Below are positions 1 through 45,401 of a DNA stretch of 45,401 nt, piece by piece. The stretch lies in IMG/VR virus record IMGVR_UViG_3300045988_114473; one strand, given 5' to 3'. The stretch is from a virus. Under the pieces are notes generated by a model. The model saw only the letters and a program-made list of their open reading frames with translations. It was not told where the DNA came from and searched no databases. The position numbers were made by a program, and so were the translations under genes. Position 1 is the stretch's first letter, and the number at the start of each line of letters is the position of its first letter.

Positions 1-55
1 TGAGACGAACGCCAAGACTTCTGAGACGAACGCCAAGACTTCTGAGACGAACGCC
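1..55. repeat. Terminal overlap: nt 1-55 are identical to nt 45347-45401, a circular-assembly signature inside a 21-bp tandem repeat
   Basis: Direct comparison of the two ends gives an exact 55/55 match (tgagacgaacgccaagacttc x2 plus tgagacgaacgcc). Confidence 0.9.
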
Positions 56-734
56 GCCGCTTCTGCCGCGGCCGCCGCAGAGAGTGCTAAGGTCGCGGGC
101 TTTTCCGTTCGCTACTTTGGCGCTACGGCTACGCCATCGGGAACGCTTTCCGTATCCTCGCTGATTCCTTCTGCGGGTGCTAAGATCGGCGACAACGTGC
201 TCGACGTTACAGGTAAGCTCTACGCCATCGCATCCATCTCGGGCGACACAGCTACGCTCGGCGCACAGCTCGCTGATCTTATGGGCCCACAGGGTCCGCA
301 AGGCGGCAAGGGCGACAAGGGCGACAAGGGTGACAAGGGCGACCAAGGCATTCAGGGCATTCAGGGCATTCAGGGTCCGCGCGGTGAGATTGGCCCGCAG
401 GGCATCAAAGGGGACACGGGCGCGCAGGGGCCCGCCGGCGAAACTGGCGAACGCGGCCTTCAAGGGCCACAAGGTGTTCAGGGCCCAAAAGGAAATGATG
501 GTGACAAAGGCGAGAAAGGCGACAAGGGCGACAAGGGCGGCAAGGGCGACAAGGGCGATACCGGAGAGCCCGGACCGCAAGGGCCGAAGGGTGATCCCGG
601 AGACATTACGACGGCCATCAATGCCTCCTACATTCAGTTTCAGGTCGATTTGACGGGCAACTTGGTTGTGAAAACCACTTCCGCGTCAGACGCCGAATAT
701 TCGATCAACGCCAACGGCGAAGTGGAGATTTCTT

Positions 735-748
<14 letters not shown>
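2..748 (+). CDS. Tail fibre protein, C-terminal part (5'-partial here; continues from 44727..45401 across the circular junction) with collagen-like G-X-Y tracts
   Basis: The frame is open from nt 2 and in phase with the SETNAK heptads at the window end. It has long GXY runs ([35 protein letters not shown]...) followed by a non-collagen C-terminal knob, with stop at 746-748. Confidence 0.85.
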
Positions 749-1481
<733 letters not shown>

Positions 1482-1489
1482 GGACGGAC

Positions 1490-2374
1490 ATGGCTAAAGG
1501 TGCTTATGTAGGTGTCGATGGTGTAGCCCATAAAGTCAAGAAGATTTATACGGGTGTAGACAATGTAGCTAGACAAGTTAAGAAAGGCTATGTTGGAGTT
1601 GGGGGTGTAGCTAGACCGTTCTTTAGTGCTGAATGGTTGGAGTATTATGGAGCTATTGATCCTTTAAGTACATCTAGATATTATTTAGCTGCAACTACGG
1701 TTGGAAACTATGCTTTGTTTGGAGGTGGTGCGGGAGGATCTCCTGCATATAAAGACACTGTAGATGCCTATAAAAGTAATTTAACTAGAAGCACGCCTAC
1801 AGCTTTAAGTACTGCTAGGGCTTATTTAGCTGCAACTACGGTTGGAAACTATGCTGTGTTTGGGGGTGGTACGGGAGGATCTCCTCCATATAAAGACACT
1901 GTAGATGCCTATGATAATACTTTAACTAGAAGCACGCCTACAGTTTTAAGTATTGCTAGGTCTTATTTAGCTGCAACTACGGTTGGAAACTATGCTTTGT
2001 TTGGGGGTGGGAGAGGGCCATCTCAAACAAACATGGTAGATGCCTATGATAATACTTTAACTAGAAGCACCCCTACAGTTTTAAGTATTAATAGATATAG
2101 TTTAGCTGCAACTACGGTTGGAAACTATGCTTTGTTTGGTGGTGGGAAAGGATCAAATCCTACAGATGGATACACTGTAGATGCTTATGATAATACTTTA
2201 ACTAGAAGCACTCCTACAGCTTTAAGGGTTGATAGCTATTATTTAGCCGCAACTACGGTTGGAAACTATGCTTTGTTTGGTGGTGGGAGAGGAGAAGCTC
2301 TTGGCTATAACAATACTGTAGATGCCTACGTAGATAAGGTAGGGGCAGAAATACCTACGTTCTTGGCTATATAA
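1490..2374 (+). CDS. Kelch/beta-propeller-like repeat protein, putative receptor-binding or fibre-associated
   Basis: It has an AAGGA Shine-Dalgarno and five 45-47-aa tandem repeats (YLAATTVGNYALFGGG...TVDAYDNTLTRSTPT.L). The N-terminus has a GV(D/G)GVA(H/R)(K/Q)VKK motif x3. The gene is visibly AT-rich compared with the rest of the genome. Confidence 0.75.
   Translation: MAKGAYVGVDGVAHKVKKIYTGVDNVARQVKKGYVGVGGVARPFFSAEWLEYYGAIDPLSTSRYYLAATTVGNYALFGGGAGGSPAYKDTVDAYKSNLTRSTPTALSTARAYLAATTVGNYAVFGGGTGGSPPYKDTVDAYDNTLTRSTPTVLSIARSYLAATTVGNYALFGGGRGPSQTNMVDAYDNTLTRSTPTVLSINRYSLAATTVGNYALFGGGKGSNPTDGYTVDAYDNTLTRSTPTALRVDSYYLAATTVGNYALFGGGRGEALGYNNTVDAYVDKVGAEIPTFLAI
1650..2330 (+). repeat. Intragenic tandem DNA repeat, period 141/141/135/141 nt (five Kelch-like blades)
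   Basis: tttagc(t/c)gcaactacggttggaaactatgct recurs at 1684, 1825, 1966, 2101 and 2242. Confidence 0.9.
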
Positions 2375-2375
2375 G

Positions 2376-2540
2376 ATGGAGGATGTTATTGCAGGGTCAG
2401 ACTCAGGAACTGTAAGTTATGAGTATAAGGGTGCTATTGGGTATGATGGTGATACTATTTATATAGCCCCAAATATTTCAGTACCAACTGGTTACCCAGG
2501 AAACCGCCTTATTTTATCTATAGCAGTTTATTTTATTTAA
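2376..2540 (+). CDS. Small hypothetical protein (54 aa), below the ORF-track threshold
   Basis: The ATG lies 2 nt after the upstream stop. Translation is MEDVIAGSDSGTVSYEYKGAIGYDGDTIYIAPNISVPTGYPGNRLILSIAVYFI. It shares the AT-rich composition of its neighbours. Confidence 0.3.
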   Translation: MEDVIAGSDSGTVSYEYKGAIGYDGDTIYIAPNISVPTGYPGNRLILSIAVYFI

Positions 2541-2543
2541 GAT

Positions 2544-2885
2544 ATGAAAAAGAAAATCGAAAAATATACTGGGGATAAAACCTATATGTTCCCCAACGGC
2601 TCAATTGCAACTAAGGAAGCTGTTCTTAAGCAGTTTCCTGCTGCATTGTCTTTCGTCCACTTTGTCGAAACCGATGAAAGCGGTGAAATCATGTGGGCAT
2701 TCCAAAATCTCTCTGCAATGAGAACTATGTATGAAATTGATAGCTCTCTGAGCGAAGAGGAAGCTTTGAGAAAGATTGAGGAGATCATCAATACTCCTCC
2801 GCCTGAACCTGAACCGTCTGCTGAAGAACGTATGGCCGCCGCTATGGAGCTGCAGGCTCTTAACTCTCTTACCGACGTGGAGTAA
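2544..2885 (+). CDS. Hypothetical tail-fibre-locus protein, possibly XkdW-like by position
   Basis: 113-aa ORF directly upstream of the XkdX-like gene. Composition switches from AT-rich to GC-rich near 2790. Confidence 0.55.
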   Translation: MKKKIEKYTGDKTYMFPNGSIATKEAVLKQFPAALSFVHFVETDESGEIMWAFQNLSAMRTMYEIDSSLSEEEALRKIEEIINTPPPEPEPSAEERMAAAMELQALNSLTDVE

Positions 2886-2889
2886 TGAA

Positions 2890-3315
2890 ATGAATTTCGA
2901 CACCATCAAGCGCAACTACGACCGTGGTCTCTGGACGGCGGCAATGGTAAAGATCGCCGTTAAGAAAGGCGTTATCACCCACGATGAATACGAGTCTATC
3001 GTCGCAGTCCCGTACGGGGACACGCCCGAAGAAGTGCAGGCGATGCTCACGGCCAAGGTGCAGAAGTACCTCGACACCGCGGCTCAGAAACTTGGCTACG
3101 ATTCCTGCCTGTCTGTGTGCTCCTACGTGGACACGGGGGTTGCCAAGTTTGACGAAGAGGGCGAAGCTTTCCGCAAATGGCGATCGGCTGTGTGGGCCAA
3201 GGGCTACGAGATCGTGGCTCAGGTTCAGGCAAGTACGCGACCTATTCCGACGGAAGAAGAGCTCTTTGCCGAATTGCCTACGCTTGAGCTTGACCGAGAA
3301 GAGCTCAAAGAGTAA
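2890..3315 (+). CDS. XkdX-like phage protein with a C-terminal extension
   Basis: An internal ATG at 2890 gives MNFDTIKRNYDRGLWTAAMVKIAVKKGVITHDEYESIV. This matches the XkdX-family pattern as I recall it (...VKRYYD.GLYT..DV..FV.KG.IT.EEY..I). The upstream part of the 2776 ORF overlaps the previous gene. Confidence 0.6.
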   Translation: MNFDTIKRNYDRGLWTAAMVKIAVKKGVITHDEYESIVAVPYGDTPEEVQAMLTAKVQKYLDTAAQKLGYDSCLSVCSYVDTGVAKFDEEGEAFRKWRSAVWAKGYEIVAQVQASTRPIPTEEELFAELPTLELDREELKE

Positions 3316-3367
3316 GGGTAATCTCTAAGCGGGCAAACCATATAGACGTTTTCCCTAGGGGTACAAT

Positions 3368-3405
3368 AGAGATGCGCACAATGTCGTGCGCATCTCTTTG
3401 TTTTT
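3368..3405 (+). terminator. Rho-independent terminator after the fibre accessory genes
   Basis: Perfect 12-bp stem agagatgcgcac/gtgcgcatctct, 6-nt loop, then ttgttttt. Confidence 0.75.
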
Positions 3406-3616
3406 ATGGGAGAAGCATATGATAAAAGATAGTTAAGCTCGTCGCTTTTCTTCACGGAAAAGAGGAGCATGAAATAAGCAGGGATCACCTTGCCCTTCTC
3501 ATTGAACAGCGCGAAAAAATGCTTGCCTACGCAGACGTGCCGCGCCTCCGAGTTAATCTCGTGCGCTACGATATGCGCGTGGACGAGAGTCTTCGCAAAC
3601 TAGAATCGGAGTTGAA

Positions 3617-3946
3617 ATGAAACACACGTACGCCACACTCAGCGATCGCGTTGACTCCCACATCTACCCCCGAGTAAGCGCCTTCTTCGCAAGAAACAAC
3701 ACCCTCGGCAGATTTTCTTTTGGCGATACGATTCCGGACCCGTTTCCCGTTGGCGATACGATTCCGGACCCGTTTCCCGTTGGCGACTATCCGTCGCGTC
3801 CGGGTCTTCTTGACGACGTTGAGCGAGAGAACCGTGAGTTGAAAGAAAAGCTGCGCCGTCTACAGCTTGAAGAAGAGAACAAGCGTCTGCGCCGAGAGAT
3901 CGAACGGCTTGAGCGCGGCGCACCGCCAACGGATTTTAAGTTATAA
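3617..3946 (+). CDS. Hypothetical protein with a duplicated GDTIPDPFPV motif and a C-terminal coiled coil
   Basis: 109-aa ORF. The C-terminus (ENRELKEKLRRLQLEEENKRLRREIERLE) is heptad-like. The ATG overlaps a short upstream ORF stop (ATGA). Confidence 0.6.
   Translation: MKHTYATLSDRVDSHIYPRVSAFFARNNTLGRFSFGDTIPDPFPVGDTIPDPFPVGDYPSRPGLLDDVERENRELKEKLRRLQLEEENKRLRREIERLERGAPPTDFKL
3721..3780 (+). repeat. Perfect 30-bp tandem duplication (x2, plus a 7-nt third start)
   Basis: tggcgatacgattccggacccgtttcccgt occurs at 3721-3750 and 3751-3780. Confidence 0.95.
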
Positions 3947-4203
3947 TGCGTAGCGAACTAGCTCACCTAGAAAGTCGGAAACGACTTGCTGCGCCGGGGT
4001 TCGGCGGACGTGAGCTGTGTTCGTGCTCAGGGTGTAAGCCCCGTAACGACATGGCGGAGCGAGATAAAACCTGAGCACCGCGCGACTCTTTTGGGATTTT
4101 GGAGGCTACAAAATACCCGACCCGGTAGCTGTGACCCATGACGACAGCGGTCTCACCGATATATGAGATGGAAATAGTCGGTTTTTCTCCTTTGCCGATG
4201 ACA

Positions 4204-4235
4204 AGCCCGCTTGCGAAAAGCAATGCGGGTTTTTC
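4204..4235 (+). terminator. Putative intrinsic terminator just upstream of the lysis cassette
   Basis: cccgcttgc-gaaaa-gcaatgcggg forms a 9-bp stem with one bulge, followed by ttttt. A perfect TATAAT lies at 4247-4252. Confidence 0.45.
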
Positions 4236-4281
4236 CTTATGTGGCGTATAATCCGTCCTAGGAAAACAACGGGGGTTTAAA

Positions 4282-4638
4282 ATGCCCGAAAAATACAGAG
4301 AAATCCTTACGGGCTCCTCCGCTTGGCTTGCGCTGTTCACCGCCGCAGGAGGTTGCCTAGTGAACTACATCACGGAATACAGAAACTCAGGGCGTCTACA
4401 GTTACGGTGGCTCACGGCTGATCTGCTCACAAGCTGCTTCCTAGGATACCTAGCCTTTTGGCTCATGATTGATTACGGGTTTACCCTATCCGAATGCGCA
4501 ATCGGTACGTGCGTCATCGGCAACCTCGGAGCGCGCGTGTTCGACATAGTGCGATTCAACCTTAGCAAACGCGGCGTTATGCCGCCTGTACAAAAGAAAA
4601 GCGAACTCTACGTAGGCGACAAAGACAAATGCAAGTAG
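4282..4638 (+). CDS. Holin (three predicted transmembrane segments)
   Basis: 118 aa with hydrophobic stretches SSAWLALFTAAGGCLVNYI, LLTSCFLGYLAFWLMI and CAIGTCVIGNLGARVF, and a charged C-terminus. It overlaps the endolysin start. Confidence 0.7.
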   Translation: MPEKYREILTGSSAWLALFTAAGGCLVNYITEYRNSGRLQLRWLTADLLTSCFLGYLAFWLMIDYGFTLSECAIGTCVIGNLGARVFDIVRFNLSKRGVMPPVQKKSELYVGDKDKCK

Positions 4639-5003
4639 GCTACTTCAACACGGATGAGTTTAAATCGGCGGACGGGAAAGAGTCCCCGTGGGGCGAGACT
4701 GTGGTCGATCCCGTGCTTCTGGAAAAGCTCAACGAGATTCGAGAGGCATACGGAAAGCCCGTCGTCATCAACTCAGGATACCGTTCGCCGGAACACAATG
4801 CCGCCGTGGGCGGCGTGAAGAACTCGATGCACGTACAGGGCAAGGCGGCCGACATCCGTCCTACGTCGAAGAATGCCGCAGACCTGCCCGAGCTTCAGCG
4901 CATTTGCGATGAGCTCAACGCAGAAGGCGGCGTGGGGTTCTACAACACGTTCTGCCACGTTGACGTGCGCGGTCGTCGCGCCCGTTGGGACAACCGCAAA
5001 TGA
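4629..5003 (+). CDS. Endolysin, peptidase M15 (LAS-type zinc D-Ala-D-Ala/L-Ala-D-Glu peptidase)
   Basis: Motifs SGYRSPEHNAAVGG, SMHVQGKAADI and FCHVDVRG match the H..D...H LAS metallopeptidase signature. Confidence 0.85.
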   Translation: MQVGYFNTDEFKSADGKESPWGETVVDPVLLEKLNEIREAYGKPVVINSGYRSPEHNAAVGGVKNSMHVQGKAADIRPTSKNAADLPELQRICDELNAEGGVGFYNTFCHVDVRGRRARWDNRK

Positions 5004-5434
5004 ATGCTAATGTTTTGACCGTTCTTTTGCTCGCCACCGTCGGTGCGATCGGCTACTTGGCCGGCGAGCACTCTGCGGCGGAGGACTACCGCGCGCTTAT
5101 CGAAGAGGCAACGAAGCAACGCGAGGCCGAACGGGATAGTTTGTTAAAGGAGAATCAAGATGCTTGGGCTAAAGAAGCCGAACACCGTAAAGCGCTGGAC
5201 GCTGCCAACGCTAATGTGCGCTCTCTTACTGAGCGGCTGCGCAACGCCACCCGCGCCAATCGACTGCCCGAAACCACCTCCGCTGCCCTCACACATCTCG
5301 AAGCCCGAAATGCCGAGCTTCAACGCCTACTCAACCGATGTTCAGGTCTTCTTGACCGAAGCGTTGGAGAGTATGGCCGATGCGCCGTCGGACACGACAC
5401 AGCAGTGAACCTGTATCAAGCCGCGCGCAAGTAG
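5000..5434 (+). CDS. i-spanin (Rz-like)
   Basis: The start overlaps the endolysin stop (ATGA). It has an N-terminal transmembrane segment (NVLTVLLLATVGAIGYLAG) followed by a charged coiled-coil periplasmic domain. Confidence 0.8.
   Translation: MNANVLTVLLLATVGAIGYLAGEHSAAEDYRALIEEATKQREAERDSLLKENQDAWAKEAEHRKALDAANANVRSLTERLRNATRANRLPETTSAALTHLEARNAELQRLLNRCSGLLDRSVGEYGRCAVGHDTAVNLYQAARK
5160..5408 (+). CDS. o-spanin (Rz1-like lipoprotein) embedded out of frame within the i-spanin gene
   Basis: It has its own AAGGAG Shine-Dalgarno. A signal peptide ends in the lipobox LLSGC, and the mature part is proline-rich (ATPPAPIDCPKPPPLP). Confidence 0.8.
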   Translation: MLGLKKPNTVKRWTLPTLMCALLLSGCATPPAPIDCPKPPPLPSHISKPEMPSFNAYSTDVQVFLTEALESMADAPSDTTQQ

Positions 5435-5437
5435 CAA

Positions 5438-5468
5438 AAAGCCCCTCAATCGAGGGGCTTTGTGTTTT
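5438..5468. terminator. Bidirectional terminator between convergent lysis and nucleotide-metabolism operons
   Basis: aaagcccctc-aatc-gaggggcttt is flanked by an A-run upstream and gtgtttt downstream. Confidence 0.75.
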
Positions 5469-6273
5469 AGTGACCCAGCCTTGATCTCAACGAACGCCAG
5501 CCGTCAAAGTTAGCGTACGTCAACGGGCGAGACGTTGCGGTATGCTCCATTGGCGACCAGTGCCCATCCATGCTAAGTCGCTCGAACAGCGCAAGGTCTT
5601 CTTCAATCGTGGACTGCGTCCCGTCGTGCTTGAGGTACGACAACCGTGCGCATCGTGCGGCGGATACTAGGGGGAGTTGATCCCACGGGAGGCTATCCCG
5701 CTCCTCCACAAGCACGTACGGGTAGTGATCCTCCCGACGAACGGGGACAGACAACCGTATTGACTGATGGATGCACTGCGCCAGCGTTTGGATCACGGGA
5801 TCAGCGTCCTTCGCCAAGCGCTGGGTGAAGAACCGCTCCCACCGCGTGGCCGTAATGAGGTGTCGCACGAAGCTAAACGGCTCAAGCAGTCGATTGACGT
5901 GCTGCTTGTGTACGCCCATTTCCGACAATCGTCTTGCGCTTGCGACGGCGGCCTCTCGCGCGCAGAGCCAGTTGTCCCGTGCCTTTGCCGACTCTTCCGG
6001 CGAGAGCTCGTCCCCGCCCACCATGCCGCGCTGATTGCGGTAGAAGTGCGACGGGACGTAGGTGCAGTCCTCGATGATGCGATCCACGGGTGTGGCACGG
6101 GACGAAGACACCGAGTTGGAGAAGTCCTTGTGCCGCAGCACCTCTGCGTGGATGATGCGCGGATACACGCACTCGACCGAAATAATGCGACGTCCGTTAA
6201 ACGTAGAGTCCTCGATGATGGTTGCCGAGCACTGCTCGAACTCAACCGTTGTGTCGTTAGTTGTCTTGTACAT
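5467..6273 (-). CDS. thyX: FAD-dependent thymidylate synthase ThyX
   Basis: It has the ThyX signature LRHKDFSNSVSSSRA (RHR..S.N..S.R type) and a C-terminal HWSPMEH. Confidence 0.85.
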   Translation of the reverse strand: MYKTTNDTTVEFEQCSATIIEDSTFNGRRIISVECVYPRIIHAEVLRHKDFSNSVSSSRATPVDRIIEDCTYVPSHFYRNQRGMVGGDELSPEESAKARDNWLCAREAAVASARRLSEMGVHKQHVNRLLEPFSFVRHLITATRWERFFTQRLAKDADPVIQTLAQCIHQSIRLSVPVRREDHYPYVLVEERDSLPWDQLPLVSAARCARLSYLKHDGTQSTIEEDLALFERLSMDGHWSPMEHTATSRPLTYANFDGWRSLRSRLGH

Positions 6274-6461
6274 TATCTGCCTCTCTTTTTGTTTAGCTTC
6301 TTAGCCCACCGTTCAACGTCCTTGCGGCGCCACAAGTTTCTGCACATTCCTAAGTCAACCGGCGCGGGGAACTCCCGTAAGAAAACCATACGTCTTAGCG
6401 TGCTTGCTGAAACGCCGAGCATACCGCACACTTGTTTTGTCGTCAGTAAAAGCGGCTTCAT
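6273..6461 (-). CDS. AlpA/excisionase-type helix-turn-helix protein
   Basis: LLTTKQVCGMLGVSASTLRRMVFLREFPAPV...RRKDVERW is a winged-HTH pattern. The internal ATG at 6461 overlaps the upstream stop (TAATG), and its own stop overlaps the thyX start. Confidence 0.65.
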   Translation of the reverse strand: MKPLLLTTKQVCGMLGVSASTLRRMVFLREFPAPVDLGMCRNLWRRKDVERWAKKLNKKRGR

Positions 6462-6943
6462 TAAAAATCTCCCGGCGCTACTTGGCAGCATTGAATCCCG
6501 TTTCGCCTCCACATGTCGACCACGCGGTTGCGATCGTCGAAAACAAGGAACGGCTCGTAGCCATCCTCTCGCATCTTAGCGAGCAGCTCTTCCTTCACAA
6601 TATCGTCCGGTCGGTGGTCGCCTGTTTTTCGCATATACAATATGGGCCTTACGTTGGGCGGAAGTATGTGCTCCATGAGCCACATCTCAGTTTCTTCACG
6701 GTAGGAATATGGACGCCCGGAACAAAAGATGACGTTCACGGTCGGTTTAATTCCCATGCCAGAGACAACGGCATGTAATCCCATTATGCCTCCGCAAACC
6801 ATGCGGATAGGTTCGATGGGCTTGTCGTGTAGCATTGCGCCAAAGAAGCCGTCCCAATCTTTTGGCTCCTGCTGAATAAAATGCAGACGATGCTTGTTGT
6901 CGGCAAGCGTGCCGTCAATGTCGAAAACAATAGCTTTTTTCAC
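6461..6943 (-). CDS. HAD-superfamily phosphatase (polynucleotide 3'-phosphatase / nucleotidase-like)
   Basis: GTG start after an AAGGAGG Shine-Dalgarno. Motif I is FDIDGTL and the C-terminal motif is VFDDRNRVVDMWRRNGIQCCQV. Confidence 0.75.
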   Translation of the reverse strand: MKKAIVFDIDGTLADNKHRLHFIQQEPKDWDGFFGAMLHDKPIEPIRMVCGGIMGLHAVVSGMGIKPTVNVIFCSGRPYSYREETEMWLMEHILPPNVRPILYMRKTGDHRPDDIVKEELLAKMREDGYEPFLVFDDRNRVVDMWRRNGIQCCQVAPGDF

Positions 6944-6954
6944 TCTGTCCTCCT

Positions 6955-7197
6955 TTACGTCGTGTGATTATCGTTGTTCAGCCGTTCGCACTCGTCGGCT
7001 TCCTTCAGTAATATCTCGGCCAGCTTTCGCGCGTGCTTCGGGTCCATGATTGCAGTGGCGCCGCCAGTCGCTCCGTATCCCCAGCCGTTGTCGAAGTCCT
7101 CGACGTGCAGATACACCTCGAACCCATCGCTGGAGCAATTTTGGCAGAACACGTCTACGGACCCGCCACCGATCTCCTTTAAATCGAGTACAGTCAT
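6955..7197 (-). CDS. Hypothetical protein
   Basis: 80-aa ORF translationally coupled (ATGA) to dut. Confidence 0.55.
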   Translation of the reverse strand: MTVLDLKEIGGGSVDVFCQNCSSDGFEVYLHVEDFDNGWGYGATGGATAIMDPKHARKLAEILLKEADECERLNNDNHTT

Positions 7198-7616
7198 TCT
7201 CCCGTACTCCCACAGCCGTTGGCTCCGCGCTCTGTCTGGCGCATCTCGGTGACACGCTCAAGCTCAACAGGGACAAGATACTCGACCATGAACTGACCAA
7301 TGCGCTCTCCGGCTTTCAGCAGTATCGGGCGCGAATGTCCGAAGTTGACTGCCTGCACCATGATCGCGCCCGTGTAGTCCGAGTCAATAATCCCCGTGGA
7401 CACTTGGATGCCGCGCTTGCACAGCGAGCTGCGCCCGTAGACCTTGACGCAGAACCCTTCAGGGATGTTGAGCGCCACGCCCGTAGGCACAAGCACCCCC
7501 TCGGCGTGCGGCAGGATCGTGTCCTCACTGACGTAGAGGTCGAAACACGCGGCTTCCTTCGTTCCCTTCGTAGGCATCTTGGCTCCTTCGTTGAGCAGTT
7601 TGATTCCAAGTCTCAT
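7194..7616 (-). CDS. dut: dUTP pyrophosphatase
   Basis: Motifs GIIDSDYTG and RGANGCGSTG. The start at the internal ATG (MRLGIKLL) overlaps the upstream stop (ATGA). Confidence 0.9.
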   Translation of the reverse strand: MRLGIKLLNEGAKMPTKGTKEAACFDLYVSEDTILPHAEGVLVPTGVALNIPEGFCVKVYGRSSLCKRGIQVSTGIIDSDYTGAIMVQAVNFGHSRPILLKAGERIGQFMVEYLVPVELERVTEMRQTERGANGCGSTGE

Positions 7617-7990
7617 TTCAAATTCTCCTGTTCGTCGTTGATAGCATCCAAAATATCTTTGCAGAAACAAAGATGGTCTAGCAGTTCACGAGGGTCTTCC
7701 GTAGGCTCGTACTTACTTGGCGCTCGCGTCGGTATGAATTCCCACCATTCAGCCCCGTCATACTCCTGCCTAATCATGACGAAGTCATCGCCGTATAGTT
7801 TTAGGTCAAGGGCTATCCAGTTCAGCCCGTAGCTTCGGTCATAAGCTATTCGCCTTGCATACTTCTCGAAGGTCTCCTTGCGCATGCGCTTATCACCAAT
7901 GTGCACGCACTCAACGTCATCCCAGCTTTTTCCGTTCTTCTTCAGCAGCGAAACGGTTTCTTCCCACAGCGAATCTTCGTAACAGGTCAT
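7613..7990 (-). CDS. Hypothetical protein
   Basis: 125-aa ORF with coupled overlaps on both sides. Confidence 0.6.
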   Translation of the reverse strand: MTCYEDSLWEETVSLLKKNGKSWDDVECVHIGDKRMRKETFEKYARRIAYDRSYGLNWIALDLKLYGDDFVMIRQEYDGAEWWEFIPTRAPSKYEPTEDPRELLDHLCFCKDILDAINDEQENLK

Positions 7991-8409
7991 TCGTCTTCTT
8001 CCTTTCCCAGCACAGCATCAAGCACGCGCAGCACGGCCCAAATCGAGCGGACGGTAACGCTGGCTGTGTCACGGCTCTCCATAAACAACATCTTGAGGTA
8101 CGGGTTCACGCCCGGCGTGGACTCCACAAGCGCCAGCTTCGCGGCCTTGGCTCTCGTCGTCGCGTCCTTGCCCGTGGGTCCGAAAGACAGCCGCCCGATT
8201 TTCCTCTGACCCGCAGCTCTGCGCAAATACCAACGCGCTTTGCGCAGGTCGAGTTCCATGCTGTTGCCTTCCTTCTTGCCCGCGCGGAAAAGATACTTCA
8301 TGGCCGAGCCGAGCGCAAACGGGTAGTGCTCAATCAGATCGATGGGCTGATACCCGTCGCGCCCGCACGCTTCATAGTGCTTGGGGTGGTTGACAATGTC
8401 TTCACTCAT
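7987..8409 (-). CDS. DUF3310-family phage protein
   Basis: It has the N-terminal NHPKHYE...PIDLIE...GSAMKYLFRAGKK...DL.KA.WYL pattern typical of DUF3310, and a strong AAGGAG Shine-Dalgarno. Confidence 0.7.
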   Translation of the reverse strand: MSEDIVNHPKHYEACGRDGYQPIDLIEHYPFALGSAMKYLFRAGKKEGNSMELDLRKARWYLRRAAGQRKIGRLSFGPTGKDATTRAKAAKLALVESTPGVNPYLKMLFMESRDTASVTVRSIWAVLRVLDAVLGKEEDE

Positions 8410-8421
8410 TTTCTTTCTCCT

Positions 8422-8583
8422 TTACTTATAAATAAACGCGCTGATGAGGAAGGATAAAACTGTCAGCACGGTGGCAAGTGCGAAACAACCATCATCCTTC
8501 GTGGCAAGCGCCCAAACTAGAATGGCAACGGCAAGCACCACGATAACGTGATACATGAAAAGGCTTATTCCCGTTAACATCAT
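8422..8583 (-). CDS. Small two-transmembrane membrane protein (53 aa), below the ORF-track threshold
   Basis: AAGGA Shine-Dalgarno 4 nt upstream of ATGATG. Translation is MMLTGISLFMYHVIVVLAVAILVWALATKDDGCFALATVLTVLSFLISAFIYK. It overlaps the 3' end of ORF 8492..8806 in another frame. Confidence 0.4.
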   Translation of the reverse strand: MMLTGISLFMYHVIVVLAVAILVWALATKDDGCFALATVLTVLSFLISAFIYK

Positions 8584-8806
8584 TTTTCCTTTTCAGATAG
8601 TTCGTTTGACAAGTCCTCGACGCACTCTTTGAACTCGGTCGCGTCAGCAGCCCGGCCTCCATAGCTATCTCCATCGTCGTCAGCACGCGATCAATTGCCT
8701 TGTAGCGAAAGTAATTCGTAACGGTTGAATCCACAACCATGCCTACGCACACCAAAGCCAAAGTCCCAAAGAAGTACAGCAGTAGCTTTACACTGATGTC
8801 GTCCAT
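8492..8806 (-). CDS. Hypothetical protein with an N-terminal transmembrane segment (3' extent uncertain)
   Basis: GGGAG Shine-Dalgarno. The N-terminus is KLLLYFFGTLALVCVGMVV. The C-terminal roughly 30 aa look non-protein-like and overlap the 53-aa ORF. Confidence 0.4.
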   Translation of the reverse strand: MDDISVKLLLYFFGTLALVCVGMVVDSTVTNYFRYKAIDRVLTTMEIAMEAGLLTRPSSKSASRTCQTNYLKRKNDVNGNKPFHVSRYRGACRCHSSLGACHEG

Positions 8807-8809
8807 GCT

Positions 8810-9043
8810 CTACTCCCACGCCTCGTTCTTTTTTCGCCAAACCTCTTTCACCATCCAGTCAAGGTCTTTGGCAAACGATTCCGCCTCATTAGTCCCCATG
8901 CGTATCTCTACCTCTCCGTCCTCGTTCACCTCTCCGGACAGGAAAAACATCCGGTCGTTTTCGATAATAGCTCCCGCATCCGCGTCTTGTACACGCACTT
9001 TAACGAACAGCCTCGGCGTTGCATTTTTGTCGCTAAGTTTCAT
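8810..9043 (-). CDS. Hypothetical protein
   Basis: 77-aa ORF whose start overlaps the helicase stop. Confidence 0.55.
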   Translation of the reverse strand: MKLSDKNATPRLFVKVRVQDADAGAIIENDRMFFLSGEVNEDGEVEIRMGTNEAESFAKDLDWMVKEVWRKKNEAWE

Positions 9044-10434
9044 TTATTTTCTCCTTTCATAGCATCGAGCAAAAGCTCTTGAATGCTCTTCTTTGTATCA
9101 ACCCTTGCCATAACCATCTCATCGACGGTTCCTCGGGCTACTATGTTGTAGATAAACACAGGTCTGTCATGTCCTGCTTGATGCTGTCGGGTCGGACCGA
9201 TACGCTCCGTGATCTGCATCTTGGCTTCCAAGTCCCACCAATGGCTGAAGAAAACAAGGATGTTTCCTCCGTCCTGCAGGTTGAGCCCGTGTCCCGCTGA
9301 CTGCGGGTGCGCTAACAACAACGGGATTCTACCCTGATTCCACTCTTGAATAGTATTGGGGTTTTTATCTAAGAGCCTTGCCTGCGGGAAAGCCCTAAGC
9401 AGCCGCTCCGCATCCGGCTTCCAATGGTAGGCCACGAGGATAGGAGCTCCGGCGGCCTCTTCCACGATCGACTTAAGCGCTTCGATCTTGGCGTCGTGCA
9501 GCTCGTGCCACTCCCCGTCCGCATCGTAGATCGCGCCCGATGCGGCCTGCAGGCACTTCATGGTCTTGGTCGCCGCGTTGAACGCCTCGATCTCAACACC
9601 CTCAAGCTCCGTAAACATTTCACGCTGCAACTCGTTGTAGACCCTCTTCGCCTTCGGCGGCAAGTCCACGTAGACGTTTGTCACGATAGGGTCTTTCAAC
9701 GGGAAATAGTCCTCTGCCTTTACGGTCAAGCACAAGTCCGCCATCTTTTTCTGGATCTCATCCTGAGACCATTCGCACGGAACCCACTTGACGGCGAACG
9801 CATCCGACCCAACCTTGATCGGACGGAACCACCGGTTTTGAAAGCGGCTGAACGACTTGGTAAGACGCTCGCCCTTGTCGAGAAACCATGCCTGACCCCA
9901 CAGGTCCATCAACCCGTTTGGTGCGGGCGTGCCCGTAAGCTCCACAAAGCGCTCGGCGTGGAAAGCAACTGCCGCAAGTGCCTGAGCGCGTACGCCTCCG
10001 CTCCGTGTGCGATAGGACTTGAGCCTCGTTGACTCGTCCGCCACGATGATCTTGAATGGCCATTTGCCCGTTGTGTCCTTGAGCTCATGCAGCAGCCACA
10101 CGATGTTCTCATAGTTCATCGTGTAGATGTCCGCAGGAGTGTGCAGGGCTGCACGACGCTGTTCAGCCGAACCGATGATAGGTGAAACCCTAAGATGCGA
10201 TAGCTCCGCCCACTTCTTCACTTCATCCGGCCACGTGCTCTGCGCCACGCGCAAAGGGGCCAAGACAAGCGCAGGCGTAATATCGAACACGGCGTTCAGA
10301 TACGAGAGGGCAAAGAGCGTAGAGCTTGTCTTGCCCATACCCATGCCGGCCCAGACTGCACATCGCGGCGTCTCTATTATGTGGCGGATGATGTCCCGTT
10401 GATAGGGGCGGGGAGAAAAACTACGGGGAGGCAT
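9040..10434 (-). CDS. SNF2/DEAD-like superfamily II helicase
   Basis: Walker A GMGKTSST, DEST box, TGTPAPNGLMDLW, and helicase-C motif QSAGHGLNLQ. Confidence 0.9.
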   Translation of the reverse strand: MPPRSFSPRPYQRDIIRHIIETPRCAVWAGMGMGKTSSTLFALSYLNAVFDITPALVLAPLRVAQSTWPDEVKKWAELSHLRVSPIIGSAEQRRAALHTPADIYTMNYENIVWLLHELKDTTGKWPFKIIVADESTRLKSYRTRSGGVRAQALAAVAFHAERFVELTGTPAPNGLMDLWGQAWFLDKGERLTKSFSRFQNRWFRPIKVGSDAFAVKWVPCEWSQDEIQKKMADLCLTVKAEDYFPLKDPIVTNVYVDLPPKAKRVYNELQREMFTELEGVEIEAFNAATKTMKCLQAASGAIYDADGEWHELHDAKIEALKSIVEEAAGAPILVAYHWKPDAERLLRAFPQARLLDKNPNTIQEWNQGRIPLLLAHPQSAGHGLNLQDGGNILVFFSHWWDLEAKMQITERIGPTRQHQAGHDRPVFIYNIVARGTVDEMVMARVDTKKSIQELLLDAMKGENK

Positions 10435-10741
10435 CGCACGCCTCGTTGTTTGGTCTACGCATGAGGCGCGAAGTCTTCAGCTCGTTTTCGATGGGCTCCA
10501 AGTCACCGTCTGATACGAACACATCGAACCCTGCGACTCTCAGCCGTTCATGCTCCCGTACCTGCTCCGGACGGGGCTTCTCGCCGGGCGCTTTCACCTC
10601 AACGAAGAAGTGGTGTCCCGGCATCAGCACCAACAGATCGGGCGCACAGCGACGCCCGCTCCACTCGACCTTGCGAACCTCGCCCCCGTACGACTTGACG
10701 AGGGCCTTGATCCGCTGCACAACCTTAGCTTCGGGCGTCAT
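10421..10741 (-). CDS. VRR-NUC domain nuclease
   Basis: PDLLVL...FFVEVKAPGEKPRPEQ is a PD-(D/E)xK core typical of VRR-NUC. It is adjacent to the SNF2 helicase, as in many phages. Confidence 0.8.
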   Translation of the reverse strand: MTPEAKVVQRIKALVKSYGGEVRKVEWSGRRCAPDLLVLMPGHHFFVEVKAPGEKPRPEQVREHERLRVAGFDVFVSDGDLEPIENELKTSRLMRRPNNEACDASP

Positions 10742-11073
10742 GCGTTGCCCTCCGGCTGCCTTTCTTCCAGACCGTCTTCGTCCTCTTCGCCGGTAGCGGA
10801 TATGTTCTGTACGCCGATGTACTTACAAGCCGCCAGTAGGGCCATGTCATTGACAACACGGTCGGGGTTCAACGGATTATTAACCATGAACTCGGCCGCC
10901 GCCTTTGCGATCTTATCGTCCTTAAGCACATAGCACAGAGCTATTAGCGCCGCCGCAAGTGCGTCTACGCGGTGGCCGCACTCTTCACTCTTCGCGTAGC
11001 TGAGCGCCGCTACAATGTCGCGGTGCATACTATCGCACTTAAAAAGAAATTCGGCCACATTCATCTTTTCCAT
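10738..11073 (-). CDS. Hypothetical protein
   Basis: 111-aa ORF with an AAGGAG Shine-Dalgarno 7 nt upstream and an acidic C-terminus. Confidence 0.55.
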   Translation of the reverse strand: MEKMNVAEFLFKCDSMHRDIVAALSYAKSEECGHRVDALAAALIALCYVLKDDKIAKAAAEFMVNNPLNPDRVVNDMALLAACKYIGVQNISATGEEDEDGLEERQPEGNA

Positions 11074-11258
11074 CTTTCTTCTCCTTTTAGTCGAGAGATG
11101 CGAAGGTCCATCTTGCCCATCAGAGCTTTGTAGTTGTCCGCCGACATACGAACATTATTCACGTATGAATAATACTCTGGCTTTTCATAACTATGCCATA
11201 CGGTAAAACCCTTATACCAGCCGTACCGCGCGTCTCTTTCGTCTTCAGGTTTGTCCAT
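11061..11258 (-). CDS. Hypothetical protein
   Basis: 65-aa ORF overlapping its neighbours by 13-14 nt. Confidence 0.5.
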   Translation of the reverse strand: MDKPEDERDARYGWYKGFTVWHSYEKPEYYSYVNNVRMSADNYKALMGKMDLRISRLKGEERWKR

Positions 11259-11715
11259 CTAATTCCATCCTAAGCAAAAAGTTTTCCAACTTGGATGCTT
11301 CGATGCCGTCGTGAATCTCTTTAAGCGAGCACTGCTTCACGATGGCAAGCACATACGGCATCCCCTCGTCGATGAACGGTATGTAGCGCTTGTCGTATGG
11401 CTCACCGTGGTGTAGGGCGACAAAGACTTCGGTCACCGCGCCCTCCGTCTTTTCGAGGATGTCCATGAGCGCGTCTGCATCGTTCATCTTCGGCACGAGT
11501 TGACGCGCCGTGCGCACAATAACACCGAGCGTACTCACGGTGTCAATGTCAACGGTTCCGTTGCGCATTCGCTCGATGCCGTAATGCGCCCACAGTCCAA
11601 AGTCCGTGTTCATGGCCGACACCTTCTCGGGGTTATCCACGTGCCACCAAGTGAACTCGCGCTTGTACCGACGAGGGTTGTAGTTCTTACGCGGCTTCTT
11701 ACTTTTTGCCATCAT
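11245..11715 (-). CDS. Hypothetical protein
   Basis: The ATG at 11715 shares one nt with the polymerase TGA (TGATG). It has a basic N-terminus (KSKKPRKNYNPRRYK). Confidence 0.6.
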   Translation of the reverse strand: MMAKSKKPRKNYNPRRYKREFTWWHVDNPEKVSAMNTDFGLWAHYGIERMRNGTVDIDTVSTLGVIVRTARQLVPKMNDADALMDILEKTEGAVTEVFVALHHGEPYDKRYIPFIDEGMPYVLAIVKQCSLKEIHDGIEASKLENFLLRMELDGQT

Positions 11716-14700
11716 CAATCCTTTCTGTATCGCATTGCGGTAAACCCTGCGGCCGCTAGGGGTAAACCCTCAGCCCACGGGATGTCGGTCGTCATCAATC
11801 GCGCCAAGTCCTTGTCGTCAAGGCCGAGATAATCGGGCACTTCGCAAACGATTTCATCGTGGATGTGCATAACGGGGCGCATACCTGCGTCTTCCGCATG
11901 ACGAAGCCCCGCCATCAGAATGTCACGAGCCGTCGCCTGCACGATGTTTTCGCAGTTGTGAACGATCAGCGGACCTTCCGTACCTAGCACTACGAATCGG
12001 TGCCGCGGTCCGCAGTTGAACAGGTCGTAAACCGGTTTCTCGCATCCGGCTTGTCGAACAGTCGTTCCCTCGGGCAGTTGTGCGCCAGTCGATACAGCAA
12101 CGTCGTTTTGCCAATCCCTGTTTTCTCCTCCCAGTACGTGAGCGGTTTCCCGTCGACGAACACCGTTTTCCTTTTGTTGTTGCAGTTCTCCTTTCGCGTG
12201 GCCCACCGACAGTTCTCCTTCGAGTACCCCGCGTTGTTGTCTATCCGATCTATGTCCAGACCGGACTCGTACGTAGGGCCCATGTCCCTCCAAAACGCCT
12301 CGAACGACGCGCTCCACTCGGGACACACCGTTATCCCCCGTCCGCCGTAGTTCTTCCACGCCTTGTGCGTCGGGCATTCGCACCTCTGTTTCATACTGTG
12401 CCAAACGGCCCACGCCGGATGTTTCGACATCCCGTGCGTTTTCACTCTCGACGATATGGTCTCCGCCTTCTTGCATCCGCACGAGGCCACAACCCCGCGC
12501 TTCTTCATCTTTACTAGCTCCGAGGCCGCTATTGTCTTCGCCACCCCGCAAACGCATTGGACCAGCCACAGCGAATTCTTCCCGTCCGAGCCTGCGTACC
12601 GAATAGCCGTCAGGTATCCGACACGGAAGCCTGTCATATCTTTCGCTCGATGATGCATCTTTCCAACCTTCAGTAGTAAGAACCAAATGGTCCGGCGTCA
12701 TGTACACGCCGTGCGCCTTGATTACGGGTTTAACACCCTGCATCACCGCGCCGCCCTGCGACACCCATTCTTCGCCGTCCCACACTTCGTCTTCGGATGT
12801 CACCCCCTCAATGGGAATCCATCCTCTACGGCATAGTACAGGAGTTTGTTCAGAAATACAAAGTTTACCTCCGTAGGTCTTGACGCGCTGCCACTTGCGC
12901 GTGTATTGGTCGATGCCAGCGTAGGTGAACGCACAGCGCTCATCACCGACAGGAGGACGGCAGGATGGGTAGCACAGCCCTCGACCGGAGGGAAGTCGAA
13001 CGGCAACCCAACCCTTAGCGGGACGGCACACCTTGAGCTTGGCGCCAAGCAGAACGGAGTCCCCCTCCTTCAGCGACCGCAGCATTGCCTCCTCGGTCGA
13101 AGACCAGAACTTGCGGATCGCAGGGTGCGCAGCACGCCAAGCGTTCTTGATCGCATCGCACGCGATCCACGTATTCTTCTTGAGCCCGTGCGTGAGCTTT
13201 TTCGAGAGCGCCCAATCGTATGCGTCCGAAGACTTCACCCAAAACGCATGATCGATGGCCTCGTAAACGTGCGCCGCAAGCTCATCGAGGTTGACGCCGT
13301 AGGCGGGGGCAAAGGTCAAGAACGCACCGACGCCGCCCTGATACCCTAGTCCGAGTTCAAGCACCTTACCGATCTGTCGCTGGTGCTTCGTCACGTCCTC
13401 GGCGCGAATGCCAAACGTACGGGCATAGGTCGCCTTGTACAAGTCAGGACCCTCGCCGCGATCAAAAGCCTTGAACGCCTCGATCTTCCACTTCTCGCCC
13501 GCAAGCCAAGCGAGCACGCGCCCCTCGATGTTTGACAGGTCGGCCACCACGAGCTTGTGCCCCTCAGACGCAACCACACACCCGCGGATGCAGTTCGACA
13601 AAGCGCGATTCGGATCGTCGTACAGCACGGGGACTAGATCGGACTTGATGGCGTCAATCGCCTCCTCCACCTGCGCAGGCTTCATAGTACCGCGCGGAAG
13701 GTTCTGGAATTGCACGAGACGTCCTGAATTACCTGTGACCCACACGCTCCCGTTACGGCGCACAAAGAAAAAGCCAGTCGGCGTCATCGCGCAATACACG
13801 GTTCCGTGGAAAGGCACCCGCTTGTGGCTTTCTACGCGTATATCATGCACGCCCCGCGAGTTCGTCCAAACATTTACGCAGTAGATAAGACTCCAACCTG
13901 CCTTTTTAGGCGTGCGCTCAAGCACCCGTGCTGCGCGGCCTGTTAAATGCGCCAACGCCTGCACGGTATCAGCGTTCTCTTTCACCTTAGACGAATATTG
14001 AAATGAGTTCTGCGTCGCCTCGTACGAGTCCCACCGCTTCAGCTCATCAAAGAACACGTCCGCATTCCACCGCAAAACAGCGCGCAGGTGAAACACCTTG
14101 TCAAAAGACGCGAGCCAATTCGGAACGTGCGCCCTGGCAATCGTTATCAGCGTTGTATCACCGTACACAGACTCGGTGTACAAAATGCCCGCCGCATCAA
14201 GCAAAAGCCGACACCGCTCTATTTTTCGCGTCTTTTTGAAGTGATACGTTAAGGCTCCGCCCTTGGCATAGTGCCCGTCGGCTTGCGTCATAACAAGCAC
14301 GCGCACTTTCGCATCAGCAACCGTACGTTCAGCGTTCTGGATACGCACTGCGCTTATTGGCACTGTTGAACGACGGCTCGACACCGTTGCCATCGATTCA
14401 CGAACCACGGCGCCGCCGCGCACAACAGGCATCGCGTGCTCTTCGGTCGCGGCTTGATCTATCCTCTTGTCCTGCGTTACCACAAGCGCGTCGCCGCACG
14501 GAAAAGAAACAGCGTGACTGTGCGACAGCGTGGCCGCCCTGCTCACTGGGTCGAAGACGAATATTTTTCCTCCGCCCCATTCGTCCAAGCGCACCCAGCC
14601 TTCTTCCGTAAGGACCTCATGGTCGCCCGTGAGGCAGAACCGCCCCGTACGCGAAGCGCCCATGAACTGCGTCGATCCGCGAATGCGCCCGTCCTTCCCC

Positions 14701-15602
14701 GCCGCTCTTCCCAGCGCCTTGTACTTCGCAACGGAAGCCACAGCCGACGACAAGCGAAGCGCAATGAGTTCACGCACGGGTTCGGGCAGATTTTCATCGT
14801 TGAGTCTCTTCTCAAGCGTGGCTTTCTGGAGGTTCGGCAGCGACACACCGTACATGAACAAAATGTGCTTAAGCAGTTCATCCCGCTGCATGGCCGTCTC
14901 GACAAAGCCCCCCGTGGCTTCCTGCATTTCCTTGTCGCCCTTGGCCTTCACGTAGTCGGCACACTTAAGCGCTCCAGCAACGAGCGCCATGTCGATCTTG
15001 ATGCCTCGGTCGTTTATGATCTGATCGCAGTGCCAATCCGCCCACATCTGAGGCGTGGAGTTCCACGCATAGATGCGCTTGGTCATCTCTCGCATGGCCT
15101 CTACGTCAAGGCGGCAGTAGTTGACGAAACGGGACCAATCCTCGGGCGCATTTTCCCGTGTCCATCGCTTGCCCGTTGCCGTAGGCTTGCAGAACTTAAG
15201 CACCAGACGATGGCCGTCCTTGTCTTTTGCCTTGTCCTGCGGAAGGCCGAGCACTTCGGACAGGAGGCCGAGCGCACCGGGCAGCCCCACCGAGTAGGCA
15301 AGGATCATCGTGTCCTTCCACCGTTTCGGATCGCCGAAAGGCGCACCGAGTTTGTGCTTAAGAACGTTGCGGTCGAACATCGAGTTGTGCGCGATGAAAA
15401 CCGTTTCCGGATTGTTCACGGCCTCGCGCAAATCCTCGGGCATTTCGTCTCCCGTTGTCAGGTCCCACACCTTTGCGGGCTCATTGCCCACGGCGTAGCC
15501 AAACAACGTGATCTCGGTGCTCGGGTCTTCGGCATAGCGGTACCCGCCGCACTTTTTTATGTCGCACTTAGACCACGTTTCGAGATCAACCCAAAGAAGC
15601 AT
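11715..15602 (-). CDS. Family A DNA polymerase with 3'-5' exonuclease domain, interrupted by two inteins (690-aa extein after removing 303-aa and 302-aa inteins)
   Basis: Exo motifs are VDLETWS, FIAHNSMFDRNVL and YCRLDVEAM. Pol motif A is VVADLSNIEGRVLA, motif B is RQIGKVLELGLGYQGG and motif C is MHIHDEIVCEV. The conserved RTGRF|SGR..QFQNLP and YGGKL|CENIVQATARD motifs are each split by an insert. Confidence 0.9.
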   Translation of the reverse strand: MLLWVDLETWSKCDIKKCGGYRYAEDPSTEITLFGYAVGNEPAKVWDLTTGDEMPEDLREAVNNPETVFIAHNSMFDRNVLKHKLGAPFGDPKRWKDTMILAYSVGLPGALGLLSEVLGLPQDKAKDKDGHRLVLKFCKPTATGKRWTRENAPEDWSRFVNYCRLDVEAMREMTKRIYAWNSTPQMWADWHCDQIINDRGIKIDMALVAGALKCADYVKAKGDKEMQEATGGFVETAMQRDELLKHILFMYGVSLPNLQKATLEKRLNDENLPEPVRELIALRLSSAVASVAKYKALGRAAGKDGRIRGSTQFMGASRTGRFCLTGDHEVLTEEGWVRLDEWGGGKIFVFDPVSRAATLSHSHAVSFPCGDALVVTQDKRIDQAATEEHAMPVVRGGAVVRESMATVSSRRSTVPISAVRIQNAERTVADAKVRVLVMTQADGHYAKGGALTYHFKKTRKIERCRLLLDAAGILYTESVYGDTTLITIARAHVPNWLASFDKVFHLRAVLRWNADVFFDELKRWDSYEATQNSFQYSSKVKENADTVQALAHLTGRAARVLERTPKKAGWSLIYCVNVWTNSRGVHDIRVESHKRVPFHGTVYCAMTPTGFFFVRRNGSVWVTGNSGRLVQFQNLPRGTMKPAQVEEAIDAIKSDLVPVLYDDPNRALSNCIRGCVVASEGHKLVVADLSNIEGRVLAWLAGEKWKIEAFKAFDRGEGPDLYKATYARTFGIRAEDVTKHQRQIGKVLELGLGYQGGVGAFLTFAPAYGVNLDELAAHVYEAIDHAFWVKSSDAYDWALSKKLTHGLKKNTWIACDAIKNAWRAAHPAIRKFWSSTEEAMLRSLKEGDSVLLGAKLKVCRPAKGWVAVRLPSGRGLCYPSCRPPVGDERCAFTYAGIDQYTRKWQRVKTYGGKLCISEQTPVLCRRGWIPIEGVTSEDEVWDGEEWVSQGGAVMQGVKPVIKAHGVYMTPDHLVLTTEGWKDASSSERYDRLPCRIPDGYSVRRLGREEFAVAGPMRLRGGEDNSGLGASKDEEARGCGLVRMQEGGDHIVESENARDVETSGVGRLAQYETEVRMPDAQGVEELRRTGDNGVSRVERVVRGVLEGHGPYVRVRSGHRSDRQQRGVLEGELSVGHAKGELQQQKENGVRRRETAHVLGGENRDWQNDVAVSTGAQLPEGTTVRQAGCEKPVYDLFNCGPRHRFVVLGTEGPLIVHNCENIVQATARDILMAGLRHAEDAGMRPVMHIHDEIVCEVPDYLGLDDKDLARLMTTDIPWAEGLPLAAAGFTAMRYRKD
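11955..12860 (-). mobile_element. Intein 2 of the DNA polymerase (aa 915-1216), Hint domain halves flanking an out-of-frame HNH ORF
   Basis: It starts CISEQTPVL (block A), has MTPDHLVLTTEGW (block B) and ends PVYDLFN...GPLIVHN followed by Cys+1. The middle roughly 200 codons are G/R/E-rich low complexity in this frame. Confidence 0.8.
11990..12658 (-). CDS. HNH-type homing endonuclease-like protein encoded inside intein 2 in a different reading frame
   Basis: 222-codon ORF offset by one nt from the polymerase frame. Motifs are CVCG...SCGC, YGGRGITVCPEW and IDRIDNNAGYSKENCRWATRKENCNNKR. The first His of H-N-H appears replaced (DRID). A GAAGG element lies 8 nt upstream of the ATG. Confidence 0.75.
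   Translation of the reverse strand: MHHRAKDMTGFRVGYLTAIRYAGSDGKNSLWLVQCVCGVAKTIAASELVKMKKRGVVASCGCKKAETISSRVKTHGMSKHPAWAVWHSMKQRCECPTHKAWKNYGGRGITVCPEWSASFEAFWRDMGPTYESGLDIDRIDNNAGYSKENCRWATRKENCNNKRKTVFVDGKPLTYWEEKTGIGKTTLLYRLAHNCPRERLFDKPDARNRFTTCSTADRGTDS
13728..14636 (-). mobile_element. Intein 1 of the DNA polymerase (aa 323-625) with an in-frame LAGLIDADG-like region
   Basis: It starts CLTGDHEVLTEEGW (block A), has ATEEHAM (block B TxxH) and ends TVYCAMTPTGFFFVRRNGSVWVTGN followed by Ser+1. Candidate dodecapeptide motifs are VLVMTQADGHY and FFDELKRWDSY. Confidence 0.8.
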
Positions 15603-15618
15603 GGCGTTTTCTCCTTTT

Positions 15619-15652
15619 AAAAAAGGGGCTCCGGCTTTTACACCGAAGCCCC
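15619..15652 (-). terminator. Intrinsic terminator/attenuator between the SSB and polymerase genes
   Basis: On the minus strand, GGGGCTTCGG-tgtaaaa-CCGGAGCCCC forms a 10-bp stem with one G-U pair, followed by TTTTTT and the polymerase Shine-Dalgarno. Confidence 0.6.
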
Positions 15653-15673
15653 ACGGCTCACTCAGTCAGCTTT

Positions 15674-16273
15674 TTATTCCCAAGGAGAAGCGCCTTCGCC
15701 CTCTTCACCGAAGCCGGTAGCGGCTTCGAGTTCAGGGAAGTCTTCCGCCTTGGCAACACCGCCGCCGCTCAGACGGTCGCCGTCCTTGACGAACTGCAGT
15801 CCCTTAAGACCGATGCCGACGCCGTCGCCACCCGTCTTGTGGCTGTACTTGTAGAACGACACGATGGCGTGAACGGTAGCGCCCGCGTACATCATTTCGC
15901 GGATTTCCTGTTCATTCATCTTGGTACGGTCGCGCTTGTAGCACGGGATCACAATGCCGGAGTTGGCGTTGATGAAGAGACGGCCTGCGTAGCCTGCGAG
16001 CTCTTCCTTGAGATCGCCATCCTTCAGCGGGAATTTGCCCTTGGCCTTCATGCCTGCGACAACCTTGTCGCCCTTGGCGCCGAAGGCTTCCTTGGCGACA
16101 GCCACGATGCTGGCTTCGATTGCCTTGGCCTCCTGCGAGTCCTTGTCCATGAGCAGAGCGCAGCCGTACTTGGGCTTGGCGCCTTCAAGAGACGTGTTGG
16201 GCTCAAGGATGTGAGGGAAGCTCAGCGTCACGTTTTCGAGAAGAATGGAACCGTCTGAAAGTTTCTTAGCCAT
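15674..16273 (-). CDS. Single-stranded DNA-binding protein, DUF2815-like
   Basis: 199 aa with an acidic C-terminal tail ending in an aromatic residue (EEGEGASPWE). It occupies the usual position between the DUF2800 nuclease and PolA in this replication-module type. The assignment is partly by context. Confidence 0.65.
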   Translation of the reverse strand: MAKKLSDGSILLENVTLSFPHILEPNTSLEGAKPKYGCALLMDKDSQEAKAIEASIVAVAKEAFGAKGDKVVAGMKAKGKFPLKDGDLKEELAGYAGRLFINANSGIVIPCYKRDRTKMNEQEIREMMYAGATVHAIVSFYKYSHKTGGDGVGIGLKGLQFVKDGDRLSGGGVAKAEDFPELEAATGFGEEGEGASPWE

Positions 16274-16293
16274 GATTTTTCCTTTGAATCAAA

Positions 16294-17448
16294 TCACTTA
16301 ACAACATCAAACATAGTGCCTACGTCCGTAGGCGTGTACTCTTCACGCTTGTCCGATTCCGGAGCGAGTACGGGCTTCGGATCGGGTCGGACGGTCTCTT
16401 TCTTGAGAGCCGCCCATCCTTCGTCGCTGATGAGCCCTGCTTTGTAGAGCTTTTCAGCATCGGTCGGAGAAATGAGTTTACGCTTGTATCGCTCTTCAGT
16501 CGATACGGACAAACCCGTAAGGATGTCGTCAGCGGTCTGCTCGTCCTTCCACTTGCGAGCGCCGGCGCGACCGAGCACGAGCTTGAGACCGGGGAACTTC
16601 TGCCCGTTGAGCGCATCCTCCAAGAGCTTGGCCTCGAACTGTTCCGTCCAGGTGCGCACGTCGTCGAGCTGCTGAAAAATGACAGCTCGTTGTTCGGGTG
16701 TGAGAATCGGTTTTTCCTCGACGATCGGGAACTGAGCGCCCACCGTGTCGGATACGTGTTTGGCGTATGCTGAACAAACACCCTGCGCGCGGCACCAGCG
16801 GCACGTCTTTTTGCCCGGGCTGAACGAAGGCGGCATGGAGCCGTTGAACTGCGCCCGTGCTATGGCCGCATCGGCGTAGATTCTATTCCGACGACTTTCA
16901 AGGTGCGCGACTGTCGTCTGCCAAGCGTCGATACCGCCTAAAGCCGACACCACGCGCGGCTGCACGATCACGAGTTCGGCGGTCTCGAACGGACCGAGGA
17001 AGCTCAACAAATCCATCGCGCCGAGCGCATAGATCGTGAGCTGAATATTCTCCTCAGCCGACACGGGAACGCCCTGCCCCCACTTGAGATCGACGATCTT
17101 GATGTCGTTTCCCTTGACGGCCACCAGATCGCTCGTCCCGTGTGCGTCCTTCTCGCCCGTAACGTCTTTGAGCGGCACGCGGGCTTCTACGAAGAGGTCG
17201 TAGCCGTCCTCCATCAACTGCTTGGCGTAGAGGATGTAAACGCCGAGTTCGGGAAAACCCTCGATCACGGACGGGGTGTACTCGCCGCGGATCATGCTCT
17301 TGATGATCTCTTCGGCCTTGGCGTGCGCCCGCGTTCCTTCCTCGGCGTAGACCGAGGTCTCGTTCGGGATGTCCTTGCAAAGGAAGGCGCTCCCCGGGCA
17401 GTTCATCCAGCGGTGCGCCGCCGACGGGCTAAGGATTGCGTGCGCCAT
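16294..17448 (-). CDS. PD-(D/E)xK exonuclease, DUF2800/Cas4-like
   Basis: The N-terminal ILSPSAAHRWMNCPGS is a DUF2800 hallmark. It has a C-terminal Cys cluster (CRWCRAQGVCSAY). The ATG overlaps the upstream TGA. Confidence 0.8.
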   Translation of the reverse strand: MAHAILSPSAAHRWMNCPGSAFLCKDIPNETSVYAEEGTRAHAKAEEIIKSMIRGEYTPSVIEGFPELGVYILYAKQLMEDGYDLFVEARVPLKDVTGEKDAHGTSDLVAVKGNDIKIVDLKWGQGVPVSAEENIQLTIYALGAMDLLSFLGPFETAELVIVQPRVVSALGGIDAWQTTVAHLESRRNRIYADAAIARAQFNGSMPPSFSPGKKTCRWCRAQGVCSAYAKHVSDTVGAQFPIVEEKPILTPEQRAVIFQQLDDVRTWTEQFEAKLLEDALNGQKFPGLKLVLGRAGARKWKDEQTADDILTGLSVSTEERYKRKLISPTDAEKLYKAGLISDEGWAALKKETVRPDPKPVLAPESDKREEYTPTDVGTMFDVVK

Positions 17449-17957
17449 CACTTGCCCTCCGCGGCTTTGATCTCGTCAACGAGAATTTGGAGAAGTTCGG
17501 CGTGCTTCTCGACCGGCACGGCGGTCAATCCCTTGAACCCGAAGGACTTGATGACCTGCAGAACGCGATCCGCACCGGCAACACGGCTCAGAGCCATGCA
17601 CTGCGCGCGCAGCGCGGGGAGCAGGTCCTTCGGCTCTTCGGCCTTCGGCTCTTCAGCCTTCGGCTCTTCAACGGCAGGCTCTTCAGCCTTCGGTTCTTCG
17701 GTCTTCGGCTCTTCAGCCTTCGGCTCTTCAACGGCAGGCTCCGCCTTCGGTTCTTCAGCCTTCGGCTCTTCAACAGCAGGCTCCGCCTTCGGCTCTTCAG
17801 CCTTCTCGACGGCCTTGCGCGGGCGGCCGCGGCGTACGGGTTTGTCTTCCGTCGGTACGGCGGGCAAAGCCGGGGCAACGGTGACAAGCGTAGACAGGGC
17901 GGCTAGAATCTGATCGAGATTTTCGATACGAACATTCACATTGACATTAAGTTCCAT
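17448..17957 (-). CDS. AT-hook plus EEPKA-repeat protein, first gene of the leftward replication operon
   Basis: It has the RRGRPRK AT-hook motif followed by roughly twelve (A/V)EEPK(A/T)E repeats and a structured C-terminal domain. Confidence 0.6.
   Translation of the reverse strand: MELNVNVNVRIENLDQILAALSTLVTVAPALPAVPTEDKPVRRGRPRKAVEKAEEPKAEPAVEEPKAEEPKAEPAVEEPKAEEPKTEEPKAEEPAVEEPKAEEPKAEEPKDLLPALRAQCMALSRVAGADRVLQVIKSFGFKGLTAVPVEKHAELLQILVDEIKAAEGK
17627..17805. repeat. Tandem repeats (cttcggctcttcagc-type units) encoding the EEPKA tract
   Basis: Repeated ccttcggctcttc(a/g)gc units are visible throughout the interval. Confidence 0.85.
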
Positions 17958-18033
17958 GATTTTTCCTTTTTCGAATTGAAGCGCACCATCGCGCTCATCG
18001 AAAATCTACCACCCTCGCAACAATCAATCCATA

Positions 18034-18093
18034 GGTGAATACCCCGATGGCAGCGCATCGCGCCTTGCGCTATCCTCGGCGCATGTATTCACC
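18034..18093. promoter_or_regulatory. Inverted repeat in the divergent control region, candidate operator or 5'-UTR stem
   Basis: Perfect 9-bp arms ggtgaatac (18034-18042) and gtattcacc (18085-18093) lie immediately upstream of the HTH gene Shine-Dalgarno. Confidence 0.3.
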
Positions 18094-18109
18094 CGTAGGA
18101 GGACTAGAC

Positions 18110-18322
18110 ATGAATCACTTCATCATCAACTATCCGCCGGAAAAGACGGACGCACTCATCAATCGCCTGCTCGCGCTGGGCTTCACGCAGAAGCGCCTCG
18201 CCGACGAATGCGGCGTGCCGCAGGCCACTCTGTCCCGTCTGCTCAACAAAACGGCACAACCCACGGCGACCAACTACCACAAACTCGTGGTCTTTGCCGC
18301 CACCAAATTAGGAGACAACTGA
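18110..18322 (+). CDS. Small Cro/CI-type HTH regulator
   Basis: AGGAGG Shine-Dalgarno. FTQKRLADECGVPQATLSRLLNK is a classic helix-turn-helix. The upstream part of the 18035 ORF lacks a Shine-Dalgarno. Confidence 0.7.
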   Translation: MNHFIINYPPEKTDALINRLLALGFTQKRLADECGVPQATLSRLLNKTAQPTATNYHKLVVFAATKLGDN

Positions 18323-20550
18323 TGGGTTTCGGTGCGACAAAAGAAACATGGGAAGCCTACCGCAACGACGGATGGCTCCCCATGATGCTGCCCGTCGTGT
18401 CCGATCCGAAGGCTAAGATCGACCCGCAGTCCAAGCTCAAGGCGTTGGGGAAAACCCCTAGTGTCCTCACGCCTGCAAAGACCGTCGTCGGGGTTTACGG
18501 CTGGACGACAATGACCATCGACGAGCGCAAGTTCGACAAATGGTCGGGCAAGGACTACGGCATCTGCCTGCGTTGCGGAGACGTGCTCGCGTTCGACTGC
18601 GACGTGGAAGACGAAAAGTTAAGCGCGCAGCTTCTGGAGCTCTTTCAAATCATGTTCGGCGAGGCATCGCTTCGCCGCCGCGCCGGCTCGAACCGATGGC
18701 TTGCCGTACTGCGCGTGGACATTCCGATGAGCAAGATCATCATCAAGTTCGACAGGAACAACGCGCTTGAAATTTTGGGCTCGGGGCAACAGTTCGTGGC
18801 CGAGGGGACGCACCCGTCGGGCACGCGCTACGAATGGACGGCTGGACACCCCGTGTTCGACAAACTGCCCGTGGCGTCGAGCGACGACGTGCAGGCGTTC
18901 GCCAAGCACGTGGCCGAAGAGTTCGGCGGCGCCATCGCCGGCGGCCGCAAGGCCGTCGTGCGTGAGAAGAACGCAGAAGGCTTGCTGCCCGATCCTCTGG
19001 CCGATTGGCTCCGCGCCGAGGGGCTTGTGCTCAACGAGTCTGACGGCGTGCTCGACGTCGTCTGCCCGTGGCGAGACGAGCATACGGCGGACACGGGGGA
19101 GAACGCAACGCGCTACTATCAGCGCGGCGCGAACGGCGAAAAGATGCCGGGTTTCAAGTGTATGCACGCGCATTGCGCCGACAGAAACTACGAAGACTTC
19201 CTCGCGTGGGCGCACGCCAACGGGTACGAAGACCCCGGCATAGTTGAGGGTTTACCCGTAATTGTCGAGCAGCCGACTACGGAGGAGCAGGCGCGCGAGG
19301 AAAAGCTGTTCCGAATCCTGAACAGCTCCGTCAATGAAAAGACAGGGCTCATCGAAGCCAACTTGTCCACGGTGATGGCCGCGCTGCAACTGTCAAAGTT
19401 CGGGCACATCCATCTTGCCTACGATACCTTCAGCGGCTCGACCGTCTACAAGGACATTCGCGGCGCGGGAAAACCTCTGCGCGGAGACAAGGCGGCTTAT
19501 GACGAATGGGTACCGTTCGGTGATCCGGAGATGGTGCTCATGCGCGAACGTCTTCAGCGCGAGTTCAACTTCAAGCCCGTAGGCGGTGATCTCATGCGCG
19601 ACGCCGTGATCGGCGTGTCCAACGGAGGCTTGACCGTGGTCGATACGATGGTCGAACACATCAACAAGCACCTGCCCGCATGGGACGGGGTGCCGCGCGT
19701 CGAGAATTTCCTCTCGAAATACTGCGGCTGCGCCGACGATGAATATTCCGCCGCGCTCGGGAAGTACATCTTTGCGGCACTCGCCGGACGTGCGCTCAGT
19801 CCCAACGGGATCAAGGCCGACATCGTGCCTATCTTTGTCGGAAAGCAAGGCACCTACAAGTCAACGCTCATTGCCTCGCTCGCCTTAAAGCCCGGCACGA
19901 GCAGAGAGCTTTCGTTCAACAAAAGCGAAGACGACATCAAGCGTTTCATCCGAGGATCGTCCGTCGTGGAAATTCCGGAGCTGTCCGGTATGTCCCGTAA
20001 AGATGCCGCCGACATCAAGTTCTTCATCTCGCTTACCGAGGACTCGTGGATTCCGAAATATTGGGAAACAATGAAGACGGTAAAGCGACGCTGCGTGTTC
20101 TTCGCGTCAACGAACGAGCACCAGATTTTGAACGATCCCACGGGATCGCGCCGCTTCGCGCCGATCGAGACGGGCGTCATCGACATCGACGCCATCCGCC
20201 CGCTGATCCCTCAGCTTTGGGCTGAGGGCTGCGAGATTTTCCGCAACGAGGGAATCGAGCATCGCCGCGTCGAGATACTTGCCGCAGCGAGAGCGTCCAA
20301 TTTCGAACTGCGTGATCCTTGGACGGAAGAGCTCTCCGTGTACGTGAACGACTGGCACACCATGCCGGAGAATGACAGGCCGCCTTTGACTACGAGAACG
20401 CTGCTCGAATGCGCTTTGGGCGTTCCTGCGAGCAAGGCTAAAGTGATGGACAGCCGCCGCGTCGGTAATCTCATGCGCTCGCTGGGGTATTACGTCAAGT
20501 GTACGAAGAGCGGGGGAAAAACCATAAGACTTTGGGAGAAGGATAGATAG
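18322..20550 (+). CDS. Primase-polymerase (AEP) / VirE-type primase-helicase
   Basis: The start overlaps the HTH stop (TGATG). It has a prim-pol core (VLAFDCDVED...GSGQQFVAEGTHPSGTRYEW), a zinc motif (CPWRDEHT...FKCMHAHC), Walker A (VGKQGTYKST) and VFFASTNE...GSRRF, the latter being VirE/P4 alpha-like. Confidence 0.85.
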   Translation: MGFGATKETWEAYRNDGWLPMMLPVVSDPKAKIDPQSKLKALGKTPSVLTPAKTVVGVYGWTTMTIDERKFDKWSGKDYGICLRCGDVLAFDCDVEDEKLSAQLLELFQIMFGEASLRRRAGSNRWLAVLRVDIPMSKIIIKFDRNNALEILGSGQQFVAEGTHPSGTRYEWTAGHPVFDKLPVASSDDVQAFAKHVAEEFGGAIAGGRKAVVREKNAEGLLPDPLADWLRAEGLVLNESDGVLDVVCPWRDEHTADTGENATRYYQRGANGEKMPGFKCMHAHCADRNYEDFLAWAHANGYEDPGIVEGLPVIVEQPTTEEQAREEKLFRILNSSVNEKTGLIEANLSTVMAALQLSKFGHIHLAYDTFSGSTVYKDIRGAGKPLRGDKAAYDEWVPFGDPEMVLMRERLQREFNFKPVGGDLMRDAVIGVSNGGLTVVDTMVEHINKHLPAWDGVPRVENFLSKYCGCADDEYSAALGKYIFAALAGRALSPNGIKADIVPIFVGKQGTYKSTLIASLALKPGTSRELSFNKSEDDIKRFIRGSSVVEIPELSGMSRKDAADIKFFISLTEDSWIPKYWETMKTVKRRCVFFASTNEHQILNDPTGSRRFAPIETGVIDIDAIRPLIPQLWAEGCEIFRNEGIEHRRVEILAAARASNFELRDPWTEELSVYVNDWHTMPENDRPPLTTRTLLECALGVPASKAKVMDSRRVGNLMRSLGYYVKCTKSGGKTIRLWEKDR

Positions 20551-20552
20551 CG

Positions 20553-20582
20553 AAAAGCCTAGGGAAAACCCTAGGCTTTTTT
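20553..20582. terminator. Bidirectional terminator between the primase gene and the convergent small-gene operon
   Basis: aaaagcctaggg-aaaa-ccctaggctttt forms a 12-bp stem with flanking A and T runs. Confidence 0.8.
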
Positions 20583-20592
20583 AGTTGCCGCG

Positions 20593-20862
20593 TCAATGTT
20601 TGAGGTTTTCGACGCGGTATCTGCTCACGCGCGCGGCATACGTCGCCTGTCTCGGGTTGTCCAGAGTCAGATAAGAGCCGTCCGAAAACAGGAACGTTTC
20701 CGAACTGTCGTACGAATCGGTCCCGTGAGGGTATTCAACCCCTGTTGCCGCGTGGGCGCACCGCGCCCGGAACCCATCCAAAAGATCGTAGTCCGCAAAA
20801 CCGCGGTCGTTCCGGGGGATCAATTGGAATTCGCGCTCAAGTTTGTCAGCGGTAGTCGTCAT
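20593..20862 (-). CDS. Hypothetical protein (89 aa)
   Basis: The ATG at 20862 follows an AAGGAGG Shine-Dalgarno. The TTG-extended track ORF reads through the Shine-Dalgarno. Confidence 0.55.
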   Translation of the reverse strand: MTTTADKLEREFQLIPRNDRGFADYDLLDGFRARCAHAATGVEYPHGTDSYDSSETFLFSDGSYLTLDNPRQATYAARVSRYRVENLKH

Positions 20863-20926
20863 ATTTTCCTCCTTTAGTCGCCGCGTCAATTAACGGCGTT
20901 TATCTTGTCCAAAAGTTTTTTCTCCT

Positions 20927-21070
20927 TTAGTCTAGTTTGTCAAGATCCTCGCGCACCATAGCGAAAAGCGCCGAGCACGCAGATGCCGCGCCGATGATGG
21001 CGGCGGCTACATGCAGACCGGCTAATCCGGATACAACGGATAAGCACAGCAAAATGATTGCTAAAAACAT
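20927..21070 (-). CDS. Small hydrophobic protein (47 aa), below the ORF-track threshold
   Basis: AAGGAGG Shine-Dalgarno. Translation is MFLAIILLCLSVVSGLAGLHVAAAIIGAASACSALFAMVREDLDKLD. Confidence 0.4.
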   Translation of the reverse strand: MFLAIILLCLSVVSGLAGLHVAAAIIGAASACSALFAMVREDLDKLD

Positions 21071-21089
21071 AGCTCCTCCTTTCGTGAAA

Positions 21090-21137
21090 GAATAGCGACC
21101 GATGCGCCCGCGTCACCAGGCGCACGAGTCGCTATTC
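21090..21137 (-). promoter_or_regulatory. Intergenic hairpin, a divergent member of the ATAGCG-stem family
   Basis: It has 10-bp arms GAATAGCGAC/GTCGCTATTC with inner TGCGCC/GGCGCA pairing, and it overlaps the stop codon of 21132..21464. Confidence 0.55.
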
Positions 21138-21464
21138 TTCCCATTTGCCCGCGCGTCTATCATAGAGCTCGGCGAGCATTTCGACGATGTTGGCGAAATC
21201 CTCCTCGGCCGTACCGTGCTTTATTTGACTTAGCAGACTGTTCGCTTTAATCAGCCTGTCACGAGCTACGCATATTGCCCAGCGCTTGCCGGCTTGAGGC
21301 TCCTCGCGCGCGAGCGCGTCCCTTCTTTCATCGTCCGTGAGGATTTCGATGGCCTGCGAAAGATTAGCGGCCATTGTGTCTTGTTGTTCAGCGTCAAAGC
21401 GCCGGACGTTTTCAGCGCGCACGAAATCAGTTTGCTTAAGAATGCAGGGGAGCAGTTTCAGCAT
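21132..21464 (-). CDS. Hypothetical protein (110 aa)
   Basis: ORF with an AAAGGAG Shine-Dalgarno. Confidence 0.55.
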   Translation of the reverse strand: MLKLLPCILKQTDFVRAENVRRFDAEQQDTMAANLSQAIEILTDDERRDALAREEPQAGKRWAICVARDRLIKANSLLSQIKHGTAEEDFANIVEMLAELYDRRAGKWEE

Positions 21465-21486
21465 AATAAATTCTCCTTTTATAGAT

Positions 21487-21508
21487 GCCGCGTCAATGTA
21501 GACGCGGC
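21487..21508 (-). promoter_or_regulatory. Hairpin carrying the ATTGACGCGGC motif
   Basis: 8-bp perfect arms gccgcgtc/gacgcggc with a 6-nt loop, between the 35-aa ORF and the next gene. Confidence 0.5.
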
Positions 21509-21514
21509 TCCGGA

Positions 21515-21622
21515 TTAGATCAAAAAGATTGCGATTAACCGAGCGACCGCGAAAAGCGCCATTATCAAAGCGAATAGCGCCAAAGCGTCGATCACCAGGT
21601 CCCTGGATTCGGGATCAAACAT
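21515..21622 (-). CDS. Small hydrophobic protein (35 aa), below the ORF-track threshold
   Basis: GGGGAGG Shine-Dalgarno 8 nt upstream. Translation is MFDPESRDLVIDALALFALIMALFAVARLIAIFLI. Confidence 0.4.
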   Translation of the reverse strand: MFDPESRDLVIDALALFALIMALFAVARLIAIFLI

Positions 21623-21624
21623 TT

Positions 21625-22023
21625 TTAAACCTCCCCTGTTTCGGAATCAATGACAGCCTGCAAAAACGGCGCATCTAAATCACTTGCATTCTCTAGCAGT
21701 TCCCTAGCGAGTTCGACCGCGCTATTCCACCGCGCCGGATAATCGCCGGCGATACGCAGATTAAGCCACGCTTCGCAGTCGTACTCGCTGAGGTACTTCG
21801 ATACCTCCGGACGCGCGTCAGTCGAATCTACGTACACAGCGCAGCGAATAAAACCGCTGTTTTCGGCGCCAAAGTCAAAAACCTCGGCGCCGGTAAGGCC
21901 GTTTTCTCCGAGCCACTGTGTGAGCTCACGGCGCGCGCAATCGTTTAGCCCCGTTTCATCCGCGTTACACAGCGCGGGCGCCCATTCGGACGGAATCGAA
22001 GTCGAAATAATGCACTTAAACAT
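21625..22023 (-). CDS. Hypothetical protein (132 aa)
   Basis: ORF preceded by a conserved intergenic element and an AAAAGGAG Shine-Dalgarno. Confidence 0.6.
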   Translation of the reverse strand: MFKCIISTSIPSEWAPALCNADETGLNDCARRELTQWLGENGLTGAEVFDFGAENSGFIRCAVYVDSTDARPEVSKYLSEYDCEAWLNLRIAGDYPARWNSAVELARELLENASDLDAPFLQAVIDSETGEV

Positions 22024-22103
22024 GGTTTGCTCCTTTTAACCAGTGATGAAAAATTCCCGTGGATAGCGCCGCTGGTGCGCAGCGCTATCGGCTGAAATTT
22101 TTA
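22024..22103 (-). repeat. Structured intergenic element, copy A
   Basis: Minus strand: TAAAAATTTCAGCC-GATAGCGCTGC-gcacca-GCGGCGCTATC-CAC-GGGAATTTTT-CATCACTGGTTAAAAGGAG. Confidence 0.85.
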
Positions 22104-22394
22104 ATCGAATTGGCAACGCAGCTCACGGATCAAAACAAGATTACAAACCGGGCCCGCATAATACCCCGCGCCGCGCCATGACGTTTTGGATAAATCGAGC
22201 CATCTTTTTGGAATAACCCCATTTTCTGCCAAGCACTGCAAAACCTCTGCCTCTTCTCCCGGCGTGCTCGCGGTGGAATACTTTCGAGTTTTGCACAAAA
22301 ACTCAACCCCGTTGCGTGTATGCTTGAAAATGGCAATCTGTCGATTGTATTTGCGCCCGTCTTTCCTGTTGACTACATAATAAAAACGTTTCAT
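22101..22394 (-). CDS. Hypothetical protein (97 aa, basic)
   Basis: ORF flanked by element copies A and B. Confidence 0.55.
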   Translation of the reverse strand: MKRFYYVVNRKDGRKYNRQIAIFKHTRNGVEFLCKTRKYSTASTPGEEAEVLQCLAENGVIPKRWLDLSKTSWRGAGYYAGPVCNLVLIRELRCQFD

Positions 22395-22476
22395 GGTCCT
22401 TTTCTCCTTTCGAATTGGTTTAAAAAATTCCCGTGGATAGCGCCGCGAATAGCAGCGCTATCGGCCGGAATTTTTA
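22395..22476 (-). repeat. Structured intergenic element, copy B
   Basis: Minus strand: TAAAAATTCCGGCC-GATAGCGCTGC-tattc-GCGGCGCTATC-CAC-GGGAATTTTTT...AAAGGAG. Confidence 0.85.
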
Positions 22477-22869
22477 GGAGTCTAGGATTTGCAGCGCTCG
22501 AAACGCCTTTGTGATGGCGTTTGCTGCCCCCCGTAACGCCCGCGCCTGCAAGTTAATCATGGCGCATGAATCGTCACCGATACAAAAATCACGCCGGCGC
22601 AGTCTTTCGACGTCGTGGGGATAGAAAAGCCGCGCGGCGATTTCCGCGTTATCGACAAGGGAGCAGGCGCCTTCGCTGTAATGCTGCCAAGTCCCGGCGC
22701 CGTTCAAAAGGCGCGCATAAAAATCATTTGCAGAAAGCCTATTAAGCTCCCCTTGTTCAAATCCGGCGCGCTCGATTATTTCGGGGACGTATTTAGCCAC
22801 GCCCTGGTAATAGCGGCCGCGCTTGGGGAGCGCGCGTTTTGCGAGTTTAATGAGTTCGATTTTGTTCAT
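22474..22869 (-). CDS. Hypothetical protein (131 aa)
   Basis: ORF flanked by element copies B and C. Confidence 0.6.
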   Translation of the reverse strand: MNKIELIKLAKRALPKRGRYYQGVAKYVPEIIERAGFEQGELNRLSANDFYARLLNGAGTWQHYSEGACSLVDNAEIAARLFYPHDVERLRRRDFCIGDDSCAMINLQARALRGAANAITKAFRALQILDS

Positions 22870-22951
22870 GGTTTTTTTCTCCTTTTAACCAGTGATGAAA
22901 AATTCCCGTTGATTGCGCCGCCGGTTGCAGCGCTATCGGCCGGAACTTTTA
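22870..22951 (-). repeat. Structured intergenic element, copy C
   Basis: Minus strand: TAAAAGTTCCGGCC-GATAGCGCTGC-aaccg-GCGGCGCAATC-AAC-GGGAATTTTT-CATCACTGGTTAAAAGGAG. Confidence 0.85.
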
Positions 22952-23491
22952 CGCCAATGCCGCTAAGGCTTCGGTCCGTTCGTCATCAGTCAAGTCAAGA
23001 TAATCGGATACGGCCTCCCTAGCCGCCTCCCCCTCACTATCGGCGTAGATTCCACCGATACAATCATCAGTCTTCCCGCAAAATCCGGTCGGCGATTCAA
23101 CGCGCACCCAATACACGCAGCCGGCGAAATACTGATTGAGCATTTCGATTTCGCCTTTTGCAAAATTGAACGCGTGTTCTTCCGGCACGTCCGCAGGTAC
23201 GATAATGACGCCGGCCGCGCCAGAGTCCCGTTCGCAAGAGAAAGGAGAAAGGGACAATGCAACGCCGCTATGCACATAAGCATAGACAATAAAGACGTGC
23301 GCGCCGGCGGCTTTTGCCGCCTTAGCTTCGGCCCTGATTTCCGGCCAATCTTTTGTTTCATCGCCTTCAAAATCGCGATTCGGAACGATTAAGAGACGTG
23401 TTTCGGCGCCGAACTCCCGGCGCGGATTTTCTGCGCATTCATCACAGTCAATGATGATTCGACGGCCTGATTTGAGGTTGATTGTCAGCAT
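22949..23491 (-). CDS. Hypothetical protein (180 aa)
   Basis: ORF containing VFIVYAYVHSGVALSLSPFSCERDSGAAGVIIV. This resembles a widespread phage/plasmid family of unknown function that I cannot name. Confidence 0.6.
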   Translation of the reverse strand: MLTINLKSGRRIIIDCDECAENPRREFGAETRLLIVPNRDFEGDETKDWPEIRAEAKAAKAAGAHVFIVYAYVHSGVALSLSPFSCERDSGAAGVIIVPADVPEEHAFNFAKGEIEMLNQYFAGCVYWVRVESPTGFCGKTDDCIGGIYADSEGEAAREAVSDYLDLTDDERTEALAALA

Positions 23492-23513
23492 ACTTTTTTC
23501 TTCTTTATATAGA

Positions 23514-23726
23514 TTAGCGAATCAGCTCGAATGCGATAGCCATAGCCATGAGTCGCACCATCAGTGCGACGATTGCACCGAGAATAACCACAACGAGCAC
23601 GGCGGCAATGTCGCCGGAAACAAACGCAATGAGCGCGCACGCGCATACGATCAGCAGAGCGCACACTATAAAGGCGATTGCGCCGATCGTTTCTATTTTC
23701 TCTGTCTTTGCGTTGCGTCCCGTCAT
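23514..23726 (-). CDS. Two-transmembrane membrane protein (70 aa), first gene of the leftward small-gene operon
   Basis: The internal ATG follows an AAGGAG Shine-Dalgarno. Hydrophobic stretches are IGAIAFIVCALLIVCACALIAFV and AAVLVVVILGAIVALMVRLMAMAIAF. Confidence 0.55.
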   Translation of the reverse strand: MTGRNAKTEKIETIGAIAFIVCALLIVCACALIAFVSGDIAAVLVVVILGAIVALMVRLMAMAIAFELIR

Positions 23727-23774
23727 TTTTAAGTCTCCTTCGCATGCGCCGGGGCGCTCGTTATTCATGGCTGA

Positions 23775-23804
23775 ATGATACCCGACTTTTTTGCAAATAT
23801 GCAA
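23775..23804 (-). promoter_or_regulatory. Candidate sigma70-type promoter for the leftward small-gene operon
   Basis: Minus strand TTGCAT, 18-nt spacer, TATCAT, about 45 nt upstream of the first ATG. Confidence 0.35.
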
Positions 23805-23957
23805 GCTTGAATACTTCTAAATGTTTCAGTTGTAACAAGATGTTTGTTAAGAAGTGTATCCAATGACACATTTAGAAACTTTCGAGTGTGGATATTTTAT
23901 GCGCGCGTGGATTTTTCTTCGCAGATACTCACTTCGACCACAGGTTTTCTCACTTCA

Positions 23958-24160
23958 ATACTCACTTCTAAGCCTTTGATTTTAAAGGAAAACCACAAAT
24001 ACCGCAGGTTTAACCCTGCCTACCTTTCTTTTTGCCCCGTTACATTTTATTTCTATTTATTTCTATTTATTTCTATCTCTTCTTTTTCTACCCAACATAG
24101 AAGAAAAAAGAAGAAGAAAGCGCGGTTTTCCTTTTAAATCAATGGATTATAAGTGAGTAT
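23958..24160. repeat. 37-bp imperfect inverted repeats flanking a 129-bp AT-rich core (candidate origin or MITE-like element)
   Basis: The arms are atactcacttctaagcctttgattttaaaggaaaacc (23958-23994) and ggttttccttttaaatcaatggattataagtgagtat (24124-24160). The core contains 3 perfect ttatttctat repeats (24047-24076) and a polypurine/polypyrimidine palindrome. Confidence 0.8.
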
Positions 24161-24193
24161 CGAAGCGAAGCCGAAGCGAAGCAAGCGAAGCAA

Positions 24194-24389
24194 GGCGGCC
24201 GGCGGCTTTATGCCGCCTAAAGGGGCGCAACGGGACCTAGTGACGCGGCCGGCGCACTGGGGGCGTAAAGGTTTTAGCACGGCGGCCGGCTGCTTTGTGC
24301 CGCCTGAAAAGGGCACAACGGTTTTAGCGGCGCGGCCGGCGCGGCCGGCGCGGCTGGCGCGGCTGGCGCACTGGGGGCGTAAAGGTTTA
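24194..24389. repeat. GC-rich direct repeats, including a 9-bp tandem array
   Basis: ggcggccggc(g/t)gcttt(a/g)tgccgcct occurs at 24194 and 24281. gcggc(c/t)ggcgcactgggggcgtaaaggttt occurs at 24245 and 24359. gcgcggc(c/t)g x4 occurs at 24330-24365. Confidence 0.85.
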
Positions 24390-24777
24390 CCCTCGCGTTT
24401 TATTCAACATAATGGGAGTTATGTTGAGTAGTGCGCCGGGGCGCGATACCTCCCCACGGGATCATGGCATGATCCTTTGAAGTGCGCAGATGCGAGCGAT
24501 TCTCATTCTACGTCGAGGCCCCCACCCCCAAAAACCGGCTCAGCCGCGCGCGCAGAAGGGGGTGAATAATTTTTCCCATTTTGGCACTTTATCCAACCAT
24601 GAATAAAAACGAGGAAGCACTTTTTTAAGCGTGGCGCGCAAAGCACCAAGAAGTCAAAGATCAAAAAAGGGGGCACCGTGCGAAAAAAAATTCGGGGCAA
24701 AAGTAAATTTTATCCACGCGCGAATAGCAGGCAGGCGTAGTAGAATTGGCCCCAAACGAGATACGTTGGGAGCAAGT

Positions 24778-25245
24778 ATGAAGCTGATAGAGCAAAGAAA
24801 AATTCTTGTGGAGCGGATAGCGGCGGGCGATACGCAGGAAGCCGCCCTGATCGCGGCCGGGTTCACGCCGGATACGGTTGCCGCGCGCATGGCGCTCGAC
24901 TATTTGAAGACCTCGGACGGGACGATTGCGCTCAAGCGCGCCATGATAACTAACCACCTCGGCATTGCGGAGCAGGCCGAGCGAACGGACGCGGACGTGT
25001 TAAGCGACCTGCGCATGGTGTACGGGATGTCGATTGACACGGGAGATTTGAAGACGGCCGTCAAGTGCATTGAGCTTGAGGGACGGACGCGAGGGATGTT
25101 TAAAGAAAAGGTTGAGGTCTCCGGCAAGGTCGATATTGTCAACATCATCGCGGCGGCCAGAAAGCGCGTGGCCTTGGACAACAAGCCCTCGGACGTGATC
25201 GACGTGGACGCCAAGGAGAAGGAAGAGGCCGAGATCTGGATGTAA
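24778..25245 (+). CDS. terS: Terminase small subunit (putative)
   Basis: Internal ATG after a GGGAG Shine-Dalgarno. The N-terminal HTH-like GDTQEAALIAAGFTPDTVAARMALDYL is typical of TerS. It lies upstream of terL. Confidence 0.65.
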   Translation: MKLIEQRKILVERIAAGDTQEAALIAAGFTPDTVAARMALDYLKTSDGTIALKRAMITNHLGIAEQAERTDADVLSDLRMVYGMSIDTGDLKTAVKCIELEGRTRGMFKEKVEVSGKVDIVNIIAAARKRVALDNKPSDVIDVDAKEKEEAEIWM

Positions 25246-25566
25246 TAAAAAGCAACCCCGCACTTGCCTCGCTCAAGTACGGGGTTGCAGACCGCCTTTC
25301 ATTTGTCTACTGCGTTGTGTTCAGCAGACGAAGTCATTATAGCGCATAAAAAGAAACTCCGCACTTGATTCCCTAAAGTACGGGGTTTTATACGAGACAA
25401 GCCTGTTAATCCCATGTCCTACAGGCACACGCAGTATAGCACGCAAAAAGAGACCCCGCACTCGCTTCGCTCAAGTACGGGGCCTCAACTCTCAGGCGCA
25501 TGTCCGAACGGAAAGGTATCGAACCGCCCGGACACGCATATAATACACGCAAGGAGTGGCTTTGAC
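25246..25566 (-). repeat. Three tandem units of about 100 bp, each with a conserved 10-bp-stem hairpin plus T-tract on the minus strand
   Basis: Minus strand CCCCGTACTT-n9-AAGTGCGGGG followed by TTGCTTTTTA, TTTCTTTTTA or TCTCTTTTTG (plus-strand hairpins at 25256-25284, 25356-25384 and 25455-25483). TATAAT-like boxes lie upstream of each on the minus strand. Confidence 0.8.
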
Positions 25567-27174
25567 ATGAGTAATAACCCTGAATTTGAATTGGCCGAGC
25601 TTGTCGGGCGCTATGCGATGGACCCGCTCGGCTTTGCGATGATGGCGTTCCCGTGGGGAACGGACCCCCGCTACTCGCTTGTTAAGCTCAAGGAGCCTTG
25701 GGCGACGCGGTACAACTCGGAGTACGGTCCCGATGAATGGACGTGCCGGATGCTCGACGACGTAGCCGAGGGGATTAGAGAGCGCAACTTCGACGGTACG
25801 AACGCGGTCGATCCGATCCGAGTGGCGGTTGCCTCAGGTCATGGCGTAGGAAAGTCCCATACAACGGGACTTTTGCTATGGTGGCTGTTGTCGTGTCATC
25901 CGTTCTGCAAGGGGACGGTGACGGCCAACACGATGGGTCAGCTGGAGACGAAGACGTGGGCGCAGTTCGCCTCGATGAAGGAAGCCTGCATCACGGGGCA
26001 TTGGTTCGACATCACGATGGCGAAGAACTCGATGAAGGCGTACCACAAAGAATACAAGGAATCGTGGTTCGTGTCTGCGCAGACCTCCAAGGAAGAGAAC
26101 TCGGAAGCCTTTGCCGGGCAGCACGCGGCCAATTCCACGTCGTTCTACATCTTTGACGAAGCCTCGGGTATTCCGGACAAGATTTGGGAAGTGGCCGAAG
26201 GCGGTCTGACCGACGGCGAGCCGATGATGTTTGCGTTCGGCAACCCCACGCGAAACGTCGGGATGTTCTACAATTGCTTCCATCGAGACCGCGCGCGTTG
26301 GCTCACCTACAAGGTCGACAGTCGGGAGGCGCAGCTCACCAACAAGAAGAACATCGAGGAGTGGCGTCAGACCTACGGCGAGGACAGCGACTTCTTCAAA
26401 GTCCGTGTGTTGGGCGAGTTCCCGTCCGTGTCCACGGCGCAGTTGATCCCGACCGACGCGGTGGACGCGGCCATGTCGCGCGAGAAGCCCGGTATCAACA
26501 CGCAGACCTTCACTCAGGCCATCGTTGGGCTTGACGTGGCGCGCTTCGGCGACGACGCGACGGTGCTGTGTACCCGCGCAGGACGGGACTGTGCAACGGT
26601 GCAGTGGGTGACGCTTCGAGGGGCCGACGGTCGTCAGGTCGGCGAGCGTGCGCACGCTCACGCACAGATGCTGCTCGATGACTACGGCTTTGGGCAGGTG
26701 CGCATCAACTTCGACCGGGCGGGCATCGGCGCTTCTGTCTGGGAGTATTTCCGCTACAACAACATGGATCCGCGCATCAAGGTCAACGCCGTTGACTTCG
26801 GCTCCGGCTCTCGGTGGCCGATGCGCTACCTCAACAAGCGCGCGGAGATGTGGTGCTTGATGAAGGATTGGCTTGTGAAGGAAGAGGGCGTGCTGCCCCG
26901 AGACGAGGAGCTTAAGGAACAGCTCATCGCCCCTGAGTATATGTTTACGCCGACCAAGAATCAGATTCAGCTCGAAGCGAAGAAGGACATAAAGAAGCGC
27001 TTGGGCGTGTCGCCCGACAGGGCGGACGCGCTTGCGCTAACATTCGCCGAGCCCGCCGCAGAGATCAGCGGCAAGGTGTTGGAGGCGCGCAGCAAGGCTA
27101 TTCGTGCTTCCCGAGACCAAGACCCGTTCAAGGGTTTGCAGAGACGAGACCCGTTTACAGGGAGAATGCGATGA
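25567..27174 (+). CDS. terL: Terminase large subunit
   Basis: AAGGAG Shine-Dalgarno and Walker A VASGHGVGKSHT. The Walker B/nuclease region is consistent with TerL. The upstream part of the 25414 ORF is translated repeat DNA. Confidence 0.9.
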   Translation: MSNNPEFELAELVGRYAMDPLGFAMMAFPWGTDPRYSLVKLKEPWATRYNSEYGPDEWTCRMLDDVAEGIRERNFDGTNAVDPIRVAVASGHGVGKSHTTGLLLWWLLSCHPFCKGTVTANTMGQLETKTWAQFASMKEACITGHWFDITMAKNSMKAYHKEYKESWFVSAQTSKEENSEAFAGQHAANSTSFYIFDEASGIPDKIWEVAEGGLTDGEPMMFAFGNPTRNVGMFYNCFHRDRARWLTYKVDSREAQLTNKKNIEEWRQTYGEDSDFFKVRVLGEFPSVSTAQLIPTDAVDAAMSREKPGINTQTFTQAIVGLDVARFGDDATVLCTRAGRDCATVQWVTLRGADGRQVGERAHAHAQMLLDDYGFGQVRINFDRAGIGASVWEYFRYNNMDPRIKVNAVDFGSGSRWPMRYLNKRAEMWCLMKDWLVKEEGVLPRDEELKEQLIAPEYMFTPTKNQIQLEAKKDIKKRLGVSPDRADALALTFAEPAAEISGKVLEARSKAIRASRDQDPFKGLQRRDPFTGRMR

Positions 27175-27656
27175 TTTTCAAAACGAGAGACCACGAATAT
27201 TCGTTTAAGCGCGTCAGCTTTTCTGATATGTCGGCGTATAAGGAGTTTGAGCCGCTAATCACGGCTTACCGATCCGAGGTCGGAAATAAGGACTATCTCG
27301 ACGGCGTTCTGTCTCGGGATACGTACGTCGCGCTCGATGAAGCGGACAAGATGCGCTTTTATGCGATCCTTGAAGACGATGAAAAGCTCGTGGGCGTCGT
27401 GACGCTCATGTTCAACAACGTGCTGCACTCCACGATGCTGTCGGCGACGATCGAGAGCTTCTACCTGTCTCTGGAAGCGCGAAAAGGCGGCTTGGCGCGT
27501 TGGGTTCTTGAAGAGTTAAAGGGCGCGGCCAAGGAAAAGGGAGCGCCCGGCTTTTTGGTAACTGCTCCGAAAGGGTCTCGTATGGATCGTTGGATGCTGG
27601 CGCTCGGAATGTTGCCCGCGTACGTGGGCTACTACGTCTCGGGGGCTTCGGAATGA
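27171..27656 (+). CDS. GNAT-family N-acetyltransferase (putative)
   Basis: ATGA overlap with terL. It has a GNAT motif-A-like SLEARKGGLARWVLEELKGAAKEKG. Confidence 0.65.
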   Translation: MIFKTRDHEYSFKRVSFSDMSAYKEFEPLITAYRSEVGNKDYLDGVLSRDTYVALDEADKMRFYAILEDDEKLVGVVTLMFNNVLHSTMLSATIESFYLSLEARKGGLARWVLEELKGAAKEKGAPGFLVTAPKGSRMDRWMLALGMLPAYVGYYVSGASE

Positions 27657-28093
27657 TGGACGTTGCCAATCACATCGAGAGTACGCCCGCTACTTGCGTT
27701 GCGCGTATCCGAGAGGCGGTGAAGGCGCTGAAGGCGCAGTACGGGAAAGAGGATGCGAAGTTTGCCGACGCGAGCGGCCTCATTGAGCTTAAGCATGACT
27801 TCCACGCGGGCGTGTACGCAAGAACGCTCAAGGCACCTGCGGGCGTTATTTTAGCCAACGCGCTTATTAGGGTTCCTACTATCCTTATAGTGTCCGGTGA
27901 TTGCACGATAACAGACACGAACGCAAGTATTAGGGTTAGTGGGTATAATGTGTTGCTAGGTGCAAAAAATCGTATGTGCATGGTTAAAACGCACAGCGAG
28001 ACCTACTTCACGATGATATACGCAACGAATGCGAAAACAGTGGAAGAGGCGGAGGCTGAGTTCGCCGATCCACAGGATGAACTCCAACACTGA
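27653..28093 (+). CDS. Hypothetical beta-rich protein
   Basis: ATGA overlap with the GNAT gene. 146 aa with no recognised motif. Confidence 0.6.
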   Translation: MMDVANHIESTPATCVARIREAVKALKAQYGKEDAKFADASGLIELKHDFHAGVYARTLKAPAGVILANALIRVPTILIVSGDCTITDTNASIRVSGYNVLLGAKNRMCMVKTHSETYFTMIYATNAKTVEEAEAEFADPQDELQH

Positions 28094-28102
28094 GGGATAA
28101 GG

Positions 28103-28384
28103 ATGAGTGGATATGTCGCAGCGGCGGTAGCCATTGCCGGGTCGGCCGCAAGCATCTATCAGCAGAACAAGGCGTCTAAGCAGGCTGCAGCTGAGTCCAG
28201 GCGCCAACAGCAGGCCGCGGAACAGGCGCGCTTGCAGCAGGAACAGGATTTTAACCGCCAGAACCAAAACACGGCTGACATCAGCTCGCTTCTGCAGAGC
28301 AACACGCCGTCGGGCCCGGCGGGCCTTACGGGCGGTACGTATAAGCCGGGACAGCTTGGCTCAGGCGGTATGCTTGGCCGCTAA
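28103..28384 (+). CDS. Hypothetical Gln-rich small protein
   Basis: 93-aa ORF with a Shine-Dalgarno, an N-terminal hydrophobic segment and a Q-rich helix. Confidence 0.55.
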   Translation: MSGYVAAAVAIAGSAASIYQQNKASKQAAAESRRQQQAAEQARLQQEQDFNRQNQNTADISSLLQSNTPSGPAGLTGGTYKPGQLGSGGMLGR

Positions 28385-28394
28385 GGAGCGTTGA

Positions 28395-30056
28395 ATGGCA
28401 GTCAACGTACAAAAACTCCGTGAGCGGTTTCGCGCACTTCAGGAGGAGCGCAATCCGTTTGAGGCGGTGTACAAACACTTGGTGGACTACATTCTGCCGA
28501 CGGCGGGGCGTTTCGACAACTCGGCGTCCCGCCCGGACACGGATATGTACGACCTCATTTTTGACGCCACGGCAACGGACGCCGTGGGCGTGTTGGCCGC
28601 AGGTATGCTCTCCGGCATGACCTCGCCTGCCCGCCCTTGGTTCCGCTTGACGACGGGGGACCGTAAGCTCGACGAACGTGCGGACGTGAAGCGTTGGCTT
28701 GCGGACAGCACCGAGGCCATGCAGCGTGTGTTCCTGCAGTCCAACGTCTATCAGGCGTTGGAGCAGTGCTATCGAGAACTCGGTGTGTTCGGCACGGCCT
28801 GCATGGTCGCGCTCCCGTCAAAGCGCGATGTGATCCACCTGCACTTTATGACCGTGGGCGAGTATTGGATCGCAGAGGACTACGAGCAGCGCGTAAACAC
28901 GCTGTTCCGTCGATTCAACATGACGGCGGAACAGATGGTCACTGAGTTCGGAGAGGACAAGGTGTCGCCCACCGTTCGTGAAGCGTACAACACGCCGCGC
29001 AATCGGTATAAGCAGTTCTCCGTCATCCACGCCATCTATCCGCGTGATGATTACATCAAGGGCAGCATCCTCAATACGGAAATGCCGTATGCGTCCGTGT
29101 ACTTCGAGGAAACGACGAAGGACATCGACGGTTCGGACAGTATTCTGCTTGAAGAAGGATTCCGCCATTTCCCCGGCCTGTGCCCGAGATGGGAACTTCA
29201 TGGCGGCAACACCTACGGCACGTCGCCCGGCATGAAGGCGCTGCGACCCGTCATGGGTCTTCAGGTCGAAGTAAAGCGTAAGGGTCAGGGCATCGACTAT
29301 CAGACGAACCCGCCGATGCTCTATCCGGATACGATGGAGGACCGTCAGAGCGATTTTGCGCCGGGCGGAATTTCGTACTATGCCGCAGGCACTACGCCGC
29401 AGCAGGCTGTTCCGGCTGTGCAGGCAACCATGAATCTGCAGTATCTTACAGCAGACATCGCGGAGGTGCAGCGCCGTATCGACAGCTTCTTTTACAAGGA
29501 CCTGTTCACGGCGATCATGTCCACGCCGCGCACGAACCGCACCGCCTACGAGGTCGATCAGATTGCGCAGGAGCGCATGGCGCTTCTGGGCCCCGTGCTT
29601 CAGCGCCTGAATGCGGAGTTGCTTGATCCGCTGATCGCTGCTACCTATGACTGCATGGTGGAAGCCGGTCTTATAGACCCCGCTCCGCAGGGTGTCGAAG
29701 GCATTTCCGTCACGTTTGAGTCTATTCTCGTGCAGGCGCTTCGTTCTGCGGGCATCACGGCGGAGGACCGATTCCTCACAACCGTGCAGGCTTTGGCGGC
29801 GCTTGACCCCACTGTCGTGGACAACGTGGATTTCGACGTTGTGATCCAGAACCGAGGAACGGACCAAGGCGTTGATCCGCGCATCATGCGTTCTCCTGAC
29901 GAGGTAGCCAAGATCAGAGAATCGCGTATGCAGGCACAGCAACAGCAGGCGCAGATGGCGCAGGCGCAGCAGATGGCGGACGTCGCCGGAACACTTGCCA
30001 AGGTAAACCCCGACATCACGCGGGCTACCGACATCACTGCTTTGCAGGGCTATTAA
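28395..30056 (+). CDS. Portal (head-to-tail connector) protein, podovirus T7-type
   Basis: AAGGAG Shine-Dalgarno. The N-terminal pattern NPFEAVYKHLVDYILPTAGRF...IFDATATDAVGVLAAGMLSGMTSPARPWFRL is typical of the T7 gp8-like connector family. Confidence 0.85.
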   Translation: MAVNVQKLRERFRALQEERNPFEAVYKHLVDYILPTAGRFDNSASRPDTDMYDLIFDATATDAVGVLAAGMLSGMTSPARPWFRLTTGDRKLDERADVKRWLADSTEAMQRVFLQSNVYQALEQCYRELGVFGTACMVALPSKRDVIHLHFMTVGEYWIAEDYEQRVNTLFRRFNMTAEQMVTEFGEDKVSPTVREAYNTPRNRYKQFSVIHAIYPRDDYIKGSILNTEMPYASVYFEETTKDIDGSDSILLEEGFRHFPGLCPRWELHGGNTYGTSPGMKALRPVMGLQVEVKRKGQGIDYQTNPPMLYPDTMEDRQSDFAPGGISYYAAGTTPQQAVPAVQATMNLQYLTADIAEVQRRIDSFFYKDLFTAIMSTPRTNRTAYEVDQIAQERMALLGPVLQRLNAELLDPLIAATYDCMVEAGLIDPAPQGVEGISVTFESILVQALRSAGITAEDRFLTTVQALAALDPTVVDNVDFDVVIQNRGTDQGVDPRIMRSPDEVAKIRESRMQAQQQQAQMAQAQQMADVAGTLAKVNPDITRATDITALQGY

Positions 30057-30089
30057 GGGGAAACCCTACACATTTGTTAAAAATGGGGT

Positions 30090-30425
30090 ATGATTACGGC
30101 AATGGATAAGGAAAACCCTTACGATCTTCGCGCCGAACTGCGGAGAGAGAAACAAAAGAAGGCGGAGGACGACCGTAAGCGGGCTGAGTTTGAACTTGCG
30201 CTCGGTGCGGTGATGGCCTCTGCTGACGGGCAAAAGGTGTTGCGCGAGATTCTTCGCCGCACTCACATTTTTGCGATCTCGCTCATGGCAGGGAACTCGG
30301 ACATTACGGCGTTCCGAGAAGGGGAGCGAAACGTGGGGTTGTCTTTGTTGGGCGACATGAACGCAGTTTCGCCCGAAAAACTCGGCGCGATTATGCGCGA
30401 GGAAATTAAGGAGCACAAGAAATGA
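30090..30425 (+). CDS. Bbp19-like small head-module protein (putative)
   Basis: 111 aa between portal and scaffold. The G.KVL.EIL......F......GNSDITAFREGERNVGL pattern is recalled from the Bbp19 family. Confidence 0.5.
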   Translation: MITAMDKENPYDLRAELRREKQKKAEDDRKRAEFELALGAVMASADGQKVLREILRRTHIFAISLMAGNSDITAFREGERNVGLSLLGDMNAVSPEKLGAIMREEIKEHKK

Positions 30426-31156
30426 CAGATCCGGTAGGCACGATTACGGAAGGAACAGGGACCGAGCCCGCTGCGGGAACGGCGCCCGCTCCCGCTGCAA
30501 CCGCAGCGGGCACCGGTACTGAGCCGCAGACCACGGCGACCGATCCGCAGACCTCAACTGTGGAGCCGTCACAGGAGGGCGGTGATTCGGCGGGGGAGTC
30601 CGACAAGCAGAGTACCGACAAGGGCGCAGGGCACAAGGGTTTACTCGTAGCGGAAGACGAGTCTAAGCCGGAAGGCGATGAGCTCGGGACGCTTGGCGCT
30701 CCGGAAGGGGACTACGAAGTAAAAGCCCCCGAGGGCGGCGTTCTCGATCCTACTGTAATGGGTGAGCTCGGTGCGGTAGCCAGGGAGCTTAACCTGTCTC
30801 CGGCCGCGGTTCAAAAGCTCGTAGATAGGGTCGCTCCTGTATGGCAGAAGCAGGGCTTGGCTCATGTTGAGAAGTTCCGCAAGGAGTGGACCGAACAGAG
30901 CTTGGCCGATAAAGAATTTGGCGGCAATGGTTTTGACGCCAATATTAAGGCCGTGAACAAGGCGTATACCAAGTTCACGACTCCAGAACTCCGCACTCTT
31001 CTCGAAGAGAGCGGTTTGAATTGTCACCCGGAAGTCATCCGACATTTCTACCGTCTTTCCAAAGCAACGGAAGACGGCCGATATATCAAGGGTACGGGCA
31101 ACGGGAGCATACCTTCCGGTGACATCCGCAACTTCTACAAGGGTATGAACCCTTAA
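30422..31156 (+). CDS. Scaffolding protein (putative)
   Basis: It lies directly upstream of the capsid gene, has a low-complexity acidic/Ala-Thr-rich N-terminus, and its start overlaps the upstream stop (ATGA). Confidence 0.65.
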   Translation: MTDPVGTITEGTGTEPAAGTAPAPAATAAGTGTEPQTTATDPQTSTVEPSQEGGDSAGESDKQSTDKGAGHKGLLVAEDESKPEGDELGTLGAPEGDYEVKAPEGGVLDPTVMGELGAVARELNLSPAAVQKLVDRVAPVWQKQGLAHVEKFRKEWTEQSLADKEFGGNGFDANIKAVNKAYTKFTTPELRTLLEESGLNCHPEVIRHFYRLSKATEDGRYIKGTGNGSIPSGDIRNFYKGMNP

Positions 31157-31167
31157 GGGAAAAATAA

Positions 31168-32148
31168 ATGGCAGATGAAAATCGTTACACTCTTGCCGAA
31201 TACGCGGGTCTCGCCGGACTTAAGGGCGTAGACCTTGACGTGGTGCATACGATTGTGGACTGTATGCCGATTTTCGACAGCGCTCCGCTTATCAAGTGCA
31301 ACTCCGGCACCATGCACAAGACGCAGGTCATCACGTCTTACCCCGCAGGCCAGACCCGTGGGTACAACATGGGTGTGAAGCGTGAGAAGGCTACGGCCAA
31401 GTTCGTGCAGGATACCACCTGCATGACCGAAACCTTCAACGAAATCGACCGCAAGATTGTCGCGCTCAACGGCAATTCTGCTAAGTGGCGTCAGAATCAG
31501 GATGCCGCCTTTGTTCGCGGCCTCGCAAACAAGACCGCCGAACGTATTTTCAACGCTTCGCTTAAGCGCGATCCGTTTGAATACGACGGTCTCGGCGTCC
31601 GCTACAACAAGATCGGCGACTGCGTTATCGACGCAGGCGGCACGGGCAACAACCTGACGGATATTTGGCTCGTGAACTGGAACAAGTCTTCCGTTCACCT
31701 TATCTATCCGGAAGGCGGCGTTGCCGGTCTGACGACTGAGTTTGAAGCCAACGTTGACGCCACTGACGAAAAGGGCGGCATCTTCAAGGCTGACCGTACT
31801 TGGTTCCGCTGGGATCAGGGTATTTCTGTTCCCGACCCGATGCAGGTCATTCGCGTTGCCAACGTTGACATCGACAAGGCTCTGCAGGGTGCCGATCAGG
31901 TTGATCTCGTGAACCTCTTGACGCGAGCTGTGGAACGTATCCCCGACGAAGTGTTCGCAGGATGCGCTTTCTACATGAACCGCTCTTTGCGCGCAGCTCT
32001 GCGTCTGCAGATTCAGAACCGCGCCAACGTGCAGTTCACCTTTGACAACTATGCCGGCAAGCAGGTTCCCTCCTTCGACGGCATTAAGATTCACAAGGTG
32101 CCCGATTCTGTTATCCACAACTACGCTGCGGCTAACAAGATCAAGTAA
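31168..32148 (+). CDS. Major capsid protein
   Basis: 326 aa in a position and of a size typical for a major capsid protein. It has a Shine-Dalgarno and is followed by a decoration-like gene and a strong terminator. Confidence 0.8.
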   Translation: MADENRYTLAEYAGLAGLKGVDLDVVHTIVDCMPIFDSAPLIKCNSGTMHKTQVITSYPAGQTRGYNMGVKREKATAKFVQDTTCMTETFNEIDRKIVALNGNSAKWRQNQDAAFVRGLANKTAERIFNASLKRDPFEYDGLGVRYNKIGDCVIDAGGTGNNLTDIWLVNWNKSSVHLIYPEGGVAGLTTEFEANVDATDEKGGIFKADRTWFRWDQGISVPDPMQVIRVANVDIDKALQGADQVDLVNLLTRAVERIPDEVFAGCAFYMNRSLRAALRLQIQNRANVQFTFDNYAGKQVPSFDGIKIHKVPDSVIHNYAAANKIK

Positions 32149-32159
32149 GGAGGTGACGA

Positions 32160-32585
32160 ATGTACGACGCAAAGTTGCTCTTCTGTGAAGCCAAGGACAT
32201 CAAAGGCGCAACCACTGAAACGGGCGTGATTGATCTCGGTCAGGCTTCTCCTGACCTTGGTATGACCGACGTTCCGGCTCTGGGCGTGACGGTTCAGATG
32301 ACGAAGGCTTGGGCTGGTGGCTCGACCCCGAAGGTGACCTTCGAGGTCCAGCACGCTGACGACAACGGCTCCGGTTCTGCCGGTACGTTCTCTACGCTTG
32401 TGTCCACGGGCGCGATGGCCGCCGACGCTACGATGCCGGAATCGTTTGACATCCGTCTGCCGATTCAGCACAAGCGCTACCTGAAGGTGAAGGTCACTAC
32501 GACCGGCACCCCGACGGCAGGTTCGGCCACCATCGGTATCACCGACGGTACGCAGAAGAATCCGTTCTACACGCGCGAAATCTAA
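32160..32585 (+). CDS. Head decoration/cement protein (Bbp16-like, putative)
   Basis: Strong AAGGAGG Shine-Dalgarno. It is a 141-aa beta-rich protein immediately after the capsid gene. Confidence 0.5.
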   Translation: MYDAKLLFCEAKDIKGATTETGVIDLGQASPDLGMTDVPALGVTVQMTKAWAGGSTPKVTFEVQHADDNGSGSAGTFSTLVSTGAMAADATMPESFDIRLPIQHKRYLKVKVTTTGTPTAGSATIGITDGTQKNPFYTREI

Positions 32586-32605
32586 GGCAACTTAGATTGC
32601 GGTAC

Positions 32606-32646
32606 AATAAGGGACGACTCTTATAAGGGTTGTCCCTTATTTTTTA
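32606..32646 (+). terminator. Rho-independent terminator after the head genes
   Basis: aataagggac...gtcccttatt arms, with an alternative ataaggg-ttgt-cccttat hairpin, followed by ttttt. Confidence 0.7.
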
Positions 32647-32658
32647 TGGTGAATAACA

Positions 32659-33336
32659 ATGGCTTCTGAAAAGGATATTTGCATCTACGCACTGCAACAC
32701 ATCGGGCAGTTTGCCGACATGGTGTCGCTCGACGAGGACAGTCAGCACGCAGCCGTAGCGAAGAAGGCGTACCCGTTTGTGCGAGACGCGATGCTTGAGC
32801 GTCATACGTGGAACTTTGCGACCGCCAAGAAGCGCCTTGCTCGAATCGAGAACGAAGAGGACGAGGTGGCGTTCCCGTTGCCTGCAGATTGTCTTCGTGT
32901 TGCGGACGTAAGCGTGCCGGACTTGTGGGGTTACGAAAAGATTGAATGGGAGGTACGTCTTATCGGAGATGTGCGGTGCGTAGTCCTTACAGGGGACTTT
33001 ACCTACAGTAAGACCGAGGTCACAGTTTCGTACGTAAAACGCGTGACGAACACGGCCGCATTCTCGGCAGGGTTTGCCGATGCGCTGTCGTGGAATCTTG
33101 CCGCCGCAATCGCAGGACCTATCGTAAAGGGCGACACGGGAATTACCGTTGCGCAGAAGTTGGCGCAGTACGCGCAGGCGTTCGAGTCCAAGGCCATCTC
33201 TGTTGACGCCTCGCAGGGAAGAGAGCGTAAGCGTACGCCCTTGGCTCCGTGGCATGGAGGCTTTGGGTTCTATTACAGCAAAACGGAGTCTCGGTATCCC
33301 ACGCCGATGGACGAACGAGGAGACTTTGAACTATGA
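32659..33336 (+). CDS. Tail tubular protein A / adaptor-like protein (putative)
   Basis: 225 aa. The N-terminal ICIYALQHIGQFADMVSLDEDSQHAAVAKKAYPFVRDAMLERHTWNFA resembles podovirus gp11-like proteins. The position fits. Confidence 0.5.
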   Translation: MASEKDICIYALQHIGQFADMVSLDEDSQHAAVAKKAYPFVRDAMLERHTWNFATAKKRLARIENEEDEVAFPLPADCLRVADVSVPDLWGYEKIEWEVRLIGDVRCVVLTGDFTYSKTEVTVSYVKRVTNTAAFSAGFADALSWNLAAAIAGPIVKGDTGITVAQKLAQYAQAFESKAISVDASQGRERKRTPLAPWHGGFGFYYSKTESRYPTPMDERGDFEL

Positions 33337-36101
33337 GCGCGCGGGTAACGCAACTGTCGTATAACGCAGGCGTTTTGTCCGGTCTTATGGAAGGTCGTGC
33401 GGACGACACGAAGTATCAGGCCGGACTTGCTGTTTGCCGCAATGCTTTTTGCACGCCGCAGGGTCCCGTGCAGAACAGAGCGGGGTTTATGTTCGTCAAT
33501 TCGACGAAGTACGCAAGCAAGAAGGCGCGCTTGATTCCGTTCACGTATTCGTCCGATCAGACCATGATTATTGAGTTGGGGGACAAGTACGCGCGATTCC
33601 ACACCCAAGGGAAAACCCTAATGGGCGACGACGGACAGCCCTACGAGATTGAAACTCCGTGGGCCGCGGAAGACCTGTGGGATTTGCATTACGTGCAGAA
33701 CGCCGCCGTGATGACGATCACGCACACTGCGTATGCCCCGCAAGAGCTGCAGCGGTATTCGCTTACCGATTGGCGAATCAGGCAATGCAATTTTGTCTCC
33801 ACGCTGTTGCCGCCTAAATCGGTGAGCGCCAAGAGAATTACAGAGGCGAAGGGCGACTCTAACGCGGACAAGTATACGCAGAGCTACGTCGTCACGGCGC
33901 TCAACAAAGACCGTACGGAGGAAAGCGAGAAGTCAGAGTCGGTGTCTGTCGTGGCAAACCTTTACGCAACGGGTACGACCGTAGAGGTTAGTTGGGCCGC
34001 GGTTGAGGGCGCGGCGTTTTATCGCGTTTACAAGCTGCAGGGCGGTATTTACGGCTATATCGGCGAGACAGAAAACCTGTCTATCGTTGATGATAATATC
34101 GCGCCGGAGACGGGCACAACGCCGCCGTATCAGGACGATACGTTCGGTACGCCTAAAGGCATCACGAAGGTTACGGTAGTAAGCGGCGGAAGCGGCTACG
34201 TGTCATACCAAAATGGCGTTGCATACACAGGAGGCTTGCCAGATTGGGAGGAATCAAGATACGGGTTCGGCTTGGCGGCTGTGGCGTCTAGTGAAGTGTC
34301 GGAGCCTGATTTCCCGGAGCCTCCTTACGATGCTATTCGTTCCTGTGTAGATGTGGTTGATACTGAAGGAGAAGCGGGAAAAGGAGCCACCGTAGATTTT
34401 GAATTCTATACGTCAACAAGTAGAGACACTGATGTGTCTAGTAGTGATAGCGGTGGAGTTACGTACTACGCCTACACGTATGCGTACATAAAAACGGTTA
34501 TCGTTACTCTTCCGGGCGAAGGGTATCAGCGTCCCACTCTGCGTATGCGTCGGGCTAAGTTTTTGAGCCGTGCTGGTATTAGCTATTACCGCTACCAGAC
34601 TCCTGCCGATAATGAGTGGGCGAACAAGGACGCGGACTACTTTTACCTTGATCTGGCGACTACTTCTAAGAACGTAGATATGGACGTCTCTGATGAAACA
34701 GGTACGGGTGCCGTTCTTGTTCCGACCGTTAAAGCTGGAGCCATTGTATCTGTTCGTGTGAAGTACGCCGGAAGAGACTATACGAATCCAACTGTTACGG
34801 TTGTGTCTTCTGAAGGGTCAGGTGCGGTGTTTGAATGCGAGGTCGGCAAGGGTTCTGACAATCCGTCTGCAGTGGGGTATTTTGAACAACGGCGCGTGTT
34901 CGCCGGCTCCGCGATCAATCCGCAGCGAATCTGGCTGTCGGCAACGGGAACGGACAGTAATTTTACGTACCACCTCCCGCTGCAGGATGACGACCGAATT
35001 GCTTTTGACATTGCGTCCCGAGACTTGAATCAGATTCAGCACGTTGTTGCTTTGCAACAGCTTATCATGCTGACTTCTGCCGCAGAGTGGCGCGTATCGC
35101 CCTTAAACTCGGATGCTATTACGCCTACGTCCATTTCTGTGCGTCCGCAGTCCTACGTTGGGGCTTCGCCCGCGCAGCCTGTTCTTACGAACAACACGGT
35201 TGTGTACGTAGCGGCGCGAGGAGGACACGTACGCGAGATTTCGTATGATTACAATGCGGGCGGGTACATTTCCGGCGATTTGTCGCTTCGCGCAAACGAG
35301 CTTTTCGATGAAGCGCAGATCGTTGATTTAGCGTACTCCAAAGAACCATTTCCTGTCGTGTGGGCGGTAAGCTCTACGGGTTCTCTGCTTGGCCTTACTT
35401 ACGTGCCCGAACAACAGGTGGGCGCTTGGTTTGAGTTCACGACGAGCGGTGCGTTTGAGTCTGTTTCTGTTGTGCAGGAAGGCGAAGAGGATGCCGTGTA
35501 CTGTGTCGTCGCTCGTAACCTTGGCGGAAGGCGCGTTCGTTCCGTTGAGCGAATGGGTCGAAGAAGCGCGAAGGCTAAGAAGACTGATGTGTTTTTGGAC
35601 ATGGCGGGTCGCTACGAAGGCGTGGAAACGAGCACCGTGTCAGGCATTGATTGGCTATCCGGACTTTCCGTAACAGTTAATGCGGACGGCGTCGTGTATG
35701 AGGATATGCGCGTGTCGGATCAAGGAACGCTCGCGCTGCCGAAGGCGGCCAAGGTCATAACGGTTGGTCTCCCGTACAGCATGGAGCTACAGACTATGCC
35801 TTTGATTATGGGACTTAGCGATGGGTCTTTGGGAAAGGGTCGCGCCAAGAACGTAAGTCGAGTTTGGCTAAGGCTTAAAAATTCAGCCGTACCGGAAGCC
35901 GGAGCTTCATTCGATCGTATGCTTCAGATAAAAACTAGGACTAAAGAGATTCCGGGCACGTCTCCTGATTTGGTAAACAGCGTTGTGGAGGCCATGCCGT
36001 TGGGTTCGTGGGGCGACGACGCCGCAGTGCGCATACGTATGTCGAAGCCGCTTCCGTTTACTTTGATTTCGCATTCGGCCGATGTTTCGGTTGGAGGTTG
36101 A
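33333..36101 (+). CDS. Tail tubular protein B / nozzle-like large tail protein (putative)
   Basis: 922 aa with an ATGA overlap. The N-terminus is recalled as gp12/stabilisation-protein-like. It has an internal pair of GGSGY...P.V motifs. Confidence 0.55.
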   Translation: MSARVTQLSYNAGVLSGLMEGRADDTKYQAGLAVCRNAFCTPQGPVQNRAGFMFVNSTKYASKKARLIPFTYSSDQTMIIELGDKYARFHTQGKTLMGDDGQPYEIETPWAAEDLWDLHYVQNAAVMTITHTAYAPQELQRYSLTDWRIRQCNFVSTLLPPKSVSAKRITEAKGDSNADKYTQSYVVTALNKDRTEESEKSESVSVVANLYATGTTVEVSWAAVEGAAFYRVYKLQGGIYGYIGETENLSIVDDNIAPETGTTPPYQDDTFGTPKGITKVTVVSGGSGYVSYQNGVAYTGGLPDWEESRYGFGLAAVASSEVSEPDFPEPPYDAIRSCVDVVDTEGEAGKGATVDFEFYTSTSRDTDVSSSDSGGVTYYAYTYAYIKTVIVTLPGEGYQRPTLRMRRAKFLSRAGISYYRYQTPADNEWANKDADYFYLDLATTSKNVDMDVSDETGTGAVLVPTVKAGAIVSVRVKYAGRDYTNPTVTVVSSEGSGAVFECEVGKGSDNPSAVGYFEQRRVFAGSAINPQRIWLSATGTDSNFTYHLPLQDDDRIAFDIASRDLNQIQHVVALQQLIMLTSAAEWRVSPLNSDAITPTSISVRPQSYVGASPAQPVLTNNTVVYVAARGGHVREISYDYNAGGYISGDLSLRANELFDEAQIVDLAYSKEPFPVVWAVSSTGSLLGLTYVPEQQVGAWFEFTTSGAFESVSVVQEGEEDAVYCVVARNLGGRRVRSVERMGRRSAKAKKTDVFLDMAGRYEGVETSTVSGIDWLSGLSVTVNADGVVYEDMRVSDQGTLALPKAAKVITVGLPYSMELQTMPLIMGLSDGSLGKGRAKNVSRVWLRLKNSAVPEAGASFDRMLQIKTRTKEIPGTSPDLVNSVVEAMPLGSWGDDAAVRIRMSKPLPFTLISHSADVSVGG

Positions 36102-36103
36102 TA

Positions 36104-36634
36104 ATGGCAGAACAACAGACAAATCAGCTCGGCACTCCGTTGCTCGCGCTCGGCATAATCGGCGCCGTCAACTCGGGGATCAACGCCTACTTCTCGTCCA
36201 AGATGAACAAAATCCAGATGGAGTTGCAGGCAAAGATCGCCGAAGAAAATCAGCGTATGTCCGAGCTTGCCGCTCAGGACGCTTTGTATCAGTCGCAGGT
36301 AAGGATCGGTGAAATATCCCGTAAGGCGCAGCAGGTTAAGTCAAACCAGAAGGTGTCGATGGCCGCGGCGGGTATTGCCGCCGCAGGCGGCACCTACGCG
36401 GAAGTGCTAACATCCACGGACATCATGAAGGAAGAGAGCATCAACATCGAAACGATGAACGGGTACAAGGCGGCGTGGGGCTACAGAATGCAGGGGCTTA
36501 ACTACGGCGCGCAGGCCGGAGCCGCTAGGGTGTCGGCGGGGTCTAGCAATCCGTTTGCGAGTGGGTTCACGGGACTTGCTTCCGGACTAACGAACGTGGC
36601 GTATCAGTACGCTTTATTTAATCGAAAGGATTAA
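36104..36634 (+). CDS. Putative internal virion protein (176 aa)
   Basis: The internal ATG lies right after the upstream stop. It has an N-terminal hydrophobic helix and Gly/Ala-rich segments. Confidence 0.5.
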   Translation: MAEQQTNQLGTPLLALGIIGAVNSGINAYFSSKMNKIQMELQAKIAEENQRMSELAAQDALYQSQVRIGEISRKAQQVKSNQKVSMAAAGIAAAGGTYAEVLTSTDIMKEESINIETMNGYKAAWGYRMQGLNYGAQAGAARVSAGSSNPFASGFTGLASGLTNVAYQYALFNRKD

Positions 36635-36637
36635 ACG

Positions 36638-38947
36638 ATGCAAGAAATCAAAGGGCTTATGGCTACGCCCACCGTGCGGTCTGCGGGAGGATTTAGAGCG
36701 GCGGTTCCGCAGTTGGACACGACTGTTCAGAAGAACGCGAACGAAGCGCTGGCCAACGTCACGAAGTATTTTGCGCTTCGCACTCGTCAGGAAAAACAGG
36801 CCGAAGAGGACATGCTAAATGCGCGTGCGGCATCGCTCATTAACGAGTACAACCTCTACGGTAAGGATGTGCTGTATGGAAAGAACGGCGCGATGTACCA
36901 AAAGGGTACCGAAGTCGTAAGCGGCGTGGACGGTGAGTCGTGGGTTTCGTACAACCGGGGGAAGCTGCGAGAGAAGAGAGACATAATTCTTTCGTCGTTG
37001 GAGAACGATCCGCGACTGCACGACAGAGTAGCGGCCGGGCTGGAAAAGTTGGACGTTACTTTTTACAGCACGCTCGACGCTCACTTTGGACAGGAGAGCC
37101 ATAACTACGTAGTCGATCAGGCTACCATCGGACTTAACAATGAGCTTTCTGCGATTACCGCAGGTGGCGTCACGCCGGACAGAGTTAAAGCCGTTAAAGG
37201 CTACATGGCAGACTTAGCACGGTTCGCCGGCAGAAACGTAAAAGACCCGACGTATGCTAAGGCATACGACAAGGAAGTAAGAACCAAAGTGTCTGCCGCC
37301 GCTAAAGACGGCATCACGCTTCTCCTCGACCGCAACGACACGACCGGAGCAGACGCTAAGTACCTTGCAGCTGTTAGCGAGGGTATGCTCGATGCGAATG
37401 ATCAGCTTGCCGTTCAGAAGCAAATCACCGACAAGAAAGATGCTTTGTTTGTTTCGGATGCGGCAAGTAACGTAACGGCTATGGCCGCACAGGACAGGAC
37501 GTCTACGTTTGTGGCCGCAAGAGCTGTCGCTCCACAGAGCGGTGTGCTTGACAGCTCGTTGCTGTCCGCAGCGGGACTAGACGCAGGTAAAGCTGTCGAA
37601 GACGGCTACGGGAAAAACAAAGCCGTCACGGAGTCCGTCAACGCACAGGTGATGGGCGCTCTGGTGCGTGAGTACGGATCGGCGGAGGCGGCTATCGCGG
37701 CTGCGGTGGTTGGAAAAGACACGCTAGAGGCTGCCGTACGGAGCGCTGCTGAAAAAGGGAATATCGCCGCTTGGCAGGCGGAGCTGTCACCGGAGAACAA
37801 GGGCAAGGTTACGTCTGCGGTTCGCCGCTACAGAAGCGATGCGACGAGCCGTACTGTTCCCGATGAGGCAGAGCTTAGGATGCGCGTGGTGTCGCTTCAT
37901 CCGAACGCAACGCCGGATCAGGTTAACAAGATCGTTGATGAAGCCAAGACCAGATTGGTGGAAGAAACGGCTATGCGGTCGGCTCGGCAATACGCCGCGG
38001 CAAACAATGTTGTCTCCGCCCTGTCTAACGGAGAAACGCCAAAAGCGTCAGACCTCGCTGTGTTGTCTCCGGAACAGACTGTGGCGGTATCTGCGTTGAA
38101 GGCACGTCAGCGAGCCGAAAACCCGCCGTCCGACATGGCCTTTTATATGAGTATTCAGAACCCGCAGACGCTTAAGGGCATGAGCGATGCCGACTTCCTT
38201 TTGCTTGGACAAGCGAACCTCGCTCCGGAAGAATACGCTGAAGCGGCACAGAGACGAAACGCGCTAAAGGGCGTAAAGGACTTGGATAAGTTGTACGTGT
38301 CGAGAGACACGGTTAAGCCGATGGTCGAATCCTTCATGGCGTCCAAGAACCCGAAGTACAACGAGGACGACGACGGCAAGTATGTATTCAACCGAACGGT
38401 AGACCTTGTGCGTCGAAAAGTGCAGGGGGTGGCAAACGCCCGAGGCAAGGAGCTGACGAAAGCCGAGGTCGAAGAGATCGTCGGGCAGACGCTTCGCGGA
38501 GATCGTTTCTTTGTACCGCCGGGGGTTGTGAAGAGCGGCGAGTATAAGTCCGTGTATTCGCTTGAGTTTGGAGACCTGTCCGGCACAGCCAAGGACTTGG
38601 CAAAAGAAATGGCTAAGTCTATGTACGGCGATAGCTTTCCGGATGACGCATCCGCACTGTCCGCGTTCAAGGAGTTTTTACTGTTTTCTACCGAGGATTT
38701 GCCGGACAACGTGATCGCCAAAGCAAAGGCTAAATACAGCAGCGAGATCGACGTGGTGCGGGAACAATTCCAAGCGCAGGGTAAGTATCTTACGGATACG
38801 GCGGCTATTCGTATGACTCTGTATTTGCTTCAGAGAGACCCCAAATATTTTGAGCTCTTAGGAAATGAGGCCGACCCGAAGTACAATTCCGCTACGGGCG
38901 TCAGAAAGAGCGTTTTGTACGACGAAGAGTTTAGGGGCGCTGATTAA
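36638..38947 (+). CDS. Putative internal virion / ejection protein (769 aa)
   Basis: Large alpha-helical Ala/Lys-rich ORF between the tail and the giant protein, analogous in position to podovirus core proteins. Confidence 0.5.
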   Translation: MQEIKGLMATPTVRSAGGFRAAVPQLDTTVQKNANEALANVTKYFALRTRQEKQAEEDMLNARAASLINEYNLYGKDVLYGKNGAMYQKGTEVVSGVDGESWVSYNRGKLREKRDIILSSLENDPRLHDRVAAGLEKLDVTFYSTLDAHFGQESHNYVVDQATIGLNNELSAITAGGVTPDRVKAVKGYMADLARFAGRNVKDPTYAKAYDKEVRTKVSAAAKDGITLLLDRNDTTGADAKYLAAVSEGMLDANDQLAVQKQITDKKDALFVSDAASNVTAMAAQDRTSTFVAARAVAPQSGVLDSSLLSAAGLDAGKAVEDGYGKNKAVTESVNAQVMGALVREYGSAEAAIAAAVVGKDTLEAAVRSAAEKGNIAAWQAELSPENKGKVTSAVRRYRSDATSRTVPDEAELRMRVVSLHPNATPDQVNKIVDEAKTRLVEETAMRSARQYAAANNVVSALSNGETPKASDLAVLSPEQTVAVSALKARQRAENPPSDMAFYMSIQNPQTLKGMSDADFLLLGQANLAPEEYAEAAQRRNALKGVKDLDKLYVSRDTVKPMVESFMASKNPKYNEDDDGKYVFNRTVDLVRRKVQGVANARGKELTKAEVEEIVGQTLRGDRFFVPPGVVKSGEYKSVYSLEFGDLSGTAKDLAKEMAKSMYGDSFPDDASALSAFKEFLLFSTEDLPDNVIAKAKAKYSSEIDVVREQFQAQGKYLTDTAAIRMTLYLLQRDPKYFELLGNEADPKYNSATGVRKSVLYDEEFRGAD

Positions 38948-38960
38948 CAGGGGAGCTTAG

Positions 38961-41900
38961 ATGTTTGAGGACGACACCCTCAGTGAAATTATCAAGGCGG
39001 ACGTTATGGCGTCCGTCCGAGAAAATGCGATACGGAACGTAGGGGTTAACCCTGACCAAGAGGCAGAGCTTCAGCGAAAGGCGGATACGCTCGGCATTTC
39101 ACCGGCCGAGGCTCGTGTGGTCACGCCCGTAGAGCTCGACAAGATGCTCGCGGAGCGATTCGTCGCTAATCTGGATTTGCCGCTGGCTACGAGAAAGCTG
39201 CTCGCCAACGATCAGCTTTCTCGCTTGGTGGCTACTACGCCGCAGGCTTACGAGAGCTTGTCAACGGTGGATCAGCTTGTTTCCCGTTTCGGCAAGGGCC
39301 TTGCGCAGGACACCGTGTCGGACGCATACCGATACGTAGACGGGGCTGAAGAGCCGCTTGCGGCATACGACGTGGACGCGGAAGAGGGCGCTGACTTTAC
39401 GTTCCTGAAGAAGTGGGCGGCGCGAGCCGATAGTCCGCTTATGCAGGACATTCAAGATAGAATCCGAGAATCGTCCTACGAGATTGCGTCCGCCAACTAC
39501 GACCTTCGACAGTACGCAACACCGGCGGCAATGCAGGAGATTGCAGAGGCAGAGACCGTCGGTGAAGCGTTGGGCGTTGCGTTGAGCAACCCCGTTGACG
39601 TTATCCTCGGCACGGGCCTTGAGAGCATCGGCGCAATGGGCATGACGCTTCCCATTACGGCGGCGGCATACGCCGTGAACCCCGCTCTCGGCGCGCTGTC
39701 GATGGGCATAGCCTCCGCAGGTGTTGAGTACGGGTCGTCGTTGAATGAATCGTTGATCGAGGCGGGCGTTGATGTCACCGATCCTGCGGCGTTGCGCAAG
39801 GCATTAAACGATCCTGTTCTTATGCAGGATGCAGTTTCCAAGGCCACTAAGCGCTCTTCTGCCGTTGGGTCTTTCGACACTCTGGCAGGCTTTATTGCGC
39901 CCGTACGTCTGTCTCCTGCCACGTCCGCGATCGCGGCGGTAAAGGCGGCGAAAGGTCGCCTGACGGGAACGGGACTCACGGCAGCGCAGGCTAGAAAGGA
40001 CATCGCGCGTACGCCTCTGCAGCAAGAGCTTGAGAACGTCGTCTCGCAGATGGTAGTAGGCGGCGCTCTTGGCGGCGCGGGTGAAGCCGCAGGTCAGCTC
40101 TCCGCCGAAGGCAAGATCACGTCCATAAGCGACATTGTTCTTGAATCCATCGCGGATTTGGCTACGGCTCCCATGGACGTTTTGGTGGCGCGAGCAGATG
40201 CGCGTAAGTTCGCAACGCGGGAAAAAGTCCGTGCGGTAACCGCACAACAGGATGCGCAGGTTCTCATGGAAGTTCTAGCGCAGTCCAAGACGAATGAGCT
40301 CAATCAACGCGCCCCGCAAGCGTATCAGCAATTCCTTAACGATGCTGCCGAAGGTCGCGGCATTGGCACTCTTAGCGCAAGCGTTCAAACGCTCAAGGAG
40401 TTGGGTGTGTACGAAGCGCTCCTCGAAGCCGCTCCGAATCTGCGTCCGCAGGCGGCATTGGCTGAAGCAACGGGCGGAGACTTGGACATTCGACTTGGTG
40501 ACCTGTCCGCGCTTAACGACGCAAGCCCGGACGCGGCCAACAAGGTTGTGTCTGTCGTCCGTACAAAACCGGACGGCATGTCGCTTCTCGAAGCGCAGGA
40601 GTTCGATGCCGAAGCGGGCGCACAACTTTCTGAAACGGCACAGCGCTTGATGCAGGAAGAAGCCGACGCTATGGTCGTGGACGCGGGGCTGCGTAGTCAG
40701 GTTAACCGTGCGGCAAAGGAAATTGAGCGTGCGGCTAATGCGTATTTTGATCCTGAGCAGGCTAAGGCAGCGACGACGCTTCAGAAGTCGATCATCTACA
40801 GCCTGTCCAAGCGTCTGGGCATTGCTCCGAAGGACTTGCTCACGCTCAACGGGAACAAGCTGACGTTTGACATTGCCGCTCGAATGCACGGTCTTAAGGG
40901 CGTTCGCGGGCGGTACGCCCCCGGAACCAACACCGTGCAGGTGTTCAAAACGGGCGACGTGCGTACTTTCACGCACGAGATGGCGCATTTCTGGCTTGAG
41001 TCTTTGGCCTCGATCGCGCAGGGTCTCTATGCAAACGGGACGCAGGCTACGCCCGAGATGCAGATGACGCTTGACGCTCTCGATGGGGTCATCACTTGGC
41101 TCGGCGGCAAGGGCGACACGGCGCAGGCGCGTTTGGAAGATTTCCGCTCGTTCGGCGGAGACAAGTTGAAAAACGCGCATGAAAAATTTGCCGAAGGTTT
41201 TGAGACATACATCACGAAAGGTGAAGCGCCGTCCATGTCTTTGGTACGCGCCTTCGAGATGATGAAACAGTGGATCAAGGATTCGTGGAAGTTCTTCGGC
41301 ATTACGCGAGAAGAGCTGAGTCCTGAAGTGCTCGGCTTTTACGACACGCTGTTCTTTGCCGATCAGGAGGCGGCCAATGCCGCCGCCGGGTCGTATCGCT
41401 TGTCCAAGGAGCGCTCCGCAATTCTCAAGGAGTCGTTGACCCCCGAAGAATATGCGGCGTACATGAGCGCGCAGGAAGCATACATCGGCGAGGCATCCAC
41501 CGAGGTGGGCGTTGCCGTAGCGGAGAACAAAAAGTTAATCAATTCCAGACGCGAAAGAGAGGCCAGAGGAATTGAGGCTGAATATAAAAACATTCTGAAG
41601 GAAGAGACGGAGAAGGTTCGCGCCTCGCGCCCGTACCAAACGCTCGCGGCGTTGACGGCCTCAAAGAACAGAGAGGACGGCATTCACTTCAAGATCGAAG
41701 CCGCTTCTGCAAAGGCCATGCTTACACCCGAAGCGTACGAGTTCGCTTTGGCCCGTGGTTGGCTCCGTCGTCAGGGGCAGAATATGCTGTCGGCCGCTGA
41801 CGCCGCCGAACTGCTCGGGTACACGACTCCGCAGGAGCTTGTTGACGAAGCCATTTCTGCGTTCAACACTCCGCCCGAGACGCTTGCAAAGCCGAACGCC

Positions 41901-44675
41901 GATAAGATTTTCGTGGAAATTTACGGTGAAGCCGCCACGCCCGCGGGCATTGCGCGCTTGGCTACGAACGCCGTTTACAACGGAACTCGAATCTTGATGC
42001 TCGCTACGGAGTTTAAGGCGCTCAAAAAGATCAACAGTCCCGTTCGCTCGCTCGTGTCTGCGACCAGAGCGTTTGCCAAGGACATTCTGTCCGGCCGCAA
42101 GGCGCTTTCGCTCAAGCCCAGAAAGTATCAGCAGGCCGCTGTTCGTGCGAGAAAGGCGGCGGATCGTGCTCTTGCCAAGGGCAATTTAGAGGTGGCCGCC
42201 GAGTATACGCGCGCCGAAATGCTGCAGACTGCGATGGCAAACGCTGCGGCGCGCACGTTAAAGCGCATCGACCAATTCCACAAGCGTCTTAAGAACGCCA
42301 CCAAGAGCAAAACCATTGACTTTGCGCACCGCGACCAACTCATAAACATCGCCGTGCAGTATGGCTTTATTTCCTCAAAGCGTCTTAAGACTGTTGCCGC
42401 ACCGTCCTTGTCTGAGTTTCTGAAGGCCAACGGGTATGACGCGGAGCTCGGCATGGACAGCGTTCCGACAGGCGTTACGGCGGACGACCTCACGGTCGAG
42501 CAGTACGAGCAGATGATGGACGTTGTGGATATGCTCATCGCTCGTGGAAGAGCAAAGCGTACGGCGGACAAGTCGCAGGCCAAGGGTTCCGTAAACCAGA
42601 GAAAGGTTGAGCTGAACAACACGGCCAAGGCCAGCGCTGAAAGCATGGGCCGTGAGGCTCGCAAGGCCGTAGTCACAGAAACCCGTCCGTGGATGAAGGC
42701 CAAGGACACGTTCGTTGGTTTCTTCCATACGCACATCAAAATGTCAACGTGGGCGCGTATCCTCGACGGCAACAAGTTCGGTGCTTGGTTCGAGTACATC
42801 ATCAAGCCCGCAAACAAGTTGTCCGACAAGGAGACGAAGTGGAACTCCGAGTTGACGAAGAAGCTCGACGACATTCTCCAGCCGTTCTTCGAGGGAAACC
42901 CCAACGGCGATTGGGTCGAGATCGACGGCGTTCGCTACAACCTTCAGCAGCGCTTCGTCATCGCGCTCAACGCGGGCAACGAGGTGAACCTGCAGCGCGT
43001 CATGGACGGCAACGGGTTTACGCGGGAACAGATCGGAAAGATCATGGCGTCCTTGACCGACGGACAGCTTGCCGCTGTACAGCGTATCTGGGATTTGTTC
43101 GAATCGCTTCGTCCCGAGATCGCAAAGCTTGAATACAAGCTAAACGGTAAAGAGCCGAATTGGACGGAGCCCGTACCCATCGAGGTGGAGCGTCCTGACG
43201 GCAGTAAGGTCACGCTTCGCGGCGGTCACTATCCGATAACCTACGACTACACGTCCCCGGGCGCGGCGTCGTCGGCCATTGCTCGTGATATGGAGAATGC
43301 GGAGAAAGCGGCGCTTGAGGGCGGACACACGGGAACCACGACAACCCGCACGTACACGAAGGACAGAAGCGACAAGGGCTTGGGTATCCCCGTAAGCACG
43401 GCGTTGGAGCCCCTGTTCTCGAAGCTGCAGGAAGTCGTGCATGACCTTACGTGGCGTGAGTTCTTGCTCGATATGCAGAGACTTCGTGCAGACTCCAAGG
43501 CAGAGGACGGGACCGTGATTCCCGGCATTACGTCCACGATCTCGGCATACTACGGTGCATCGGCCGCCAAGCAGTTTGACGCATGGCTTCAGAACATCGC
43601 ATACGGGAACAGACGGCCCCCGTCCGGCTCCCTCGATCAGTTCGCAAGCCGATTGCGCAGAGGCGTGTCGATCTCCGGCCTTGGCTTCAACATCGTGTCG
43701 GCGGCAGTACAGATCACGGGCTTGATCCCTGCGATGACCCGTTTGGGTGTGGGCGGAGTGGCTTCGGCTGTGTCCGACTACTTCGGCAATGTACGGGATA
43801 ACACCGTATCCATTGCCGCAAAGTCTGACTTCATGGCGAACCGTGCGCGTACGTTCCTGCGAGAACTCGATGAGATCAACAACCGAATCGAGGGCGGGCA
43901 GAGCAAAGCGGCCAAGGCGCTTCGCGGACTTCAGGATTCGGCCTATGTGTTTATGGCGTTTGTCCAGAACCACGTCGATCGTATCGTTTGGCTTGGAGCG
44001 TACAAGAAGGCAACGCTCGAAGGTCTGAGTGAAGAAGACTGCGTGGCACGAGCCGATCAGACGGTGAGAGACACGCAGGGCACCGGTCTGCTTGCGGATA
44101 TGTCCGCCGCGGAAATGGGTTCTCTGGCAAAGCTCTTCACGTCGTTCTACTCGTTTATGAACACGGCGTACAATCTGAACGCGGCTGCGCTCTTAGGCGA
44201 GAAGGATCGGTACAAGGCGGCGGGCAACATCCTGACCGTATCGGTAGCCTTGCCTATTATCGAAGGTTTTCTCCGTGCGGCTCTGGCTCCCGGAAGCGAT
44301 GACGACGATGACAAGGAGTGGACGAAGTACGCGCGCGAAGCCGCAGGCAACGTCGTGAACTTCAACCTCGGTCTTCTCGTGTTCACGCGAGAGATGTCGA
44401 GCATGGCGGGCAATTTCGTTGCGGGAGAACCCGTGTTCACTTGGCGCGGTCCGTCGAGCCTTCGCGTGATCTCGGACGTCGGACAGGTCATCAGTCAGTC
44501 TGCGCGGGGCGAGTTCGACAAGGCTTTGGTCAAGTCGATCGTCAACGCGGCGGGCGCTACGTTCGCTTTGCCTGCGGCGCAGGTCAACCGAGCCATCGAC
44601 GGTTTCGATGCGTTGATCGTCGAAGAGAAGACGAACGACCCGACTGTTCTGATCCGAGGCTACAAGGAAAACTAA
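38961..44675 (+). CDS. Giant virion-associated protein (1904 aa) with a zincin HExxH motif, a putative ejection or polyvalent protein
   Basis: GGGGAG Shine-Dalgarno. HEMAH lies at aa 672-676 (nt 40974-40988) in the context VRTFTHEMAHFWLESL. Several hydrophobic segments occur near the C-terminus. Confidence 0.6.
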   Translation: MFEDDTLSEIIKADVMASVRENAIRNVGVNPDQEAELQRKADTLGISPAEARVVTPVELDKMLAERFVANLDLPLATRKLLANDQLSRLVATTPQAYESLSTVDQLVSRFGKGLAQDTVSDAYRYVDGAEEPLAAYDVDAEEGADFTFLKKWAARADSPLMQDIQDRIRESSYEIASANYDLRQYATPAAMQEIAEAETVGEALGVALSNPVDVILGTGLESIGAMGMTLPITAAAYAVNPALGALSMGIASAGVEYGSSLNESLIEAGVDVTDPAALRKALNDPVLMQDAVSKATKRSSAVGSFDTLAGFIAPVRLSPATSAIAAVKAAKGRLTGTGLTAAQARKDIARTPLQQELENVVSQMVVGGALGGAGEAAGQLSAEGKITSISDIVLESIADLATAPMDVLVARADARKFATREKVRAVTAQQDAQVLMEVLAQSKTNELNQRAPQAYQQFLNDAAEGRGIGTLSASVQTLKELGVYEALLEAAPNLRPQAALAEATGGDLDIRLGDLSALNDASPDAANKVVSVVRTKPDGMSLLEAQEFDAEAGAQLSETAQRLMQEEADAMVVDAGLRSQVNRAAKEIERAANAYFDPEQAKAATTLQKSIIYSLSKRLGIAPKDLLTLNGNKLTFDIAARMHGLKGVRGRYAPGTNTVQVFKTGDVRTFTHEMAHFWLESLASIAQGLYANGTQATPEMQMTLDALDGVITWLGGKGDTAQARLEDFRSFGGDKLKNAHEKFAEGFETYITKGEAPSMSLVRAFEMMKQWIKDSWKFFGITREELSPEVLGFYDTLFFADQEAANAAAGSYRLSKERSAILKESLTPEEYAAYMSAQEAYIGEASTEVGVAVAENKKLINSRREREARGIEAEYKNILKEETEKVRASRPYQTLAALTASKNREDGIHFKIEAASAKAMLTPEAYEFALARGWLRRQGQNMLSAADAAELLGYTTPQELVDEAISAFNTPPETLAKPNADKIFVEIYGEAATPAGIARLATNAVYNGTRILMLATEFKALKKINSPVRSLVSATRAFAKDILSGRKALSLKPRKYQQAAVRARKAADRALAKGNLEVAAEYTRAEMLQTAMANAAARTLKRIDQFHKRLKNATKSKTIDFAHRDQLINIAVQYGFISSKRLKTVAAPSLSEFLKANGYDAELGMDSVPTGVTADDLTVEQYEQMMDVVDMLIARGRAKRTADKSQAKGSVNQRKVELNNTAKASAESMGREARKAVVTETRPWMKAKDTFVGFFHTHIKMSTWARILDGNKFGAWFEYIIKPANKLSDKETKWNSELTKKLDDILQPFFEGNPNGDWVEIDGVRYNLQQRFVIALNAGNEVNLQRVMDGNGFTREQIGKIMASLTDGQLAAVQRIWDLFESLRPEIAKLEYKLNGKEPNWTEPVPIEVERPDGSKVTLRGGHYPITYDYTSPGAASSAIARDMENAEKAALEGGHTGTTTTRTYTKDRSDKGLGIPVSTALEPLFSKLQEVVHDLTWREFLLDMQRLRADSKAEDGTVIPGITSTISAYYGASAAKQFDAWLQNIAYGNRRPPSGSLDQFASRLRRGVSISGLGFNIVSAAVQITGLIPAMTRLGVGGVASAVSDYFGNVRDNTVSIAAKSDFMANRARTFLRELDEINNRIEGGQSKAAKALRGLQDSAYVFMAFVQNHVDRIVWLGAYKKATLEGLSEEDCVARADQTVRDTQGTGLLADMSAAEMGSLAKLFTSFYSFMNTAYNLNAAALLGEKDRYKAAGNILTVSVALPIIEGFLRAALAPGSDDDDDKEWTKYAREAAGNVVNFNLGLLVFTREMSSMAGNFVAGEPVFTWRGPSSLRVISDVGQVISQSARGEFDKALVKSIVNAAGATFALPAAQVNRAIDGFDALIVEEKTNDPTVLIRGYKEN

Positions 44676-44689
44676 AATAGAGTAGAATC

Positions 44690-44725
44690 TCCCCTAGGGT
44701 TAACCATAACACTAGGGGAATTTTT
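44690..44725 (+). terminator. Hairpin plus T-run between the giant gene and the tail fibre gene
   Basis: tcccctag-n14-ctagggga followed by attttt. The 3' arm contains the only Shine-Dalgarno-like sequence for the fibre gene. Confidence 0.45.
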
Positions 44726-44726
44726 C

Positions 44727-45401
44727 ATGTCTATGCCTGACGCGGGACGCCGGTCTTCCGTCTATGTCGGCACGGGATCGGTACGCGAGTTCTCCTTCGC
44801 CTTTAAGATTTTTGCGGAGGAGCAGGTAGCCGTATACCGTTTGCGCGATGGAGCGGAGCAAGAAGAGCTAGTCCCCACCACCGAATACTCCGTGTCGCTT
44901 GAGGAAATCGGCGGCACGGTTGCTTTCACGACGGCTCCCGCACAGGGAGACAAGATCGTTATTGTCTCTGCGATTGAATACACGCAGGGCCTCGGCCTCA
45001 ACAACTTCGGTGCGTTCAACCCGAGCGACCTTACCGATGCTTGGGATAAGAACACGGCGCTCATTCAGCAGGTAGCTGACATGGCCGAGCGATCCGTGCA
45101 GATGCCGAACACGTCTTCGGAGAATCCCGAAGCGTTTACCAAGTCGCTGTTCGCCGCGCGTGATGAAGCTGTTTCTGCCGCAGGCGTTGCAAGCGGAGCC
45201 GCTTCTGCCGCAGGCAGCTCGGCTTCTTCGGCCGCATCCTCTGCCGCTTCTGCCGCTGCGTCGGCGGAAAGCGCCGGAACGTCCGAAACGAACGCCAAGG
45301 CTTCTGAGACGAACGCCAAGGCTTCTGAGACGAATGCCAAGACTTCTGAGACGAACGCCAAGACTTCTGAGACGAACGCCAAGACTTCTGAGACGAACGC
45401 C
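44727..45401 (+). CDS. Tail fibre protein, N-terminal part (3'-partial here; continues at nt 56 after removing the 55-nt overlap, about 455 aa in total)
   Basis: The frame is open to the window end. The N-terminal domain resembles podovirus fibre anchors (SVYVGTGSVREFSFAFKIF...APAQGDKIVIVSAIEYTQ), followed by Ala/Ser-rich and SETNAK heptads. Confidence 0.85.
   Translation, partial: MSMPDAGRRSSVYVGTGSVREFSFAFKIFAEEQVAVYRLRDGAEQEELVPTTEYSVSLEEIGGTVAFTTAPAQGDKIVIVSAIEYTQGLGLNNFGAFNPSDLTDAWDKNTALIQQVADMAERSVQMPNTSSENPEAFTKSLFAARDEAVSAAGVASGAASAAGSSASSAASSAASAAASAESAGTSETNAKASETNAKASETNAKTSETNAKTSETNAKTSETNA
45282..45401 (+). repeat. 21-bp tandem repeat (about 5.7 copies here, continuing into nt 1-60) encoding (S/T)SETNAK(A/T) heptads
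   Basis: tctgagacgaacgccaag(g/a)ct units with a few substitutions. Confidence 0.9.

Follow-up and report, generated by a model that had tools for sequence, protein, structure and literature searches.

An HNH-like, homing-endonuclease-type gene nested out of frame within an intein of a phage DNA polymerase

How can a DNA polymerase gene be occupied by a second gene read in another frame and still be translated through to its catalytic C-terminus? The question arises in a viral DNA of 45,401 nucleotides (IMG/VR record IMGVR_UViG_3300045988_114473; "the window" below means this whole stretch), in which an earlier note, made from the sequence alone, had described an HNH homing-endonuclease ORF lying out of frame inside an intein of a family-A polymerase (PolA). 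Our follow-up analysis suggests that the locus is probably a composite selfish element, namely a class-1 intein in which the endonuclease slot between blocks B and F is filled by an HNH-like gene of the free-standing type in the +1 frame. The features on which the argument depends are as follows.

11715..15602, minus strand: family-A DNA polymerase (PolA) ORF, the intein host gene; 1295 aa in a single open frame
13728..14636, minus strand: intein 1, 303 aa, canonical, with an in-frame central domain; RTGRF/CLTGDHEV...VWVTGN/SGRL
11955..12860, minus strand: intein 2, class 1, 302 aa; Cys1...TPDH (block B)...VYDLFNCGPRHRF (block F)...IVHN, then Cys+1
12597..12860, minus strand: N-terminal splicing half, intein 2 residues 1–88, blocks A and B; pLDDT 86–95, beta-rich
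12051..12596, minus strand: polymerase-frame linker, intein 2 residues 89–270; stop-free, G/R/E-rich, non-conserved
11955..12050, minus strand: C-terminal splicing half, intein 2 residues 271–302, blocks F and G; pLDDT 87–91
11952..11954, minus strand: Cys+1 codon of the C-extein, the splicing nucleophile, as read from the sequence
11990..12658, minus strand: HNH-like ORF of homing-endonuclease type, 222 aa; +1 frame with respect to the polymerase, ATG start
12667..12671, minus strand: Shine-Dalgarno-like GAAGG of putative function, 8 nt upstream of the HNH ATG (12656..12658)

The host ORF matches Pfam DNA_pol_A at 3e-15 as well as NCBIfam PolA models, its C-extein aligns with Taq Pol I residues 753–807, and it carries two inteins. 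Intein 1 is missing from a relative with 94–96% identity (L084), where the junction reads RTGRF-A-GRL; its residues 96–304 match PHROG 12229 and 32482, annotated as ribonucleotide reductase and PhoH-like, and these matches presumably correspond to intein inserts within those proteins. Intein 2 follows an N-side extein ending ...KTYGGKL and comprises exactly 302 codons, opening with CISEQTPVL and closing with ...GPLIVHN, after which the C-extein resumes with CENIVQATARD; the interruption after TYGGKL and its coordinates, as originally described, all held on recomputation. The window also contains long unannotated alternative-frame ORFs, for example one of 394 aa at 14436..15620 on the plus strand, without a family match.

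Since neither Hint nor HNH models gave a match when Pfam and NCBIfam were run on single sequences, we turned to a family profile and structure prediction. The profile of the intein family matches the PDB inteins Mtu RecA and Neq Pol with E values of 8e-5 to 2e-4. An AlphaFold2 model of intein 2, built on only 8 sequences, has a pLDDT of ~90 for residues 1–88 and 271–302 and of ~25 for residues 89–270, and the top 40 Foldseek matches of this model are all inteins or Hint domains (best probability 1.00), so that all three approaches place Hint similarity at the proposed junctions. The signature residues of a class-1 intein are all present, namely Cys1 (CISEQ), TPDH and IVHN followed by Cys+1; these residues are conserved in 24 homologues, as are both splicing halves (residues 1–88 and 271–302), with RN or SN in place of the terminal HN in two relatives. 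Removal of intein 2 restores GGKL-C-ENIVQATARD, and the virtual spliced junction forms one contiguous alignment in >1500 phage polymerase genes. In the intein-less allele of APSE-3, the Cys+1 position is occupied by Ile, TYGGKIIENICQS; this allele reads TYGGKIIENICQSTARD across the empty site, and the corresponding stretch of its P45 is ...GGCAAAATTATTGAAAATATATGTCAG... Intein 2 is thus a class-1 intein with two conserved Hint half-domains that are predicted to fold. Because an essential polymerase motif is interrupted in viable isolate phages, we infer that it is removed by autocatalytic protein splicing. A group I intron carrying a homing endonuclease gene (HEG) was also considered and rejected: an Rfam search of 11600..15700 returned no intron at E ≤ 1 (one unrelated weak sRNA match), and the host frame is open and encodes Hint.

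The clean 222-codon ORF, one nucleotide downstream of the polymerase frame, was recovered at the coordinates first reported. Its ATG overlaps the K-D codons directly 3' of block B (MTPDHLVLTTEGW), in agreement with a start right after that block, while its stop, initially placed inside block F, falls 13 codons before Cys+1 and hence between blocks F and G. The predicted product is modular, with an N-terminal beta-sheet bearing CxC..CxC clusters, a helical insert (YGGRGI), a beta-beta-alpha motif (LDIDRIDNN..NCRWAT..N) and a C-terminal helix-turn-helix (HTH), and it is modelled by AlphaFold2 with a mean pLDDT of 88. It matches PHROG 374 and 3377, both "HNH endonuclease", at 2e-61 and 3e-49, and at E 1e-19 it matches phage homing endonucleases (HNH, HTH and AP2) in BFVD. 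The best match of the family profile to a solved structure is the HNH motif of I-HmuI (E 0.01); Pfam and NCBIfam searches with the ORF gave no HNH match, and a Foldseek search of its model against PDB returned nothing significant for the whole chain, with the rare-cutting HNH enzyme PacI at E ~0.9. Within the beta-beta-alpha motif (predicted strands 135–138 and 150–153, helix 155–160), the Asp and both Asn residues (N149/N161) are conserved in the family. The residue aligned with the catalytic His of I-HmuI, however, is an invariant Arg (D-R-I-D) in 43/43 family members checked, which sets the protein apart from canonical HNH enzymes with their catalytic His plus Asn/His metal ligands. The HNH hallmarks that the earlier note had recognised are therefore incomplete, the first His of the motif being replaced, and because of that substitution nuclease activity is only putative.

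As for the translation of this ORF, the GAAGG ahead of its ATG is built from the E-G codons of intein TTEGW. In 24/24 nested homologues the ORF opens with ATG (GTG in four of them) and has a purine-rich motif ahead of it that is formed by block-B codons; this suggests that the HNH-like protein is translated separately.

A nested +1 arrangement of this kind recurs in at least 34 independent loci of phages or prophages, with both frames open; this supports the original proposal of a free-standing-type endonuclease gene nested out of frame in an intein, and the refuting conditions set out in the earlier note were each decided in favour of that proposal. These loci include APSE-1 (annotated P45/P46), the Caulobacter phages GB2A, RW, RLK and KcrB, and Shewanella SFCi1, and the layout is also found in IMG/VR contigs and bacterial genomes; the phage hosts belong to Proteobacteria, Clostridia, Chloroflexota and others. 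Insertion sites comprise three registers of the GGKLxENxxQAxARD motif, another polymerase site and an SNF2 helicase; in the window the helicase site, at 9553–9555, is empty. A nucleotide search against phages gave no near relative of the window, and the HNH-like family occurs free-standing in >1200 phage records. A comparison of related inteins with and without the insert, as had been suggested, could be made within this family: three relatives (P0124, P0125, P0127) are mini-inteins without the HNH-like ORF, and a further locus (L088) is fractured into three ORFs in three frames. The GenBank record of APSE-1 already annotates the nested ORF. The APSE P45/P46 literature covered here mentions the intein and its variable presence and makes no mention of the nested ORF; an earlier description is possible, for example in the original APSE-1 paper (PMID 10489345).

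Both intein-plus and intein-minus alleles are present in APSE, in line with published variable presence (PMC7313666). Between APSE-1 and APSE-3 the flanks are 98–100% identical, with identity falling to 84–92% close to the site, over ~150 nt on its upstream side and 25 nt on its downstream side, and this clustering of divergence at the insertion site fits homing. Between the window and L084, the divergence of the intein is about equal to that of its flanks; the intein of this lineage is vertically inherited, with no sign of recent homing. As co-divergence between the HNH-like and splicing domains is weak (r 0.18, Mantel p ~0.08), we do not claim that they are inherited as one unit at this depth.

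What the polymerase frame encodes across the nested gene is a linker of ~180 residues (89–270), predicted to be disordered between two well-predicted Hint half-domains, with 41% G+R+E and 23% hydrophobic residues; this stretch would be translated as part of the intein and leave with it on excision. This frame is stop-free because codons ending in T are avoided where they would precede AAN, AGN or GAN (0/63, compared with 27/171 elsewhere). Codon-position-specific divergence among homologues amounts to 0.41, 0.37 and 0.61 at HNH codon positions 1, 2 and 3, with most change at the third, and the HNH frame retains 50% pairwise amino-acid identity, the polymerase frame 26%. The closer comparison with L084 shows the same asymmetry: 13/22 differences inside the ORF are silent when read in the HNH frame and 6/22 when read in the polymerase frame, whereas outside it 6/7 are silent in the polymerase frame; in the N-terminal splicing-only stretch the figure for that frame is 4/5, and substitutions are again synonymous in it from block F on. 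These patterns indicate purifying selection at the amino-acid level on the HNH-like ORF, with the overlapping polymerase frame kept free of stops and otherwise not constrained. The earlier note had supposed that both frames are maintained, and this stands with regard to their openness, while amino-acid selection is seen in the HNH frame only.

Before the arrangement is accepted as genuine, three other accounts of the open frame have to be weighed. Canonical in-frame HNH inteins exist according to the cited literature, and two compensating sequencing or assembly indels could fake an overlap in which the HNH domain truly lay in frame with the intein. Yet the +1 offset with an open host frame recurs in at least 34 independent sequences, including the finished isolate genomes of APSE-1, the four Caulobacter phages and SFCi1; in most loci the HNH frame has a stop 0–13 codons upstream of the start, and the 3' end of the ORF lies at different distances from Cys+1 (-4 to -29 codons). 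A search of ~160 loci gave no in-frame Hint-HNH fusion; the long HNH-frame ORFs there could be traced to read-through from upstream in GC-rich genomes, to tandem duplication or to fusion with AP2, and the artefact reading is effectively refuted. An open frame arising by chance, without any selection, could be argued from the frequency of long spurious ORFs in a genome of 56% GC, and the window does hold long unannotated ORFs in alternative frames, such as that at 14436..15620. When synonymous codons of the HNH ORF were shuffled so as to keep its protein and codon pool, however, the polymerase frame acquired 7.5 stops on average and was open in 0/5000 shuffles, against the 0 stops observed; the same test in 24 homologous loci gave 3.6–14 expected stops, with 0 observed in 24/24 and P(open) at most 0.015 in each. 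The third frame contains 12 stops across the ORF, and the polymerase-equivalent frame contains 1–70 (median 15) in 121 free-standing relatives versus none in the 34 nested loci. Moreover, translation of the C-terminal catalytic motif of the polymerase requires that ribosomes first traverse this stretch. Chance, judged unlikely earlier from a rough expectation of stop frequency, is refuted by these tests. Programmed ribosomal frameshifting (+1 in, -1 out), by which some ribosomes would make a Hint-HNH-Hint protein and the nested ORF would have no translation of its own, would suit an ORF that sits on the same strand exactly where an intein endonuclease domain usually does. We consider it very unlikely: it requires two precise frameshifts, the ORF keeps its own ATG or GTG and purine-rich motif in all 24 homologues, the distance between its end and block F varies, strict stop avoidance over ~220 polymerase-frame codons would be needless if productive ribosomes left that frame, and close free-standing relatives exist as ordinary ORFs of their own.

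A different kind of doubt concerns function. The nested gene may be real and conserved but no longer, or never, a homing nuclease, acting instead as a DNA-binding or regulatory protein, or as a targeting partner of another nuclease, within an intein that is now inherited vertically. The Arg in place of the catalytic His throughout the family, the lack of a Pfam HNH match, the varied naming of BFVD relatives as DNA-binding, AP2 or HTH proteins and the vertical inheritance seen in the window and L084 all lend this reading some weight. It has to contend, though, with a family that is HEG-like and free-standing in so many phage records and that is nested at several conserved sites in two host genes, with the presence/absence polymorphism and clustered divergence in APSE, with the conserved Asp and both Asn of the beta-beta-alpha motif, and with strong purifying selection in an element able to lose the gene, as the mini-inteins show; on balance we judge it unlikely.

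On the preferred explanation of a composite selfish element, ribosomes in the polymerase frame would produce a precursor carrying the linker, which protein splicing would remove together with the intein to leave a functional polymerase, while other ribosomes would start at the internal Shine-Dalgarno-like motif and ATG to give the endonuclease as a separate protein. This enzyme would cut or nick intein-less alleles near the insertion site, and recombinational repair would copy the intein and its gene into the cut allele (homing). The element probably originated when a free-standing HEG invaded a mini-intein, the survivors being insertions that left the host frame open; subsequent loss of the HEG would yield mini-inteins, and loss of the open frame split ("fractured") genes. 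A broader reading, which we advance tentatively and with rather less than even confidence, is that this is a widespread and still-mobile family preserving all stages of endonuclease gain and loss (mini-intein, +1-frame HEG, fractured gene), in which the Arg-variant HNH-like protein works as a site-specific nuclease or nickase on intein-less PolA and SNF2 alleles, repeated re-insertion explaining the three registers and the jump to the helicase. If so, the long-standing model of "splicing first, endonuclease acquired later" would become directly testable in cultivable phages.

These sequences matter in several respects. Many independent examples support the view that inteins gain their endonucleases when free-standing homing endonuclease genes invade them, and within one family the intermediate and both decay products coexist. 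The overlap itself is unusual, in that one frame encodes a folded protein while the other need only be readable, its product being discarded by protein splicing; it thereby offers a natural measure of the cost of keeping a frame open through codon choice alone. Cultivable members (Caulobacter GB2A/RW/RLK/KcrB and Shewanella SFCi1) give experimental access to splicing across a disordered linker of ~180 residues and to homing by a nuclease that would be translated separately. There is a practical consequence as well: gene callers choose the short HNH ORF at the expense of the polymerase, which is dropped or truncated, so that essential replication genes of such phages are systematically mis-annotated. 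Database proteins found with the polymerase-frame query numbered 9, versus >3100 with the HNH-frame query.

Among solved structures the closest counterpart of the nested protein is I-HmuI (PDB 1U3E), a nicking homing endonuclease of the HNH type from Bacillus phage SPO1. I-HmuI has a beta-sheet at its N-terminus, followed by a beta-beta-alpha motif and, at the C-terminus, an HTH; the domain order of the HNH-like ORF is similar. The two differ in setting, a group I intron for I-HmuI and an intein for the window ORF, and the HNH-like protein has Arg for the catalytic His, the additional helical insert (YGGRGI) and Cys clusters.

The earlier note supposed that the endonuclease of a known intein always lies in frame with it; this view has since been overtaken, as antisense (1998) and out-of-frame (2025) homing endonucleases (HENs) have already been published. 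Out-of-frame and antisense HENs in actinophage inteins (Gosselin et al. 2025, bioRxiv 10.1101/2025.01.02.630785) come closest to the present case: there, too, the splicing blocks enclose a HEN ORF of the same strand, read in a different frame, and the host frame is open, the in-frame centre has no recognisable fold (here, a linker pLDDT of ~25 versus a mean of 88 for the +1 product), and a free-standing HEG invading an intein is the proposed origin. The window element differs in its I-HmuI-like, HNH-type HEN, which is EndoVII-like in the actinophages, in its use of the +1 frame as opposed to "frame 3", in its host genes, a family-A polymerase and an SNF2 helicase, and in its hosts (Proteobacteria, Clostridia, Chloroflexota and others versus Actinobacteria). 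A LAGLIDADG HEN encoded antisense within the DnaX intein of Synechocystis (Gorbalenya 1998, as described in a citing paper) is likewise a separate ORF overlapping the central region and not an in-frame domain, but according to that account it lies on the opposite strand, belongs to another nuclease family and resides in a cellular host, not a phage; a cyanobacterial dnaX intein is also named in the title of a 2026 bioRxiv preprint.

Two further systems are related by layout. In fractured genes, split inteins have a free-standing HEG between their N and C halves (Dassa et al. 2009, PMC2677866), an organisation shared by L088, and the accompanying model predicts exactly such an intermediate as that found here. 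Those HEGs are GIY-YIG or Vsr-like, whereas that of the window is HNH-like, and the host frame of the window is continuous and not divided into two ORFs, for which reason its intein would splice in cis. The out-of-frame HNH insertion in the DNA methylase of phage ShiLan (Arsenault et al. 2025, PMC11855218) similarly hides an HNH ORF in an alternative frame while the insert leaves the host frame stop-free; splicing domains could not be detected in that insert, which is suggested to persist as a loop, whereas the insert in the window is flanked by a complete Hint domain. The window element thus adds one more case to those out-of-frame and antisense HENs already published in inteins, a rare but recently described class.

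Re-reading the window's ORFs and sequence bore out the coordinates that the earlier note had claimed for an insert in the DNA polymerase gene and for a second ORF nested within it. The features are listed below (slashes mark junctions or insertion sites).

11715..15602, minus strand: polymerase ORF, a single ORF of 1295 codons matching family-A DNA polymerases
11955..12860, minus strand: intein 2, 302 codons, after ...KTYGGKL; starts CISEQTPVL and ends GPLIVHN, then Cys
11990..12658, minus strand: HNH ORF, 222 codons from an ATG, in the frame one nt downstream of the polymerase's on the same strand
12667..12671, minus strand: GAAGG, 8 nt 5' of the HNH ORF ATG
13728..14636, minus strand: intein 1, 303 aa, RTGRF/CLTGDHEV...VWVTGN/SGRL; unrelated to intein 2, with an in-frame central domain
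9553..9555, minus strand: empty helicase site in the SNF2 helicase ORF 9040..10434; the window's own copy, ...TKTMK/CLQAASGAIY, is unoccupied

The HNH ORF starts after intein block B, as claimed, its ATG overlapping the K-D codons directly 3' of that block (MTPDHLVLTTEGW); its stop, previously placed inside block F, sits between blocks F and G, 13 codons ahead of Cys+1. On the opposite strand, over the polymerase N-terminus, a 394-codon ORF (14436..15620, plus strand) matched nothing in PHROG and is probably one of the spurious long ORFs common at such GC.

Both the proposed junctions and their Hint similarity were supported. The virtual spliced junction forms one contiguous alignment in more than 1500 phage polymerase genes, and the intein-less APSE-3 allele reads TYGGKIIENICQSTARD at the site. 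Cys1, TPDH, block F and HN/C are kept in all homologues. A Pfam scan with the single sequence returned no Hint domain; the PDB matches of an eight-sequence intein profile were inteins only (Mtu RecA, 8e-5; Neq Pol, 2e-4). In the AlphaFold2 model, residues 1-88 and 271-302 are beta-rich with pLDDT of about 90, while residues 89-270, the linker between these two Hint half-domains, have pLDDT of about 25 and a composition of 41% G+R+E with few hydrophobic residues. The best 40 Foldseek matches of the model were all inteins or Hint domains (top probability 1.00, E about 2e-3, the score being limited by the split alignment). No intron RNA family matched the polymerase/intein region.

The argument that the polymerase frame is unlikely to be open by chance withstood permutation. 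With the +1-frame protein held fixed and its own synonymous codons permuted 5000 times, the polymerase frame acquired a mean of 7.5 stops and was open in 0/5000. A stop arises there when an HNH codon ending in T precedes AAN, AGN or GAN; no T ending occurs among the 63 HNH codons so placed, compared with 27 among the 171 others. The third frame across the HNH ORF contains 12 stops, and the 56% GC content was rejected as the cause of the double openness. Resampling of 24 nested loci gave 3.6-14 expected stops, with P(open) ≤ 0.015 at every locus. An assembly artefact was also rejected, since the +1-frame HNH match within an open polymerase CDS recurs in APSE-1, GB2A and SFCi1. The nearest phage relatives of the +1 ORF (48-53% identity), namely APSE-1 to APSE-7, four Caulobacter phages and Shewanella phage SFCi1, all lie within annotated polymerase genes, and the APSE-1 record already annotates the nested ORF, as P46 within P45.

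Scans of IMG/VR and GTDB genomes yielded 161 loci encoding relatives of the +1 ORF. Nested loci (34/161) have no host-frame stops and lie within ORFs of 250-1280 codons ending ...HN/C, with a few others showing variant C-termini; free-standing loci (121/161) carry 1-70 stops in the equivalent frame (median 15). No in-frame Hint-HNH fusion was seen among the HNH-relative loci examined, and the nested loci showed neither the compensating indels nor the host-frame stops for which relatives were checked. The penultimate intein His is replaced in two nested members, which end ...IVRN/C (L096) and ...IVSN/C (L099).

The proposal that both frames are maintained held for openness; amino-acid selection was seen only in the HNH frame, and the linker is unconstrained. 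Pairwise comparison of 24 nested homologues gave nucleotide divergences of 0.41, 0.37 and 0.61 at HNH codon positions 1, 2 and 3. HNH position 2 is polymerase position 3, where a constrained polymerase frame would have concentrated most variation, but the least was observed. The same codons gave an amino-acid identity of 50% when read in the HNH frame, against 26% in that of the polymerase. On a finer scale, compared with L084, a metagenomic relative 94-96% identical, 6/7 differences in the intein parts outside the HNH ORF are synonymous in the polymerase frame, while inside it 13/22 are silent in the HNH frame and just 6/22 in the polymerase frame; from block F on, it is again the polymerase frame in which the differences are synonymous. 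The aligned polymerase-frame middle looks conserved (e.g. ELRR.GD) because it is the shadow of HNH motifs such as NYGGRGI.

The HNH-endonuclease hallmarks read from the sequence were recovered in part. The ORF matches PHROG 'HNH endonuclease' families (2e-61 and 3e-49) and many phage proteins that BFVD lists as HNH, HTH or AP2 homing endonucleases (E down to 7e-19), and the best solved structure for a 52-sequence profile is I-HmuI (1U3E, E 0.01), aligned at the HNH motif. Its AlphaFold2 model is confident (mean pLDDT 88), running from an N-terminal three-stranded sheet with CxC..CxC through a helical insert and a hairpin plus helix to a C-terminal HTH. Where I-HmuI has the His that we regard as its catalytic general base, 43/43 family members, nested and free-standing, have Arg at the aligned position (L-D-R-I-D-N); the ORF had no Pfam HNH match, and Foldseek of the whole chain against the PDB gave nothing significant. 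For these reasons we label it an HNH-like gene of homing-endonuclease type, with nuclease activity suggested by family behaviour. A start codon (mostly ATG, GTG at four loci) is present in 24/24 nested ORFs, 4-20 codons ahead of a conserved D-x-T-G. Each is preceded by a purine-rich stretch drawn from block-B codons, either GAAGG/AAGGG out of E/K-G-W or GAGGT out of D-H-E-V, and these stretches and starts may act as translation signals.

Mini-inteins without the HNH gene occupy the same sites in P0124, P0125 and P0127, and some mini-inteins keep a polymerase-frame remnant of the HNH ORF's 5' end. P0125 also contains the C-terminal end of another family intein at the polymerase GYGGG motif. A related locus, L088, is fractured at 4001..5817 into three ORFs that overlap, each in a different frame:

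4001-4765: ORF 1, polymerase N-part and N intein half (IntN)
4599-5336: ORF 2, HNH
5140-5817: ORF 3, C intein half and polymerase C-part

It resembles a naturally split intein that carries a homing endonuclease gene (HEG) of HNH type; in the diverged protein P0129, the N-terminal ORF (polymerase N-part and IntN) terminates as in L088. Within the polymerase motif GGKLxENxxQA, intein and HNH gene occur in three registers (GGKL/C-EN, GGKLxEN/C-xQA and GGKITENL/C-QA), all within five codons in a 26-locus alignment, and the +1 Cys is either intein-imported or host-native. The composite is also located at the GYGGG polymerase site, where L095 has a nested-HNH intein, and in SNF2 helicase at ...K/C... 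(L022, L024, L031, L038, L105 and P0123, the last with Pfam Helicase_C); the window's own helicase holds this site empty, at 9553..9555.

The flanks and exteins of APSE-1 and APSE-3 are 98-100% identical except close to the site, where a stretch reaching about 150 nt upstream and 25 nt downstream has 84-92% identity, a dip of the kind that co-conversion in homing, or divergence of the target site, would be expected to leave. Both intein-plus and intein-minus APSE alleles appear in the phage records here and in a published account (PMC7313666). HNH and splicing-domain co-divergence is weak, and intein 2 was inherited vertically in the window and L084. Intein 1 is absent from L084, which reads RTGRF-A-GRL; this indicates recent gain or loss.

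The element is an intein with an intact Hint domain and a stop-free, unconstrained host-frame linker, predicted to be disordered, overlapped by a selected +1 ORF of HEG type. The polymerase precursor would be translated through and the entire 302-residue insert spliced out, while a minority of ribosomes would use the internal start to make the endonuclease; this would cut intein-less alleles, and repair would copy the element in. Such an element could have originated when a free-standing HEG invaded a mini-intein, with only stop-free insertions surviving.

In phages of this kind, annotation of the polymerase is systematically wrong. A polymerase-frame intein query matched 9 database proteins and an HNH-frame query more than 3100. 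Metagenome gene calls at L084 3035..6481 and L085 2983..4944 list the HNH ORF and miss the enclosing polymerase.

The earlier note's statement that known inteins carry their endonuclease in frame does not stand, as separate-ORF homing endonucleases (HENs) in inteins are already published: an antisense LAGLIDADG HEN in the Ssp DnaX intein (Gorbalenya 1998, as cited in a later paper), and, in the inteins of actinophages, LAGLIDADG and VSR-like HENs encoded antisense as well as EndoVII-like HENs in 'frame 3' of the same strand (bioRxiv 10.1101/2025.01.02.630785). Split inteins with an HEG between the halves (PMC2677866) and an out-of-frame HNH without an intein (PMC11855218) have also been described, and a 2026 preprint bears a title on dnaX. 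No published description of a +1-frame HNH-like family in PolA/SNF2 inteins was found in the accessible literature; the family is nonetheless present in the APSE-1 annotation, and its interest comes mainly from its breadth, evolutionary series and experimental tractability. It has a +1-frame HNH-like gene in PolA and SNF2 inteins, and the hosts or source genomes of its phages and prophages include Proteobacteria, Clostridia, Chloroflexota and Verrucomicrobia.
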